This document shows positions 1-64,000 of a stretch of 64,000 nucleotides of DNA, one piece after another. The stretch's first letter is position 1, and each line of letters opens with the position of its first letter. The notes under the pieces were generated by a model, which was not told the DNA's origin, ran no database searches, and was given only the letters and a program-made list of their open reading frames with translations. Both the position numbers and the translations under genes were made by a program. The stretch lies in the sequence record DRR723986_8415, one strand, 5' to 3'.

Positions 1-232
1 GGAGCCCGGCAGAATCCCTGCCGGTGGCGTAAGCCACCGGCTTGGAAGTCTCAGGGACCAAAGGCCGGAGGCCGATACATTCATTCGTTATAAATACGCT
101 GTTGAAGCGCGGCTATGTGTCGCCCTCCGGGCTCAAGTGTGGTGCAGTTGTGCTCCGGTGGCTCACGCCACCGGCAAAGGTTGTTTCGCCCTCCGGGCTC
201 TGGGTGGCAAAGGTTGTTTCGTCCTCCGGGCT
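1..232. repeat. REP/BIME-like extragenic palindrome cluster (probably truncated by window start)
   Basis: Hairpin GCCGGTGGC-GTAA-GCCACCGGC (20-41) has an inverted counterpart CCGGTGGC-TCAC-GCCACCGG (155-174). 62-80 is an imperfect inverted copy of 115-133. A 27-nt direct repeat lies at 173-199 and 206-232 with one mismatch. Confidence 0.75.
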
Positions 233-271
233 AAGCAGCTAAGCAGCTTTCGCCGAGCCGCGGCTGTGAGG

Positions 272-1258
272 CTATTGGGCGTCGTGCAAGACTGACTTCT
301 CATCTCTGTACGCAACCATAAGAGTTTCTAAGCAATCGGTTATTTCGTCTCTATCTCCTAGGATGAGCCAGTAGCGATACTCAAATGTTGACTTTGGTCC
401 CAATCGAACACGAGTAATTGGGGCTATGTGTACACAGGGGGCTGCTTCGGGGAGTTCGGACATTTTTTTGACATGAGGTCCAAAATTCCAATGCCGGTTC
501 GCCGTTGGTGAATAGACGGCGACTCCCTGCCCTGATGAATGAAAACAGGCCATCGCATTAAGTGGCGGCTGGGCCTTGCCCCATGGCGGTCCGGCAGCTT
601 GCACCTCTCGGCGCCACTTGCCGTCGCCCAGGTAACTCGCAAAGTGATCAAAGCTTCGTATGAAGTAGCAGGCGGGGACTTCTTGGTGTCGTGCCGTTGC
701 TGGTCCCCAGCGATCACCAGATTGCCGGAAACACTGCAGTCGATTCCGCACTACGATGACGTTCGGCATCTTCTCATCGAAGGTAGTCCATTGCTGCATC
801 GTGGCAGCAGCTTCCTCGTTGGGCATGTCCCACAACTTAGGCACAGTCTCTCCAAATAGGGAGAGCTCGCCTTGCTTTTCAAGTGTTTTCACGCGGGCCC
901 AGGATGAGACACCGCCTCCCTGAATCGGATTCCATGGCCAGGGACTCCAGTTCTTGCTCTGCCCTTCAGTAGTTCGGTCCAGTACTTTTCCCGAGTAGTA
1001 GGACTGTTGGATAAGTCGGCCCGGGTCGTGGATGTTGACAATGTTCTCTGCATGCCACTTGGATGAGAGCCAGGTGATCGCCCCGCCCTTTTGCCGGTCA
1101 ACGCCAACAGTTGCCGTGCCGTTCGTGATTTTCAACACTTCATCTCGCCCAGGCACCTCCTGGGAGCAAGCTGAATGCAGCGGAAAGAAAACTAACGCGA
1201 GCAAAACAATGCAACTGAGAGAATTCATGGCTGGGGCGTCCGGTCGAGATAAGTACAT
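272..1258 (-). CDS. secreted hypothetical protein
   Basis: 328-aa ORF with a signal-peptide-like N-terminus and Trp/Gly-rich body, abutting the sulfatase upstream. True start may be about 10 codons in. Confidence 0.75.
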   Translation of the reverse strand: MYLSRPDAPAMNSLSCIVLLALVFFPLHSACSQEVPGRDEVLKITNGTATVGVDRQKGGAITWLSSKWHAENIVNIHDPGRLIQQSYYSGKVLDRTTEGQSKNWSPWPWNPIQGGGVSSWARVKTLEKQGELSLFGETVPKLWDMPNEEAAATMQQWTTFDEKMPNVIVVRNRLQCFRQSGDRWGPATARHQEVPACYFIRSFDHFASYLGDGKWRREVQAAGPPWGKAQPPLNAMACFHSSGQGVAVYSPTANRHWNFGPHVKKMSELPEAAPCVHIAPITRVRLGPKSTFEYRYWLILGDRDEITDCLETLMVAYRDEKSVLHDAQ

Positions 1259-2719
1259 CTATTTGACTTGTTTCGGCAATTCGTAATTCTGTGATCGGAT
1301 TTCCTCAGGTTGGTCGTCTGTTGGTCGACCATATGCGTCGACCAACGGTGGCTCGACATCACCAGCCATCGTCCGCTCAATGAAATCACTAAGCTTCGAA
1401 GCAGCAGCCGAGTCACTCGCAGTCCATTCAGTTTTCGAAATCAATCGTTCGCTGAGAGGTAACGCTCCGAGGCGGAGTAATCGGCCGTCGCGAAAGTACT
1501 TGTGTGTATGGTTCACGGCGAAAACACTGCGCCGGAACTTTTCTTTATCCCATCCTGGTCGCGGGTCGTACCAGAAGAATGCCGCCTCGCGGCGAACCGC
1601 TTCTTCACCTCGCAAAATCGGAGCGAAACTAACACCGTCGAGTTCCTTGCGCATTGCTGGTTCATGCTCAGCCAGGTCCAACAGAGTCGGAAAGAAATCA
1701 GACGGATCAACAATCCTATCGGTAGTTGCCGGTTGAAACTGGCCCGGCCAACTAATGATCAACGGTACGTGGATTCCCGTCTGTTGCGATGTCGCTTTAC
1801 CTCCACCGATCTGCCGACCGTCTTGCATTTGTGACGTAACGCTCAGGTGTGTGCCATTGTCGCTGTAGAAGATAACGATCGTATCCTGCAATCGCCTCTG
1901 TTCCCTGAGGCCGGATAGGAGCCTGCCGACAATCGTATCCATGTATTCAATCATGTCTTTCTGGTATTTGACATGCGGCTCGGGGGGATCGCGAGGATCC
2001 CAGTCTTCGCTGTTGGGTGTCGGTTCAAAGGGCCAGTGAGGCAGAGCCATTGGGTAGTACACAAACTTGGGTGTAGATTGGTGTTCGGCAAAGAAACCCA
2101 GGATTTTTTCGACCCAAATATCTTCTCCGTAGCGGCCGTCGTAGGTCTTGAGTGTTCCACTTTCGCCGGCTCTTCCTGCTAGCATGGTTGGGTTTGCGTA
2201 ACGCGATCCCTTGTCTTCAGTGTGTAATGCATGGAAAAGTGCGTACTCATCAAAGCCTGCGTCTTTGGGGTGCATACCGGTGCCGCGTCGTTTGGCTGCG
2301 CCGGGAAGGTCCGGTGGATCGTACGATTGCAATTGCCACTTTCCATAGATCGCCGTGGCGTAACCCTTGTCGCGCAACGCGTGTCCAAATGTCTTCTCAT
2401 GTGGATCCAAGATGCCAAAGTACCGCCAATTGCGATGGTTGTACTTTCCGGTCATCAGTTCGACACGAGTTGGCGTGCAAAGTGGTTGAGAGTACGCGTG
2501 TGTAAAGCGAACGCCCTGCGTAGCGAGTTGATCAATGTGAGGTGTTGCGTACGACGTGCCTCCGTAGCATCCGATTCCTTCGATACCGACGTCATCCGCC
2601 ATGATCAACAGAATATTGGGCTTTGCGGCATTGGTTGAATTCGACAGTGCAAGGAGCAAGGCTGCTGCGGTGAGGAGCATTCTCATTGTTGCTGCAACTT
2701 TAGTTTGCGACTGGTGCAT
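1259..2719 (-). CDS. Cys-type sulfatase (arylsulfatase A-like)
   Basis: Signal peptide, KPNILLIMADD, CTPTR formylglycine motif, GKWQL, SDNG. Confidence 0.93.
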   Translation of the reverse strand: MHQSQTKVAATMRMLLTAAALLLALSNSTNAAKPNILLIMADDVGIEGIGCYGGTSYATPHIDQLATQGVRFTHAYSQPLCTPTRVELMTGKYNHRNWRYFGILDPHEKTFGHALRDKGYATAIYGKWQLQSYDPPDLPGAAKRRGTGMHPKDAGFDEYALFHALHTEDKGSRYANPTMLAGRAGESGTLKTYDGRYGEDIWVEKILGFFAEHQSTPKFVYYPMALPHWPFEPTPNSEDWDPRDPPEPHVKYQKDMIEYMDTIVGRLLSGLREQRRLQDTIVIFYSDNGTHLSVTSQMQDGRQIGGGKATSQQTGIHVPLIISWPGQFQPATTDRIVDPSDFFPTLLDLAEHEPAMRKELDGVSFAPILRGEEAVRREAAFFWYDPRPGWDKEKFRRSVFAVNHTHKYFRDGRLLRLGALPLSERLISKTEWTASDSAAASKLSDFIERTMAGDVEPPLVDAYGRPTDDQPEEIRSQNYELPKQVK

Positions 2720-2911
2720 TAATGGTGCTCAACTGCAGGGGCGGTGCGAAATCGGTTTGCATGAGATCGCATTGAATATAGTCGAATCGGCCCGTGTTCG
2801 CGTTCACCATACGCCAAGAAGATATCGCTATCATGGTGACAGCTAAATTCGTGGTTGGTAATCTTACCAACCAAGCCACTACAATCGAATTCCTTTCGTG
2901 CTCCTGCCCCG

Positions 2912-4456
2912 ATGAACCGAACCGTTAAAATTCACCTGCCTAGAATGTGTAATCCTCTGAGCAGCGCAATTCCGATATTGTTACTTTTGTCTCTCTGTTC
3001 ACTGGATGTTGTTTTCGCAAGCGATGTGATCGCTCAGCGACCAAACATTGTGTTGATCATCGCCGATGACATGAATTGGGACGATTGCGGTGCTTACGGG
3101 CATCCTGCCATTCGAACACCGAACATCGACCGAATGGCTGCTGAAGGCCTGTTGTTCCGCAACGCTTACTTGACGACCAACTCTTGTAGCCCTTCGCGAG
3201 CTAGCATCATCACCGGCAAGTACCCGCACAATACCGGCGCAGAACAACTGCATTGGCCGATCCCCGCTGGTACAAAGACGTTTGTAGCCGATTTGAAGAA
3301 TGCCGGTTACTACACGGCTGCTGCTGGAAAGTGGCACATGGGCGATTCGGTGCGGGACCATTTCGACAAAATCTATGAGGCGTCAACGGCCGGTTTTGTT
3401 CTGCCGTCAGGAAAAGACGGCGAGCCGCCGAAGATGATTGCGAAGCAACCTAGCGGATGCGAAGATTGGGAGCGTGCACTGGAAGAACGCGAGCCGGCCA
3501 AGCCGTTTTTTATGTGGCTAGCCGCCTTGGATCCGCATCGAGAGTACTCGCCCGGTGCCCTTGATCCGCCGCACAAATTGACAGACGTTATCGTTCCTCA
3601 ACATCTACCAGATACGCCTCAGGTCCGGGAGGATCTTAGGTTGTATTACGACGAAATTGGAAGGCTGGATGGATACGTCGGCAAAGTGCTTGACACATTG
3701 AAGCGTCAGAACGTAGACGACAACACTATTGTTGTGTTCATTAGTGACAACGGGCGGCCTTTCCCGCGTGACAAAACGACACTCTATGACGGCGGAATCC
3801 GCACGCCTTGGATCGTGCGGTGGCCCAGCAAAATCGCCGCTGGACAAACAACCGATGCACTCGTAAGTTCCGTTGATTTGGCTGCTACGTTTCTCGATGT
3901 TGCCCGTGTAGACGCCCCAGCTTCTGCAACTGACTCGAGCAAGAGCTTCACTCAAGTACTCGCGGATACCAATGCCGGTCACCGAGAGTTCGCGTTTGCT
4001 GAAGATCACTGGCACGACTACGAAGACCATGCTCGCAGTGTTATCAGCAAACAGTACAAATTGATTCGAAACGATTACGTTGACCTACCGCCAACGCCCT
4101 CTGCTGATGCAGGTCGCGGCTTAACTTGGCAGAACATGCTCACGCTTCAGAAAGCGGGACAACTTCCGAAACATCAGCAAAGCTGTTTCCTCGCTCCCCG
4201 CCAAACGTGGGAACTCTACGATCTGCAGCGAGATCCTGGCGAGCTTCGCAACTTGGCAACTGATCCCGCGTACGCAAACGTGCTCATGAAGATGAAGACG
4301 GCATTGTCGCAGTGGACGGACAACACTAGCGACTACATTCCAAGTGTCCGAACTCCTGATGAATTCGACCGCATCACTGGGGAGCCCGACCACACTGTGC
4401 GAGTTCGGCCGCGAAAATCGAAAAAGGAAATGTTCGGTACCAACGGCAAGTATTGA
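2912..4456 (+). CDS. Cys-type sulfatase (N-sulfoglucosamine sulfohydrolase-like)
   Basis: RPNIVLIIADD, CSPSR, GKWH, DPHR, SDNGRPFPRDK, ELYDLQRDPGE. Start uncertain (2855/2912/2945). Confidence 0.92.
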   Translation: MNRTVKIHLPRMCNPLSSAIPILLLLSLCSLDVVFASDVIAQRPNIVLIIADDMNWDDCGAYGHPAIRTPNIDRMAAEGLLFRNAYLTTNSCSPSRASIITGKYPHNTGAEQLHWPIPAGTKTFVADLKNAGYYTAAAGKWHMGDSVRDHFDKIYEASTAGFVLPSGKDGEPPKMIAKQPSGCEDWERALEEREPAKPFFMWLAALDPHREYSPGALDPPHKLTDVIVPQHLPDTPQVREDLRLYYDEIGRLDGYVGKVLDTLKRQNVDDNTIVVFISDNGRPFPRDKTTLYDGGIRTPWIVRWPSKIAAGQTTDALVSSVDLAATFLDVARVDAPASATDSSKSFTQVLADTNAGHREFAFAEDHWHDYEDHARSVISKQYKLIRNDYVDLPPTPSADAGRGLTWQNMLTLQKAGQLPKHQQSCFLAPRQTWELYDLQRDPGELRNLATDPAYANVLMKMKTALSQWTDNTSDYIPSVRTPDEFDRITGEPDHTVRVRPRKSKKEMFGTNGKY

Positions 4457-4512
4457 TGTCAATGACTCAAGGCGTTCGACCTCCCCCATATTTATCAATG
4501 AACGGAAACACC

Positions 4513-5376
4513 ATGAAAATCGCCGTCACAGCAGCAAGCGGGAAGCTTGGCTCCGAGATCATTCGTGAATTGATCCCAGTTGTTGGTGCGGACCAAGTCG
4601 TCGGGCTCGCACGCACTCCTCAGAAAGCGCAATCCCTAGGAATTGAGATCCGCCCCGGTGACTACAACGCGCCAAATCAACTGGCAGAGTCGCTCGCAGG
4701 CATTGATTCATTGCTGATCGTATCCGGCATGGACGCTCCGGAAAAACGCATTGTTCAGCATCGCAATGTCATAGAATCAGCCAAGGCTGCCGGTGTTAGC
4801 AAGCTTGTTTACACCAGCATACAAGGCGCCGAGTCCGAGACAGGATTCTCGCCGATTGTCCAGAGCAATCGACAAACGGAAGAAGACGTCCGCGCAAGCG
4901 GGTTGGCTTGGTGCATCGGACGCAACGGAATCTACATTGAACCTGACATCGAGTATCTTGAAACCTACAAACGGCTCGGCGAAATCGCCAACTGCGCTGG
5001 CGACGCGAAATGCGGTTATACGATTCGCTCCGAACTGGCTTACGCCTATTCGAAGATGTTGCTTACCGCAGACCATGACGGAAACACTTACAACTTGCAT
5101 GGCGAATCACTAACACAACAGCAACTTGCCGATTACCTGAACGGGGCTTTCGGAACCAGTCTCGCCTACCGATCGATGTCGGTTGATCAGTATCGAGAAG
5201 AGCGAATCGCCGAGCTGGGCGACTTCCTCGGAACTGTCATCGCCGGAATCTATGAAGGCATCCGCGAAGGAGCATCCAACAACGAAAGCCATTTTGCTAG
5301 AGCTGCCGGGCGACCGCATCAGAGCTGGCCGGCATACTTTGAGAAGCTTTCGAGCGAAAAGAGTGGTGGTGTATGA
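4513..5376 (+). CDS. NmrA/QOR2 (YtfG)-like NAD(P)H-binding atypical SDR oxidoreductase
   Basis: MKIAVTAASGKLG Rossmann start, GDYN, HRNVIESAKAAGV, YTSI, RNGIY. Confidence 0.88.
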   Translation: MKIAVTAASGKLGSEIIRELIPVVGADQVVGLARTPQKAQSLGIEIRPGDYNAPNQLAESLAGIDSLLIVSGMDAPEKRIVQHRNVIESAKAAGVSKLVYTSIQGAESETGFSPIVQSNRQTEEDVRASGLAWCIGRNGIYIEPDIEYLETYKRLGEIANCAGDAKCGYTIRSELAYAYSKMLLTADHDGNTYNLHGESLTQQQLADYLNGAFGTSLAYRSMSVDQYREERIAELGDFLGTVIAGIYEGIREGASNNESHFARAAGRPHQSWPAYFEKLSSEKSGGV

Positions 5377-6254
5377 TTATTGCCTTGCGATGCATCGTCA
5401 TGATCAGCGTTTTCTCTGCAAGTTCTGTTATCGCTCAGGAGCTAACTCCGAACGTCCCCTATCAAACCGGCGGCCATGAACGGCAGGTGCTTGATATCTA
5501 CACGCCTAAAGAAGCTTCAACCCGGCCGCTTCCCGTTGTGTTTTGGATCCACGGTGGCGGCTGGCAGACGGGTGATAAAGCGAATGTGGAGTTGAAGCCC
5601 AGGTTCTTCACTCAGCGAGGATTCGTCTTCGTCTCCACGAACTACAGACTGCTTCCGAGTGTATCGATGGAGGAATTGGTTCTCGACATTGCAACGTCAC
5701 TTAGCTGGGTTCACCGCAACATTGCGACGCACGGTGGGGATCGGAATCGAATCATCGTGGCCGGGCATTCCGCCGGGGCGCAGCTTGCCGCGTTAATGTG
5801 CACCGACCATAGCTTCCTACGAGATCAGGGCGTCTCACCGGAATGTTTGATCGGCTGCATCCCGGTCGACGGCGACACGTATGATATTCCCAAAGTGATC
5901 CTGTCGGCCGAGTTCAATCAAGCTCTCTATGGCGGTCCACCGATTACGTTCGGTCATCGCCAGAAGTTTGGTAACGACCCACGAAAACACATTAGTTTTT
6001 CGCCGGTCACCCACGTACAAGCAGACAGAGGGATTCCGCCGTTCTTGATTTTGTACTTCTCGGGAAATCCCCAAACTGTTGCTCAAGCAAAACTACTGGA
6101 GCGGGTACTGCGCGACGCCGACGTTCCAGTGAAAGCACTGGGAAAACGCGACACCAACCACCGTCGCTTGAACAACGAACTCGGACTTCAAGGTGATCCC
6201 GCCACGGAAGGCGTGGTCGAATTCCTTGATGGCCTGATCGGTCCAGACAAATGA
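5373..6254 (+). CDS. secreted alpha/beta hydrolase (HSL-like carboxylesterase)
   Basis: LDIY, IHGGGW oxyanion motif, NYRL, GHSAG nucleophile. ATGA overlap with the previous gene. Confidence 0.9.
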   Translation: MIIALRCIVMISVFSASSVIAQELTPNVPYQTGGHERQVLDIYTPKEASTRPLPVVFWIHGGGWQTGDKANVELKPRFFTQRGFVFVSTNYRLLPSVSMEELVLDIATSLSWVHRNIATHGGDRNRIIVAGHSAGAQLAALMCTDHSFLRDQGVSPECLIGCIPVDGDTYDIPKVILSAEFNQALYGGPPITFGHRQKFGNDPRKHISFSPVTHVQADRGIPPFLILYFSGNPQTVAQAKLLERVLRDADVPVKALGKRDTNHRRLNNELGLQGDPATEGVVEFLDGLIGPDK

Positions 6255-7198
6255 CACGTCCGAAATGCCTGCTCAAGTCTCTGGTTCTACTAATCGCTTT
6301 ATCGCTGGTGCCCACCGACTGCTTCGCGCAAGCAATTGACCTGACCGGTGATGCCGGCAAGCTTCTATCGCTTCCGAAGTTGAGTGCCGGCAAGCCATGT
6401 GCTGGACATTTCGTAAAAGTGACGCCGCCCGAGTACCGGGGAACGGACGTTCATCACGCTGTTTATCTTCCTGATCGCTGGACTGCAGACGGCCCACAAC
6501 TGCCGATCATATTTGAGTACACCGGTAATCTCTTTCCCCAAAGTGGCTCGACTGGACTTGTACAAGACGCTGCACTCGGTTACTCCGCTTCTGCGGGGAA
6601 TTTCATTTGGGTTCCACTTCCGATGATAAATGCGGACAAATCCGGCAATGAAGTCACGTGGTGGGGCGATCAGAGAGCGACGGTCGATTACGCAAAGACG
6701 TACGTTCCGCGAATCATTAAGCGGTACAACGCGGATCCGAACATGGTGTTTCTGTCTGGATTCTCACGAGGCGCAATCGGGGTGAACTTTATTGGCTTGC
6801 ATGATGATGAAATTGCAAGCTTGTGGACCGCCTTCATTGCTCACGATCATTTTGATGGAGTGCGGGCGTGGAAGGCTCCCTGGGGTGCTCCGCTGGCCAA
6901 GTATCAAGCCGCTGCGAAACGACGCCTTGCACGCGTAGCCGGTCGTCCGTACTGGGTTAGCCAGAATGGAAACGTGGCGAACACCGAAGCTTTCATCCGG
7001 GGCTGCACCGCGAGCTGCAAGAACTTTCGATTTGTTCCTATTCCAACCCGAGAGATCTTAGGCGAATTCCCCAATCGAATCGCTCTGACAAGCCATACCG
7101 ATCGTTGGCCGCTGGTTCCTAGCAGGCAACGCGATCAACTGCGGCAATGGATGCAGGAAGTTGTGGATCAAGCAACAGAGTCCGAGACGCCGCGCTAG
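6251..7198 (+). CDS. secreted alpha/beta-hydrolase-fold protein
   Basis: Signal peptide, VYLPD, GFSRG nucleophile-elbow motif. ATGA overlap. Confidence 0.72.
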   Translation: MTRPKCLLKSLVLLIALSLVPTDCFAQAIDLTGDAGKLLSLPKLSAGKPCAGHFVKVTPPEYRGTDVHHAVYLPDRWTADGPQLPIIFEYTGNLFPQSGSTGLVQDAALGYSASAGNFIWVPLPMINADKSGNEVTWWGDQRATVDYAKTYVPRIIKRYNADPNMVFLSGFSRGAIGVNFIGLHDDEIASLWTAFIAHDHFDGVRAWKAPWGAPLAKYQAAAKRRLARVAGRPYWVSQNGNVANTEAFIRGCTASCKNFRFVPIPTREILGEFPNRIALTSHTDRWPLVPSRQRDQLRQWMQEVVDQATESETPR

Positions 7199-7349
7199 TA
7201 TGCACTCACGCGGCCCGTCGAAGCGCAGGAGCATTCCGGTCGGTATCTCTGAGCAGCAAATTTTGGTTGGTACCGTCATTGCCCAGTCATTGATGCTAAA
7301 CTAACGGTCCCTCCTGACTCATCGGAAACCATCACCAGGGATATAAATC

Positions 7350-8681
7350 TTGCGGTCGAAACTCGCCTCATCATCGCTCATTCACCACGCTAGTCTGTGC
7401 ACCGCATTTCTTCTAGCTGCGTTGCCTGGTTCAATTGCTTTCGGCCAATGGCCTGATCGCCACGGACCGACGCTTGATGGACACGTTGCTGCAGCCGATG
7501 CGGCAGGTTTGCCAACGACGTGGAGCGAGACTGAAAACATCGCTTGGAAAGCCCCACTGCATGATGAGGGCCATTCTTCACCAGTGGTGCTCGAGAACAA
7601 GGTTTGGCTCACGGCCGCGACCGAAGATGGAACCAAACAATATGTGATCTGCATTGACGAAACTTCAGGCGAGGTCCTGCACGATAAGCTGCTATTTGAA
7701 AACGACGACGTCGAACCGCTGGGTGGCGCTGTTGGATTCAATAACTACGCCGCACCAAGTCCAGTACTTTCCCCCGGAGCAGTATTTGTTCACTTCGGTA
7801 GCTACGGCACTGCTAGGTTGAACGCGGAGACTGCCGAGGTTGTATGGGAGCGTCGCGATTTAGAATGTCGCCACTTTCGCGGACCGGGTTCTTCGCCCGT
7901 GTTAGTTGGTGAGAAGCTGATCTTGACCTTTGATGGAATCGATCAGCAGTACACAGTCGCCCTTGATGCGAAGACAGGCAAGACGATCTGGAGAACGGAT
8001 CGCAGTACTGATTACGGCGACCTAGATGAAAACGGCAAGCCGAAGCGAGATGGTGACTTCCGAAAGGCTTACTGTACGCCGGGAACTGCCACCGTTGGTG
8101 ACCAGCTTCAAATTCTATCTGTTGGCTCACGTGCGATGCAGAGCTACGATGCCGCGACGGGCAAGGAACTTTGGACGCTTCGCCACGGTAGCTACAACGC
8201 TGGCATTCGACCGCTTTGGCTTCCCAAACAAAGGCTTGCACTAATCAACACTGGTTCGCGCGGCGCAGAACTGGTCGCCGTCCGTCTAGACGAAACCACT
8301 TCGGGGGATATCACCGAAAGTCATGTTGAATGGAGCTACAAGAAAGGGAACCCGCGGTTTTCGATGCCGATCTACAGCGATGGGCTCATCTTCCAGGTAA
8401 ACGACCTTGGCGTCGTCGTATGTCTTGACGCAGCGGACGGAAAACAACTGTGGAAAGGCAGAGCGGCTGGCAACTATCGCGCCTCCCCAATCTTGGCTGG
8501 CGACCGCCTCTATTTTTTCAGTGAAGACGGCCTCGGGACAGTGCTTCGTGCTGGTAGGCAGTTTGAACGAATTGCCAGCAGCAAAGTCGAAGAGCTTGGG
8601 ACGACCGCCTGCCCCGCTGTTTCTAAGGGAGCAATCTTTGTCCGCGGCAAGAGCCATCTGTTCAAGATTTCCAACCAGTAG
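7350..8681 (+). CDS. PQQ-like beta-propeller repeat protein (BamB-like)
   Basis: Signal peptide, QWPDRHGP, WSETENIAWK, repeated SSP/ASP and D..TG...W blades. Confidence 0.9.
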   Translation: MRSKLASSSLIHHASLCTAFLLAALPGSIAFGQWPDRHGPTLDGHVAAADAAGLPTTWSETENIAWKAPLHDEGHSSPVVLENKVWLTAATEDGTKQYVICIDETSGEVLHDKLLFENDDVEPLGGAVGFNNYAAPSPVLSPGAVFVHFGSYGTARLNAETAEVVWERRDLECRHFRGPGSSPVLVGEKLILTFDGIDQQYTVALDAKTGKTIWRTDRSTDYGDLDENGKPKRDGDFRKAYCTPGTATVGDQLQILSVGSRAMQSYDAATGKELWTLRHGSYNAGIRPLWLPKQRLALINTGSRGAELVAVRLDETTSGDITESHVEWSYKKGNPRFSMPIYSDGLIFQVNDLGVVVCLDAADGKQLWKGRAAGNYRASPILAGDRLYFFSEDGLGTVLRAGRQFERIASSKVEELGTTACPAVSKGAIFVRGKSHLFKISNQ

Positions 8682-8869
8682 CATCCGGCTCGTCATTGCT
8701 GCGAGCTGGGAAGCGCAAAAGTAGCTTGGCGATAGCCGGTTCGCAGTCCGTTGCGCGAGTGTCGGGAAATTTCTCGAATTTTGTGGTAATTCTGAACCGC
8801 TGGGGAATTAGCTAAATACCGAGACACATCCGCTGTGGATTTGTAGCATCCGCTCCGAAGATTGAAGCC

Positions 8870-9421
8870 GTGACTGAGCGAGACGAAGAATACAATCGAT
8901 TCGTAGCACTCCTTGCTCGTAGCGAACAATCGATTCGCCGTCTAGTACGTTTCTTAATGCCATCGCCTGATGGTGTCGACGACGTGATGCAAGATGTTGC
9001 ACTTGAGTGTTGGAAGAAATTCGACCAGTTTTCTTGCAGCGATCTTGATAGGCAGGCGGAGGAGTTTATTCGTTGGGCCAACGTCATCGCACGATTCAAA
9101 GTCATGAGCTGGCAGCGCGATCGATCTCGGGACCGCCTGGTGTTTCGGGATGCTGTCGTTGAGAAATTGTTCGAGTCCGCAGGGGCTGGTGACGGTCAAT
9201 TGCAAAAGGAGCGGGACGCGGTTGACGCGTGCCTTAAGGAGTTGCCATTGGACCAGCGGCGGCTTGTCTTAAGCGTTCACACGCCAGGAGACTCGGTGCA
9301 GAGTATCGCCGCAGAAACGGGTAAGAAGGTTCGGCAGTTGTACACCATCGTCAATAACCTACGGTCATTGCTACTTGCGTGCATTCGTCGGCGAGTGGCA
9401 GCGGAGGGACACGGTGGATAG
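8870..9421 (+). CDS. ECF sigma-70 factor (Planctomycete/Verrucomicrobia type)
   Basis: 183 aa with DDVMQDV region 2, F..WA..IARF, CLKELP region 4 and LL.CI.RR terminus. Overlaps the anti-sigma gene. Confidence 0.9.
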   Translation: MTERDEEYNRFVALLARSEQSIRRLVRFLMPSPDGVDDVMQDVALECWKKFDQFSCSDLDRQAEEFIRWANVIARFKVMSWQRDRSRDRLVFRDAVVEKLFESAGAGDGQLQKERDAVDACLKELPLDQRRLVLSVHTPGDSVQSIAAETGKKVRQLYTIVNNLRSLLLACIRRRVAAEGHGG

Positions 9422-11081
9422 CAAAACGCAAGAACTAATCTATGCACTGATTGATGGCACGATCAGCGAAGACGATTTTGAGGTTCTTCAGAATGCGATT
9501 GAGCAGGACGATGAAGTTCGGCAAGCCTATTTGCGCTCGGTGAACTTAGTTGATTCGCTGGCTGATTTAGCTATCCGACCGGATATTGAATCCACCTCTA
9601 TCAGCCAAAGAAGTGAAACAAAGGCACTGCCCTCTGCTGCGACGTCAGTCTTCGTAACTGCGGCACTCGTATTGCTGACAGTTGGACCTGCAGCGTATTG
9701 GATCGGGGCTGTAAGTAGCCCAGGTGATTCGTCCGCTGAATCGGATTCGGATGCGGGCATTGTTCGTGTTGGATATGGAATTGCTGGGCACGCTACATTG
9801 CGTAGAACCGTGGATGCAAAATGGGCAGCGAACAGCCAACTGCGCGAGGGACATGTGCTCACCAATCAACGGGTGTCGCTGCTGAGTGGAACCGCTGAGA
9901 TAGACTTCTTCTGTGGTGCGTCGCTAATCGTTGAAGGGCCTGCTGAATTCAGCATCGAGTCAGACTGGGAGGTCAGCTTCGCGCGAGGGCGACTGCGAGC
10001 AAACGTGCCTCCGGCTGCGCGAGGATTCACAGTCGTTGCTGCGGGATCCAAGATCGTAGATCTTGGTACTGAGTTCGCTGCAGAAATCGAAGGCTCTTCG
10101 GCGAGTGTGCAAGTTGTCGAGGGAGAGATCGCATTTCGGGGCGGTGCTCTGGATGGAAAGCATTTGTTCACTGGTGAATCGGAGTCGCTAGGCGGTGGAG
10201 CTGATTCACTTCCACTGGCAGGGCTGAGCACTTCACAGGAAATTGAACGCCAGCGACAGGCAACTACGGATCAACGTCTTGTGCAGCTTCAGCAACACGC
10301 TGCAACATGGTCTGCAGACCCGCGGACGATCGCCCATTTCCCAATCGCAACCACGGATTCCGGCTTCTTCCGCACCAACCGTACTGTTGCCAACACAGCG
10401 TCGCGCGACTCGAGCTACTCTGGACTTTTGATCGGCCCTGTGTCCGCCGCTCCTGGCAGATTCGGGGAGCAGGCTGCTGGGCTTGAATTCGAGCGTCCAG
10501 GTGCACGAGTAAGAACTCGAATCGACGGAACATTTTCAGCCTTCACGTTTGTCTGCTGGGCTCGAATTGACAGCTTGCATAATCGATACAACGCTTTGTT
10601 CATGGGCGATGGTTATGAAAATGGCGAGCCGCATTGGCAAATTCGCGATGATGGCAGTCTGATGTTCTCGGTAATGGTTGATGACACGCAGGATATTCGC
10701 ACATACAACGAACGTGAAAAGAGGATGGTCCAGCAGGCTGGCTTGCATCGCGTCTACTATTCAAAGCCATTCTGGGACGTTGCAAAAGCCGGGCAGTGGT
10801 TTCACTTGGCCACCGTTTACGATCCGGCGCAGCGGCGCGTCAGGCACTTTGTCAATGGTGAGCCGTACGGCGATGAGGAAATCATCGACAAGTTCTACAT
10901 CAAGGAGCTGCACATTGGTGCTTCAGAAATTGGTAACTGGGGACAACCGTTTCGTAAGTCTCCTTGGTTCTCAGTGCGGAACTTAAACGGCGTTATTGAT
11001 GAACTACTGATCTGTGATGGAGTGCTTTCTGGTGTTGAAATCAGCGAGCTCTACGAGCAGGGTAAACCCGTCGGCTACTGA
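9414..11081 (+). CDS. FecR-domain anti-sigma factor with C-terminal LamG/concanavalin-like domain
   Basis: GTG start after GGAGGG, one TM helix, GFTV...IVDLGTEF FecR motif, WFHLATVYD and GVIDEL LamG motifs. Confidence 0.88.
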   Translation: MDSKTQELIYALIDGTISEDDFEVLQNAIEQDDEVRQAYLRSVNLVDSLADLAIRPDIESTSISQRSETKALPSAATSVFVTAALVLLTVGPAAYWIGAVSSPGDSSAESDSDAGIVRVGYGIAGHATLRRTVDAKWAANSQLREGHVLTNQRVSLLSGTAEIDFFCGASLIVEGPAEFSIESDWEVSFARGRLRANVPPAARGFTVVAAGSKIVDLGTEFAAEIEGSSASVQVVEGEIAFRGGALDGKHLFTGESESLGGGADSLPLAGLSTSQEIERQRQATTDQRLVQLQQHAATWSADPRTIAHFPIATTDSGFFRTNRTVANTASRDSSYSGLLIGPVSAAPGRFGEQAAGLEFERPGARVRTRIDGTFSAFTFVCWARIDSLHNRYNALFMGDGYENGEPHWQIRDDGSLMFSVMVDDTQDIRTYNEREKRMVQQAGLHRVYYSKPFWDVAKAGQWFHLATVYDPAQRRVRHFVNGEPYGDEEIIDKFYIKELHIGASEIGNWGQPFRKSPWFSVRNLNGVIDELLICDGVLSGVEISELYEQGKPVGY

Positions 11082-11130
11082 ACGATCGCCTCAACCTCCT
11101 TCAGACTTATCCGAGAGAATTCGACCAACT

Positions 11131-12771
11131 ATGCAAGAACCCAATAGAAGCATGACATCAGTGAAAACTGCGGTGATACTTGTTGCGGCGGTGCTGCTAG
11201 GTATCGGTTGCCAGCCTGCACTTTCGGCTGCCGAACGCCCCAACATCCTTTTCATTGCCGTGGATGACCTGCGTCCGGAGTTAGGCTGCTACGGTTCTGA
11301 CCTGGCTGTGACACCAAACTTCGACCGCATCGCGGCGTCAGGGCTTCTGTTTGAGCGAGCGTACTGTCAGCAGGCCATTTGCCGCCCTTCGCGTGCCAGT
11401 TTGATGACAGGGACTCGACCGGAGACCACGGGGCTGTTTCACAACTACGTTTCACTGCGAGAGCTACAGCCTGACATCATTACGCTACCGCAGCATCTCA
11501 TTGCGAACGGATACGAGACTGCTTACTGTGGGAAGATCTTCCACCAGGGTGACACGGACGAGGAATTCTCCTGGAGTCGCTCTCCGGTGAAGTGGATCGA
11601 AGGCATCAAGCATCCAAGAGGCCCATATGCACTCGCTGAGAACAATAAGTTAAAGGCAGATAACTTGAAGGCGATGCTTGCTAGGTATGGCGAGGCTGCG
11701 CGAAAGGGGTTAGCCAGCGGGCCTGCTTTTGAGAAGGCGGACGTACCAGATCACCGCTACATTGATGGCTACAACACGCTCAAGGCAGTTGAAACGATGA
11801 AGGAAATGGCGACCGGCGACAAGCCATTCTTTCTCGCAATGGGATACAAGCTGCCGCACTTGAATTGGTGCGCCCCGACCAAGTATTGGGACATGTATGA
11901 CCCAGAGTCGATTCCACTTGCGGAACATGTCGATGCGCCAAAATCGGGCGCAGCGATGGGCTTGCACGCGTCGTTCGAACTGCGGACGCGGTCGAATATT
12001 CCGAAGACTGGGCCGATTTCCCCCGAACTGGCCCGCACCCTCAAGCACGCCTACCTAGCTTCGGTTAGCTACGTCGATGCGCAAATTGGCTTGCTCTTGT
12101 CCGCACTTGAAGAACTGGAGCTGAGCGACAATACAATCATCGTCGTGTGGGGCGATCACGGTTGGCACTTGGGTGACATGGGCGTTTGGGGCAAAGCGAC
12201 CAACTACGAAATAGCAACGCGAGTTCCTTTAATGATTGCTACCCCAACGATGTCTGCGAAGGGCAAGAGTTCCAGAGCGCTCGTTGAACTGGTCGACATT
12301 TTCCCGACACTCTGCGAGTTGGCTGATGTTCCGAAGCCAGAACATTTGGAGGGTCGCAGTTTCGAACCGCTTCTGAGTGAGCCAGACCGAAGTTGGAAGA
12401 AGGCAGCCTTTAGCCAGTATCCTAACCCAGCGCTGCGTGAATGGGCCGCCAACCCGCTGTCAGTTGGGATGCGAGAAACCTGGTTCGGGCCGCTTATTGC
12501 AGACGTCGAAGACCGAATCAAGACGCAAATGGGCGACTCGTGGGACAGAGAGTTGTTCGAGCAACACTTGATGGGTTACACCATGAGAACAGATCGTTAC
12601 CGCATTGTTGCGTGGCGGGATCATCGCGATCCCAAAGCTGACCCGTTGTTCATTGAGTTGTTCGACCACGAAGCCGATCCGCAGGAAACCAAGAATATTG
12701 CTGCCGATCAGCCGAAGCTCGTCAATTCGCTTCTGCGTCAGCTTAAGGCTGGTTGGCAGAATGCTATGTAG
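11131..12771 (+). CDS. Cys-type sulfatase (iduronate-2-sulfatase-like)
   Basis: RPNILFIAVDDLRP, CQQAICRPSR, GKIFH, WGDHGWHLG. Confidence 0.93.
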   Translation: MQEPNRSMTSVKTAVILVAAVLLGIGCQPALSAAERPNILFIAVDDLRPELGCYGSDLAVTPNFDRIAASGLLFERAYCQQAICRPSRASLMTGTRPETTGLFHNYVSLRELQPDIITLPQHLIANGYETAYCGKIFHQGDTDEEFSWSRSPVKWIEGIKHPRGPYALAENNKLKADNLKAMLARYGEAARKGLASGPAFEKADVPDHRYIDGYNTLKAVETMKEMATGDKPFFLAMGYKLPHLNWCAPTKYWDMYDPESIPLAEHVDAPKSGAAMGLHASFELRTRSNIPKTGPISPELARTLKHAYLASVSYVDAQIGLLLSALEELELSDNTIIVVWGDHGWHLGDMGVWGKATNYEIATRVPLMIATPTMSAKGKSSRALVELVDIFPTLCELADVPKPEHLEGRSFEPLLSEPDRSWKKAAFSQYPNPALREWAANPLSVGMRETWFGPLIADVEDRIKTQMGDSWDRELFEQHLMGYTMRTDRYRIVAWRDHRDPKADPLFIELFDHEADPQETKNIAADQPKLVNSLLRQLKAGWQNAM

Positions 12772-12827
12772 CAGATTTTGATCCATCCTTCGAACGGCCG
12801 AACGTTTCCAAACACTGCAGATTTGTC

Positions 12828-15623
12828 ATGTCGCAACACATAATGCTGCTACGCTCTTTTCAAGTACTATCGTTTCTGGCGTGCTTATTGTCAGGTCGCC
12901 AATCGACGGCGTCCGAGGTCGATTTTCAACGCGAGATTGCACCGATCTTGGAAGAGCGATGCGTGTACTGCCACGGACCTGACGACCAAGAGTCAGGGCT
13001 TCGCTTGGATCTGCGCAGTGGGATGCTAAAGGGCGGTGATTCAGGACTACCCGCTGTCGTTCCCGAAAACGCTCAGGCAAGTTACTTGATCGAAGTGGTC
13101 AAGCACCTCGACCCGGACGTCAAAATGCCGCCGGATGAAGACCAAATTCCGCCAGAGGAAATTGCGCTCTTGGAGCAATGGATTGAACAAGGTGCGGTCG
13201 TTCCCGGGCAAATGGATGTAGCCGAAGAGAAGCCGGTTTCGGATCACTGGGCGTTTCAGCCAGTAGTGCGACCGGAGCTCCCTCCATCGGAGTATTCGAA
13301 TCCGGTCGACCGCTTCCTCACTGCGAAACTAGAAGACAGAGGGCTAGAATTCTCTCCGTTGGCTGACCCACGATCGCTCTTGCGCCGCGTATCGATCGTG
13401 TTGACGGGGTTGCCGCCAACGCCCGATGAAACCGATAGTTTTATCAGTGCATGGAATGATGACCAAGATGCTGCCTATTCGCAGCTCATCGAACGTCTTC
13501 TTGCCTCGGAGCACTTCGGCGAACGCTGGGCCCAACATTGGCTTGATGTCATCAGGTGGGCCGAAACCAATGGTTCGGAAGCTAATCTCTACCGCAAGAA
13601 TGCATGGGTCTACCGCGACTATGTCGTCCGGTCTTTCAACGAAGACAAGCCGTACAGTCGATTCGTCAAGGAGCAAATCGCAGGCGATTCGATGGGAATG
13701 GGAGAAGCGACGGGCTTCTTGGTCGCTGGACCACATGTCCCAGCGGCGACCGTAGGTCGTGAACCAACGGCAATACGCCAAGCTCGAGCGGACAGAATGG
13801 ATGAAGTCATGCAGACCGTAGGAGCGAGCATGATGGGGATAACTGTTGGATGCGCCCGATGCCACAACCATAAGTTTGACCCGATCTCAATCCAGGATTA
13901 TTACGCGATGACGGCAGTTTTCCAGGACGTCGAATTTGGAAGCCGGCGGCCAGAATACTCCAGCACGCACCCACTGCGTCAACGAGCAAAGGTGATGTGG
14001 AAGAACATTGCCGCCCAGCGGAAAAAACTGCGAGATTTGGGCGGCTGGGAAGAGAACTGGGGCGCGTACCGCGAATTGCACTTTGCACCAGCCACGACGC
14101 AGGCAATTCGAGTTCGGTTCAAAATGAAGAACGTTGGCTTGGATGAGATGGAAGTCCTCGGCCCAGACGGGGTGAATGTTAACTTTGCATTGGCGAGTCG
14201 TGGCACCAAGGTTAGTGGCTTCCCTGCAAAGGGCGTGGACAACCGGAATCCGATCGATCGGGTCAATGACGGAGAGTACGGCACAATGGCCTGGCGCGCC
14301 AAGCCTGTGAAAGACGAGGATACCGGCGAAATGCGGCAACCTTGGGTGCGCTTAGATTTTGATGCTCCGGTGGAAGTCAATCGATTGCGTCTGAGCAGCA
14401 ATCGCGAGTACTACTACGACACTGACTACTTGGATAAGAAGCCGTTCCTCCCGCGATATGAATATGACGTTGATATCTTGACCGCCAATGGAGAGTGGCA
14501 ACCTTGGACTGGCACTTGGGCTGTGAACAAGAAGCTCAACCAAGAAAACGCAGGGCGCAAGAAGCTGAACGCCGAGCTTGACGAACAGATCCGATTATTT
14601 GGAGAAGAAGGTCCACGGCCTAGTTTCGTCGGCCGTTTCGTACCTCCCAAACAGACTTACGTGCTTTTGCGCGGCAGTCCAGAGAGCCCACGAGGAGAAG
14701 TCGCACCGGCTGCTCCAGAGATCTTTGATGGCAATCTTGGGCTTCCGGCCAACAGCCAAGGGGCGGTCCGGCGAGCGAAGTTTGCGGACTGGGTTGCCAG
14801 CGAAAGCAACCCGCTAACGGCGCGCGTTATGGTCAATCGCCTTTGGCATCACGTTTTTGGTACCGGCATTGTCCCCACAACCAGTGATTTTGGAACGGCG
14901 GGCGCTCTGCCTACGCACCCGCTCTTACTTGACTGGTTGGCGGCGGAGTTCGTAAATCCGTCGGTCAAAGACAGGAAGGCGGGGCCGTGGTCGGTCAAAA
15001 GGATGCTTAGGTTGCTGGTTTATTCCCGCGCTTTTCGCCAGTCAAGCGAACCTGACGAAGCGGGTGAGCGAATCGATGCGGGCGGGCAACTACTGTGGCG
15101 ATTTCCTCCCAAACGTGTCGAGGCCGAGGTGATTCGTGATTCGATCTTGCTTGCGTCGGGCAACCTTGATCGCCGGGTGGGTGGAAAGAGCTATCGCATT
15201 CACAACGAGAAAAAGACCTATGCCCAGTGGCAGGTTGTGAACAATCACGGACCGGAAACTTGGCGGCGGATGCTTTACCAAGAGCGTATGCGTCGCGTCG
15301 ACGACCAGATGTTCACTGCGTTTGACTTCCCGGATTGCGGGCAAGTTCGAGCGAAACGTCCCGTATCGACAACACCGCTGCAGGCCCTCAATCTTCTTAA
15401 CAGCGAATTTGTTCTCGACCAAGCGGAACGAATCGCTGATCGGGCAACGCGCGATAGCGGCGGAGATGAAGCCGCGGCGGTGAACAGGTGTTTCCATCTA
15501 TTGTTGGGACGCGATGCCGCCGATGCTGAACTGGATGCATGTCTGGCGACTGCACAGCAGCAATCACTTGCTATTGTTTGCCGTGCATTGATCAACAGCA
15601 ACGAGTTTGCATTCCTTCCGTAA
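12828..15623 (+). CDS. planctomycete cytochrome c / DUF1549 / DUF1553 protein
   Basis: CVYCH, HWAF, GERWAQHWLD, CARCHNHKFDPI, ARVMVNRLW, THPLLLDWLA, PLQALNLLN, NSNEF. Confidence 0.93.
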   Translation: MSQHIMLLRSFQVLSFLACLLSGRQSTASEVDFQREIAPILEERCVYCHGPDDQESGLRLDLRSGMLKGGDSGLPAVVPENAQASYLIEVVKHLDPDVKMPPDEDQIPPEEIALLEQWIEQGAVVPGQMDVAEEKPVSDHWAFQPVVRPELPPSEYSNPVDRFLTAKLEDRGLEFSPLADPRSLLRRVSIVLTGLPPTPDETDSFISAWNDDQDAAYSQLIERLLASEHFGERWAQHWLDVIRWAETNGSEANLYRKNAWVYRDYVVRSFNEDKPYSRFVKEQIAGDSMGMGEATGFLVAGPHVPAATVGREPTAIRQARADRMDEVMQTVGASMMGITVGCARCHNHKFDPISIQDYYAMTAVFQDVEFGSRRPEYSSTHPLRQRAKVMWKNIAAQRKKLRDLGGWEENWGAYRELHFAPATTQAIRVRFKMKNVGLDEMEVLGPDGVNVNFALASRGTKVSGFPAKGVDNRNPIDRVNDGEYGTMAWRAKPVKDEDTGEMRQPWVRLDFDAPVEVNRLRLSSNREYYYDTDYLDKKPFLPRYEYDVDILTANGEWQPWTGTWAVNKKLNQENAGRKKLNAELDEQIRLFGEEGPRPSFVGRFVPPKQTYVLLRGSPESPRGEVAPAAPEIFDGNLGLPANSQGAVRRAKFADWVASESNPLTARVMVNRLWHHVFGTGIVPTTSDFGTAGALPTHPLLLDWLAAEFVNPSVKDRKAGPWSVKRMLRLLVYSRAFRQSSEPDEAGERIDAGGQLLWRFPPKRVEAEVIRDSILLASGNLDRRVGGKSYRIHNEKKTYAQWQVVNNHGPETWRRMLYQERMRRVDDQMFTAFDFPDCGQVRAKRPVSTTPLQALNLLNSEFVLDQAERIADRATRDSGGDEAAAVNRCFHLLLGRDAADAELDACLATAQQQSLAIVCRALINSNEFAFLP

Positions 15624-15686
15624 CTTTACTTTACTTTGCTTACATTTAGCCCCTGCAAAGAATCACTACGTCTGAGCGAAAACCAA

Positions 15687-17195
15687 ATGAGTAGTCACTT
15701 ACCAGAAAAACTCTCCTTGCACGGTCGAAGCTTGTTGGACCGTCGCGGCTTTCTATCTGTCGCTGGTCTTTCTACTGCCGGCCTTGGGCTCGCCAGTATT
15801 CTGGATTCTGAGGGATTGTTGGCCGACGAGCCGAAAACGGTGAGTGGAGATGAGCCGATTCGTCCAGAAATCGATCCAAACAATCCGTACGCACCTCGCC
15901 GCCCGCACCGTGAAGTTCCCGCGAAGCAGGTTCTTGTTATCTACTTGCCGGGAGCAGTCAGTCACGTTGACACTTTCGACTACAAACCTGCGCTCGAAAA
16001 GTTACACGGGAAGAAGCCGCCCGGGATTCCTGCAGTCACCTTTGAAGGGCCGACGGGCAATATTGCCAAACCCTTTTGGAACTTCAAGCCGCGTGGTGAA
16101 ACGGGCAAGATGGTTTCTGACTTGCTACCAAACCTCGCTGGGCAGGTTGATGATTTTTGCTTCCTGCATTCGATGACGACCGATACTAGCGCTCATCCGC
16201 AGGGTGAGAACTTCATGAACACGGGCTTCACGATGGAGGGATTTCCATCGTTTGGCTCGTGGGTCACTTACGCGCTCGGAACCGAGAACCAGGAGCTGCC
16301 GGCCTTTGTGGCGATCAACGACCCGCGTGGGTTGGCCAGAAGTGGAAAGAACAACTTTGGAAACGGTTTTCTTCCGGCCGCATTTCAAGGTACCGACTTT
16401 AATGCATCCAACCCGCCAAACAACTTGCAGCGTCCGAGCTCTTTAAGTGCTGATGCGGACCGCAGCACAGTGGATCTGCTCGCACGGTTGAACGCCAGGC
16501 ACATGGAAAAGTTTCCTGGTGATGCCAACTTAGCCGGACGAATCGCAAGCTACGAACTGGCTGGACGGATGCAAACCTCTGTACCGGATGTTATGGACCT
16601 ATCTGGTGAAACCGCCGCTACACTGAGTGCCTATGGTGTGGAAGGCGGTAGCCAACTGCGGGGTGAGTACGCACGTAATTGCATCCTCGCCAGAAGGCTG
16701 ATCGAAAAAGGCGTTCGAGTCGTGCAGTTGTTCAACGGCAGTGATCCCGCAGGTGGAAATGGCATCACTAACTGGGATTCCCATTCCAACATTCTGAAAA
16801 CTCACGCCATGCAAGCGGAGATAATGGACCAGCCGACCGCAGCGCTCTTGGCGGATATGAAGCAACGCGGGCTGCTGGATCATACTCTGGTCGTCTGGGC
16901 CACAGAATTTGGACGAATGCCGTTCTTGCAGTCCAATGGTACCGGTCGCGATCACAATCCAGATGCATTTACATGCTTTATGACTGGAGCTGGAGTAAAG
17001 ACCGGGATGAGCTATGGCGAGAGTGACGAATTTGGCTTCAAGGCTGCGGTCAATCCGACCAGCGTTTATGACTTCAACGCTACACTTCTGCACTTGATGG
17101 GCTTGGATCACGAGCGTTTGACCTTCTACCACAACGGGCTCGAGCGACGATTGACGAACGTTCACGGGCACGTCATCCAAGACATCCTTGCTTAG
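15687..17195 (+). CDS. DUF1501 domain protein (twin-arginine signal)
   Basis: DRRGFL Tat motif, SHVDTFDYKP, LARRLIEKGVR, WDSH, EFGRMP, RDHNP, RLTNVHG. Confidence 0.93.
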   Translation: MSSHLPEKLSLHGRSLLDRRGFLSVAGLSTAGLGLASILDSEGLLADEPKTVSGDEPIRPEIDPNNPYAPRRPHREVPAKQVLVIYLPGAVSHVDTFDYKPALEKLHGKKPPGIPAVTFEGPTGNIAKPFWNFKPRGETGKMVSDLLPNLAGQVDDFCFLHSMTTDTSAHPQGENFMNTGFTMEGFPSFGSWVTYALGTENQELPAFVAINDPRGLARSGKNNFGNGFLPAAFQGTDFNASNPPNNLQRPSSLSADADRSTVDLLARLNARHMEKFPGDANLAGRIASYELAGRMQTSVPDVMDLSGETAATLSAYGVEGGSQLRGEYARNCILARRLIEKGVRVVQLFNGSDPAGGNGITNWDSHSNILKTHAMQAEIMDQPTAALLADMKQRGLLDHTLVVWATEFGRMPFLQSNGTGRDHNPDAFTCFMTGAGVKTGMSYGESDEFGFKAAVNPTSVYDFNATLLHLMGLDHERLTFYHNGLERRLTNVHGHVIQDILA

Positions 17196-17440
17196 GCTTG
17201 TTACGCCGTCAGGCCTCTTTGCCTGCATCTGAGCTCAGTTTTCAGCAGTGAAATCGACCGCTTGCTGGCGTCAGCGGTTCGTCTCCATGATCGGATGAAC
17301 GACGAAGCTTCACTTTGACCTCTTTCGCAATGCTATCTGTTGCGAACTCGCGATGTCGCTTAGACTACTGACGAAGTCCAAAAGCAACGCTGCCGTCGGT
17401 AGCTTGGTTGGCACCGTTAGTCTTCTTTTTGGGGTTCGCG

Positions 17441-17704
17441 ATGAACATCAACGGTTCGGGCAAGTATCTAATTACTGGCCTCGTGGTCTTGCTGGTCGTT
17501 TTGCACCAGGACAACTGGTTTTGGGAAGACAGTTCTCTCGTCTTCGGAATCGTACCAGTGGGGCTGTTTTATCATGCCTGCATTTCGCTCGCTGCTGCTG
17601 CTACGTGGTTTCTCGCAACGAAGATTGCGTGGCCGCTGGAGGATGGCTCTGGTGCAAGTCCGAATAATGCCTCCGGGAATTCTGATGAAGGAGGTGCACA
17701 GTGA
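17441..17704 (+). CDS. small membrane protein (DUF3311-like), partner of the sodium:solute symporter
   Basis: Two TM helices with LHQDNWFW and VPVGLFYH. Stop overlaps the symporter start (GTGA). Confidence 0.8.
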   Translation: MNINGSGKYLITGLVVLLVVLHQDNWFWEDSSLVFGIVPVGLFYHACISLAAAATWFLATKIAWPLEDGSGASPNNASGNSDEGGAQ

Positions 17705-19287
17705 ACGGCGCGATCATCATTGCTGGCTACTTGCTGCTGCTGCTTTCGTTGGGGGTGTTTTCCAACCGCCTGTTCTCGGGATCCGGTAAGGACTTCCAAC
17801 TTGCCACACATTCCATCGGTCCATTCATGCTGTTGATGTCGTTATTTGGAACGACGATGACCGCCTTCGCACTGATCGGCTCGACTGGGGCGTCATGGCA
17901 AACAGGAATTGGCATCTACGGAAAGATGGCATCTTCGAGCGGCATCGTTCACTCGTTGTGCTTCCTTTTGTTAGGCGTGAAGCTCTGGCGATTCGGTCAT
18001 AAGTACGGTTACTCTACACAAATTGAATTCTTCCGAGACCGACTAAACAGCCCCGCAATTGGCATTGTGCTTTTCCCAATCCTGGTCGCAATGGTCATCG
18101 TCTATCTGTTGATGGGGGTCTTGGGTGCGGGGACGGTTGTCAACGTATTTACAGCAGGAGCGTTTCCAAGCGTATTTCCGGCTGTCGAAGGTGCTCGACC
18201 AGAAACTGCTGGGGCAATTCCCAATTGGCTCGGCTCCATGATCATTTGCTGCGTTGTGCTCATCTATGTGTTCTTTGGAGGGATGCGTGGAACCGCATGG
18301 GCGAACACTTTTCAAACGCTCGCGTTCATGATTCTCGGCATATTGACGTTCTTCGTAATCGCCAGTGGGCTTGGTGAAGGCTCGATGTGGGAGAATATGC
18401 AAACTGCATCGGCCCAGTTGGAAGAGAAGTGGGCGACTCGGTCTGGCGTCTCAAAAACTGTCTTCTTCACTTACATGCTCATACCGCTATCCGTTGGAAT
18501 GTTCCCGCACCTTTTTCAGCATTGGTTAACGGCGAAGAATGCCAACGCGTTCAAGCTGTCTGTTGTTGCACATCCCATCTGTATCATGTTGGTATGGGTG
18601 CCGTGCGTCATGCTTGGAGTTTGGGCGACGACCGATGCAGCACAAGCGGTTGTACCGGCACTCGGCAATTTGAGTCACCAGACACCCGGTGATCAGAACA
18701 AGGTTTTGCCAATGCTCGTCAATGGGCTTTCCGGCCAGATCCTGGGTGGATTCCTTGCCGCTGGTGTCTTGGCTGCAATCATGAGTTCCCTGGACAGTCA
18801 GTTCCTGTGTGTGGGCACAATGTTCACAAACGACATTGCGAAACGCTATTTTGCGAAGGACGGCGAGTTTACGGACCGTCAAACCGTTTTGCTTACGCGG
18901 TCGTTCATCATTTTTGTCGTAGTGGTGACCTACTGTCTGAGTCTGCTTGCTCCCCCAAGTGTTTTTGGATTGGGGGTTTGGTGCTTCAGTGGATTTTCAA
19001 GTCTCTTTCCGTTGATCGTAGCCGCCTTGTACTGGAAACGGCTTACTAAGTTTGGTGCATATGCCTGCGTAACCGCGGCAAGTGCTTCGTGGGTTTGGCT
19101 TTTCTACAGCGCGGTTTCGACCGGCAAGCCGATTGCAGCGTACCTGATCAAGGTACCCGTTGGTGGTGAGACTTATGAATTCATGCCTGTCGCTGCGATG
19201 ATCGTGATTTCGACGCTGGCGATGGTCGTCGGTTCGCTGGTATCAAAGCCGCTTCCGACTGAGACACTAAAGAAGTTCTTCCCGTAA
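17701..19287 (+). CDS. sodium:solute symporter (SSS family)
   Basis: Many TM helices, FGGMRGTAW, PHLFQHW, LAAIMSSLDSQ. Confidence 0.92.
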   Translation: MNGAIIIAGYLLLLLSLGVFSNRLFSGSGKDFQLATHSIGPFMLLMSLFGTTMTAFALIGSTGASWQTGIGIYGKMASSSGIVHSLCFLLLGVKLWRFGHKYGYSTQIEFFRDRLNSPAIGIVLFPILVAMVIVYLLMGVLGAGTVVNVFTAGAFPSVFPAVEGARPETAGAIPNWLGSMIICCVVLIYVFFGGMRGTAWANTFQTLAFMILGILTFFVIASGLGEGSMWENMQTASAQLEEKWATRSGVSKTVFFTYMLIPLSVGMFPHLFQHWLTAKNANAFKLSVVAHPICIMLVWVPCVMLGVWATTDAAQAVVPALGNLSHQTPGDQNKVLPMLVNGLSGQILGGFLAAGVLAAIMSSLDSQFLCVGTMFTNDIAKRYFAKDGEFTDRQTVLLTRSFIIFVVVVTYCLSLLAPPSVFGLGVWCFSGFSSLFPLIVAALYWKRLTKFGAYACVTAASASWVWLFYSAVSTGKPIAAYLIKVPVGGETYEFMPVAAMIVISTLAMVVGSLVSKPLPTETLKKFFP

Positions 19288-19343
19288 CGAAGTGTTGCTT
19301 CCAGTAGAATTCTTCACGTTTGCGATATCGGAAAGACGGTCCT

Positions 19344-21239
19344 ATGGCGGAGTTAGATCAGCTTGGTTGTTCGGTTGCAAGCGAACTGCTTTCATCAATT
19401 GCTCGCAGCGAGACAACTGGTGAATTTCGCGACTGCGCCCTGAAAGCCATTTCGGCCTGGCTCAACGATGCGCGGGTCGCTTGGGTGCACCAGGACGGTT
19501 CGCACTGGAGTGTTGCGGGCAGCGTTCACTCGCTTTCGCAACTGCCCATCGAGACCGCGGCCGCAGCGAGCGACCAGAATAGCGTCCTGTCCGCTGAGGG
19601 CTGGTTGGCTGTGCCGATTTCGTCACGTGCTCTACCAGCGGAAGTGTTGTTGATCAGTCCGGCGTCGAGCCTCGATGTGGAGTCGGCTGAGTCGATTGCA
19701 AAGCTGCTCAGGAGCGGTTTGCAGATTAGCATGTCGCACGGAGTGATGTCGGCGCGGGCGGAACAACTACAGACCCTGATTCAACTGGCTGTTGAGTGGC
19801 ATAATAGCCAGGATCTGACTGAACTGCTTGAGAACATGGCTCAAGCAGCGGCGCGGGTTATCGGCGGCGATCGGGCGAGTATTTTCCTTTGGGATCAGCC
19901 CAATAAGCAGCTCATCGGACATCCCGCCATGGGAATCGAAGAGACTCCACTTCGCATTCCCGACGGCGTTGGCATTGCCGGTGCTGTCTTGAAGTCTGGA
20001 TTGCCGCAACGCTGGGATGCTTCAGGGAATCCTGATGAGATCAATCAAAAGGTAGGCGAAGACGTCGGCTACGTTACCAGTTCGCTCGTTGCAGTACCGC
20101 TGCTTGGGCGGAAGAAAAAGCCGATTGGTGTGTTCGAAGTGCTCAACCACCGCAATGGTCGCTTTAGTCCCGAGGATGAGGCCTTCTTGGTTGAATTGGC
20201 CAGCCATGCGGCGGCTGCTGTCGAGAATACTCAGCATATCGAGGCTCTTGTTCAGACGCGTGATCGTTTGGTCAAATCTGCGTCCGACACACTGCAGATG
20301 GTTGGCGACTGCCATCAGATCGCCGCTCTTCGCGACACTGTTCAACGCGTAGCTCCGACGGAACTGGCCGTTCTGATTCTTGGTGAAAATGGAACTGGGA
20401 AGGAAGTGGTGGCCAAGAGCCTGCATTTGCAAAGTGATCGGAAGGACCAACCGTTCGTTGCAGTCAATTGTGCAGCCATCGCTGAAACCTTGCTTGAGAG
20501 TGAGTTATTCGGGCACGACAAGGGAGCTTTCACGGATGCGATCGCGGACCGTGCGGGCAAGTTCGAACTCGCCTCTGGTGGAACTCTGCTGCTGGACGAA
20601 ATCGGCGAGATGAGTCTTGGTGGGCAAGCGAAATTGCTTCGCGTACTGGAGGACAAAGTCGTTGTCCGAGTGGGTGGTTCAAAGACCATTCAAACCGACG
20701 TGCGGGTCATCGCGGCGACCAATCAAGATCTTGTAACGCTTGTTCGCGAGAAGCGTTTTCGTGAGGATTTATATTTTAGGTTGAATGTTGTCACCCTTCA
20801 GCTTCCGCCGCTGCGCGAGCGAGGTGATGACGTCGTGGTGCTCGCGGAGCATTTCTTGGATCAGTTTGGGCACCAGATCGGTCGTCCACCGCCGACGCTC
20901 TCCAGCTCGGCACGAGATCGACTGCTTCAACACTCATGGCCGGGAAACGTTCGAGAGCTGCGAAATCTTATGGAACGTGTTGCCTATTTGACGAAGGGTA
21001 GCGTCGTTGAGGAAACGGACTTGGCGTTTGTACTCTCTCCAGCCTCTGGTAGCGATGTGGCTGCCATTCCGTCCAACATGTCGCTTTCTGATGCCACTTC
21101 CGCTTTTCAGAAGCAGTACATTGCCCGCCATGTCGACGCCGCTGAGGGGAATTTGGCTCGCGCGGCCAAGCAACTTGGCATGCACCGATCCAACTTGTAC
21201 CGCAAGATGACGCAGCTTGGGATGAGTAGCGACGACTAA
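19344..21239 (+). CDS. GAF-domain sigma-54-dependent transcriptional activator
   Basis: GAF domain, GENGTGKE Walker A, ESELFGH, GAFTDA, LLDEIGEM, WPGNVREL, Fis-type HTH. Confidence 0.93.
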   Translation: MAELDQLGCSVASELLSSIARSETTGEFRDCALKAISAWLNDARVAWVHQDGSHWSVAGSVHSLSQLPIETAAAASDQNSVLSAEGWLAVPISSRALPAEVLLISPASSLDVESAESIAKLLRSGLQISMSHGVMSARAEQLQTLIQLAVEWHNSQDLTELLENMAQAAARVIGGDRASIFLWDQPNKQLIGHPAMGIEETPLRIPDGVGIAGAVLKSGLPQRWDASGNPDEINQKVGEDVGYVTSSLVAVPLLGRKKKPIGVFEVLNHRNGRFSPEDEAFLVELASHAAAAVENTQHIEALVQTRDRLVKSASDTLQMVGDCHQIAALRDTVQRVAPTELAVLILGENGTGKEVVAKSLHLQSDRKDQPFVAVNCAAIAETLLESELFGHDKGAFTDAIADRAGKFELASGGTLLLDEIGEMSLGGQAKLLRVLEDKVVVRVGGSKTIQTDVRVIAATNQDLVTLVREKRFREDLYFRLNVVTLQLPPLRERGDDVVVLAEHFLDQFGHQIGRPPPTLSSSARDRLLQHSWPGNVRELRNLMERVAYLTKGSVVEETDLAFVLSPASGSDVAAIPSNMSLSDATSAFQKQYIARHVDAAEGNLARAAKQLGMHRSNLYRKMTQLGMSSDD

Positions 21240-21432
21240 GCTGTCGCCGGAGCATGCGCTGTCGCAAATCAGATAGCAAGCCGTGATTGAGTCAAGCGAT
21301 CTCAATCCTTCGAGGGATCGTTTTCTGGGCGTGACCATCGAAGGACTCTGTCCCCACTAGACTCCGAAGGGTCCGAGCACTGCTCGTGCATCGCGCGCGG
21401 CTCGTGCCTCTAGTCGACACCAAGTGGACGAG

Positions 21433-21813
21433 TTAGAAGTTGGAAACCCGCGTGCGGATATCCTTCAATTTTGTGCCAGTGAGCTTCTCCTGCAGCTTCT
21501 TTACGATTTGACGCTTCATAAAGTAGATTTCCTGCATGGTGGGGCTGTCCGAGACGTGCACGGTTAGCACACCGCGTGATAAGTTCCCTGGTCGACTGCG
21601 GGACGAAAGCTGCTCGCCGACTGTTTCGGCCCAGATTCGCTGGAGATCTTCGGCGGCCTTGGTTTGCCCATAACCAGCTTGAGTCATCAAGCGTTTGACG
21701 CTGCCGCCAATTTTCTGCACGTTTAGCCTGGATGGACGCTGTCGAATTTGTGACAGGTGCCAAGCCTCTTCCGAATTCAGTTCGGTCTCTGGCCGTTTGG
21801 GTTTGCGATTCAT
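21433..21813 (-). CDS. DUF721/DciA-like protein (helicase loader family)
   Basis: 126 aa with W...VG..L...S.P..L..GVLTV.V pattern and QEIYFMK...IVKKL. Confidence 0.75.
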   Translation of the reverse strand: MNRKPKRPETELNSEEAWHLSQIRQRPSRLNVQKIGGSVKRLMTQAGYGQTKAAEDLQRIWAETVGEQLSSRSRPGNLSRGVLTVHVSDSPTMQEIYFMKRQIVKKLQEKLTGTKLKDIRTRVSNF

Positions 21814-22003
21814 GCAACTAACGCTGTGGTTTTTCGGAGTAAGTTCTGCACAATAGTCAGTCTAGCAAATCTCGAAGATAACGTCGCGAGCGGCTGAGCC
21901 CGCACTTTACTGTGTTCGTAGACCTGCGGCAGGTAAGGGCTGCATATGTGGACTCAGAAGGCAATCGCAAGAGATCTCTACACCAAGGTAGCTGGAGTCT
22001 TTA

Positions 22004-23035
22004 ATGTCCGAAATCAGTCCCGCAACTTTCCAGAATCTTCTTGCAAAGTGCAGCAACGGTGCGTTGAGCCAAGAAGAGATGCGCAGTGCGATCAATTTGG
22101 TTCTCACCGGCGAAGTAGAAGATGACTTGATTCGCCAGTTCCTCATTGCTGTAGCCGAGCGCGGTGAGACGATTGACGAGCTGAGTGGTGCCGCACTTGC
22201 GATGAGAGATTCGATGCAGCGAATCGTTCCGCGAAGGAAGCCGGTAGTTGACACTTGCGGCACTGGGGGCGATGGAACCAAGACGTTCAACATCAGCACC
22301 GCAGCCGCGTTGGTCATTGCTGCCTGCGGAGTGCCGGTTGCAAAACATGGCAATCGCAAAATCACCAGTAGCACTGGTTCAGCGGACGTTCTTTCAGAGC
22401 TGGGCATCAATTTGGAGGCGTCGCCAGCGCAAGTGCAGAGGTGTTTGGACGAAGCTGGGATCTGCTTTTGTTTTGCACCAGTCTTTCACCCAGCTATGCG
22501 GCATGTTGGTGCGGCTCGCAAATCGATCGATCGCCCGACGATTTTCAACCGTCTTGGTCCGCTGTCGAATCCTGCACTTGCCGAGTGCCAAGTTCTGGGC
22601 GTTGGCAATGCTAGCCTGACGCGACCGATGGCGGAAACGCTTCAGCGCCTTGGCACGCAGTCTTCCATTGTGGTGCGCGGTGACGATGGGGTGGACGAAG
22701 TTAGCCTTTCCGATGCAACGAAAGTCTTCCACGTCACAGAGTCGGAGATTCGTGAGCTCGTGTGGACTCCAGAAGACTTTGGTGTTCAGCGAGCTGATCG
22801 CGATGCCCTGTATGCCGATAGTCCTGCCGAAAGTGCGGCTTGCATCAGAGAAGTGATTAGCGGAAAGCCTGGCCCGAAGGCTGATGTTGTCATCTTGAAT
22901 GCGGCGGCCGGAATATGGCTGACCCAGCCCGAAAGCAGCCTCAATGCGTGTGCCGAGCTTGCTCGAGAGGCGATTGGCGGCGGAAGAGTGCAGCAAATCG
23001 TTGAATCGTTATCAACGCTCACCAATCAAAGCTAG
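22004..23035 (+). CDS. trpD: anthranilate phosphoribosyltransferase
   Basis: DTCGTGGDG, TFNIST, KHGNR, GSAD, FAPVFHPAMR, TIFN, DEVS. Confidence 0.96.
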   Translation: MSEISPATFQNLLAKCSNGALSQEEMRSAINLVLTGEVEDDLIRQFLIAVAERGETIDELSGAALAMRDSMQRIVPRRKPVVDTCGTGGDGTKTFNISTAAALVIAACGVPVAKHGNRKITSSTGSADVLSELGINLEASPAQVQRCLDEAGICFCFAPVFHPAMRHVGAARKSIDRPTIFNRLGPLSNPALAECQVLGVGNASLTRPMAETLQRLGTQSSIVVRGDDGVDEVSLSDATKVFHVTESEIRELVWTPEDFGVQRADRDALYADSPAESAACIREVISGKPGPKADVVILNAAAGIWLTQPESSLNACAELAREAIGGGRVQQIVESLSTLTNQS

Positions 23036-23122
23036 CGACCCCCAGGATTGCTTGCATTGCGACTACAATAGAGTGGTCAACGAGGTGCGTTGGCTGCGGT
23101 GAACGGGCGTTGCAAAGAAGAG

Positions 23123-23162
23123 AAAAAAGGGCCGCATTAAAGTGCACAGTAATGCGGCCCTT
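23123..23162 (-). terminator. intrinsic terminator, minus strand (no minus-strand CDS upstream)
   Basis: 13-bp perfect stem 23127-23139/23150-23162 with a 6-A run at 23123-23128 (U-tract on the minus strand). Confidence 0.7.
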
Positions 23163-23221
23163 CCCGCTGAAGCTCTTTTGTTGCCCCTAAGAGCTTCATT
23201 GGTAACGGTAGCGCGCGTCCC
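23123..23221 (-). ncRNA. candidate small RNA with GGGGCA loop
   Basis: Orphan terminator, perfect 10-bp hairpin 23168-23198 (loop AGGGGCAACAA on minus), and TACTAT -10-like box at 23233-23228. 5' end inferred. Confidence 0.45.
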
Positions 23222-23376
23222 GTCTATATAGTATTGTCGCACATTCCCCCCCATTTCGGCTGGCGACTGTGCGCCAAAGTCACTGCTGTTTTTGGTTATC
23301 GCATTTTAAAGCTTGCCATTTGCGGCAAACCGCGGTACACCTCAAGTAGTGGGGTACTTGAAAAGGGGTAAACAAA

Positions 23377-24021
23377 ATGATTAGCGAAACAAGCGTTGCG
23401 ACGGCAACGGAGACACAGTGCAGGGTGCTTCTGGTTGATGATGATCCTGCTGTGTTGGATCTGATGGGCAAGATGCTAGTAAGCGGCGGCCATCGCCCCG
23501 AAATTTTTGACTCGCCGCTAGCTTTGCTATCATCTCTGACGACATCCGATGTTGGGTGTTTGATCACCGATCTCGACATGCCTGAACTGACTGGCACGCA
23601 ACTTCAATCTCGGTTGCTCGAGTTAGATAGCAGTTTGGCAGTTGTTGTTGTCAGCGGGAAAGCTGACGTTGCCAGTGCGATTGAGGTGATGGGCAAGGGA
23701 GCACTGACACTGATCGAAAAACCATTCCGTGCACATGTCCTGATGCAGGCTGTCGAAAACGCACTTCGACAGAGCCGGCGTCGTGACGAGAATAAGAAAC
23801 GGATACTAGCGGCCCGAAAGGCGATTAGCCTGTTGAGCGAGGAAGAGCTAGAGATCCTGAATATGGCTGCAAGAGGCCTGCCGAACAAAGCGGTCAGCCA
23901 TGAGCTAGCGCTTTCGCCACGAACCGTAGATCGTCGTCGGCAATCGGCGTTCACAAAGCTGAATGTGAACTCGGAAGCAGAATTCGCTCTGATCCTGGCC
24001 GCCTCGGAGGAAGAATACTAG
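23377..24021 (+). CDS. FixJ/LuxR-family response regulator (no adjacent kinase)
   Basis: VDDD, ITDLDMP phospho-acceptor Asp, EKPF, and LuxR HTH GLPNK...LSPRTV. Confidence 0.92.
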   Translation: MISETSVATATETQCRVLLVDDDPAVLDLMGKMLVSGGHRPEIFDSPLALLSSLTTSDVGCLITDLDMPELTGTQLQSRLLELDSSLAVVVVSGKADVASAIEVMGKGALTLIEKPFRAHVLMQAVENALRQSRRRDENKKRILAARKAISLLSEEELEILNMAARGLPNKAVSHELALSPRTVDRRRQSAFTKLNVNSEAEFALILAASEEEY

Positions 24022-24597
24022 CGGACGTTTGCTGCCGCCATCGACGTAAGGCGGCATTCTCCTGCTCGTACTTTTAATCGCATTTCTGCCCGTAAGCTCG
24101 ATGCGGGCTAGCTCGCGAAGCCAGGAAACGTTCGTCCGGTGGGCTTTATAGCAGATCGAGGACGGTCCGGCGGCTCGTCTACAGGTTAGAACGCAAGCAC
24201 ATAAAACCGGTGACGACAAAGAGCACCGAGACGATTCCCCACTGGGTAACGTCCATTTCTTGCATCACCCAGTACGTATTCTCAAGGCCTTTGCCCAGCC
24301 ACTGGGACACTGTTCTCAACATTCCGGCACCTTAAATATTGCGTTCGAACCCTATTGTCCGAACTGTCTCGTTATCGAACGCCCCTGAATGTAAACACGT
24401 TTCGATGTGTGCACGTTCGCAGATGGCCCCGCTGAAACATAGTCTTCCCCCACGCACTGGTCGCAAACTTCTCTGCAACGCTGCTAGAATTCGGTAACGA
24501 ATGTCCGACCTGGGCAGAATATTAGGGTTTAAACGCAATTGCCTAACGGTCCAGGGGAGCGTTGGTCGATCTGCTCTTAAAGTCTCTCCAAGAGGTC

Positions 24598-24625
24598 TTG
24601 CAGACCGTCATCGCGTGTCTATAAT
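24598..24625 (+). promoter_or_regulatory. sigma-70-type promoter of tRNA-Asp
   Basis: TTGCAG-N16-TATAAT about 45 nt upstream of the tRNA. Confidence 0.6.
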
Positions 24626-24669
24626 TCCTCGTCTCAGGCATGCACAACAGTAGTTGATTCATGCCTGCT

Positions 24670-24743
24670 GGCCCCGTAGCTCAATTGGTTAGAGCACTGG
24701 ACTGTCGATCCAGAGGTTGAGGGTTCGAGCCCCTTCGGGGTCG
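24670..24743 (+). tRNA. tRNA-Asp(GTC), CCA not encoded
   Basis: Acceptor stem GGCCCCG/CGGGGTC, D-arm AGCTCAATTGGTTAGAGC, anticodon arm CTGGA-CTGTCGA-TCCAG, T-loop GGTTCGAGCC, discriminator G. Confidence 0.96.
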
Positions 24744-24750
24744 CTACGCG

Positions 24751-24785
24751 AACCCTCGGTTGCTTTTCGTGACCGAGGGTTTTTT
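24751..24785 (+). terminator. intrinsic terminator after tRNA-Asp
   Basis: AACCCTCGGT...ACCGAGGGTT stem followed by a T-run. Confidence 0.85.
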
Positions 24786-24813
24786 CATAGCGATTCAGCA
24801 TTTAGGTTCTCAC

Positions 24814-24873
24814 ATGCATTTACTTAGCTGCGTGATTATCGGCCGCCTCGATGGCGGCACCAGCAAGGTCTGA
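24814..24873 (+). CDS. putative branched-chain amino-acid leader peptide of cimA (MHLLSCVIIGRLDGGTSKV)
   Basis: 19-aa uORF with LL and VII codons, directly upstream of a terminator and cimA. Confidence 0.65.
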   Translation: MHLLSCVIIGRLDGGTSKV

Positions 24874-24910
24874 ATCACAGCATAGCGTGAAAATGTAATC
24901 GTTTATTTCG

Positions 24911-24945
24911 ACCCCTGGAGCTTGCCAAGAGCCCAGGGGTTTTTT
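24911..24945 (+). terminator. attenuator terminator upstream of cimA
   Basis: ACCCCTGG...CCAGGGGT stem plus T-run. Its 5' arm can alternatively pair with 24860-24870. Confidence 0.8.
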
Positions 24946-25040
24946 CGTATCCGTTACTCAGCTACAGCAGCAGAATTTTCCTTTGGATCGAAAATCCAAT
25001 AGAAGCCAGACAAGAATAAAGCAACCGAGGAAGGTCGCCA

Positions 25041-26627
25041 ATGAGCCGGCAAATTGCAATCTACGACACGACCCTGCGCGATGGAACGCAGGGCGAGGGA
25101 GTGAGTTTCTCGCTTCAGGACAAGCTGAATATCTGCTCGCGATTGGCTGAAATTGGGATCGACTATATCGAAGGTGGCTACCCACTTTCCAACGAAAAGG
25201 ATGTCGCTTTCTTCGAAAAGGTCCGCAGTCTGGACCTCGGAGAATCCAAGGTTTGTGCATTTGGAATGACACGACGCAAAGGGATCCTCGCCGAGGATGA
25301 CCCTGGCATGAAGGCCATGGCAGCAGCCCAAACACCCGTTTGCACAATTGTCGGCAAGAGCTGGGATTTCCACGTAACCGATGTTATCAACGCGACTCTC
25401 GATGAGAACATCGCGATGATTGCCGAAAGCATCGAATTCCTCGGAAAGACCAGCGAAGTTACCTATGATGCCGAGCACTTTTTCGATGGCTACAAAGCCA
25501 ACCCCGAATACGCCCTGAAGACCATTTGCGCCGCTGCTCAAGCTGGGGCTAAATGGCTCGTCATGTGTGATACCAACGGCGGCTCCCTGCCAGAGGAAAT
25601 TCAGTCAGTGGTGACGGCCGTTAAGAATGCGACCGAACAATACGGCGTCGGCCTCGCGATTCACTGCCACAATGATGGCGACCTTGCAACAGCCAACTCG
25701 TTGGCAGCCGTTGCCGCAGGTTGCGATCAAGTGCAAGGAACAATCAATGGCATCGGAGAGCGCTGCGGGAACGCAGACTTAATCACAGTCGTTGCCAATC
25801 TTGGGCTCAAATTGCAAGGGTACGAGGTTCTCGGCGGCCGGAGCCTAGAACACTTAACTGAGCTTTCCCGCTACGTCTACGAAACGGCTAACTTGCAACT
25901 CCGCAACAACCAACCGTTTGTCGGGCAAAGTGCTTTTGCTCACAAAGGCGGCATGCACGTCCATGCAGTCAATAAGGCAGCGAGCACTTACGAACATTTA
26001 GATCCGACCAAAGTTGGCAACGAACGTCGTATTCTCGTAAGTGAACTGTCGGGACGTTCAAATATCATTGCCCTGACCACCAAGCACAATATACAGTCCG
26101 ATCGCAAGCTGATGGACAGTATCCTTGCCGAGGTCGTCAAGCAAGAGAATGAAGGTTACCAGTACGAATCGGCTGGCGCTTCTTTTGACCTGCTGGTCAA
26201 GAAGTGCGCTGGTAATTTCAAGCAGCATTTCGACACGATTAAGTATCGCGTTGTTGCTGGAGATCGCGACGCGAAACGAGGCGGGGCGTTTGCCGAAGCC
26301 ATCATCAAACTGAAAGTTGGTGATCAAGAGATCTTTGAAGCGGCCGAGGGCCATGGTCCAGTCAATGCACTCGATGCAGCACTTCGTAAATCCCTGGGAG
26401 TCGTCTTCCCTCAGCTCGAAAAGATGTTCCTTCTCGATTACAAAGTCCGCGTCGTCAATTGTGAAGCGGGCACGGCGGCACGCATCCGAGTCAATATTGA
26501 GAGCTCTGATCACGAACATGTTTGGGGCACGATTGGCGTGAGTGAAAACTTGATCGAAGCGAGCTGGTTGGCGCTAATCGATGCCGTCGAGTATCAACTG
26601 ACAAGACTGGAGAATGCCGGTGAGTAG
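25041..26627 (+). CDS. cimA: citramalate synthase
   Basis: YDTTLRDGTQGEG, IEGGYP, VGKSWDFHV, DAEHFFDG, HCHND, GERCGNA, AHKGGMH, and C-terminal regulatory domain GPVNALD/DYKVR. Confidence 0.93.
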   Translation: MSRQIAIYDTTLRDGTQGEGVSFSLQDKLNICSRLAEIGIDYIEGGYPLSNEKDVAFFEKVRSLDLGESKVCAFGMTRRKGILAEDDPGMKAMAAAQTPVCTIVGKSWDFHVTDVINATLDENIAMIAESIEFLGKTSEVTYDAEHFFDGYKANPEYALKTICAAAQAGAKWLVMCDTNGGSLPEEIQSVVTAVKNATEQYGVGLAIHCHNDGDLATANSLAAVAAGCDQVQGTINGIGERCGNADLITVVANLGLKLQGYEVLGGRSLEHLTELSRYVYETANLQLRNNQPFVGQSAFAHKGGMHVHAVNKAASTYEHLDPTKVGNERRILVSELSGRSNIIALTTKHNIQSDRKLMDSILAEVVKQENEGYQYESAGASFDLLVKKCAGNFKQHFDTIKYRVVAGDRDAKRGGAFAEAIIKLKVGDQEIFEAAEGHGPVNALDAALRKSLGVVFPQLEKMFLLDYKVRVVNCEAGTAARIRVNIESSDHEHVWGTIGVSENLIEASWLALIDAVEYQLTRLENAGE

Positions 26628-27252
26628 CGGCGACACCTCCGCCCCGCTCTTCATCAGCTTCGATGGTGTTGATGGGGCCGGGAAATCGACTCAAATCGAA
26701 ATGCTGCGTGAGCACTTTGCGCGTGCGAATCGGGCAGTCCAAGTTTTCCGTGATCCCGGCGGCACGGCCCTGGGCGACGCAGTTCGAGAGATCTTGCTGC
26801 ACAAAAAGGAAATTGAGCTCGAGATGACAACAGAGATGTTGTTGTATATGGCCAGTCGATCGCAACTGGTTTCCGAGCTTATCAATCCCGCGCTCGCCGC
26901 AGGCGATATTGTCATCTCCGATCGCTACTTGCTGGCAAACATCGTCTACCAGGGGCACGCTGGTGGCCTGTCACCGGATATCATCCGTAGCGTGGGGCAA
27001 ATCGCCACTGGAGGACTCAAGCCGGGTTTGACCATCGTTCTGGATTTGGCCCCAGAGATTGCGATGCAGCGAGTCGGCCGACAGCAAGATCGCCTTGAAA
27101 GCCGCGGCCTGGCTTACATGAGCAAAGTCCGGGATGGTTTTCTATCCGAGGCCGAGGCAGATGCATCTATTAAGATTGTCGATGCATCGCAGAGTATAGA
27201 AGAGATTCATCAAGAAGTGATTCGAATCGTTGAATCGATAACCGTTGTCTAG
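26620..27252 (+). CDS. tmk: dTMP kinase
   Basis: FDGVDGAGKST P-loop, RDPGGT, SDRY, YQG, DRLE. GTG start overlaps the cimA stop. Confidence 0.94.
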   Translation: MSSGDTSAPLFISFDGVDGAGKSTQIEMLREHFARANRAVQVFRDPGGTALGDAVREILLHKKEIELEMTTEMLLYMASRSQLVSELINPALAAGDIVISDRYLLANIVYQGHAGGLSPDIIRSVGQIATGGLKPGLTIVLDLAPEIAMQRVGRQQDRLESRGLAYMSKVRDGFLSEAEADASIKIVDASQSIEEIHQEVIRIVESITVV

Positions 27253-27344
27253 GCTCCGTGCCGATGGCGAGCCGCGCTATGCGACTCGCCGTCGAGCTTC
27301 CTAAGGACCGATCGTGACGGTCCGATTGGGTGAGATCCTGCTGG

Positions 27345-28841
27345 TTAGCGAATCGCTTTGTCAGGCAGTTCTCCCTTGATTCCCTCATCCATGGGCATCT
27401 CGTCTTCATCGATTCCGGTAGCTGCCATTAGCTTGACCAGCTCGGCACGAAGCTCCTTGATCAGGCCTTTATGCTCGGGCAAAAGGGCAAGGTTGGTGGT
27501 TTCACCAGGATCATTCTGCATGTCATAGAGCTCTGCCATGTGGCGGTCTGGGCTACCATCTCCATGCGGATAGCGAATGTACTTCCAGCGATCGGTTCGA
27601 ATTCCGCGGACGTTTGGAGTGTAGGGAAACTGTTTCTCGTAGTTGTAATGGTAGAACCAGCTTGTCCTCCAATCGTCGCCCTTGCCGTTGAGCATCGAGA
27701 CCATGGATGCGCCGTGAATCTTTGCAAGTGGCTCAGCGCCGGCTAGTTCACAAATTGTGGGGGCAAGGTCGACCGTTAAGACCTGCTGTTGAACACGTTT
27801 CGCTTTGCTATCGGCCAGCTTCGGATAACGGATGATGATTGGAATGCGAATACTGGCTTCGTGCATGGTCCGCTTGTCGACCATTCCGTGCTCACCTTCT
27901 AGGAGCCCGTTGTCTCCCATGAAAACGATGACAGTATTGTCTAGCTCTCCACGTCGCTTCAACAGTTCTACGAGGCGTCCCATGCTGTCATCGACGCTAA
28001 GGATGGTGCCCCAATAGGCGCGAACCATGCGTTCAAAATCCATCACCCCCGCGGCAGTTGTGTCGGGGAATTCTTTCCGCCAATCAAACAGAGGTCCGTA
28101 AATTCCATGCCACGTCGTGAGACGTTTTCCAATCCACTCAGGCTTGCCGTCCAGCTTGAACGAGCTGTGGGGATAGTTTATTTCAACGTCGTCAAAGGCA
28201 TTTTCGTACTTCGGTTCTGGGAAGTAGAAGCTGTGCGGTGCTTTGTGCCCCAGCATCAACATCCACGGCTTGTCCTTTTCTTGACCGCCAATCCAGTCTT
28301 CGGCCATGTCGGTCACGACAGTTGTATAGTAGCCTTCGACGACCTTTCGTTCTTTGCCGTTGAAATTGAATTCGGTGTCGAAGTACTTGCCCTGCCCTTT
28401 ATGAGTCACAAAGTGATCGAATCCGGGACGCGGGCTGTCGTTGTCTTCACCCATATGGTACTTACCGACGTAAGCGGTGTTATAGCCCGCCTTTTGCAGT
28501 TGCAATGGGAAAGTCCCCATGCTGTCGGGGTATTCGGTGAAGTTGTTGGTTACACCATGAGCGTGTGCGTACAGGCCACTCAAAATCGAAGCCCTGCTGG
28601 GCGAGCACAGGCTTGTCGTGCAGAAGGCGTTCTCAAAGAGAAGTCCCTCGCTAGCAAGTTGGTCAATTTGCGGAGTCTTCAAATGCGGATGCCCCATGCA
28701 TCCGAGTGCATTCCAACGTATGTCATCACATAGGACGACCAGTACGTTGGGGCGGTCGGCCGCCCAACAACGAGCTGACGCAAAAATCGCCAACGTTAAA
28801 AAAACAAGAGTCTGAATCGATTTCATCAAATTGTTGTCCAT
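27345..28841 (-). CDS. Cys-type sulfatase (N-acetylglucosamine-6-sulfatase-like)
   Basis: [37 protein letters not shown]. Confidence 0.93.
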
Positions 28842-28891
28842 CTTGTATGTTCAAAAGTGTTAGTTGTCTTATTTGCTATCGGCTCAGCAGT

Positions 28892-30229
28892 TTATCGTTG
28901 AATCGGTAACTGTTTCGATAGCTTTTGCCCGTTGCGAATCAACTCGATCGTGACCTTCGAGCCGGGCCGCAAGTGCTCGTTCGCGTAAGCGAAAACTTCG
29001 GTCTCTGTTTGCAGTTCACGCTGACCATCGTATGCCACGATGATATCGTCGGGAAGAAATCCGTTGCGCCGTGCGAGTCCATGTGGGCCGTACTTGCCAG
29101 CGTTCTTCACGCGAAGAGCCATCTGACCGTCGCCAACGCCGACCTTCTCCCGTTCTTGCTGATCAAGTTCGGCTAGTCGCATTCCGCCAAGCATCATTCT
29201 GCAAAGCGTCCACGATGTTACCCGCCAGGAAATGTTGTCGCTTCGTCGCCAGCCCTCGTCGAGCTTCAGTGTTAGGTCAGCTTCCTTGCCTTGTCGCTCG
29301 ATCCGCAACGGAATTTCACCACCATCTGGTGAAGTGTTGTGCAAAACCCATTGTACATCGGCCATGGATAATAAAGGCTGACCACCCATAGAGAGGATGT
29401 CGTCACCAACTTGAAGGCCCGAAGCCGACGCAGGTGAATCCCCCGCAATGTCCTTCACGCGAGCGGAATGGTTCGGATCCAAGATTAGCCCCAGTGACTT
29501 TGGGTGGGGGTAGGAGAACAAGAGTTTCTCTGGAATTGGTTTTCCACGCTGCCAGTAGAATTCTCGGCGTGCCTCACCGATCTGATGGCAATGGATACAC
29601 GATGCAACTACGTCGCCTTTGTAATTGAGTGTGTCGGTGTATTTCTTCTTGAGTTTAGGGAACTGCTCGGGCGAACCAAATTCCAGCGGTGCACCTCGTT
29701 TGCCAGCCAATTTTTCTCGGTTCTCTGGGTAACCACGAAAGAGCTCTAGGCCGCCTTCCAGGGCCTGTGCCATGCCTTCAAGTGAGACGTCGCCCAACCA
29801 TTCAGTGCGATGACTACGCGTACCGAAGCGTCCCAGGACGGTGCCATCGGCGGTGAGCATGAAGACCGCGAATGATTGATCTGTGTCGTACTGGAAAATG
29901 TCCAGGTCCAGTCCGTTCGTGCCGACGATCCGCACGCAAACGTATTCTTCCAGCAGTTTCTTGATGACTGGATCATTGTCCACTAATTCATCATCGAGCT
30001 TGACGCATTCTTCACACGGCAAGCAACGGAGGACGACCAGGATGGGCTTTCCAGATTCTTTCGCTTGCTCTACAGCTCCGGTGAAATCGTTGTACAGCCA
30101 GCCGCCCTTCGACTCAACTCGCTGTTTGTCGAGTCGTACTTTCTGCTCACGCGTCAACTCTCCGTCTTCGGCTGCGCAAGGTACCGAACACGCAATTGAT
30201 ATCGCAAACGCTCCGAGAACTCTAATCAT
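28892..30229 (-). CDS. secreted thioredoxin-like / CxxCH / tandem PDZ protein (Trx7/PDZ type)
   Basis: Signal peptide, WLYND...GKPILVVLRCLPCEEC Trx-like start, SCIHCH, two PDZ-like segments. Confidence 0.82.
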   Translation of the reverse strand: MIRVLGAFAISIACSVPCAAEDGELTREQKVRLDKQRVESKGGWLYNDFTGAVEQAKESGKPILVVLRCLPCEECVKLDDELVDNDPVIKKLLEEYVCVRIVGTNGLDLDIFQYDTDQSFAVFMLTADGTVLGRFGTRSHRTEWLGDVSLEGMAQALEGGLELFRGYPENREKLAGKRGAPLEFGSPEQFPKLKKKYTDTLNYKGDVVASCIHCHQIGEARREFYWQRGKPIPEKLLFSYPHPKSLGLILDPNHSARVKDIAGDSPASASGLQVGDDILSMGGQPLLSMADVQWVLHNTSPDGGEIPLRIERQGKEADLTLKLDEGWRRSDNISWRVTSWTLCRMMLGGMRLAELDQQEREKVGVGDGQMALRVKNAGKYGPHGLARRNGFLPDDIIVAYDGQRELQTETEVFAYANEHLRPGSKVTIELIRNGQKLSKQLPIQR

Positions 30230-30517
30230 CTCAGCGGTCTCCTGTGTCTGTTTTTGACTGCCAACGGCAGATTTCCCAGCATAGACGGCTTCATCATCAA
30301 GCCGCTAAGCCGACGCCACAGCATATTCGACCACATTCCACCCGCAATAACCAGCCTCTAGCCCACCAGCGGCACTCGCTGATCAACAGTACCCACTCCA
30401 CCATGAAACCTATCCTGTGCAGCATGTCCCAAGCTGCCAATTTCTCTATGATTCGCAACTCAGCGTTTGTCGCAGACGGTTCGTAAAGACTGCGTTAAGT
30501 CACGTCCACAATTGCTT

Positions 30518-30940
30518 CTACCAACTTGCGGATTCGTCCGCGGCAAGGAGCAATCGACCTTGGTAGGTAAATTGAAATGCAGCCAAAAAAGAGAGTTCAG
30601 GATGCTCGCGCAGCGTTCGGCAAATTTGAGCCACTCGTGCGTCTGAGAATTTCCTGTGAAAACGGAATTCGACGCTTCCAGGTTTAACCATCGCCGCCAG
30701 TGCATTCCCAGCCGAATCTTCCTTGTATCCTAGCCCATCCACGCTAGCATCTCGATGTTCCGTGGTGTGAACGAAACAGTGCACCGCAAACTCGTTGGCA
30801 ATCAGCTTGAACAGAAAGTGTTCTGAATCCAGGAGCGATTCCACACTGTCGAAGCCATAGACAAGCAACCTTCGTCCTCCAAGAACAGCCAATCCACTTG
30901 GCAAGCCAACGCCCATACTAGTCAGCCGCTGAATCCTCAA
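30518..30940 (-). CDS. hypothetical protein
   Basis: 140-aa ORF filling the gap between two minus-strand genes, with protein-like composition. No recognised motif. Confidence 0.45.
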   Translation of the reverse strand: MRIQRLTSMGVGLPSGLAVLGGRRLLVYGFDSVESLLDSEHFLFKLIANEFAVHCFVHTTEHRDASVDGLGYKEDSAGNALAAMVKPGSVEFRFHRKFSDARVAQICRTLREHPELSFLAAFQFTYQGRLLLAADESASW

Positions 30941-30986
30941 TTTTTAGTCGACTAACATCCATGCCGTCGAACGCAGTATTGGACCG

Positions 30987-32147
30987 CTAGTCCTGGTCCA
31001 GATACATCCTGATGCGCTTTGCCAACAGGGCTGGAGGCAGGCCAACTGCCGCGTGAAAATCCTCGATCCGCTGTCTGGAAGTATACTCGCCGTATCCGCG
31101 CCGTTGTTGGAGCTCCGTGACTTTACGATATTGCTTTGGCATTTGCTGTGCCAGGAACTTTGTTAGTGCCCATGAGCCAGCGTAAGCGATCTGAGGGTCC
31201 TGCTGAAAGAGTTTGTCCGAGGCGATGAGACTACCGAGCAGATTTGCGGTCGCTTCGTCAGACTGCAAGACTCGATCCAGCGTGTGCAATTGGCGTCGTT
31301 CAAATTCGCTTGAACGCCCGTCGGGTGACTGAGGATCATATGTGTTAGGGCTTTCAAACATTGTCGCTAGGCCCTCGACGAACCAAAGCGGGTGTTCGAA
31401 TAGCCGCTCGTGCACGCCGGTGTTGTAGGCAAGTTGATGCACCGCCTCGTGAACGATGGTGGCTTCTGTCTCAGACCAATCTATCCGCTGGTTGTCTGAC
31501 AGACTAGGAAGCTCGTAAAGTGCGCACACATTCGTCTTTGCAAAGTAAGCCCCTATGGCACCAGCAGGGAGCACGCTCTGCTGGGACCGCGCAAATGCCT
31601 CAAACTCCGATTGAGTCCGAAACACAATGACTCGCAATGGAAAATCCGGTTCACGTATTTGCCATCCGCGCAGTGAGAAATACCTTACGAATCCACTGTA
31701 AAGTTTGCTGAATCGACGCCGCCAACGAACCGCATTTCCCTTGGACGCGGCGACAACGTAGTGCCCCGACTGTAGGACCTCAAAGCCCTGCCCCAGCTCA
31801 GCACGCAGCGAACTCTGCGCCTCCAGGGCCGATTCAGGACGAAACACTGTGTCCAACTTGGCAAGCTTTGTGATCTCCGACTGCTTAAAGAAATCCATCA
31901 CGCCGCTGGGGCGAAGTACCACGGCCGCTTCTTTGTCCCAGTGGATGGGCAGCCCCGCCGTGCTACCGCGCCTAGTCCGAACCAGCAAGGTTCGGTGGGT
32001 AGCGTCTGCGCCTGACTGATCTTCCGCACTTGCAGCCCTTGACTGATCCGCGGTCCGTCCAACCTGGCTTAGGACAACGGTTGGCGACAGCATTAGTGCA
32101 CCGATACAGGCAAGAACCACTTGCCTGAATTCAAAGCTGCGAGCCAT
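30987..32147 (-). CDS. DUF1570 domain protein (HExxH zincin-like)
   Basis: TIVHEAVHQLAYNTG, PLWFVEGLA, YAGSWAL. Start uncertain (ORF extends to 32291). Confidence 0.85.
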   Translation of the reverse strand: MARSFEFRQVVLACIGALMLSPTVVLSQVGRTADQSRAASAEDQSGADATHRTLLVRTRRGSTAGLPIHWDKEAAVVLRPSGVMDFFKQSEITKLAKLDTVFRPESALEAQSSLRAELGQGFEVLQSGHYVVAASKGNAVRWRRRFSKLYSGFVRYFSLRGWQIREPDFPLRVIVFRTQSEFEAFARSQQSVLPAGAIGAYFAKTNVCALYELPSLSDNQRIDWSETEATIVHEAVHQLAYNTGVHERLFEHPLWFVEGLATMFESPNTYDPQSPDGRSSEFERRQLHTLDRVLQSDEATANLLGSLIASDKLFQQDPQIAYAGSWALTKFLAQQMPKQYRKVTELQQRRGYGEYTSRQRIEDFHAAVGLPPALLAKRIRMYLDQD

Positions 32148-32410
32148 GTAAAAACTTGAGTGGGCAGATTCTGTGGCCATTGGACAGACTATCTCGTAAA
32201 CAGTTCGTTCACCGATGCAAATGAACGGACTTTCACTGGCAAGTGAGCCGTTCGCACTGAAACTTAGTTCAGTGCCCCGCCATCGGGACAAGTCTGATAC
32301 GATTAAGGGTGTTATGGCACGGCCGATTGTGCGACCTTTTCCGGTTTTGTCAGAACCACCTCAACCAGTAGCTGCGCCCCCTGGATTCGCCTAGCTCGAA
32401 GAACGACACG

Positions 32411-33739
32411 ATGAAGAACTTTATCTCTGAACAACCAACCTCGGTCACAGTCATCCTCGTTTCCTTTGTGTTGCTCGTGGGACCTGCCCGTTCGGCGATT
32501 GCCCAACAGTCTGAAGGCAGCGAACAAGCATCCTCGCCAAGCACTCAGACCACCGAGGCAGACCTTGCGGCAAAGCTGAAGGCACTATTAAACGACATGG
32601 ATAATGGCTCACTCGAGCAACGCGATGCCGCGGAGAAGTCGATAATCGAGCTCGGCTCTGCCGCAGCCCCGCTCCTACCGGAAGTCTCAGAAGACACCTC
32701 GGGCGAAATGAAGATCCGCCTCGAGAGGATTCGCTCGGCGATCGGTGGCGCACCGCAGGCTTCGTCCATCACTGCATCCAAGGTGAGTCTTTCGGGCAAA
32801 ATGTCCGCGACCAGTGCACTGCGAAAGATTGGAGAACAAACCGACAACACAATTGTTCTCGAGGGCGAAGGCGGGTCGACCGAAGTTGACCTCGACCTGA
32901 AGGACGCTGATTTTTGGGCGGCCGTTGGCGAAATCACCGCACAAGCAAACCTACAACTACAGGCCTATAGCTCTACCGAAGGCGAGTTGGTGCTAGCCCC
33001 TGCAGCCGAAGGTAACGCCTACAGCCTTAAGCCCAACAACTCGGGTGCATTTCGATTTGACTGCGTTACAGCTCAATCCCAAGCGTCGTTCAATAGCCCA
33101 CGAGGACTTCTCGAACTGAGTTGTTACGTTTCATGGGAGCCACGACTCAAGCCAGTTTCCGTGACGATTCCCATGCAGTCTATCACCGCGGTAACTGATT
33201 CTGGACAAACACTTCGAAGTATGAATCCCGGTGCAAGTCCTGCACTGGCGACCAACAACGGTGGGGCGACTACGATCTTCAACCTGCAGTTAGCGCGCCC
33301 TGATCGCAGTGAATCGACTCTTAAGAGCGTTGCTGGACAAGTCGTTTTTTCCGTTCCAGGTGAAGATCACGACTACCGGTTCAAAGATTTTGCCAGCGGT
33401 GTTCGGCAAAGCGAAAAATTCGGCAATGTAACCGTCACTCTAGCCAACTTCGGACGCAATGGGGCTGTCTACGAGGCCCGTTTGAGTGTCAATCTGGGAG
33501 CTAGCTCACAGAACCGAAACTGGCTCCTGTCTAACGAAGCGTACCTGGTTGATGCCAAAGAAACCAAAATCATGAACGTAGGGAAGCGGTATTTTCAAGG
33601 CGTCGCGAATAGCGCGAACTTCTCCTACCTTTTCCAGATCAACGGCGACCCTAAAGATTACGAACTTGTCTTCAGTCTACCGGGGACGTTTACCGAAGTG
33701 ACTGTGCCCTTTGAGCTGACGGATATCCCCCTTCCCTGA
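32411..33739 (+). CDS. secreted hypothetical protein (HEAT-like and STN-like N-terminal segments)
   Basis: 442-aa ORF with signal peptide, LNDMD...QRDAAEKSIIELG helical repeat, SWEPRL, and terminal ELTDIPLP. Confidence 0.8.
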   Translation: MKNFISEQPTSVTVILVSFVLLVGPARSAIAQQSEGSEQASSPSTQTTEADLAAKLKALLNDMDNGSLEQRDAAEKSIIELGSAAAPLLPEVSEDTSGEMKIRLERIRSAIGGAPQASSITASKVSLSGKMSATSALRKIGEQTDNTIVLEGEGGSTEVDLDLKDADFWAAVGEITAQANLQLQAYSSTEGELVLAPAAEGNAYSLKPNNSGAFRFDCVTAQSQASFNSPRGLLELSCYVSWEPRLKPVSVTIPMQSITAVTDSGQTLRSMNPGASPALATNNGGATTIFNLQLARPDRSESTLKSVAGQVVFSVPGEDHDYRFKDFASGVRQSEKFGNVTVTLANFGRNGAVYEARLSVNLGASSQNRNWLLSNEAYLVDAKETKIMNVGKRYFQGVANSANFSYLFQINGDPKDYELVFSLPGTFTEVTVPFELTDIPLP

Positions 33740-33756
33740 AACAGCCGTCTATACAA

Positions 33757-34203
33757 TCAATCGCATCGTTTCGTGTTCACCGCATGCAGGAATCGAGCGA
33801 CGGCGTTAGCCGAACCTCGTTCTTGGTTGTAGCGGAATTCTTCCTCCGCCAGAGCAAAACCTGCCCAGTCACTTTCCCACAATCGCAGAATCAACTGGGG
33901 CTTGTACACGCACCGAATTCGCCAACTATGGGTGTGCGATATCCTAACCCATGATCGAATCCACTTACGCAACTTGCGGTGCTGGCCAATCACATTGACG
34001 CTAAGGTTAAATGCATCTTCGTCCGGCTCGAGAGCGAATGCGTGACGTAGCGAGCAAAGGTAAACCTTTGCGTTGGCGCGGAACAATCTCGTACCGCTGC
34101 GTTTCTCGCACGCTCCCGGACCATATGGGCGCTCGGGCACAATATTGCCCACTAAGCACCAAACGGAACTCGGTCTCGCCGCGATTCTCACCTGACCATC
34201 CAT
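33757..34203 (-). CDS. hypothetical protein
   Basis: ORF containing WCLVGNIVPERPYGPG...GTRLF...AKVY. Start inferred at ATG 34203. Confidence 0.6.
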   Translation of the reverse strand: MDGQVRIAARPSSVWCLVGNIVPERPYGPGACEKRSGTRLFRANAKVYLCSLRHAFALEPDEDAFNLSVNVIGQHRKLRKWIRSWVRISHTHSWRIRCVYKPQLILRLWESDWAGFALAEEEFRYNQERGSANAVARFLHAVNTKRCD

Positions 34204-34465
34204 CACCGACTTGAAGTTCCTTCGAGAGCCTTGTGCGCATCTGACGAACAGGACTGGTATTTTCTGCAGTCGGTTCACGCATGTGCCGTCCGCCGCAGAA
34301 CGGGATGGAGCTTTGAAGTTACCCCACCCAGTTGGGCACTTTGGTCGCAAACCCAGAGAGGGGCAGATGTTAGACTCTTGGCGAATCTAGTGTTTTGTCG
34401 CACTCTTGAATTGTTTTTTGCTCAATTTGCAACTTGCTTCGCCCTAACTGGGATGCATATTAAAG

Positions 34466-34631
34466 TGTTCAACGAACGATGAACAACTGCCCCGCAGGTT
34501 GCTGCCCCGATCTGCATGTTTCTCGATTCGATGAACGAACATTCTGTTCGCTTCGGTAAGATGCTGCCCCGTCTGATCGATAGCAATAGAAGTTAGGCTG
34601 AGCCCTTTGGTTTCGACCAGAGGGCTTTTTT
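34466..34631 (+). ncRNA. candidate multi-hairpin small RNA with three CUGCCCC motifs
   Basis: Two hairpins with identical GCTGCCCC loops (34501-34508, 34563-34570), a third motif at 34487-34493, G-U pairs only valid on the + strand, an own terminator, and a TTGCTT...TATTAA promoter-like pair upstream. Both flanking genes are on the minus strand. Confidence 0.65.
34601..34631 (+). terminator. intrinsic terminator with UUCG tetraloop
   Basis: AGCCCTTTGGT-TTCG-ACCAGAGGGCT followed by a T-run to 34631. Confidence 0.85.
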
Positions 34632-34679
34632 AATGCGCTGATGGGGCATCATCAAATGAGCGCCACCCGAGCCAGCCTG

Positions 34680-35069
34680 CTACTGCTTTCGCTCCATCCA
34701 AACGATCTTTGCGGGAGCTTCGTCCTTGTAGGCGGCCAACGTGCCGGGGCGATAGGAAACGACAACGCCGAAGTATGCAGCTCGGAGAATGTTGGCGGCT
34801 GCTGAGACGGAGACAACCCTGCCGTCATATTTGTCTTCACAAGCTACGATATAACATAACTCTTCGTCAGATGGGATCGAAAGCGTTGGCGCGTCGCAAA
34901 CGTAACGTTCGTCAAGATCTCCCATGAAACGATGGTTCAAACGATCAAGGAATGCACCGCGTTTCTTATGTGATGACAACTGCGATCGATAACGTTCTCG
35001 TCTATCGCGAATAATGAACGAGTCGATCAGTGCTGTCTCGTGTTCGGTAGCAAAGTCTTCTGTCGTCAC
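34680..35069 (-). CDS. hypothetical protein
   Basis: About 129 aa from GTG 35069, with HETALIDSFI..DRRERY...KKR..FLDRLNH pattern. ORF extends to 35201. Confidence 0.65.
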   Translation of the reverse strand: MTTEDFATEHETALIDSFIIRDRRERYRSQLSSHKKRGAFLDRLNHRFMGDLDERYVCDAPTLSIPSDEELCYIVACEDKYDGRVVSVSAAANILRAAYFGVVVSYRPGTLAAYKDEAPAKIVWMERKQ

Positions 35070-35265
35070 GTGGATGCCATTATTCGCACAAATAGGTTCT
35101 TCAGAATCGGTCCGCGCGAACCAGGAACTAGCTTCGTCTAACGCTGAGGATACCAAGCAAATTGAGACAGGACAATAATTTGGTCGTGGCCAACTAAGCA
35201 CCTGGGGCGTGCTTGGCGAAGTGCTTAGGGAGACATGGGTGAATGCAGGCGTCCTGGACTGGAGC

Positions 35266-37230
35266 CTAAATGTAATCCCAAAGCGTAAGACGAGTGGACT
35301 GTCCCATAAGCTGCAGAGACGCTTGAAGGGCGGCTTGCCTGGCGTTCAAATCTGAAATCGTCTGCGCAAGATCGGCGTCGAGTTCGTCTGATTCCGCTTC
35401 GGTGAGACGGATCTGTTGTTCGGCAGAAAGATCCAGCATCGATTCGACAGATTGTTGCCGAGCTCCGAGGAATCCACGCGTCAAGGAAAGTCGCTGGATG
35501 TCGTCTTCGATCGCAGCGGCCACCCGTTCCATGTTTTCTGGGCGTCCCGATTCGATGGCCTCGCGTAAACGGATGAGCGTATTGAATGCTCCCTCAACCT
35601 CAATGCCGCTGACATCCGATCCGGAGATTGTTGATCCACCGGCTGTTGGGCTGCCCGTCGAAACTGCCTCTCCAGGCGGTACAAGGCCAAGGTCCCAGGC
35701 TGCCTGCGATCCGCCGGCGTTGGCGACTGTGATCGGCTGCGCTCCAGATTGGGCTTGAAGTGTGATACCGTTGCCCGTGCTGGCAAGTGATGCGGTGATA
35801 CGAAGTGTAGGTGTTTGGTTGTCGACGTTGTTGTTGATCCGGTCCAGCACGTCCGACACCGATTGCACGCCCGATAAATCAATGCGCAGTTGACTACCGT
35901 TGGTCCGTGTGAGAACAATGTCGTCCCCCGCCGAGTTGGTCGAAATGCCGCGTCCAAAATTCAGCGACGCAATTGGCGTATCGATATCGAACGATCGCAC
36001 TCCCAATTGTGAGGCCAAGTCAGAGCCATTTTCGCCGATCGACAGGGTTGACCCGCTTTCGGTACTTTGGATTGCAAAGTTGCGGCCTGTCTCGTCGAGG
36101 GTTACGTCAACTGCTGCACCAGATAGGCGGATCTGGTTCATGAAGTCTTCAACGGTCTCAAGGTTGGCCGTCGTGATAATGTAGTCATTGGGGCCTTGCG
36201 AAAGCAAAAACGAATCCGGTTGGGGGAGCCCTGCCCCACCGAACAACTGGCTCAGTCGAGTCGACTCGGTGACGACGGGATCAAGATCGCCGCCAGAAAC
36301 CGGACTAAGCCCCGTCGTATTGCCGTTGTTGATTCCAAGATCTCCGGCCATGTTCCCCGTGCCAACTTCCCCAATTCGCAGCAATCCAGGCAGGGCGTCA
36401 GAGTATTGGATATTGATTCCATTGCTGGACAGCGAAACACTCAGGTCGCGACCGCCCAGTGACACGGTGTCGAGTTTTTCGGTTATGTCGGAGATGTTGT
36501 ACGCAGTGGAAAGGTCTAGTTCGACAACTTCTACTCCGTTGCTGAGCGTTATTGCCCCACTCCGCACGCCCGCTCCGCGATTCAATTGATCCAAGGGGGT
36601 ATCCGGCGCGATCGCGGCGTTCAAGTCCACTGAGCCTATCTCGCGACTTGAACGAACGCCAAAGGCATCTTGGCTAGTCACATTGGCTGAGATCGTCGCC
36701 CCGTAATCGGAGATGGTTCGCAGTTGTTCATCATTGCCGTCAAAACGGACGGTTTCGCCATCGAAAGTGATTGGTGACTCGCGGAGGTCACTGCCAGCGA
36801 AAATGAACTGGTCTCGAAACTTTGAATTGCTCAGTTGAAGTAGGTTGTTTAAGCCCGATTGCACTTGTTGCGAAAGAGCGTCTATTTCGGCTTCGGAAAG
36901 CGTCGTACCTGTGCCCGAAACGGCGACTCCCCGCATTTCGATCAGCAACGACTGAGCCTGGGCCAAAGTAGCTTCGGTGGCAGAAAGGATCGTATCTGCT
37001 GATCCTAGGTTGTCGTCGACTTGTTCCTTGAACTCTTTGCCGCGTTGGGCGGCCAACGCTCGAATTGCGGCACCTGGATCCTCGCTTGGGCGAGTGAGTT
37101 TTCTGCCGGTGCTGAGCTGTTGCTGGAGCTCTTGAATGGCAGATTCGTCGTTGTTGATCTGGAAGAGTAGACGCGAAATGCCTAACTGAGTCGTGGCTCT
37201 ATTGCCAACTGAAGGGTAGAAGCTTGTCAT
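35266..37230 (-). CDS. flgL: flagellar hook-associated protein 3 (extended, 654 aa)
   Basis: QLSTGRKL..PSEDP, N.KFRDQFIFAG, C-terminal DADLAQTI...ALQASL...LTLWDYI. Lies downstream of flgK. Confidence 0.92.
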   Translation of the reverse strand: MTSFYPSVGNRATTQLGISRLLFQINNDESAIQELQQQLSTGRKLTRPSEDPGAAIRALAAQRGKEFKEQVDDNLGSADTILSATEATLAQAQSLLIEMRGVAVSGTGTTLSEAEIDALSQQVQSGLNNLLQLSNSKFRDQFIFAGSDLRESPITFDGETVRFDGNDEQLRTISDYGATISANVTSQDAFGVRSSREIGSVDLNAAIAPDTPLDQLNRGAGVRSGAITLSNGVEVVELDLSTAYNISDITEKLDTVSLGGRDLSVSLSSNGINIQYSDALPGLLRIGEVGTGNMAGDLGINNGNTTGLSPVSGGDLDPVVTESTRLSQLFGGAGLPQPDSFLLSQGPNDYIITTANLETVEDFMNQIRLSGAAVDVTLDETGRNFAIQSTESGSTLSIGENGSDLASQLGVRSFDIDTPIASLNFGRGISTNSAGDDIVLTRTNGSQLRIDLSGVQSVSDVLDRINNNVDNQTPTLRITASLASTGNGITLQAQSGAQPITVANAGGSQAAWDLGLVPPGEAVSTGSPTAGGSTISGSDVSGIEVEGAFNTLIRLREAIESGRPENMERVAAAIEDDIQRLSLTRGFLGARQQSVESMLDLSAEQQIRLTEAESDELDADLAQTISDLNARQAALQASLQLMGQSTRLTLWDYI

Positions 37231-37362
37231 CAGTTACTGCCTGCTGGGTGCGTGTCGAATGCGATGGCAATCACACTGTGTTGCATCCGATGATTTGTTG
37301 GGTCATTCTGCCGCGTATGAGTGAGCGGATAATACGATGTTCTTTGGGAGTGTTTGCGGGCT

Positions 37363-39060
37363 CTACAAATTCACAAGCACGTCTAACATTTCGGATGCTG
37401 CCTGAATCAGTCTACTGTTTGCCTGGTAGGCCCGTTGATAAAAAATCATCTTCACAGCTTCCTCGTCCAAGTTGACACCAGATGCACTTAGGTGTTGTGA
37501 TTCGAGGTTGCGGTAAAAATTTCGCAGTCCATCGGAAACGCCCTTCTCGACATTGATATCCTGCGAAGTCTTGACGACGATATCCTCATAAGCTTGCTTG
37601 ATAGATCGTCCTCCAAGGCTTTCAATCGGATTGTCGAATGCCTCAGCTAGTTTCAATGCATTTTCAGTGCCGCTGCCAACGCCCGTTCCACTCGCGGCAA
37701 ACTTCCGCGGGTCATCGGCAATTGTCGGGTTCAGATCAATGGTCCGGGCCGAGTTGCCAACGAAAAATGTATTGATTCCAGCGGCGGCAAGAAAGTTTGA
37801 GGAGTCGTTTTGGAACGAAAAACGAAGCCGCTCGGTGTCGGATTCGATCCGCAATTTTCCATCAGCGGTTAGCGAGGCTGAAAGTCCAGAGACTGCATTG
37901 AGGTCACTACTGATATCGGCAAGCGTCGTGTCGTCGATACCGCCTTGCAGTTTTACTCGGATGGTATGCGTTTCCGTGATTCCGCTGGGCAAATCGGTGA
38001 CTTGCACCTGAAACTCGCCGTTTTGGACATTTACGGGCAATCCAGCAATATCCACGGGGGCCAGTGGATCATCGGACCCAAAGGTTCCCTCTACCAATTC
38101 AAAGCCCTCGAGTCCTTGGCCCTGAGAGTGAATCAAGTTGAACTGCGTAACCAGGTCGTTTGCGAATGCGTCTAGATCCTGCAACGTAGATCCGATGGCG
38201 GTGTCTCGCGCGGCGTAGAGCCCTGCCAAACGCCCTGCACTCACCTCCAGCGGCGCGTCAGTGTCTGCCAGTCTGACCTCTGGAGCTGGCGGATCTCGAT
38301 CACCGTCGAGAGCAAACGTGACGGGACGGTGGATACCGTCCGCAACAAGGTACTCTCCGCCAACGAATACTGTTACTGATCCACTCGTTTGTTCTACGGA
38401 TCGGATGTCTACAATCTGCGAAAGCTCTTGAAGTCGCTGATAGCGTTCGTCTCGAAGCCCGACAGCGTCAGAAGTTCCGATCTCACCGCCCTCAAGTTCT
38501 ACAATTCGAACGTTTAGCTTTGCGATCGACTCGGTCAGGCGATTGATCTCGCCCGCAGCAGATTGGATCTCTCCATTCAGGTTGCTACCGAGTTCTCCGA
38601 GTTGTTGGCCAACTTGCCGAATGTTCGAGGACAGGAGTTTCGCGCGTTCCAAAACCAGTCGCCGAAGCGAGTCGTTGCCGGGCTGATTGAGAACATCGTT
38701 GATGCTGTCGGAGAACTCCGAAATTTGGCTACTGAGATCGTTATCTGTTAGTTCGCCCAGGATGGCTTCAATTTGGTCATAGATTCCCGATTTGACGTCG
38801 CTTGCCGCGAGTTCACTTTCCGTTTGCCGAAGGCGCTCAAGGACGAATTCATCCAGGTTCTGAACGACGCCAACTGCACGAACGCCGCTGCCAAGAATCA
38901 GGTCGCCGCGTCGCGTTGAAACGCCAGGCGTTTGAATGAGCTCCTGCCGAATATAGCCCGGGGTATTCGCGTTGGCGATATTGTTGCCGACGACATGCAG
39001 TCCAAGTTCATTGACTTGGAGAGCGTTTGCAGACTGTTGTATGGATGAAAAGAGTGACAT
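37363..39060 (-). CDS. flgK: flagellar hook-associated protein 1
   Basis: GNNIANANTPGYIRQ, GSGV, SGVNLDEE, QRAYQANSRLI. Confidence 0.95.
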   Translation of the reverse strand: MSLFSSIQQSANALQVNELGLHVVGNNIANANTPGYIRQELIQTPGVSTRRGDLILGSGVRAVGVVQNLDEFVLERLRQTESELAASDVKSGIYDQIEAILGELTDNDLSSQISEFSDSINDVLNQPGNDSLRRLVLERAKLLSSNIRQVGQQLGELGSNLNGEIQSAAGEINRLTESIAKLNVRIVELEGGEIGTSDAVGLRDERYQRLQELSQIVDIRSVEQTSGSVTVFVGGEYLVADGIHRPVTFALDGDRDPPAPEVRLADTDAPLEVSAGRLAGLYAARDTAIGSTLQDLDAFANDLVTQFNLIHSQGQGLEGFELVEGTFGSDDPLAPVDIAGLPVNVQNGEFQVQVTDLPSGITETHTIRVKLQGGIDDTTLADISSDLNAVSGLSASLTADGKLRIESDTERLRFSFQNDSSNFLAAAGINTFFVGNSARTIDLNPTIADDPRKFAASGTGVGSGTENALKLAEAFDNPIESLGGRSIKQAYEDIVVKTSQDINVEKGVSDGLRNFYRNLESQHLSASGVNLDEEAVKMIFYQRAYQANSRLIQAASEMLDVLVNL

Positions 39061-39098
39061 TCATTTTGCCCCAAGTTTGTACACAAACTTTTACCGAA

Positions 39099-39590
39099 CT
39101 ACGACTGTGTGTTCAGCAGTCGTCCGCTCGCCGGTGCAGTTTTGCGCTTTCTAGAATAGACGTTGGGGCTTGATTTTCCGTTCGTGATCAAACGAATCAC
39201 GTCATTGGTGTGTTGCAACGATTGGTGTACGGTGACCCAAATTGCAAAGTGGAGTCGCCGAACGTAAGAAGTCTTTACTTGGGATTCGTTGACGCGTCTG
39301 CGGAGTTCCGTTTTTCGGTTCCCAGGCGTGATGTCGACGAGTGACTTCAAATTTGTTGCGCGTAGGCCCAGGCCTGTAGCCTGCTGAAGAATGGCTTGCC
39401 GCTGACTGACGATATGCTCGAGATCCTTCATCAATTGCGGTGACTGCGATTGGATCTCAGCTATGGCCGCAGGGCTACTTTCGAACGTTAGCTTTTCGAC
39501 TTCCTGCAACCAATCGATCCATCCGTCGACGACGCTATCCAATCGATCAAGGTACTCGCCAATCACTTTACTTAGATCTGTCGCTTGCAT
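39099..39590 (-). CDS. flgN: FlgN-like flagellar export chaperone
   Basis: 163-aa helical protein directly upstream of flgK with a C-terminal Y...G.LLN pattern. Call rests mainly on synteny. Confidence 0.6.
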   Translation of the reverse strand: MQATDLSKVIGEYLDRLDSVVDGWIDWLQEVEKLTFESSPAAIAEIQSQSPQLMKDLEHIVSQRQAILQQATGLGLRATNLKSLVDITPGNRKTELRRRVNESQVKTSYVRRLHFAIWVTVHQSLQHTNDVIRLITNGKSSPNVYSRKRKTAPASGRLLNTQS

Positions 39591-39617
39591 TTCTCGGTCG
39601 CCTTATGCTGTCGAGGC

Positions 39618-39644
39618 TCGTCGGCCAAATCTTTGCCACTCTTA
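39618..39644 (-). promoter_or_regulatory. candidate sigma-28 (FliA) promoter of flgN-flgK-flgL
   Basis: Minus strand TAAG-N15-GCCGACGA, compared with consensus TAAA-N15-GCCGATAA. A second GCCGATTT box lies at 39667-39660. Confidence 0.5.
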
Positions 39645-39762
39645 AGACTTCTTGTTCTAAAATCGGCATCGCGGGTCAGTCGCGTTGATCGGAACCGGCA
39701 ATAATGTCTCGGTCGTCTAGCGAGTTGCTAGCGTTAAGGTGGATTTAAAGGAGGGAATATCC

Positions 39763-40815
39763 GTGCGGGTCGCGATACTTGAATGGATTTGCAGTAGTTA
39801 TCGCGGGTTTCCACACGAAGAGCACCTGCTCAACGATGGACGAGCCATGCTTGGTACGTTGTTGAAAGCGTCCATCCTGGCTGGCAACGAAGCCGCGACA
39901 CTCGTTTCCGATCGATTGACTTTTTCTGCGGCAAACAGCATGCAGGCCGCAACTTGGTCTGCGTGTCGAATCCAAACGACAAACATCGACGACCTGCCGC
40001 CAGATGCTTTTGAAGCCGCGATGATTTCTAAGTGGCAACAGTTTGCGTCTGACCATGACCGTGCAATCATCGTTGCACCGGAAATAGATGGCCTGCTCGA
40101 AAGGGTCGTCGCGGCGGTCAGTGAAACCTGTGAAGTATTAAATTGCACCGGAGAGGCAATGGTTGTCTGCAGCGATAAACTCGCGTTGTCAAAGCATCTT
40201 GATAGCAGTCCCCTGCACCACCCCAAAACATGGTTGGCCAGCCAATTCGCACCATTGGACCATCCTGATTTTCAAGCCGGGCAACCATACGTGTTCAAGC
40301 CACGACGCGGCGCCGGATGCCACCAGGTACGCTTCTTTAAGGCCGATGACTGGGGCAACTTGATCCGGGATTTCTCCGCGGCAAGTAGCACGACGTTGGA
40401 TGCGTGTTTAGACAACTTTATAGTGCAGGAACTTGTACAAGGGGATGCTTACAGTCAGTCTGCTCTGGTTGGCACTGCAGACGACGCCCGGCCTGAGAAT
40501 ACGATTGAACTTCTGCAACCCTGCAAGCAGCAGTTAACGCCTATCGGTGACGGTGGGGTGGAACTATCAAGTGTGACGGTCGCTAACGAAGTGCCGAGTG
40601 TCGAAGACTTAGAGCTCTCTATGCGGGCGCTCTTGAAGTGTCTGCCGAAGGGACTTGCCGGGTGGATCGGCGTTGATCTGGTCTACTCGCAGGCTCGGGG
40701 GAGGTGGTTTGTGATCGAGGTAAACCCTCGCTGCACCGCGTCAATTGAGTGCCTTTGGGAATCGACGCCCAAGCAAGTTGCCAAGTTGTTTTGCAGGACC
40801 AGCGAAAGCTTGTGA
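39763..40815 (+). CDS. ATP-grasp protein (MfnD/tyramine-glutamate ligase-like)
   Basis: AAGGAGG RBS, DGRAML, IVAPEIDGLL, CSDK, KPRRGAGC, VQELVQG, GWIGVDL, IEVNPRCT. Confidence 0.8.
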   Translation: MRVAILEWICSSYRGFPHEEHLLNDGRAMLGTLLKASILAGNEAATLVSDRLTFSAANSMQAATWSACRIQTTNIDDLPPDAFEAAMISKWQQFASDHDRAIIVAPEIDGLLERVVAAVSETCEVLNCTGEAMVVCSDKLALSKHLDSSPLHHPKTWLASQFAPLDHPDFQAGQPYVFKPRRGAGCHQVRFFKADDWGNLIRDFSAASSTTLDACLDNFIVQELVQGDAYSQSALVGTADDARPENTIELLQPCKQQLTPIGDGGVELSSVTVANEVPSVEDLELSMRALLKCLPKGLAGWIGVDLVYSQARGRWFVIEVNPRCTASIECLWESTPKQVAKLFCRTSESL

Positions 40816-40976
40816 ATTCTACAATACTTCTGCTCCTTGCGGCGCTCGCGACAGTGCAGGCATATTGCGGACATGGGCGTAAAGCTTCGTGGGCTAGGTG
40901 ACAGGATCTCACGCCACCCTAGCTTTCTGCTATTCTAAGGGCTGCACATCCGAACGTTTGAAGTGGGGCAATTGTA

Positions 40977-41705
40977 ATGCAAGTTGGGCTCTCCCCAAAG
41001 CAATTCTCGATTGCTGGGGTAGTGATCGGCGGACCGGTCTTGTGCTGTCTGCTCGTGCTTTATTTCACCGTCGAACAATCAAGCACTTTGCAATTGCTCT
41101 TTAGTGCTGCCGTGATTCTCTTCTCGGTGGTGTTTGTATCCGAGATCCTTGTGCGGCGATTGCCTACGGCACTCAATGAGCTGGCGGAGAACAATTGCTT
41201 TCGCATGAACGGCGAAAAATCGAAACGCCGGATTGCCCAAGAGCTGAAGGCGAAGGGCAAGGTGCGTCGCGATTTTTGGGCAATTGGGATAGCCGCTGCG
41301 GCGCTATGGTGCGGAGTTGCGTTTGCGTTCCACAATTACTTCGTTCCTATCCCAGTGGCTATTCGTGGGTTGCTGGCAGTTGACGGAGACTCAGGTAGTT
41401 TGGTGCAGTCGCTGCGGGACGCGGGCATCGAACGAGACGTTGAATCGTCTGTGCAACGCACCTATGGTGGTGGGCCCAAGAGCGCGGCTGAGAAAACGAG
41501 AACGCTTTGGTCGTTAACTCCGTTCATCGCTACGGCACTGGTTGTCGCCGGAGTGCTTACAGTCGTGGGCGTAAACACTGGCTATCGGCTGGCCTTAGAA
41601 GAATATCGCCGCGGCTTGATCGCTCGACAGAAAATGCATGTCGATCGTGATATACGACATCTACAGAACAGTGAACTACGTCAAGAAACCGCTTCTGTTA
41701 CATGA
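40977..41705 (+). CDS. hypothetical membrane protein
   Basis: 242 aa with about four hydrophobic segments. Confidence 0.7.
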   Translation: MQVGLSPKQFSIAGVVIGGPVLCCLLVLYFTVEQSSTLQLLFSAAVILFSVVFVSEILVRRLPTALNELAENNCFRMNGEKSKRRIAQELKAKGKVRRDFWAIGIAAAALWCGVAFAFHNYFVPIPVAIRGLLAVDGDSGSLVQSLRDAGIERDVESSVQRTYGGGPKSAAEKTRTLWSLTPFIATALVVAGVLTVVGVNTGYRLALEEYRRGLIARQKMHVDRDIRHLQNSELRQETASVT

Positions 41706-41750
41706 CCGGGAATTTCCCGAGCAGCGTAGCGATCTGATGGCGCGAGTCGA

Positions 41751-42695
41751 CTATGAATTCTGACCTGCGAACTTGAGTGCATTGAAGAAGGCATCACGGA
41801 CCGAGGACTCGTCGACGCCAACGGCAAGTTCTAAGTTGGGACGCCAGGAGCGTGGTTGCCGCATATCGAATACCGTCATACCGCGAGTCAGTTCGCCGGC
41901 TGGCTCAACATCGGCGGCCATTTCTTCCCACTCAAAAAGAATCGGCTCCAGGAGTGCAAACAAGCCGAGTATGGCAGGCATGCTAATGGTTTCCCGTCCA
42001 AGCACTTGGCGGTGAGAACGGAAAAGGTGGGGAACGATCTTGTTCAGTACTTCGCCAACGCGTGAGTAGCTTGCAGGCAGTTGTTCTACGAGCTCCCAGC
42101 CGAACGATAGTGAATCGGCCAGCTCCAATGGAACAAGTGACTTCGTCGTGGCGGACTGAAAAACGCTTCTTGCGCTTTCGGGGTCGAAGTGCATGTTGAA
42201 TTCAGCCACGGGTGTCACATTGCCAGCAGCATTTCGCGAGCCACCAGCGATGACGACACGATCGACCATTGGCACAATTCCCGGATCCCGGCTAAGCGCT
42301 TTCGCAACGCCCGTGAGTGGCCCTAAGCAGAGAATGCTGACGCGCCCCGGATCTGCTCGGAGTAGATCTGAGATCAACTTGTCAGCAGGTTGTAAATGCT
42401 GTCGTCCAGCCGGTGCCCATCCGGCATTGCCAAGGCCGTCTTCACCGTGAAGTTGAGTGCCATTGGATACTGCCGCCCCTGATTCGGCTTCCAGGGCAGA
42501 ACCAATGCGAGGAGTGCGTGGTGGGTCCAGTTTTTCAACGATCGTGTGAACGTTGCGTGTGGCTTGTTCCGCGTCGACAGTTCCCGCGCAGGCGGTGATG
42601 CCAACAACCTCCAATCTGGAATCGAACAGAGCAAGTGCCAGTGCAAGGGCGTCGTCAATTCCAGGGTCACAGTCAATGATTACTTTTCTTGCCAC
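41751..42695 (-). CDS. nucleoside hydrolase (IU-NH fold) homolog with degenerate active site
   Basis: IIDCDPGIDD, HGEDGLG, GNVTPVAEFN, GELTRGMTVFD. The usual HD motif is absent. Confidence 0.88.
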   Translation of the reverse strand: MARKVIIDCDPGIDDALALALALFDSRLEVVGITACAGTVDAEQATRNVHTIVEKLDPPRTPRIGSALEAESGAAVSNGTQLHGEDGLGNAGWAPAGRQHLQPADKLISDLLRADPGRVSILCLGPLTGVAKALSRDPGIVPMVDRVVIAGGSRNAAGNVTPVAEFNMHFDPESARSVFQSATTKSLVPLELADSLSFGWELVEQLPASYSRVGEVLNKIVPHLFRSHRQVLGRETISMPAILGLFALLEPILFEWEEMAADVEPAGELTRGMTVFDMRQPRSWRPNLELAVGVDESSVRDAFFNALKFAGQNS

Positions 42696-42907
42696 CCGAT
42701 TCTCCATCCTTTGAGCAAAATGCTAGCAAGGTCACGTTGGGAGCCTGGTCTGCGCGTTCGGAAGGCCAGAGCACAACGATAGTGACTGTTATGCATCTTT
42801 TTCGTCAGCTTGAGTGGCAGCGGGCCACCCGAAGCAAGTATTCTTGCTTGAAAGAGGCCGTCAGTCGAGGCGGTTCTCGCGTCAGAACCTGGCGAGGGAG
42901 CGTCGAT

Positions 42908-43576
42908 CTAGTCGTCCAGCGGCAGAACTTCGACCTTTCTGATATGGACGTAGCTACCAGGGTCGTGCTGTTGGAACGCAAAATGGCCTGCTGGATACGT
43001 TTTTGCGAAGTCCATGTACTCGTAAAGTTCATTTCCATCGACCGAAATCTTGATTCGAGTCATCTTACGACCACGCCAAACGTCGTCACGCACTTCGATG
43101 TCGTAGGTGAACCAAGTGTCGGGTTTCACGTGTTGCTTGTAGACGTGGCAAAAGCCGTAGAGTGATCCCGTGCGAATTGGGTCTCTGTGCGTGCTATCGA
43201 CCTGAGCTTCGTAGCCATCCATAAAGCCCGGCTTGCGGGTTGTGCGAAAGTAAACGCCAGAGTTGCCACCGTCGTTGATTTTGACTTCGGCTCGATACCT
43301 GAAGTTCTTATACGGCCCCTTTGTGCAAACGAGCATAGACTGAGTGCCTGAGCCGGCAATCATGCCGTCTTTGATTTCCCAGTTGCTGTCTTTCTTTCCA
43401 ACCTTCTCCCATCCATCCAGCGTCTTACCATCGAAGAGTGAAATCCACTTTTCGTCTGCATCCTTGCTAGCCGATTCAACAGCGGTTTGTCCGAAAATTG
43501 GCGTTGCCGTCAGGGCGACGCACACAGGGAGGACAGCGAAAAGGAGCGTAGCCGGTAAGATTTTTGTACGTTTCAA
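42908..43576 (-). CDS. DUF1080 / 3-keto-disaccharide hydrolase family protein
   Basis: Signal peptide, SLFDGKTLDGW, GNSGVYF, YEAQV, TGSLY, FQQHDP. Confidence 0.92.
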   Translation of the reverse strand: MKRTKILPATLLFAVLPVCVALTATPIFGQTAVESASKDADEKWISLFDGKTLDGWEKVGKKDSNWEIKDGMIAGSGTQSMLVCTKGPYKNFRYRAEVKINDGGNSGVYFRTTRKPGFMDGYEAQVDSTHRDPIRTGSLYGFCHVYKQHVKPDTWFTYDIEVRDDVWRGRKMTRIKISVDGNELYEYMDFAKTYPAGHFAFQQHDPGSYVHIRKVEVLPLDD

Positions 43577-43857
43577 GGTGTCAATCCTGCGATGCGTTGA
43601 GCGTTAATAGGGACGAAGTAACCACATTTAGCTTACCAAAACTCGACACCACTAGGGGAGTCGCGCAGTTGTCTACTTTCACGGCACCGCAGATGGTTGA
43701 AATACGCAACTCAGCTTTGAAACGCTTCTCGCACAATCACTGGCAGCAAGTTACGCTTCGAGGGAAGCGATGGGAACTGGTTGGAATGAAGCTACATTGG
43801 TAGCGTGATCAAGACATCGAGATTCAAGAGTTCAGACCTCAACGAGGGAGCATAATA

Positions 43858-44985
43858 TTGAGACGAAAACATATCGTGGGTGCAACTCGGTTCCTTGTCG
43901 GCGTTATGGCGGGCATACTGGCATGGGCGGCGGAAGATCGAGCCGTTGCGCAGGCCCCGGCGGCTGAGTTTTCGCGTCTGAACGAGGCGAATGCCGTTGC
44001 TTGGGGGCAGCTCGTTCTGAATAACGTCGACGTTGAGTTTCCGAACAAGATGTCGCTCATTTACGTCGACGAAACTCGCGTTAAAACGCCCCGCGAGAAT
44101 TTTCCGGCCTTCTACGGTTGTTTCGACTGGCACAGCAGTGTGCACGGGCACTGGGTGCTCGTGAGACTCCTGAAGTCGAAGCCCAACATGGATTCCGCTG
44201 ATGCAATTCGTTCCGTTTTGAACAGGCATTTGAACGCAGGGAACATAAAGCAGGAAGCAGCATTCTTCGCTCGCGACGAACACAAGTCGTTTGAGCGGAT
44301 GTATGGCTGGTCCTGGCTGCTGAAGTTAGCCAGTGAGCTGGATGGATGGGATGATCCCGACGCAAAAGTTTGGCGGGAAAACCTCCGGCCACTAGAGATG
44401 GTCATCCTGAAACGCGTCAAAGAGTATCTACCGCTGCTGACCTATCCCATCCGAACCGGCCAGCATACCGACACTGGATTTGCTCTGGGGCAACTATATG
44501 ATTACGCTCGAGCGATGGAGAACCGTGAGCTGGAGCAACAGGTCGTGGAGGCTGCGAAGCGTTTTTATATGGACGATCGTGCCTATCCGGTGTCCTATGA
44601 GCCCTCGGGGCACGACTTCTTTTCATCGTGTTGGAACGAAGCAGACTTGATGAGGCGTATATTGCCGCAAGATGAATTCGTTACGTGGCTTGAGGGCTTC
44701 GTACCTCGCGCCAAGACTCAGTTGCAGGATGGGACCGTTGCACCGGTTCAAGTTTCCGATGTGACGGATGGTAAGTTAGTCCACCTAGCCGGGCTTAATC
44801 TGAGCCGAGCGTGGTGTCTTCGTGCTATCGCAAACGCCCTTCCCGAAGACCATCAACTTCAGAAACCGCTGGGCGACAGCGCGCTGGCTCATCTACGTGC
44901 TGGTGTAGCCTACGTTAACAGCGGTCATTACGCCGGTGACCATTGGCTTGCCACGTTCGCACTCTACGCAATCACAGAGAACTGA
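43858..44985 (+). CDS. DUF2891 family secreted protein
   Basis: PAFYGCFDWHSSVHGHW, FERMYGWSW, EPSGHDF, HLAGLNLSRAW, HWLATFA. Confidence 0.88.
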   Translation: MRRKHIVGATRFLVGVMAGILAWAAEDRAVAQAPAAEFSRLNEANAVAWGQLVLNNVDVEFPNKMSLIYVDETRVKTPRENFPAFYGCFDWHSSVHGHWVLVRLLKSKPNMDSADAIRSVLNRHLNAGNIKQEAAFFARDEHKSFERMYGWSWLLKLASELDGWDDPDAKVWRENLRPLEMVILKRVKEYLPLLTYPIRTGQHTDTGFALGQLYDYARAMENRELEQQVVEAAKRFYMDDRAYPVSYEPSGHDFFSSCWNEADLMRRILPQDEFVTWLEGFVPRAKTQLQDGTVAPVQVSDVTDGKLVHLAGLNLSRAWCLRAIANALPEDHQLQKPLGDSALAHLRAGVAYVNSGHYAGDHWLATFALYAITEN

Positions 44986-45265
44986 TGGAACTCTTCCCAT
45001 GGCGACATGCCGCCAGGTAAGACCGGTGACCTCGTAAATCAGAGTCGCACGCTGCGGGGATCGTCGGTTCGAATCTGTAAACGTTGATCGGCTTGAAGGG
45101 ATTCACAATCGCATTCGATACCAATTGAAACTTCGATTTGCTCTGAGAACTCTTGGTCAGGGGAGCGGCAAGCGGCGCGAAAAACGAATATAATCGCCAC
45201 CTAGAAAATCGCATCGCAAGCACTGATCGTGCCGGTGTAGCAATAAACTCCCCAAGGCTGAATGG

Positions 45266-46012
45266 ATGAATAAGTACGATTCGTTGTGTGACGAATTCTA
45301 TGTGAATATGCACCTGTGTACGGAGATGGATCTCCCGCAGAATCGGGAAGCCGTCTTGCATTTCTTTGAGCAGATCCAAAAACGTTTCCCCAAGATGTCG
45401 AACTTCTTCTCGCGCGATCGTGGCGAGTTTTGCTTGGAAGCAGAAAAAGAAAACGGACGTAGCCGTTGGGTCTCGACCGAGCTTAGAAGACTATGTAGCG
45501 GCAATATCAATCCGGACAGTATTGCCGAGGCAATTGAGCAGCATCAAACGGTCCTGGGATTGATTCCCTACGAACTGTCGATCAGTCATTTGGATTGTGA
45601 ATCGCTCAACTTGACCGTTGGCTTTGATTTCAACTACCGAGGCAATCACAACGAACTGTTGGCCGAGGCCTTTGGCATGTTGCAACCACTTGAAAAGCTG
45701 GTGGAGCATGCCAACGGGAAGGCTGCGCTCAGCTATGAACCGATGATTCAATTTGCTCTCGAAGACGATTGTCGAACTCAGTGTCGCCTTGCATTTGAAA
45801 CGCGGACGACTGCCTATCAAGTGCGGTCAGGCGAATTCTCGGAGGACGTTATCAGTGTTTACCTAACGCTGCGTCGTTTTGATAGCCTCGCTTCGACGGA
45901 TGAGTTTGGCGAAGAGCTGCAGCGACTGGCGGGGATCTGCGAAAATCTGACCGACAATTACTTGGTCGAAAACATCTTGCGACCACTCCACCAAACGATC
46001 GCTTTAAAGTAG
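45266..46012 (+). CDS. hypothetical cytoplasmic protein
   Basis: 248-aa acidic ORF with a clean ATG, convergent with csrA. No recognised catalytic motif. Confidence 0.8.
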   Translation: MNKYDSLCDEFYVNMHLCTEMDLPQNREAVLHFFEQIQKRFPKMSNFFSRDRGEFCLEAEKENGRSRWVSTELRRLCSGNINPDSIAEAIEQHQTVLGLIPYELSISHLDCESLNLTVGFDFNYRGNHNELLAEAFGMLQPLEKLVEHANGKAALSYEPMIQFALEDDCRTQCRLAFETRTTAYQVRSGEFSEDVISVYLTLRRFDSLASTDEFGEELQRLAGICENLTDNYLVENILRPLHQTIALK

Positions 46013-46048
46013 CGGTCCTGCGAGTGATTGCATTTTGAATTTGGCCGG

Positions 46049-46258
46049 CTAGCAAGCCTGTAGAACACCGTCCTCAACGACCAATTCCACTCGAGGAGTT
46101 TGAACGGGCGCGTGTTCTAATTCTCCTCGCAAGATTTTGACCTCTGCGGGGGCTTCGATTCCGATGGTGACTCGGTTTCCTTGAATCCTGACGATTTCGA
46201 CCGTTACGTTGTTGCCAATAACGAGCTTTTCGCCATCTTTGCGTCCTAGTACCAACAT
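46049..46258 (-). CDS. csrA: carbon storage regulator CsrA homolog
   Basis: MLVLGRKDGEKLVIG...VTIGIEAP.EV.ILRGEL, with AAGGA RBS. Confidence 0.9.
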   Translation of the reverse strand: MLVLGRKDGEKLVIGNNVTVEIVRIQGNRVTIGIEAPAEVKILRGELEHAPVQTPRVELVVEDGVLQAC

Positions 46259-46457
46259 TGCGTTTCGTCCTTGAAAGTGTTTGTACGGGCCATCTATTTC
46301 AACATCGAGTTGACCGCGTTGCCTCGACAGAACTAAGTATCAGACGACCGTGTGACAACTTTGGTCAAACCGGACCAAGAAACTGAATTTTGTCGTTCTA
46401 AGCCACCATTTGTTGGTGAAACTGGGGCGTTGTTGAATTCCGTCGGCCAGGAGCAAT

Positions 46458-46494
46458 AAAAAAGGCTCCCGAATCACGCGTGTGACTGGGAGCC
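46458..46494 (-). terminator. intrinsic terminator downstream of the Gfo/Idh/MocA gene
   Basis: GGCTCCC...GGGAGCC stem with a 6-A run at 46458-46463. Confidence 0.7.
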
Positions 46495-46589
46495 CTGAAT
46501 TTCAAGCTAGCATTCTGCGATCAAGTCAGCACGCGGGGCGCTGATCGCTGGTCGTTGCTAGCCTGTTTGCGGTATGGAAAGGCGACACC

Positions 46590-47957
46590 CTACATGTCGA
46601 TCTCGAAACCCTTTCGGCTTTCACGCGAAAGGAACGAGTTGGCTTGTTCGTCTCCAACAACTTCTCGCTTGTCGGCGTCCCACGAGAGCGGACGTCCCAG
46701 TCGCATGGCGATGTTCGACAAGTGGCAGATTTCGAGCATGCGGTTGTGCGTCCAGACGTCGGAGATCGGCTGTTCGCGAGACTTCATGCCTTCGATGAAG
46801 TTGGCCGTGTGGTTCTCGCTGACAGGTCCGCCGTAGACCTTTTCAACTGCGTCTTCCGGAAGCGGGTTGTCGGCAAGGTCTTCGACGGGCTTGCCAACAA
46901 TCTTGCCTCGGTTGACGAAGAATCGCCCCTTCGTCCCTTCGAATAGAATGCCATTGTCACCTTCGCTGGTGATGATCATTTCGACATTGTTCGGCATGTC
47001 GACTTGGATTCGGAACTTCGTGGCCGCGTTGTACTGGTCCGCAACCGTAGGATGTCCGTCCTTGTATTCTACCGGTAGGTCGTAATCCAGCGGCGTTACC
47101 TTGCTTGGCCCAGTATCGCTAGCGCCCAAAGCCCAGCAAGCGATATCGACGTGGTGAGCGCCCCAGTCCGTTAGTTTTCCGCCAGAGTATTCGTGCCAAT
47201 TGCGGAACGAGTAGTGACAGTTACTGTAAAGCGGTACGCCGCCGCCGTAACCTTCTCGAAGCTCAGGCAACGCGCGGTATTCTACTTCGGGAGCTGGCCC
47301 GAGCCAGGTATTCCAGTCCAGTCCCTTGGGAACATCGGCAACTGGAATGACCGGCGATGCGATCATGCCGTTGATGCCGCAGGTCACACGTTTTACGGTT
47401 CCAATGCGGCCCGTATTCACCAGTGCAACTGCTTGTAAGAACCGCTGTTCCGATTCAGTTCGTTGCATGGTGCCGACTTGGAAGACTTTGCCTGTCTCTG
47501 TGACGACTTTTTCAATCAGTTTGCCTTCAGCGATCGTCAGCGTTAGTGGTTTCTCGCAGTAGACATCCTTGCCAGCGTACATCGCTTCGATGGCAATCTT
47601 GGTGTGCCAGTGATCGGGCGTTGCGATCATGACTGCATCAATATCCTTGCGCTCCAATACCTTGCGGTAGTCGGCGTAGGCGTCTGGCTTTTTGTCCTGC
47701 TTCTCGGCAGTCTTTTCAACGTTCGCACCGAGGACATTTTCATCGACGTCGACCAAAGCAGCGAAGTCGGCGAACTTGAAAGACTTATTCGTGATCGTCC
47801 AACCTTGGTTGCGAAGACCGATCGTCGCAAAGACAGGACGATCGAGTGCAGAGCGATACCCAAAGGCACGGTCTGATCGCGAGGCTAAGAATGCAGCCGC
47901 CCCAGTAGCGGAGACACTCTGCATAAATCCACGGCGGGACTGATTCGATTTCGACAT
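46590..47957 (-). CDS. Tat-exported Gfo/Idh/MocA oxidoreductase
   Basis: SRRGFM Tat motif, IATPDHWH, YCEKPLT, QVGTMQR, WLGPAP, DWGAHHVD. Confidence 0.93.
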   Translation of the reverse strand: MSKSNQSRRGFMQSVSATGAAAFLASRSDRAFGYRSALDRPVFATIGLRNQGWTITNKSFKFADFAALVDVDENVLGANVEKTAEKQDKKPDAYADYRKVLERKDIDAVMIATPDHWHTKIAIEAMYAGKDVYCEKPLTLTIAEGKLIEKVVTETGKVFQVGTMQRTESEQRFLQAVALVNTGRIGTVKRVTCGINGMIASPVIPVADVPKGLDWNTWLGPAPEVEYRALPELREGYGGGVPLYSNCHYSFRNWHEYSGGKLTDWGAHHVDIACWALGASDTGPSKVTPLDYDLPVEYKDGHPTVADQYNAATKFRIQVDMPNNVEMIITSEGDNGILFEGTKGRFFVNRGKIVGKPVEDLADNPLPEDAVEKVYGGPVSENHTANFIEGMKSREQPISDVWTHNRMLEICHLSNIAMRLGRPLSWDADKREVVGDEQANSFLSRESRKGFEIDM

Positions 47958-48480
47958 TGACTATTTTTCCTAGACTTGAAGTTATAAATCGCGATTGGAC
48001 TGGTCCTGAGTGAACCTTCTTGGCCGACAGGGATTCGTAAGCCCGGCGGCCGCGACTCGTAAACCATGGTCAGCTCAGGCTTAGTTTTGGTAGGAAAGCC
48101 GCAGACTGGCAAAAAAATCGGTACCTTGCCAAGCTGGAGTGCTCAACCCACGCCCTGTTATTCGGAGGCGTTAGCGTTCTACAGGACCGCAGCATGGGCT
48201 CCTAGGGGGTAATTCGCAACCGCAGAAGACTCGCGTAATAGTATACGAATCAACGCAGGAATCCAGTTCACAAGATAAGTCTGGATTGACGCAGCACTGA
48301 TCCGAAATATAGTCCATGCTTTAACGATGCTCCAAGCGGCGTTAAGTATGCAAAGTCCGACCAGAATGGCCGAGAATCTTCCATCCGCTTCGCTGGGCAC
48401 GCACGGAAGCTGGCGCAGCATCTGCCGCTGTCGCCACCGGACGAATTATCCTCGCAGAAGATGAAGTCGCCAAAGACGAT

Positions 48481-50250
48481 ATGTTGAATTTCTTTCGAAG
48501 CCAATCGGCAACCATCAAGAATGATGTTCTCTCAGGGCTGACCGTTGCCCTAGCCCTAGTTCCTGAAGCAATTGCATTTGCATTCGTAGCTGGCGTTTCG
48601 CCACTTATTGGCCTCTACTCGGCGTTCATTATCGGCTTGGTAACGGCGATCTGCGGAGGCCGTCCCGGCATGATCTCTGGTGCAACCGGTGCGATGGCAG
48701 TCGTCGTCGTTGCCCTCGTTCTGGAGTATGGCGTTGAATACCTGTTTCCGACAGTGATTCTTTGCGGCATTCTCCAGACGCTCATCGGGCTAGCGCGGTT
48801 GGGGAAACTCATTCGAATGGTTCCTCACCCGGTCATGCTGGGCTTCGTAAACGGTCTAGCCGTTGTGATCGGGCTTGCTCAACTCTCCAGCTTTAAAACG
48901 CTTTCATCTGCCGGGGACTTGGTTTTTCTTTCTGGTGTTCCCCTTGCAATCATGCTCGGTTTGGTCGCCTTAACGATGTTGATCATCTGGGGACTTCCAA
49001 AAATCACGACTGCTGTTCCAGCATCATTGGTCGCGATCCTTGGCGTCACGCTGCTGAGTGTTGCGATCAATCGGACCTACACCGCAGAAGATTCCAACCA
49101 GAACTTAGTTGCTACGGTTGGAGATATGCTCGCAACCAATTCAAAGGCGAGCGACGTGAAGAAGATTCGCGACGAATACAATCTTGCTTCAGTCGACAGT
49201 CACAGTGGTCACGCTAGCGCGATCAAACCCGTCAAGCTGCAGCAGCGAACGGAGGCGGAATTGGCCACTGACAAGGAAGCTGCTGAGACTGAAATCGCAA
49301 CGGTTCTCGCATCACCTGCATCAGAAGGCGGAATCAAAGGCGGGTTGCCTCGTCTGTTCTTCTTAGACTTCGAAGTCGTGCCGCTTAACTTTGAGACGCT
49401 CCGAATCATCTTTCCGTTCGCCATCATCCTGTGCGGCGTTGGTCTGATCGAATCACTGATGACTCTGACACTGATCGACGAGATCACAGAAACGCGTGGA
49501 CGCGGGAATCGAGAGTGCATTGGCCAAGGCGCGGCAAACATTCTGTGCGGTTTGTTCGGAGGAATGGGCGGCTGTGCAATGATTGGTCAATCATTGATTA
49601 ACGTAAATTCCGGTGGCCGCGGCCGACTGTCCGGAATCGTAGCTTCCGTTTCGCTGCTTTTGTTTGTTCTTTTCCTTTCGCCGTACATTGAACAGATTCC
49701 GATGGCCGCTTTGGTGGGCGTTATGTTCATGGTGGTTGTTGGAACGTTTGAGTGGGCTTCACTCAAAATGTTCAGCCGTATGCCACGAAGCGATGTTTTC
49801 GTGATGGTCTTTGTGACGTTGTACACCGTGTTCATGCACGATTTGGCGTCAGCGGTCATCCTGGGAGTCGTCGTTGCGGCACTCGTGTTTGCCTGGCAGC
49901 ATGCAACGCACATGGGAGCCGACATCAAGCACAACGAATTTGGTAGCAAAATCTATCAACTGCACGGACCGCTGTTTTTCGCCTCGGTTTCCTCGTTCAA
50001 GGACATGTTTGATGTCAATGAGGATCCGGAGGATGTTGTGATCGATTTCTACTACACACGCGTCTACGATCAGTCAGGGCTTGAGGCGATCAATTCGCTT
50101 GCCGAGAAATATGACGCTGCCGGCAAACGACTGCACCTGACCCACTTGAGCGAAGAGTGTCGGAATCTGTTGGATCGTGCGGGGGATTTTGTCGAGATCA
50201 ACGTTTCTGAAGACCCACAGTATCACGTCGCCGCTGACCGTCTGGCCTAA
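48481..50250 (+). CDS. SulP/SLC26 inorganic anion transporter (BicA-like) with STAS domain
   Basis: [45 protein letters not shown]. Confidence 0.93.
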
Positions 50251-50282
50251 GCCAAAGGCATCAGCGAGAGTATGATCGCCAA

Positions 50283-53200
50283 CTAAACAACGGCAGGTGC
50301 ATTCCTGCGGTGGATCAGCGTGTAAACGGTCGGCACCAACACAAGTGTCAGCACCGTCGAAACGGTCAAGCCGCCCAGTAGTGCTCGAGCAAGCGGAATC
50401 ATTGCTTCTCCACCGGGTGCTAGTTGGAACGAGAACGGTAGCATCGATGCGACGAGCGTTAGTGTCGTCATAAGGATTGGACGCAGTCGAACTTGTGCTG
50501 CGGCCAAGGCGGCATCTCTAGCCGATGAGCCCTGCAGACGCTGGCGATTGGCAAACTCGACAAGAAGAATCGAGTTGTTCACGACGACTCCGATCATCAT
50601 GAGAGTGCCCATCAGGGATTGGATGTTGATGGTCGTTCCAGTAGCGAACAGTACCAGAATCACGCCTCCCAAACCGAGCGGCACGGCAAGCATGATGATC
50701 AGTGGATCGACGAAGGAACGGAACTGAGCCATAAGGACTAAGTAGACGAGCAGCGCTGCAACGGCCAGGCCTACGCCAAGTAAATTCATTCCAGAACGCA
50801 TCTTTTCCACCGGTCCTCGCAACGTTGTTGCTACACCGCTCGCAAACTCCATCTCAGCAAGGGCTCTTTCGATGTCTGCTGCGACACTGCCCAAGTCTCT
50901 GCCCGTCACATTCACATGCACATCGTTGACGCGTGAAATGTTGTAGTGGGCGATCTCGCCCGGAATGTTGACGCGTTTGATCGTGGCGATGTTCGACAGT
51001 GGAATTGTTACCGGACCAGTTGCTGAGTCCAGTGAGATGGGCATATTCTGAATTTCTTCGAGCGATTCGAATTTGTTGTCCTCGTATTGAACACCCATGA
51101 AGAAGTCGACACCAGTCTTTGGATCGATCCAAATTGTTGGCGAATACCCGACGCTGGAGCCTAGAGCAGTGAGAATTGTCTGAGCGACATCTTCTTGGTT
51201 GACTCCTAGGTACTTCGCTCGAGTTCGATCGACTTCGACATCATACTGTGGGTAGTCGAGTGACTGGGCAATTTGGACATCCGCTGTACCGGGGATCGCC
51301 TGAACAACCTCCACGATTCTCTCCGCGGCATCACGGCAAGCCCCGATTGTTCCCGCTGAGACTTGAACACTAATGGGCGTCGGGACACCTTCATTGAGTG
51401 CCATGTTGACGATACCGCCAGAGACAAACAGAAACTGCTCAAGCGGGTAATCTTCAGCAAATTTCTCTCGCAGCGATTCGATATACGTGCTGGTTGCAAC
51501 ACTGCGGCCGGTCTGCTTCAAGTTTACGATGATGTACGCCGTGTCGGGGCCTGAATTGGAACTCAGAACCGTCGAAAACCCCGCCCCCTTACCAACCGGC
51601 AAGCCAATGTTGGAGATCAGCGTATCGATCTCTTCTCTTGGAATAACGTCTTGGATCGAGTCTTCAATCCGAGCCACTAGGCTTTCTGTGTCTTCAAGTT
51701 TTGTACCCGGCAGCGTCTTCAGGCGAATTTCGAAAGTGCCCGCGTCTACGCTTGGAAAGAGCTCGCTGCCGAGCTGCGGTGTGAGCAGAAACATTGCGGC
51801 CGCACAGGCAACGATGATGCCAGTTGTTGCGGCCGGAGCCGCCAGTGCTGCAGATAGCAGCCGACCATACAGTCCCCGCGGTTTGCGATCATCTCCGTTT
51901 GGCTCCGAATTGCTTTGGTTGAGCACTTTGGATCGAACGAAAGTTGCACAGAACGCTGGTACGACAGTCAACGCTAAAAGATACGATGCCGCGATTGTAA
52001 ATGTTGCCGCTAGCGACAGCGGTAAGAACAGGTACTTGATCATCCCAGTTAAGAATACCGCTGGCAGGAATACGGCCAGCGTGGTGATCGTCCCCGCAAG
52101 GATAGCCCCAGAAACCTCCGATGTACCATCCTGTGCTGCAGCAAGAGCCGATTTGCCCATTCGTCCGTGTCGAATGATGTTCTCGACGACCACAATGCCT
52201 GCATCGACGACGGTTCCAACGGCAAGGGCGATGCCGCCGAGCGTCATGACGTTGATCGTCTGCCCCGTAAAGGCAAAGCCAAGAGCGCCGATCAAAATCG
52301 CGAAAAGGATCGTTGCGACAATAATGACAGTGGGCAGTAGGCTTCTCAAGAAGACTAGGACGACAATGGCAACTAGCGCGGCGCCAAGGGCTACTTGCGT
52401 GACAAGGCTGCTCATCGCGTTGCGAATAAAGCTGGATTGATCGGAGACCAGCGTGACTTCCGTTGCTTCAGGAATGTCACCGCGCTCCTTCATTTTAGGA
52501 ATCTCGCGGCTAATCCCTTCGTAGATTCGGTCTACGACGGCTATCGTGTTTTCGCCAGGTTCACGAAGCAATGGGCAATAAACACTGCGGCTTCCGTTAA
52601 CTCGCACAACGTTGTACTGAAGTGCGGCGTCATCAACGACTCTGGCTACATCGCGAATGAAGATTGGCTGCCCATCACGGACGTCAATTGGAATGTTCTC
52701 GATTTGGTTGGTGTCGGGAAGTGTGTTGAGCGGATGGACTTGGTAATCCGTGTTGCCAATTTCTGCCGTTCCCGATGCAAGGACTAGATTAGACTTCTTC
52801 AGCGCATCGACGACGTCGGTTGCGCTGATTCGAAGGGCTTGCAGTTTAGCAGGATCGACATAAACCATCATCTGACGAAACTTGCCGCCAAATGGGTGAG
52901 GAATTTGGACTCCTTTGAGTCCGCCCATTTTGTTTCGGACCGCGTAATAGCCAATTGTGTATAGCTGTGATTCACTAAGACCTTCGCCGGAGATTGCGGC
53001 CAGCACGACCGGCAAATTGGCGGGTTCGCTGCGAAGCGTAAATGGCCACTCGATACCGGGCGGCAAGTGAAACATGTCGCTCGCTTCTAGGTTGACGATG
53101 TCATTCATCGCTGAACTGGCATCCGCACCGGGCTGGAAAAATATCTTGATGATCGCCGCCCCAGGGACCGTACGCGATTCTTGATGCTCAATTTTTCCTG

Positions 53201-53420
53201 CGAGGGTGAGAGCCCGCTCGACGCGTGACGTTACGGATTTTTCCATGTCCATCGTCGGAAGACCGGGATAGGAAAAGAAGCTCACCACGACCGGCTTCTT
53301 AAAGTCCGGCAGGATATCGATCGTGATGCCTGGGATAACCGCTGCGCCAAGAACACATAAGGCGACAATACCGGCGAGGACGCCGAAGCGATTGTTCAAT
53401 GAGAAACGAGTTAGACCCAT
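50283..53420 (-). CDS. RND efflux transporter permease subunit
   Basis: 1045 aa, TM4 VVDAGIVVVENI, GVVVNNSILLV, RLRPILMT. Confidence 0.95.
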   Translation of the reverse strand: MGLTRFSLNNRFGVLAGIVALCVLGAAVIPGITIDILPDFKKPVVVSFFSYPGLPTMDMEKSVTSRVERALTLAGKIEHQESRTVPGAAIIKIFFQPGADASSAMNDIVNLEASDMFHLPPGIEWPFTLRSEPANLPVVLAAISGEGLSESQLYTIGYYAVRNKMGGLKGVQIPHPFGGKFRQMMVYVDPAKLQALRISATDVVDALKKSNLVLASGTAEIGNTDYQVHPLNTLPDTNQIENIPIDVRDGQPIFIRDVARVVDDAALQYNVVRVNGSRSVYCPLLREPGENTIAVVDRIYEGISREIPKMKERGDIPEATEVTLVSDQSSFIRNAMSSLVTQVALGAALVAIVVLVFLRSLLPTVIIVATILFAILIGALGFAFTGQTINVMTLGGIALAVGTVVDAGIVVVENIIRHGRMGKSALAAAQDGTSEVSGAILAGTITTLAVFLPAVFLTGMIKYLFLPLSLAATFTIAASYLLALTVVPAFCATFVRSKVLNQSNSEPNGDDRKPRGLYGRLLSAALAAPAATTGIIVACAAAMFLLTPQLGSELFPSVDAGTFEIRLKTLPGTKLEDTESLVARIEDSIQDVIPREEIDTLISNIGLPVGKGAGFSTVLSSNSGPDTAYIIVNLKQTGRSVATSTYIESLREKFAEDYPLEQFLFVSGGIVNMALNEGVPTPISVQVSAGTIGACRDAAERIVEVVQAIPGTADVQIAQSLDYPQYDVEVDRTRAKYLGVNQEDVAQTILTALGSSVGYSPTIWIDPKTGVDFFMGVQYEDNKFESLEEIQNMPISLDSATGPVTIPLSNIATIKRVNIPGEIAHYNISRVNDVHVNVTGRDLGSVAADIERALAEMEFASGVATTLRGPVEKMRSGMNLLGVGLAVAALLVYLVLMAQFRSFVDPLIIMLAVPLGLGGVILVLFATGTTINIQSLMGTLMMIGVVVNNSILLVEFANRQRLQGSSARDAALAAAQVRLRPILMTTLTLVASMLPFSFQLAPGGEAMIPLARALLGGLTVSTVLTLVLVPTVYTLIHRRNAPAVV

Positions 53421-53486
53421 GGTGCTTCGTCAGGTTATGGAGTGATATCTAGAAGCCAGAAGTTGTGCCGTCACAGGGAGAAGTAA

Positions 53487-54800
53487 TCAACGCAGCGGTT
53501 GTACTTCTTGGCCATCGAACAATCGTTTCAAATGTGGACCGACGACTTGTTGGCCCGGCTCCAATCCGGCGGCGATCTCAATGCGACTTCCAGTGTCATA
53601 CCCCGTTTGCACGTCGACGACCTTTACCTGGTTGTTGTCGTCGACGACATAGACATAACTGCGGCCTGCTTCGTCGAACCGCACGGCCCTTGATGGAAGG
53701 ACCGTGGCGACTGTGTCCTGCGAAAGCTGAATCTTGGCCTCTCCGAACATGCCAGGCAGCAGTTTGCCGTCCGCATTGTCGATTTCAGCTTCGACGACCA
53801 TGGTCCGCGTACTTGGATCCAGGCTACCCGCACGGCGAGAGACTGTGGCGATCATTGGCGGTTCGTCTTTGAAGGATGGGAAGCTCAGTTCGATTTGATC
53901 GCCTGGCTGCACGAAAGGAGCGTTGATTTCGGGAACGGGGATCCGAACGCGAACTTTGTCTGTTTGACTGACGACGAACAACATCTCGGCGCCGGGCGCA
54001 TCGCCATCGACCAATTCACCGAATTCGACGTGACGTTCCGTCACAATTCCAGACATCGGGGACGTGACGGCGGTGTATTGAAGCATGACCTCTGCTTCCT
54101 CAAGCTCACGACGTGCCATGTTCGTCTCTGCTTGAGCGGCTCGAAACTCCGCCTCGGCGGCGCCCTTTCCGGCTTTGGCCACAGACACTTCAGCTTCGGC
54201 GGACTGTGCTGCGGAGCTGATCGCCATCGTTGCCGCTAAGGCTGAGTCGCGTTTCTTGGTGACCTCGTCGAGAACGCGCTGTTGCAGCGAACCGCGGCTG
54301 ACGAGATCATTTGTCCGCGAGTACTCCGCTTCAGCGGCGGCGAGCGAGGCTTTGGAGCTGTCAAGTTCCGAGGCTGCTTGTTCCAGTTGTGCCGCCGCGG
54401 ATCGTACTGCTGCTTCGGAAAGCTCGATGCCAGAAGCGGCCATTTGTTCTTTCGCTTTGAGTAGATCGACCCGCGCACGCAGAACTTCTATTTGCTTCTC
54501 CATTTCGGGAACGCTCAGCTTTGCAAGTAGCGCGTCAGCCTCCACGACGTCACCGATGTCCGCGGCCAGCTCCGTGACGAACCCAGAAACCTTTGCGCGG
54601 ATCTCGGTTTCGTAGAAGGCATGGACCGTTGCCGGCTGAGTCGTCGTGCGGTCGATCTTCTCCTGTTGGACGGCAACTAGTTGTACCGGTACCGGTCGTT
54701 CGGCAATCGATTTTTCGACGATCTTGGGTGCGGAGCACCCGAGGGCCGTTGCAAAACAGACGGCTGGTAGACAAAGGATTGGATTTTTCCACGTCTTCAT
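53487..54800 (-). CDS. RND periplasmic adaptor (MFP), lipoprotein
   Basis: LGC lipobox, AKVSGFV...DIGD, long coiled coil, SPMSGIVT, TRTM, LLPGMF. Confidence 0.92.
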   Translation of the reverse strand: MKTWKNPILCLPAVCFATALGCSAPKIVEKSIAERPVPVQLVAVQQEKIDRTTTQPATVHAFYETEIRAKVSGFVTELAADIGDVVEADALLAKLSVPEMEKQIEVLRARVDLLKAKEQMAASGIELSEAAVRSAAAQLEQAASELDSSKASLAAAEAEYSRTNDLVSRGSLQQRVLDEVTKKRDSALAATMAISSAAQSAEAEVSVAKAGKGAAEAEFRAAQAETNMARRELEEAEVMLQYTAVTSPMSGIVTERHVEFGELVDGDAPGAEMLFVVSQTDKVRVRIPVPEINAPFVQPGDQIELSFPSFKDEPPMIATVSRRAGSLDPSTRTMVVEAEIDNADGKLLPGMFGEAKIQLSQDTVATVLPSRAVRFDEAGRSYVYVVDDNNQVKVVDVQTGYDTGSRIEIAAGLEPGQQVVGPHLKRLFDGQEVQPLR

Positions 54801-55146
54801 TGGAGATCTCAACAGGTGAGGATGAATCGCAGTTGCTTCAGTCGCACAACTGCCAGGCCGCACAGGTGCCACAACCCGCGGAAGCGGAATAATCGGCAGC
54901 GTTTCGCGGATCGCAAGCAACAGTTTAGTTCGTATCACTCGCATTATCCCTGGCCATCAATACGATTCTGAGCAATTCGGTCGACACAGCTATGATTACC
55001 GCTACGTCCGATCGCCGAAGACAATCGAGCACGACCGATCTAGTCGGACCAATGCGTGCATTTGTTGCGGCGCACACAGCGCGGCCAAGCCTCGGGCTCG
55101 ATTACTGCGGCCGCTCAGTGAGCGCGACTGCAAAGGAGACGGCAGG

Positions 55147-57042
55147 ATGCCGAAACTGGACAAGCGACTATTGCTCTTGGCTCTTCTAGGGTCGACCGGC
55201 TGCGCGGGTAGCCGCGAAACCCACCAGTGGCAGTCCGGATTGTGGTACCGCTCAAGTTCGCATGCGTCTTTCCAGCCCAAAGTGGACCCTGTTGCTGAGC
55301 AGGCTCAAGCGGTGGCCTCGTCAATTGCTCGAGCTCAACAGTCTCATGAGCCCTTGGCAACTCCGTTGCAGTCTAAACAGGTTGCTGCAGCAGAGCGTGG
55401 TCGAACTCCTTTCACTCAAGTCGGTTTTCAGCGTCCGGTCAAACTTGCGGAACATCCAGATTTTGGTGATGGCAGCTCTTCGGCCACGCAAGCTGGCCCG
55501 CCAGCAGAAGTCACTATCGAAGGTGTGACCTACGAAATCAAAAAGCCCCACGGTGACGGAGCACAAAGGGCAGCATCGCAAATCGAAACGCCACGGATCA
55601 GTAGCGCCTACCAACATGTCGCACCACAAAGCGACGCCGACGCGTTAGGTATTCAAAACGCTGGTGCAGTTCAGGCTCATCCGGTCGCCCACCGCCAACA
55701 GTTTGAGCAACAGCCATCGGCTGGCTCGGTCGGGGCTGTTGTGACAACCGAGCAAGCCCTTGTGCCGATGAATTTGCCCTCAGTGCTTGCAGCAATCGAT
55801 GGATCGCACCCAATCGTTGGTCAAGCTAGATGGCGCGTTCAGCAGGCTTATGCACGCTTAGCACAGGCGGAAGCGCTTTGGCTACCGTCCATCCAAGCTG
55901 GATTCAGTTTTCATCGCCATGATGGCAACTACCAAGCAAGTAACGGCGATATCGTTGATGTGAACCGGAATTCGTTTCAGTATGGCCTTGGCGTTGGTGC
56001 TACTGGAGCGGGAACGACTATGCCCCGACCCGGCATCGTGGCCCAGTTTCATCTCGCCGACGCGCTCTTCACACCAAAGCAGGCGGAAAAGACCGCTTGG
56101 GCGCGCGGCCATGCAGCCAGCGCGACGCTCAACCAACAGCTTCTCGATGCATCGGTCACGTACCTAGAATTGGTCGATGCGCATCAGGAGATCGAGATCG
56201 CACTGGAAGCCAAACAGCGATTTGCGGAACTGGCGAATATTACCAGCGACTTTGCGGATACCGGACAAGGGCTTCAGGCTGATGCTGATCGGTTGCAAAC
56301 GGAGCTCGCGCTGGCAGAATCACGGTTGCTTGCCGCGCGCGAGCGGGCTTCCATCGCAGCCGCAGCTCTTGCGCAGTCAATTAGCCTTGATGGCGATGCG
56401 GAGATCGTACCAACGGACTACACGGCTCTTGCAATCGACCTAGTTGACGTCGACGCTGACAAAGGTGCGTTGGTCGCATCAGCCCTGGGATCACGCCCTG
56501 AGCTGAAGGAATCTCAGGCCTTAGTTGCAGCAGCTTGTGAAGCGTACCGCCGCGAGAAGTACGCCGCGTTCGTGCCAAGCGTTCTGCTGGGACTGTCTAC
56601 TGGCGGATTTGGTGGAGGATTGGGTAACAGCTTAGCCAATGTCGACCATCGATATGACTTTGATGCAATGTTGTCTTGGGAGATGCGCAACCTTGGGTTC
56701 GGTGATCGAGCAGCTCGGCGAGAGCAAACGGCCCGCGTTCAGCAGGCTCGATTCGAAAAAGTCAGTGTCATGGACCAGATTGCCCGCGATGTCTCGGAAG
56801 CCTACGCGCGAGTCACTTTTCGCAAGCAACAGATCGCCGTGACGGAAACTGCCGTTCAGGCGGCGGACGACTCCTATCGACGAAATCTAGAGCGCATCCG
56901 CGAGGGGCAAGGATTGCCGATCGAAGTGTTGCAGTCGATCCAAGCTCTCGAGTCAGCTCAGCGGGCGTATTTGCGTAGCGTCATTGATCACAACCAGGCT
57001 CAGTTGCAACTACAGTGGGCCATGGGGTTCCCGGTTAGCTAA
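55147..57042 (+). CDS. TolC-family outer membrane efflux lipoprotein
   Basis: TGC lipobox, WLPSI, RPEL, YRRN...EG...IEVL, N.AQ..L.WAMG. Confidence 0.88.
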   Translation: MPKLDKRLLLLALLGSTGCAGSRETHQWQSGLWYRSSSHASFQPKVDPVAEQAQAVASSIARAQQSHEPLATPLQSKQVAAAERGRTPFTQVGFQRPVKLAEHPDFGDGSSSATQAGPPAEVTIEGVTYEIKKPHGDGAQRAASQIETPRISSAYQHVAPQSDADALGIQNAGAVQAHPVAHRQQFEQQPSAGSVGAVVTTEQALVPMNLPSVLAAIDGSHPIVGQARWRVQQAYARLAQAEALWLPSIQAGFSFHRHDGNYQASNGDIVDVNRNSFQYGLGVGATGAGTTMPRPGIVAQFHLADALFTPKQAEKTAWARGHAASATLNQQLLDASVTYLELVDAHQEIEIALEAKQRFAELANITSDFADTGQGLQADADRLQTELALAESRLLAARERASIAAAALAQSISLDGDAEIVPTDYTALAIDLVDVDADKGALVASALGSRPELKESQALVAAACEAYRREKYAAFVPSVLLGLSTGGFGGGLGNSLANVDHRYDFDAMLSWEMRNLGFGDRAARREQTARVQQARFEKVSVMDQIARDVSEAYARVTFRKQQIAVTETAVQAADDSYRRNLERIREGQGLPIEVLQSIQALESAQRAYLRSVIDHNQAQLQLQWAMGFPVS

Positions 57043-57150
57043 ATTGCTCTGTTCAGCTCGGCGAAGCAACCGGTCGTTCTGGCCTTCAGTGACAGTTTGC
57101 CCCCTGCACTCTCGCTAGAGTGTTTGAGTCATGTAGCTCAGGAAACAAAG

Positions 57151-58752
57151 ATGGACGAGACGCGTTACAACGAGTTGGTCGAAACGTTTTTTGCGTGTGA
57201 TCGCCAGCAGCTACTTGAGATCTTTTCCGAGATGCTCTCGGCACTTGAGGCGGAACAGTCGCTTCCGCCTGGGCGGTTGATGTCGAGGAATTACGACACG
57301 GCGCAGGCCAATCCCGAAATCCACACGTTGCCTGGTAACTTGAAAGACGCCAGGGACGCCATCTTTCCCTTTTTCTGGGGAACCGATAGTTGGCAATCGA
57401 AACTCCACTTGGAGAACGTTAAAGGTCCGCCAAACTTTGCCTCATTAGTGGGCTCGCTGGCGGGGCTACTGAAGAACCCCAACCTCTGCGTAGACACATA
57501 CTGCCTGCGGTCGAACGAGCTGGAAGTGAAGTCGATTACTTCGCTCGCAAATCTCATCTTCTACCATACGGATTCGCCGTGGGGCGTGTTCACGATTGGC
57601 GGAACAATTTCGAACCTCTACGGCGGCAAGATTGGGATTGAAAAAGTCTCTCCAGGTGCGATGCAGAAAGGTCTTGCGGGAAGCAAGATCGCTGGCATCG
57701 TCAGTGCGGCGGGCCACTATTCCAATGCGACCCTTGCTGGTTGGTTGGGCATGGGGATCGACAACTTGCATGCCGTTGAAACCGATGCATCGATGAGTAT
57801 GCGGCTGGATAAACTCGAGGAAAAGCTAGACGAGCTATACAAATCTAAGCATCAGGTTGCCTTCGTCATCGCAACGTTCGGCACCACGGATGCGTTCGGC
57901 ATTGACGACATCAGTGAAATTAAGAACATCGCAACTCGGAAAGCCGAGGAATACGGAGCGACGATTCCGCACATTCACGTCGATGCTGCCGTCGGCTGGG
58001 TGAGTTGCTTCTTGACAGACTACGACCGTGACAGCAATCCACTCAAGATTGAACCGCAGATTCTCGATTTGATAAAGCGGACTCAGGAGGCCACGGTGGG
58101 ATTCAGAGTTGCGGACTCGGTGACGATCGACTTCCACAAGATGGGTTGGGGGCATTATCCATCGAGCGCTTTCATCGTTAGCCGTCGGGAGGATTTGGCG
58201 CTTCTTGCTCGTACGGTAGATGACGCGCCCTACTTCGCTGAAGCAGACTACCGGCATGACCCTGCACTGTTCACATTAGAATGCTCCCGGCCTGGCATTG
58301 GCCCGTATAGCGTGATGGCCTCGCTAAACGGCATCGGTCTGACTGGATATCGCATGTTGATTGCCGGAGCGATGCATCGGGCTTACCAACTGAAACAGCG
58401 CATCGAAGAGTTGCCGTTTTGCAAAGTGTTGAATCTTTCCAACCCAGGCCCGAGCGTGTGCTGGTGGGTGTTGCCTCGCGGTCGCGACGCCAAGCAAATC
58501 TATGCTGACATCATCGATGGGAAAGTCCCAGAAGCAGAGCGCCAACAGTACCTGGGCGAAGTCTCACGCTTGTTCAAGAAACGCGAAGCGGCCATGGATG
58601 AACGCACTGACGCTCGCTTGAGCTTTACTCGTAGTGTTGGCTACAGTCCGCACGGCGTGCAACTGCCAGCTTGGAAGGCGGTTTTCTTCAATCCGCGAAG
58701 TGACGATGAGGTCATTGACGGAATCATCGCCAGCATCGAAGACATAGCTTAG
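57151..58752 (+). CDS. group II PLP-dependent amino-acid decarboxylase
   Basis: GGTISN, HYS, GTTDAFGID, HVDAA, SVTIDFHK PLP-lysine motif. Confidence 0.88.
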   Translation: MDETRYNELVETFFACDRQQLLEIFSEMLSALEAEQSLPPGRLMSRNYDTAQANPEIHTLPGNLKDARDAIFPFFWGTDSWQSKLHLENVKGPPNFASLVGSLAGLLKNPNLCVDTYCLRSNELEVKSITSLANLIFYHTDSPWGVFTIGGTISNLYGGKIGIEKVSPGAMQKGLAGSKIAGIVSAAGHYSNATLAGWLGMGIDNLHAVETDASMSMRLDKLEEKLDELYKSKHQVAFVIATFGTTDAFGIDDISEIKNIATRKAEEYGATIPHIHVDAAVGWVSCFLTDYDRDSNPLKIEPQILDLIKRTQEATVGFRVADSVTIDFHKMGWGHYPSSAFIVSRREDLALLARTVDDAPYFAEADYRHDPALFTLECSRPGIGPYSVMASLNGIGLTGYRMLIAGAMHRAYQLKQRIEELPFCKVLNLSNPGPSVCWWVLPRGRDAKQIYADIIDGKVPEAERQQYLGEVSRLFKKREAAMDERTDARLSFTRSVGYSPHGVQLPAWKAVFFNPRSDDEVIDGIIASIEDIA

Positions 58753-58857
58753 CGGCATAGTGCCAATGACTGCGCGGCGCATAGTCTGAGAGCACTGCGG
58801 GCAGACGCGTGATGAAAACAGTACGTCTGCCCTTCGTCGAACGATTGCGACCTTGCC

Positions 58858-60564
58858 CTAGACACGGCTTCCAAGTTTATCGGCTAACTGCAGCAGAGTC
58901 TTGCTGGCGTCCCCTTCTTTCAACTTGGCGTGAATGAGCTGTAGACAGCTAGTGTCGTTATTAGCCGCCTCGAGCGCTGTCTCGAATTCACCTTCGTTGG
59001 TTACATAGTAGCCTTTGCCGCCGCCGTAGATCTCTGGAAGGCGGTGATAGTGCCATGGATGAATCTCGTTGTATACCCATTCGCCTTCATGGAGATAGCG
59101 TTCGGTTCCGTAGCCATGGTTGTCGAGGATGATCATGATCGGAGCAAAGCCGTGACGAATAATCGTGGACAATTCATTCCCGGTCATCTGGAATGCACCG
59201 TCGCCGATAATCGAGATCACTCGCTGATCTGGTTTGGCCACGCATGCACCCAGGGTGGCCGGCGTTGCGAAACCCATGCTTGTGTAGTACGCCGGGCTTA
59301 GGAAATCGGCCTTTTCGTGCACGACCAATTCGGTGCTGGCAAAGAGTGCGTCGCCGATATCTGCAACGACGATGTTGTCTTTGTGCAGCCGCTTGTTCAG
59401 AATCTTCATCATGCGGCTGACCTTGAGTTCAGCGTCTGGTTTAACCTCGACGGCATGGACGTCTTCTCGAACAGCTTCCGGATGCAAGCTGGCCGGGACG
59501 TCACGCTTGCCTGTCGAATGGCAGGACTGGATCATGCTGTCCAAGAATCGATCCAGGCTGACGGCGTGAAAATGGTGATGCGACACTTGCAGTTGCTCGC
59601 TTGTCGCGTAGATGCAGTTCTTCAGATTCAAGTTGGCTGTGTAGATTCCCAGGTTGATGTCGGTCATGAAGGTGCCGAGCATAAGGATGCAATCGCTATC
59701 TTCGACGAACTCGGTGACTTCAGCCCGACCAAGTGCTCCTTCGTAGAGACCGATGTAGAGTGGGTGCGTTTCACGAATGACACTCTTGCCGAGAATAGTA
59801 GCCGCGATGGGGATCGACAGCTTTTCAGCCAGTTCGGCCACTTTATCCTGCAAACCGAAGCGGTGGATTTCTACGCCGGCGATGATCATCGGCTTTTTCG
59901 CGGCTGCCAAACGCTCGGCCGCTTCAGCGACCGCCTCGGAAAGCGATTCTTCATTGAAATCAGAGACTTCGATGGGGCGTGGGGTTGAAGACACAGGGAC
60001 GACATCGACCATGTCTCGGGGGAGCTCGATGTAAACGGGCCGTTTGAATTTTGCGGCCGCTTCGAGGACACGGTCGATCTCGGCGAATGCAGTGTAAGGG
60101 TCGGTGAGTTCCGTGCTGGCGACGCAAAGCTTCTCGAATACTTCCAACTGCGTTCGGAATTCTCTAACCTTGTGGTGAAGTAACGGGTTGTTATGCCGTT
60201 CGTTCAGCCCCGGTGCACCGCTGATCACAACGATCGGTGACTTTTCGGCGAACGCTCCGGCGACACTATTGCAGACGCTTAGCCCGCCGACGCAGTAAGT
60301 GATGCACAAAGCCCCCATGCCGTTGAGTCGTGAGTAAGCATCGGCAGCGAAACCAGCACAGTCTTCACGCGTGCATCCCACAACATTCAGTTCGCTGGTC
60401 TCAAGTTGACTGTAGAAGGTTAGAACGTAGTCGCCCGGAATTCCAAAAACGTCGCCTACGCCGAACTCGCCAAGGCGGCGGATGAGGTACTGCCCGATGG
60501 AATTCGGACTGACGGAATTCGGACTGACGGAATTGGATGTTTGGTTTGCTTGATCGTTTGCCAC
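58858..60564 (-). CDS. TPP-dependent alpha-keto acid (indolepyruvate/pyruvate) decarboxylase
   Basis: FGIPGDY, E..AGFAADAY, LLHH, and GDGAFQMT...LDNHGY TPP motif. Start inferred at GTG 60564. Confidence 0.92.
   Translation of the reverse strand: MANDQANQTSNSVSPNSVSPNSIGQYLIRRLGEFGVGDVFGIPGDYVLTFYSQLETSELNVVGCTREDCAGFAADAYSRLNGMGALCITYCVGGLSVCNSVAGAFAEKSPIVVISGAPGLNERHNNPLLHHKVREFRTQLEVFEKLCVASTELTDPYTAFAEIDRVLEAAAKFKRPVYIELPRDMVDVVPVSSTPRPIEVSDFNEESLSEAVAEAAERLAAAKKPMIIAGVEIHRFGLQDKVAELAEKLSIPIAATILGKSVIRETHPLYIGLYEGALGRAEVTEFVEDSDCILMLGTFMTDINLGIYTANLNLKNCIYATSEQLQVSHHHFHAVSLDRFLDSMIQSCHSTGKRDVPASLHPEAVREDVHAVEVKPDAELKVSRMMKILNKRLHKDNIVVADIGDALFASTELVVHEKADFLSPAYYTSMGFATPATLGACVAKPDQRVISIIGDGAFQMTGNELSTIIRHGFAPIMIILDNHGYGTERYLHEGEWVYNEIHPWHYHRLPEIYGGGKGYYVTNEGEFETALEAANNDTSCLQLIHAKLKEGDASKTLLQLADKLGSRV
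60499..60534. repeat. 15-bp in-frame tandem repeat (2.4 copies)
   Basis: GGAATTCGGACTGAC x2 + GGAATT, encoding NSVSP-NSVSP-NS on the minus strand. Confidence 0.9.
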
Positions 60565-60932
60565 AGTTTGTGCACCTTCGCAGTTTTGCAATCGGAGAAG
60601 TTCGTCCTTGGCCGCCTGCCTAAAACCCAATACACGGATACCGATTATTGTATGAAGCGACCCAGCCAGGCGATTCCAACTGAGAGTGAAACGATTGGAT
60701 TTTCGGACTTAAATGCGATCAGCGGTTCGTCGAGCTCGGGGTGGTGGGCGGAGGCTTGCTAAGCGGTACGACACGCCGAAAAATCCACCTGTAAAGATTG
60801 CCTAAGGCCCTCTGGTGGGATTTCGAAGCTTGCTAGTTCAGCTACGGCGACTTAAAATCTCGCTTCGCTCTTCGAAAGTGCGAAAGTGCCGCAAAATGGC
60901 AAGCCGTCTCATCATGCCCCGGGGAATCGAAC

Positions 60933-62036
60933 GTGAAACTTGCTCACAACTTTCTGACGATTGCATTTGTTGGTTTGCTATGCGGCTTGATTGGCTGCAG
61001 CGGAAATTCTGCTGGCAGCTCCAGTTCAGGCTCTGGGGGTAAGAAACGGATCGTTCTGTTAAACAATACCGATTCCCCATTCTGGGACGCCGCGCGAGCT
61101 GGCATTGCCAAGGCCGCAGAGGATTTGAAGATCGAGGACGCCGGCTTCTCTGCAGGAATGGATTCGAATGACGGCAGTGAGAACGGTCAGATCGAAAAGC
61201 TGCGTCAATATGGAACGCAGTCGGACATCGCTGCCGTAGTCATTTCTCCCATTTCAGCAACGAATCCAGCGATTGCTGACGAGCTAAAGAATCTCGCAAG
61301 TAAGGGAGTCATTGTTGGCTGTTTCGACAGTGACTTAGATGTGAAGTTTCGCGACTTGCGCGAATTCTATGTGGGAACAAACAACTTGCAGGGTGGCAAA
61401 GTGCTTGGCACCGCCGCGAAGAATCTTCGTCCTGATGGCGGTAGTTATGTTCAGTTCGTCGGAACCGACTCGCAGCAAAATGCGATGGAGCGAATGGACG
61501 GATTCACCAGTGCCGTTGGAAACGAATTCAAGCAGCTTGACCGTCGATTGGACGATGCAGATCGCCAGCGAGCTCGTGACAACGTCCGTGACGTAGTCGA
61601 TAAGTTCTCCGAGTTAAATATTCTTGTTGGAATTTGGTCATACAACGCGCCAGCAATCGTTGACGTCATCAAGGAAAAGGGAGCTCGTGACAAATTCACC
61701 GTCGTCACCTTCGACGCAGAGCAATTGGCGATTCAACAAATGGAAAACGGCATGATCGATGCGATGGTTGTGCAGAACCCATTCGGAATGGGCTACGATT
61801 CGGTCAAGTATGTATTCGCGAAGTTGACCGAAGACGAAGCAACTCTCAGCGAGATGTTTCCCAACATGGGCAGTGAGGGCGGTGACATTCGTGACACCGG
61901 ACTCAAGGTCGTTATCCCTGATTCTGACACGCCTCTGAAGGCCGAAATGTTTCAGGAGTTCGGCGATGGTGTTGAAGTCTTGACGATAACTGACTTCAAA
62001 GCGTGGTTGGCTGAGTACGACCTGAAAAGTTCTTAG
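60933..62036 (+). CDS. sugar ABC transporter substrate-binding lipoprotein (RbsB-like)
   Basis: IGC lipobox, SPFW, FDSD, YVGTNN..GG, ERMDGF, VQNPFGMGY. Confidence 0.92.
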   Translation: MKLAHNFLTIAFVGLLCGLIGCSGNSAGSSSSGSGGKKRIVLLNNTDSPFWDAARAGIAKAAEDLKIEDAGFSAGMDSNDGSENGQIEKLRQYGTQSDIAAVVISPISATNPAIADELKNLASKGVIVGCFDSDLDVKFRDLREFYVGTNNLQGGKVLGTAAKNLRPDGGSYVQFVGTDSQQNAMERMDGFTSAVGNEFKQLDRRLDDADRQRARDNVRDVVDKFSELNILVGIWSYNAPAIVDVIKEKGARDKFTVVTFDAEQLAIQQMENGMIDAMVVQNPFGMGYDSVKYVFAKLTEDEATLSEMFPNMGSEGGDIRDTGLKVVIPDSDTPLKAEMFQEFGDGVEVLTITDFKAWLAEYDLKSS

Positions 62037-62091
62037 TGCGGTTGGTGTCGGGCTCGGGTGTTTTGAATTGTTCGTTCAGTGAGTAGGCAAG

Positions 62092-63294
62092 TTGAATCAA
62101 CCAAGAAGTCTCTTCGCTCGAACAATTGGAAGCGTTGAATTTAAGCTCATTGTTGCTTGGTTTGTCGTCGTGGTTGCGACTGTGCTGCTCGATCCGAGCA
62201 ACACCTACCGCGACAATACCGGCAGTGCAGCGCAGCTTATCATTCGAAACACCGTGTTCCTCGGCTACTTTGCTGTCGGCAGCGCTGTCATCATCATTTC
62301 AGGCGGGATTGATCTCTCCAGCGGGTCGGTCATTGCGTTAAGTGCGACTGTATTCAGTAGCCTGCTGATGGTTCTGGACCCCGAGGGTTTCAAGGCAGGA
62401 GAGATCCAGACATGGGTCGTCTGCGTCTCCATCGCGGGCACTCTGGTGACCGGCGCGATGGTCGGCACCTTGAACGCATGGTTAATCACATCTGTCGGTC
62501 TGCCACCCTTCATCGCAACTCTTGCGACAATGGTGGGCCTGAGGAGTTTTGGTCGCGGTTTGATATTGAGCGTGACGGGCAATCGTTCCCAAATTGACTT
62601 TCCTGACTTGGGCTTGAGAGACGCTCTGAAGGACTTGACGACCGTCTCTATCATTTTTCTCGTTCTTGCCGTTCTGCTGTGGCTGCTGATGAGTCGTACA
62701 GTGATCGGCAGACACTTGCACGCGATGGGCGGTAACGAGCAGGCGGCGAAACTGAGTGGAATTCGAACGGACCGACTAAAGTGGCTCGCCTATGTCATCG
62801 GCAGCGTTTCCGCATCCATGATTGGCATCATTTACTTTGCAGATCAAGGCTCGGCAAAACCAGACATCTTGGCGAGAGGCTACGAGTTAAATGCGATTGC
62901 AGCCTCCGTTATTGGCGGCTGTGCACTCACTGGAGGCGTTGGCACAATCCCCGGAACTGTGCTCGGGTGCTTGTTCTTGCGTACCGTCATTGATGCGGTA
63001 AACAAAATTGTTGGTACCGGTGCGGACGTTTACGAAGGAATGATTGTCGGCATCGTGGTTGTGCTGGCTGTCACGTTCAGCCAACGGGATGCGGCCGCGA
63101 TCAAGCGACCTTTCTTCGCATCCAATATCGGCTGGGCAAGTGTTCCGATACTCGGACTGCTAGCGGGACTGTCGTTCATGCTATTCTTCCGTGAAAAAGA
63201 GTGGTTCATCGGCTGGCACGCAATCGTTTTTGGTTTGATCACGACCGCGATCCTCAGTTGCAGAGGCTTGCTCGAACTAAGGCGAGCGAAATAG
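62092..63294 (+). CDS. sugar ABC transporter permease (RbsC-like)
   Basis: GGIDLS, PPFIATL, GGNEQAAKLSGI, GYELNAIAASVIGG. Confidence 0.93.
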   Translation: MNQPRSLFARTIGSVEFKLIVAWFVVVVATVLLDPSNTYRDNTGSAAQLIIRNTVFLGYFAVGSAVIIISGGIDLSSGSVIALSATVFSSLLMVLDPEGFKAGEIQTWVVCVSIAGTLVTGAMVGTLNAWLITSVGLPPFIATLATMVGLRSFGRGLILSVTGNRSQIDFPDLGLRDALKDLTTVSIIFLVLAVLLWLLMSRTVIGRHLHAMGGNEQAAKLSGIRTDRLKWLAYVIGSVSASMIGIIYFADQGSAKPDILARGYELNAIAASVIGGCALTGGVGTIPGTVLGCLFLRTVIDAVNKIVGTGADVYEGMIVGIVVVLAVTFSQRDAAAIKRPFFASNIGWASVPILGLLAGLSFMLFFREKEWFIGWHAIVFGLITTAILSCRGLLELRRAK

Positions 63295-63334
63295 GCCGCT
63301 TGCCGTTTCAAAGTTGTTTCCTAAGGCTCGAGCC

Positions 63335-64000
63335 ATGACCGACGACACGCAGTCAGCTTCCGCTCCGGCAATCAAGATTGCTGGAGTTGGAAAACGCTTC
63401 GCCGCAGTGCAGGCTTTGGATGGGGTTTCGTGTGAGGTCGCAAAAGGCGAACTTCATGCGGTCATGGGAGAGAATGGCGCGGGCAAGAGTACTCTAATGA
63501 AGATCCTCAGCGGAGTGATCACGGAGTACGATGGGCAGCTAAAAGTGGACGGCCAGCCGGCGCGGTTTCGCGGTACTCGAGACGCCGAATCCGCTGGTAT
63601 CAGCATTATCCATCAAGAGCTGAACTTGGTTGAAGAACTAAGCGTTTCAGCGAACATCTTCCTAGGCCGCGAGAAGTGCGGCGTCTTAGGAATGCTTGAT
63701 CATCGATCGATGGACCAAGAGGCGTCACAACTGCTGAAGCAACTCGATTCCGATATTCGGCCCACTGAGAGAGTGGGCTCCTTGCGCGTGGGCGACCAAC
63801 AGCTTATTGAAATTGCCAAATCGCTGTCGCTGGACACTTCCATCTTGATCATGGACGAACCGACTAGCGCGCTGACGGAAGCAGAGGTGGAGAGGCTGTA
63901 CGGAGTGATAGATTCGCTCCGCCAACGTGGCGTCACGATTCTTTACATCTCCCACAAAATGGACGAAGTCTTTCGGCTTTCGGATCGAATCACGGTCCTG
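63335..64000 (+). CDS. sugar ABC transporter ATP-binding protein (RbsA-like), truncated by window end
   Basis: Not in the ORF track because it has no stop. Manual translation from ATG 63335 gives VQALDGVS, GENGAGKST, IHQEL, EIAK, MDEPT, YISHK. Confidence 0.92.
   Translation, partial: MTDDTQSASAPAIKIAGVGKRFAAVQALDGVSCEVAKGELHAVMGENGAGKSTLMKILSGVITEYDGQLKVDGQPARFRGTRDAESAGISIIHQELNLVEELSVSANIFLGREKCGVLGMLDHRSMDQEASQLLKQLDSDIRPTERVGSLRVGDQQLIEIAKSLSLDTSILIMDEPTSALTEAEVERLYGVIDSLRQRGVTILYISHKMDEVFRLSDRITVL

Follow-up and report, generated by a model that had tools for sequence, protein, structure and literature searches.

A predicted small RNA gene with repeated C-rich loops in a planctomycete and its sister species

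Introduction

The cuckoo (alpha-r14-type) sRNAs of Alphaproteobacteria are built from several hairpins that repeat one C-rich loop motif, an anti-Shine-Dalgarno sequence of the CCUCCUCCC type, and these RNAs are multi-copy. In CsrB and RsmZ, a short motif is repeated in the loops and linkers of a terminator-ended sRNA. GGA is the established recognition core of CsrA, and known protein sponges usually carry more than three sites. The 6C sRNA of Actinobacteria is a small structured RNA in which one C-rich sequence recurs across hairpin loops; its published account states that the C-rich loops directly bind several mRNAs in a chaperone-free manner, and proposes that the G-C-rich pairing is independent of Hfq or ProQ (PMC6486639). 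Concerning the Rsa sRNAs of Bacillota, the unpaired UCCC motif of RsaE is reported to block formation of the initiation complex, and most Rsa RNAs in that study have the motif in common (PMC2790875). As for the planctomycetes themselves, a table in a 2022 review gives 345 distinct sRNA families for Proteobacteria and 8 for the PVC group as a whole (PMC9029176), and Rhodopirellula-1, a candidate motif from Proteobacteria and Planctomycetes, is listed in a 2010 survey without an Rfam accession (Weinberg et al. 2010, PMC2864571). Our searches of the literature turned up neither a described planctomycete sRNA nor a CUGCCCC motif in bacterial use.

Here we analyse an element in a stretch of 64,000 nucleotides from sequence record DRR723986_8415 (the window), and compare it with its single homologue in an incomplete draft genome of a sister species (G375). 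With 6C the element shares the small structured form and the repetition of one C-rich sequence across hairpin loops. It comes from a different phylum, has no sequence or structure homology to 6C (no Rfam match at E up to 10), and differs in its motif (CUGCCCC), a third, single-stranded motif copy, a length of about 165 nt and a long third hairpin; its targets are candidates. Repeated unpaired C-rich motifs and an intrinsic terminator are likewise found in RsaE/RoxS and the other UCCC-bearing Rsa sRNAs, and the likeness would extend to Hfq independence and to action at the ribosome-binding sites of several mRNAs, both of which are predictions for the element. By Rfam the two are not homologous, and the motifs of the RsaE/RoxS type pair with G-rich Shine-Dalgarno sequences generally. 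The 7-8-nt motif of the element is not complementary to AAGGAGG-type sites, and a narrower set of targets would therefore be expected. A preliminary description of the element, made from the window alone, had compared it with the cuckoo family. The comparison holds for the architecture, several hairpins repeating one C-rich loop motif, but not for the motif, which is not anti-Shine-Dalgarno (G375 uses AAGGA, AGGAG and GGAGG); the CCUCCUCCC-type sequence is absent, there is no Rfam match, and the element is single-copy in both the window and G375. Unlike CsrB/RsmZ, to which it bears the likeness of a short motif repeated in loops and linkers of a terminator-ended RNA, the window RNA has just three repeats, no GGA and no Rfam match.

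Results

Genomic context

The window DNA comes from a planctomycete of the Pirellulaceae. The top matches of its FlgK among named records were Pirellulaceae and Aureliella metagenome-assembled genomes, at 58-68% identity. The element occupies the gap between two minus-strand ORFs (Table 1) and is thus antisense to both neighbours, as had been noted in the preliminary description. Of 41 genus genomes, two contain a match to residues 45-170 of the 173-aa flanking ORF and one a match to residues 58-173 of the 197-aa ORF; for neither ORF was a homologue found in G375. The element is surrounded by accessory genes, and the spot looks prone to rearrangement. The 442-aa protein encoded upstream is conserved in 39 of the 41 genus genomes, and its gene is the sole neighbour still linked to the element in G375. 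The flgN-flgK-flgL cluster, 0.6 kb from the element in the window, is not part of this linkage: in G375, flgKL are on a different contig from the element, and that contig continues into unrelated sequence.

Table 1. Features of the element and its surroundings in the window
Feature	Position	Strand	Remarks
DUF1570 protein gene	30987-32291	-	Divergent from 442-aa gene
442-aa protein gene	32411-33739	+	N-terminal hydrophobic signal-like segment; no family assignment
Flanking ORF	33757-34350	-	No Pfam or NCBIfam family
Conserved promoter-like block	34418-34463	+	From alignment with G375
Promoter-like hexamers	TTGCTT 34434-34439; TATTAA 34458-34463	+	Inside conserved block
Predicted small RNA, about 165 nt	34464-34632	+	Fold, G375 homologue, no coding signal, no Rfam match
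Hairpin 1, UGUUC(A)/(U)GAACA	34466-34485	+	Arms TGTTCA 34466-34471, TGAACA 34480-34485
Motif copy 1, ACTGCCCC (RNA ACUGCCCC)	34486-34493	+	Linker or internal loop; invariant in G375
Hairpin 2, GCAGGTT[GCTGCCCC]GATCTGC	34494-34515	+	8-bp stem; motif copy 2 (GCUGCCCC; hexaloop CUGCCC)
Small hairpin CGAACA-TTC-TGTTCG	34536-34550	+	Overlaps 5' strand of long hairpin 3
Long hairpin 3, about 21-23 pairs	34538-34594	+	Motif copy 3 (GCUGCCCC; hexaloop CUGCCC)
Intrinsic terminator	34600-34631	+	12-bp stem, UUCG loop, U-tract; hairpin 34600-34627; same hairpin called in G375
Flanking ORF	34680-35201	-	No Pfam or NCBIfam family
flgL-like	35266-37230	-	Flagellar cluster 35266-39590
flgK	37363-39060	-	Flagellar cluster 35266-39590
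flgN-like	39099-39590	-	Flagellar cluster 35266-39590
CsrA-family gene, 69 aa	46049-46258	-	About 80% identical to one G375 copy

Anatomy of the predicted RNA

Every feature of the element listed in the preliminary description was recovered at its position, base for base. The promoter-like block opens with 23 nt that do not differ between the two species (TTGCTCAATTTGCAACTTGCTTC, 34418-34440), followed by a variable spacer of 12 nt and a conserved ATGCATATT. The two promoter-like hexamers that had been pointed out are indeed present inside this block, but they are weak, and a sigma-70 consensus scan calls neither; the type of promoter and the exact 5' end are therefore predictions, the latter to within about 5 nt. 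Judged against the sigma-54 consensus, the spacing and the GG element do not fit a promoter of that class. The 3' end of the predicted RNA was placed at the U-tract.

As for the five hairpins originally proposed, four stand. The small hairpin CGAACA/TGTTCG competes with the base of the longer stem, has its sequence replaced in G375, and is absent from the minimum free energy (MFE) and consensus structures. The apical part of hairpin 3, TCGGTAAGAT[GCTGCCCC]GTCTGATCGA, spans 34553-34580. For hairpin 1, an inverted repeat in the DNA where transcription starts is an alternative reading.

Motif copies, folding and strand

The sequence CUGCCCCG occurs three times within 85 nt, all copies largely unpaired. 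The copies are 15 and 62 nt apart and sit on unrelated stems. The octamer CTGCCCCG has 6 copies in the 64-kb window, where 1.96 are expected; none of 100 shuffles had as many, and three of these six copies are those of the element (34487, 34502 and 34564). Across the window, the bare hexamer TGCCCC shows no enrichment (35 copies where 27.2 are expected, a number equalled or passed in 9 of 100 shuffles). A fourth copy of CTGCCCCG, at 2904-2911, abuts the start codon (ATG) of the sulfatase gene at 2912-4456 (+); being in the sense orientation, it is not a target site.

The + strand of 34464-34632 folds with -63.6 kcal/mol and a z-score of -5.30, with none of 200 shuffles as good, and with the terminator removed the z-score is -3.33 (0/200). 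For the minus strand, the z-score is -2.24, and 7 of 200 shuffles do as well. The body of the G375 RNA without its terminator reaches a fold z-score of only -1.80. The U-tract that follows the terminator stem is present on the + strand only. G-U pairs, U-tract and z-scores all point to the + strand, the orientation that had been assigned from the G-U pairs, and the sequence and z-scores bear out the initial picture of an unannotated multi-hairpin RNA presenting identical C-rich loops on different stems. The loops of motif copies 2 and 3 have a probability of being unpaired of at least 0.91 in both species, 1.00 in the case of the copy 3 loop. Copy 1 is at 0.76-0.99 in the window RNA and partly paired in the G375 model (0.09-0.98).

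A homologue in the sister species

The homologue, G375:C177:233-400(-), is 82% identical to the window RNA. G375 represents a sister species, its FlgK being 89% and its 442-aa protein 78% identical to those of the window; the runner-up genus homologue of the latter protein is 48% identical. The block of 82% identity extends over 34418-34630: it begins with the promoter-like region and ends with the last U of the terminator, and beyond it the flanks cannot be aligned. Nucleotide identity is lower in the 442-aa gene (74%) and in flgKL (72%). In the window 680 nt separate the 442-aa gene from the element, in G375 170 nt; this spacer is not alignable, and the right-hand neighbours of the element are not the same in the two. 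Since the flanks are unalignable, the neighbouring minus-strand ORFs are missing from G375 and flgKL are located elsewhere, the conserved unit is the promoter-like block, the structure and the terminator, independent of the right-hand neighbours.

Contigs from read archives covered all or part of the unit in two near-identical strains (X1 and X2), and there was a further contig (X3) that matches 34418-34630 only and whose loose ends are the G375 flanks. The X1 contig (34272-34632) has 3 differences from the window, all before 34369. The X2 contig (33700-34527) has 18, and the 17 listed are all at or before 34389. No listed difference in these close strains thus falls inside the unit, against about 2.4% in the flank.

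The preliminary description had taken loops that are not conserved in homologues as grounds for refuting its proposal. None of the three motif copies, neither the two in loops nor the single-stranded one, differs between the window and G375, and the stems change in a pair-preserving manner: in the motif hairpins and the terminator, pairing is kept through 2 compensatory and 5 one-sided changes. Hairpin 2, folded from the window alone, keeps 8/8 pairs in G375, with G34498-U changed to A-U. Hairpin 3 of the window-only MFE keeps 22/23, with 4 one-sided and 2 compensatory changes, and the terminator 12/12, with one U-G replaced by C-G. This amounts to 42 of 43 pairs preserved in hairpins 2 and 3 and the terminator together. 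In hairpin 1, all 5 stem pairs are invariant and the loop sequence differs. A long-range helix in the window MFE has 8 of its 18 pairs broken in G375 and is probably not real. The RNAalifold consensus consists of local hairpin 1, hairpin 2, long hairpin 3 and the terminator. Covariation on this consensus was not significant, 121 of 500 shuffles doing as well; with just two distinct sequences from two sister species, the covariation test has no statistical force.

The element is non-coding in its pattern of change. Differences between the window and G375 are spread over the three codon phases as 13/13/11, with no three-base periodicity. In every one of the six frames, amino-acid identity (0.69-0.74) falls below nucleotide identity (0.82), and non-synonymous codon differences (13-15) outnumber synonymous ones (2-5). 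A small protein is unlikely, as the frames are less conserved as protein than as DNA and show no codon periodicity.

Distribution and known families

The element is very narrowly distributed, being confined to two sister species. Blastn recovered it in 1 of 151 relatives, together with two fragments of 24-36 nt; at the genus level it was found in 1 of 49 genomes (G375) and not in the other 48. A covariance model built from the window and G375 sequences gave, in the 151 relatives, seven weak matches beyond G375, of which five were terminator-like and two coding-like, none with the motif. Applied to 29 loci that follow the orthologous 442-aa gene, the same model had 0 matches; a motif cluster was found there in 0/29 and a strict terminator in 1/29. 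None of 76 flgK-synteny loci, a set that left out G375, contained a homologue of the element or a TGCCCC cluster. The three-motif pattern was matched in 45 of 401 family genomes; G375 contained the sole homologue among the matches listed, and the remainder were tandem repeats. An order-level pattern search of 401 genomes allowing 2 mismatches added one match, in apparent coding sequence. In metagenomes, the pattern occurred in at least 119 stretches; blastn likeness to the element was found in 0/119, and those inspected were tandem or coding repeats. Plasmid and phage collections contained no match to the element.

Two observations were made alongside these searches. Several Pirellulaceae genomes (for example G376, G319, G207, G387 and G124) contain long tandem arrays built from related 14-nt units such as CTGCCCCCATCATT and CTGCCCCCATCGTT, with up to 64 pattern matches per genome; the arrays have the C-rich core of the element and are otherwise unrelated to it. 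Within G375, look-alikes of the promoter block with at most 3 mismatches numbered 2 extra against about 0.35 expected by rough arithmetic, one inside apparent coding sequence and one intergenic, neither followed by a similar RNA. The first 14 bases of an intergenic-looking stretch, L314 1501-1620 (G375:C2:7146-7265, +), are identical to the upstream block (TTGCTCAATTTGCA). They are followed by a CCUCC-rich run (CACCUCCCCACAAGAUCCACCUCCACC) and then by a CCCUCC/GGAGGG hairpin, and the stretch may be another small RNA with an anti-Shine-Dalgarno-like sequence.

Comparison with Rfam had been proposed as a check of novelty, and no known family matched either at gathering scores or at E up to 10. 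The scan covered 6C, RsaE/RoxS, cuckoo-type and all other 4227 models. With cmscan, the whole window gave only tRNA at gathering scores, and 34300-34750 (451 bases) at E up to 10 gave only a chance alignment of mir-136 to the terminator (14.7 against a 64-bit cut-off).

Several other classes of element were considered and rejected. The targets of ANTAR proteins are dual hexaloops with an A1/G4 loop signature; the present loops do not have this signature, and the hairpins are about 50 nt apart. A riboswitch or leader does not fit a locus with no + strand gene downstream and a convergent next gene. A cis-antisense RNA would overlap its neighbours; here there is no overlap, and the neighbours are absent from G375. 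For a type III toxin-antitoxin RNA, neither tandem repeats nor a linked toxin gene kept in G375 were found.

Candidate targets

Candidate targets in G375 were sought in a sample of about 0.8 Mb of 6.2 Mb, with start codons from a crude ORF caller. The pentamers enriched upstream of 531 predicted G375 genes were AAGGA, AGGAG, GGAGA and GGAGG. CUGCCCC is not complementary to the canonical Shine-Dalgarno sequences of G375, and as the motif is not a general anti-Shine-Dalgarno sequence, a specific regulon would be expected rather than global masking of ribosome-binding sites.

In the window the flgK leader has GGGGCA at -12; that of G375 has GGGCAG at -11, and the two leaders are otherwise diverged. 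GGGGCA is also found 5' of flgK in a further locus (L015), GGGCAG about 20 nt upstream in another (L010), and AGGCAG in a third (L007). The longest perfect complement to the RNA in the G375 sample is 11 nt, lies exactly on loop 3, and corresponds to positions -12 to -2 of the GMP synthase gene (guaA). This length was not significant, as 85 of 200 shuffled RNAs reach or exceed 11 nt. GGGGCAG was found near 3 of 575 predicted G375 starts, which ranks 2 of 42 permutations and is a count equalled by Shine-Dalgarno-like permutations. A site upstream of a 242-aa gene at 40977 in the window is absent from its G375 orthologue, and RNAduplex over all candidate window starts was too noisy for use. All of these genes are thus only putative targets.

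Discussion

It is credible that the element is a genuine small regulatory RNA gene, which would represent a new and very narrow sRNA family of known architecture. We consider the chances about even that it is a gene in its own right, coding for a trans-acting sRNA that uses its C-rich loops to pair with G-rich sites at ribosome-binding sites. Transcription of the + strand would be driven by its own upstream block, which is conserved, and would give an RNA of about 165 nt ended by the intrinsic terminator. Three accessible CUGCCCC(G) copies, one in a linker and two in hexaloops, would serve as redundant seeds, a role suggested by the match in anatomy to sRNAs of the 6C/RsaE type with repeated unpaired C-rich sequences. 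By pairing with GGGGCAG-like sites in or near the ribosome-binding sites of particular mRNAs, the seeds would give short G-C-rich duplexes that block initiation or alter mRNA stability. Taking into account the G-C content of the duplexes, a chaperone of the Hfq type would probably be unneeded. We found no Hfq-family match in G375, an incomplete draft genome, which fits chaperone-independent G-C pairing. From the sequence we infer transcription, the 5' end, base-pairing action and targets.

A different use of the same anatomy would be titration of a protein, with the identical motifs acting as sites for an RNA-binding protein that is sequestered as CsrA is by the GGA motifs of CsrB/RsmZ. The length of the identity between the motifs (8-9 nt, A/GCUGCCCCG), which exceeds that of a minimal C-rich seed, their position on unrelated stems at different spacings (15 and 62 nt), the missing Hfq match in G375 and the want of a significant mRNA target signal are all consistent with such a sponge. 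So is the lineage, which is rich in CsrA: the CsrA complement of G375 is unusually large, with eight CsrA-family matches over the Pfam cut-off, several of them within longer open frames (136-285 aa), and one 69-aa copy is encoded in the window. But GGA occurs 0 times in the 169-nt window RNA, and the four occurrences in the G375 RNA are at non-conserved positions, so that this is not a canonical CsrA sponge. Moreover, no protein is known to bind the motif, and there are three sites only. We regard titration as unlikely on balance, and its more specific form, a decoy offering three C-rich sites to an RNA-binding protein, possibly a diverged CsrA paralogue with a non-GGA recognition code, as very improbable. 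The element might also be the 3' end of the 442-aa secreted-protein gene, a 3' UTR with terminator that acts in cis or is processed into an sRNA. The two have the same orientation, and no other synteny is kept in G375; the hexamers of the promoter-like block are weak, and, as no terminator-like site separates gene and element in either species, read-through or processing from this gene is possible. Against this, 680 nt and a minus-strand ORF intervene in the window and 170 nt in G375, and 28 of 29 orthologous genus genes have no such terminator or motif cluster downstream. The 23-nt block and ATGCATATT are conserved just upstream of the RNA, as expected of a promoter, and together with a spacer that is unalignable and variable in length they argue for a promoter of its own. 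We give an origin as a 3'-end element a low probability.

The conservation itself could reflect something other than a functional RNA, for example a DNA element such as operator-like inverted repeats, a stretch too young to have diverged, or hairpins clustered by chance next to a terminator. The occurrence in two sister species only, with no counterpart in 48 other genus genomes, and the statistically empty covariation leave room for this, and by rough arithmetic the chance that any 8-mer occurs thrice in 85 nt within 64 kb is roughly 4%. Yet conservation exceeds that of the flanking genes and ends at the edges of promoter and terminator, substitutions avoid the motifs and preserve pairing (42/43), the two close strains have no listed difference inside the unit against about 2.4% in the flank, and folding is strongly asymmetric between strands. 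On these grounds we judge the absence of a functional RNA to be decidedly improbable. As for a minus-strand gene for a small protein, both species have two frames on that strand that stay open over most of the element, but their amino-acid identity of 0.69-0.74 is below the nucleotide identity of 0.82, non-synonymous differences exceed synonymous ones without three-base periodicity, and the only starts are TTG and an internal ATG, neither with GGAG or AGGA upstream. This makes a protein extremely improbable.

With the trans-acting sRNA as the preferred reading, the element would be best filed as a new, lineage-restricted sRNA family, set apart from the Rfam models; Rhodopirellula-1 lies outside Rfam. 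Its value is limited by the distribution in two species and by an ordinary architecture of the 6C/RsaE type. The regulatory RNAs of Planctomycetota are almost unexplored, and the lineage is apparently without Hfq. If the decoy reading were true, the element would be one half of a sponge-protein pair with a non-GGA recognition code. If expressed, the RNA would provide a compact test case for post-transcriptional control in a planctomycete in whose sister no Hfq was found and eight CsrA-family genes are present.
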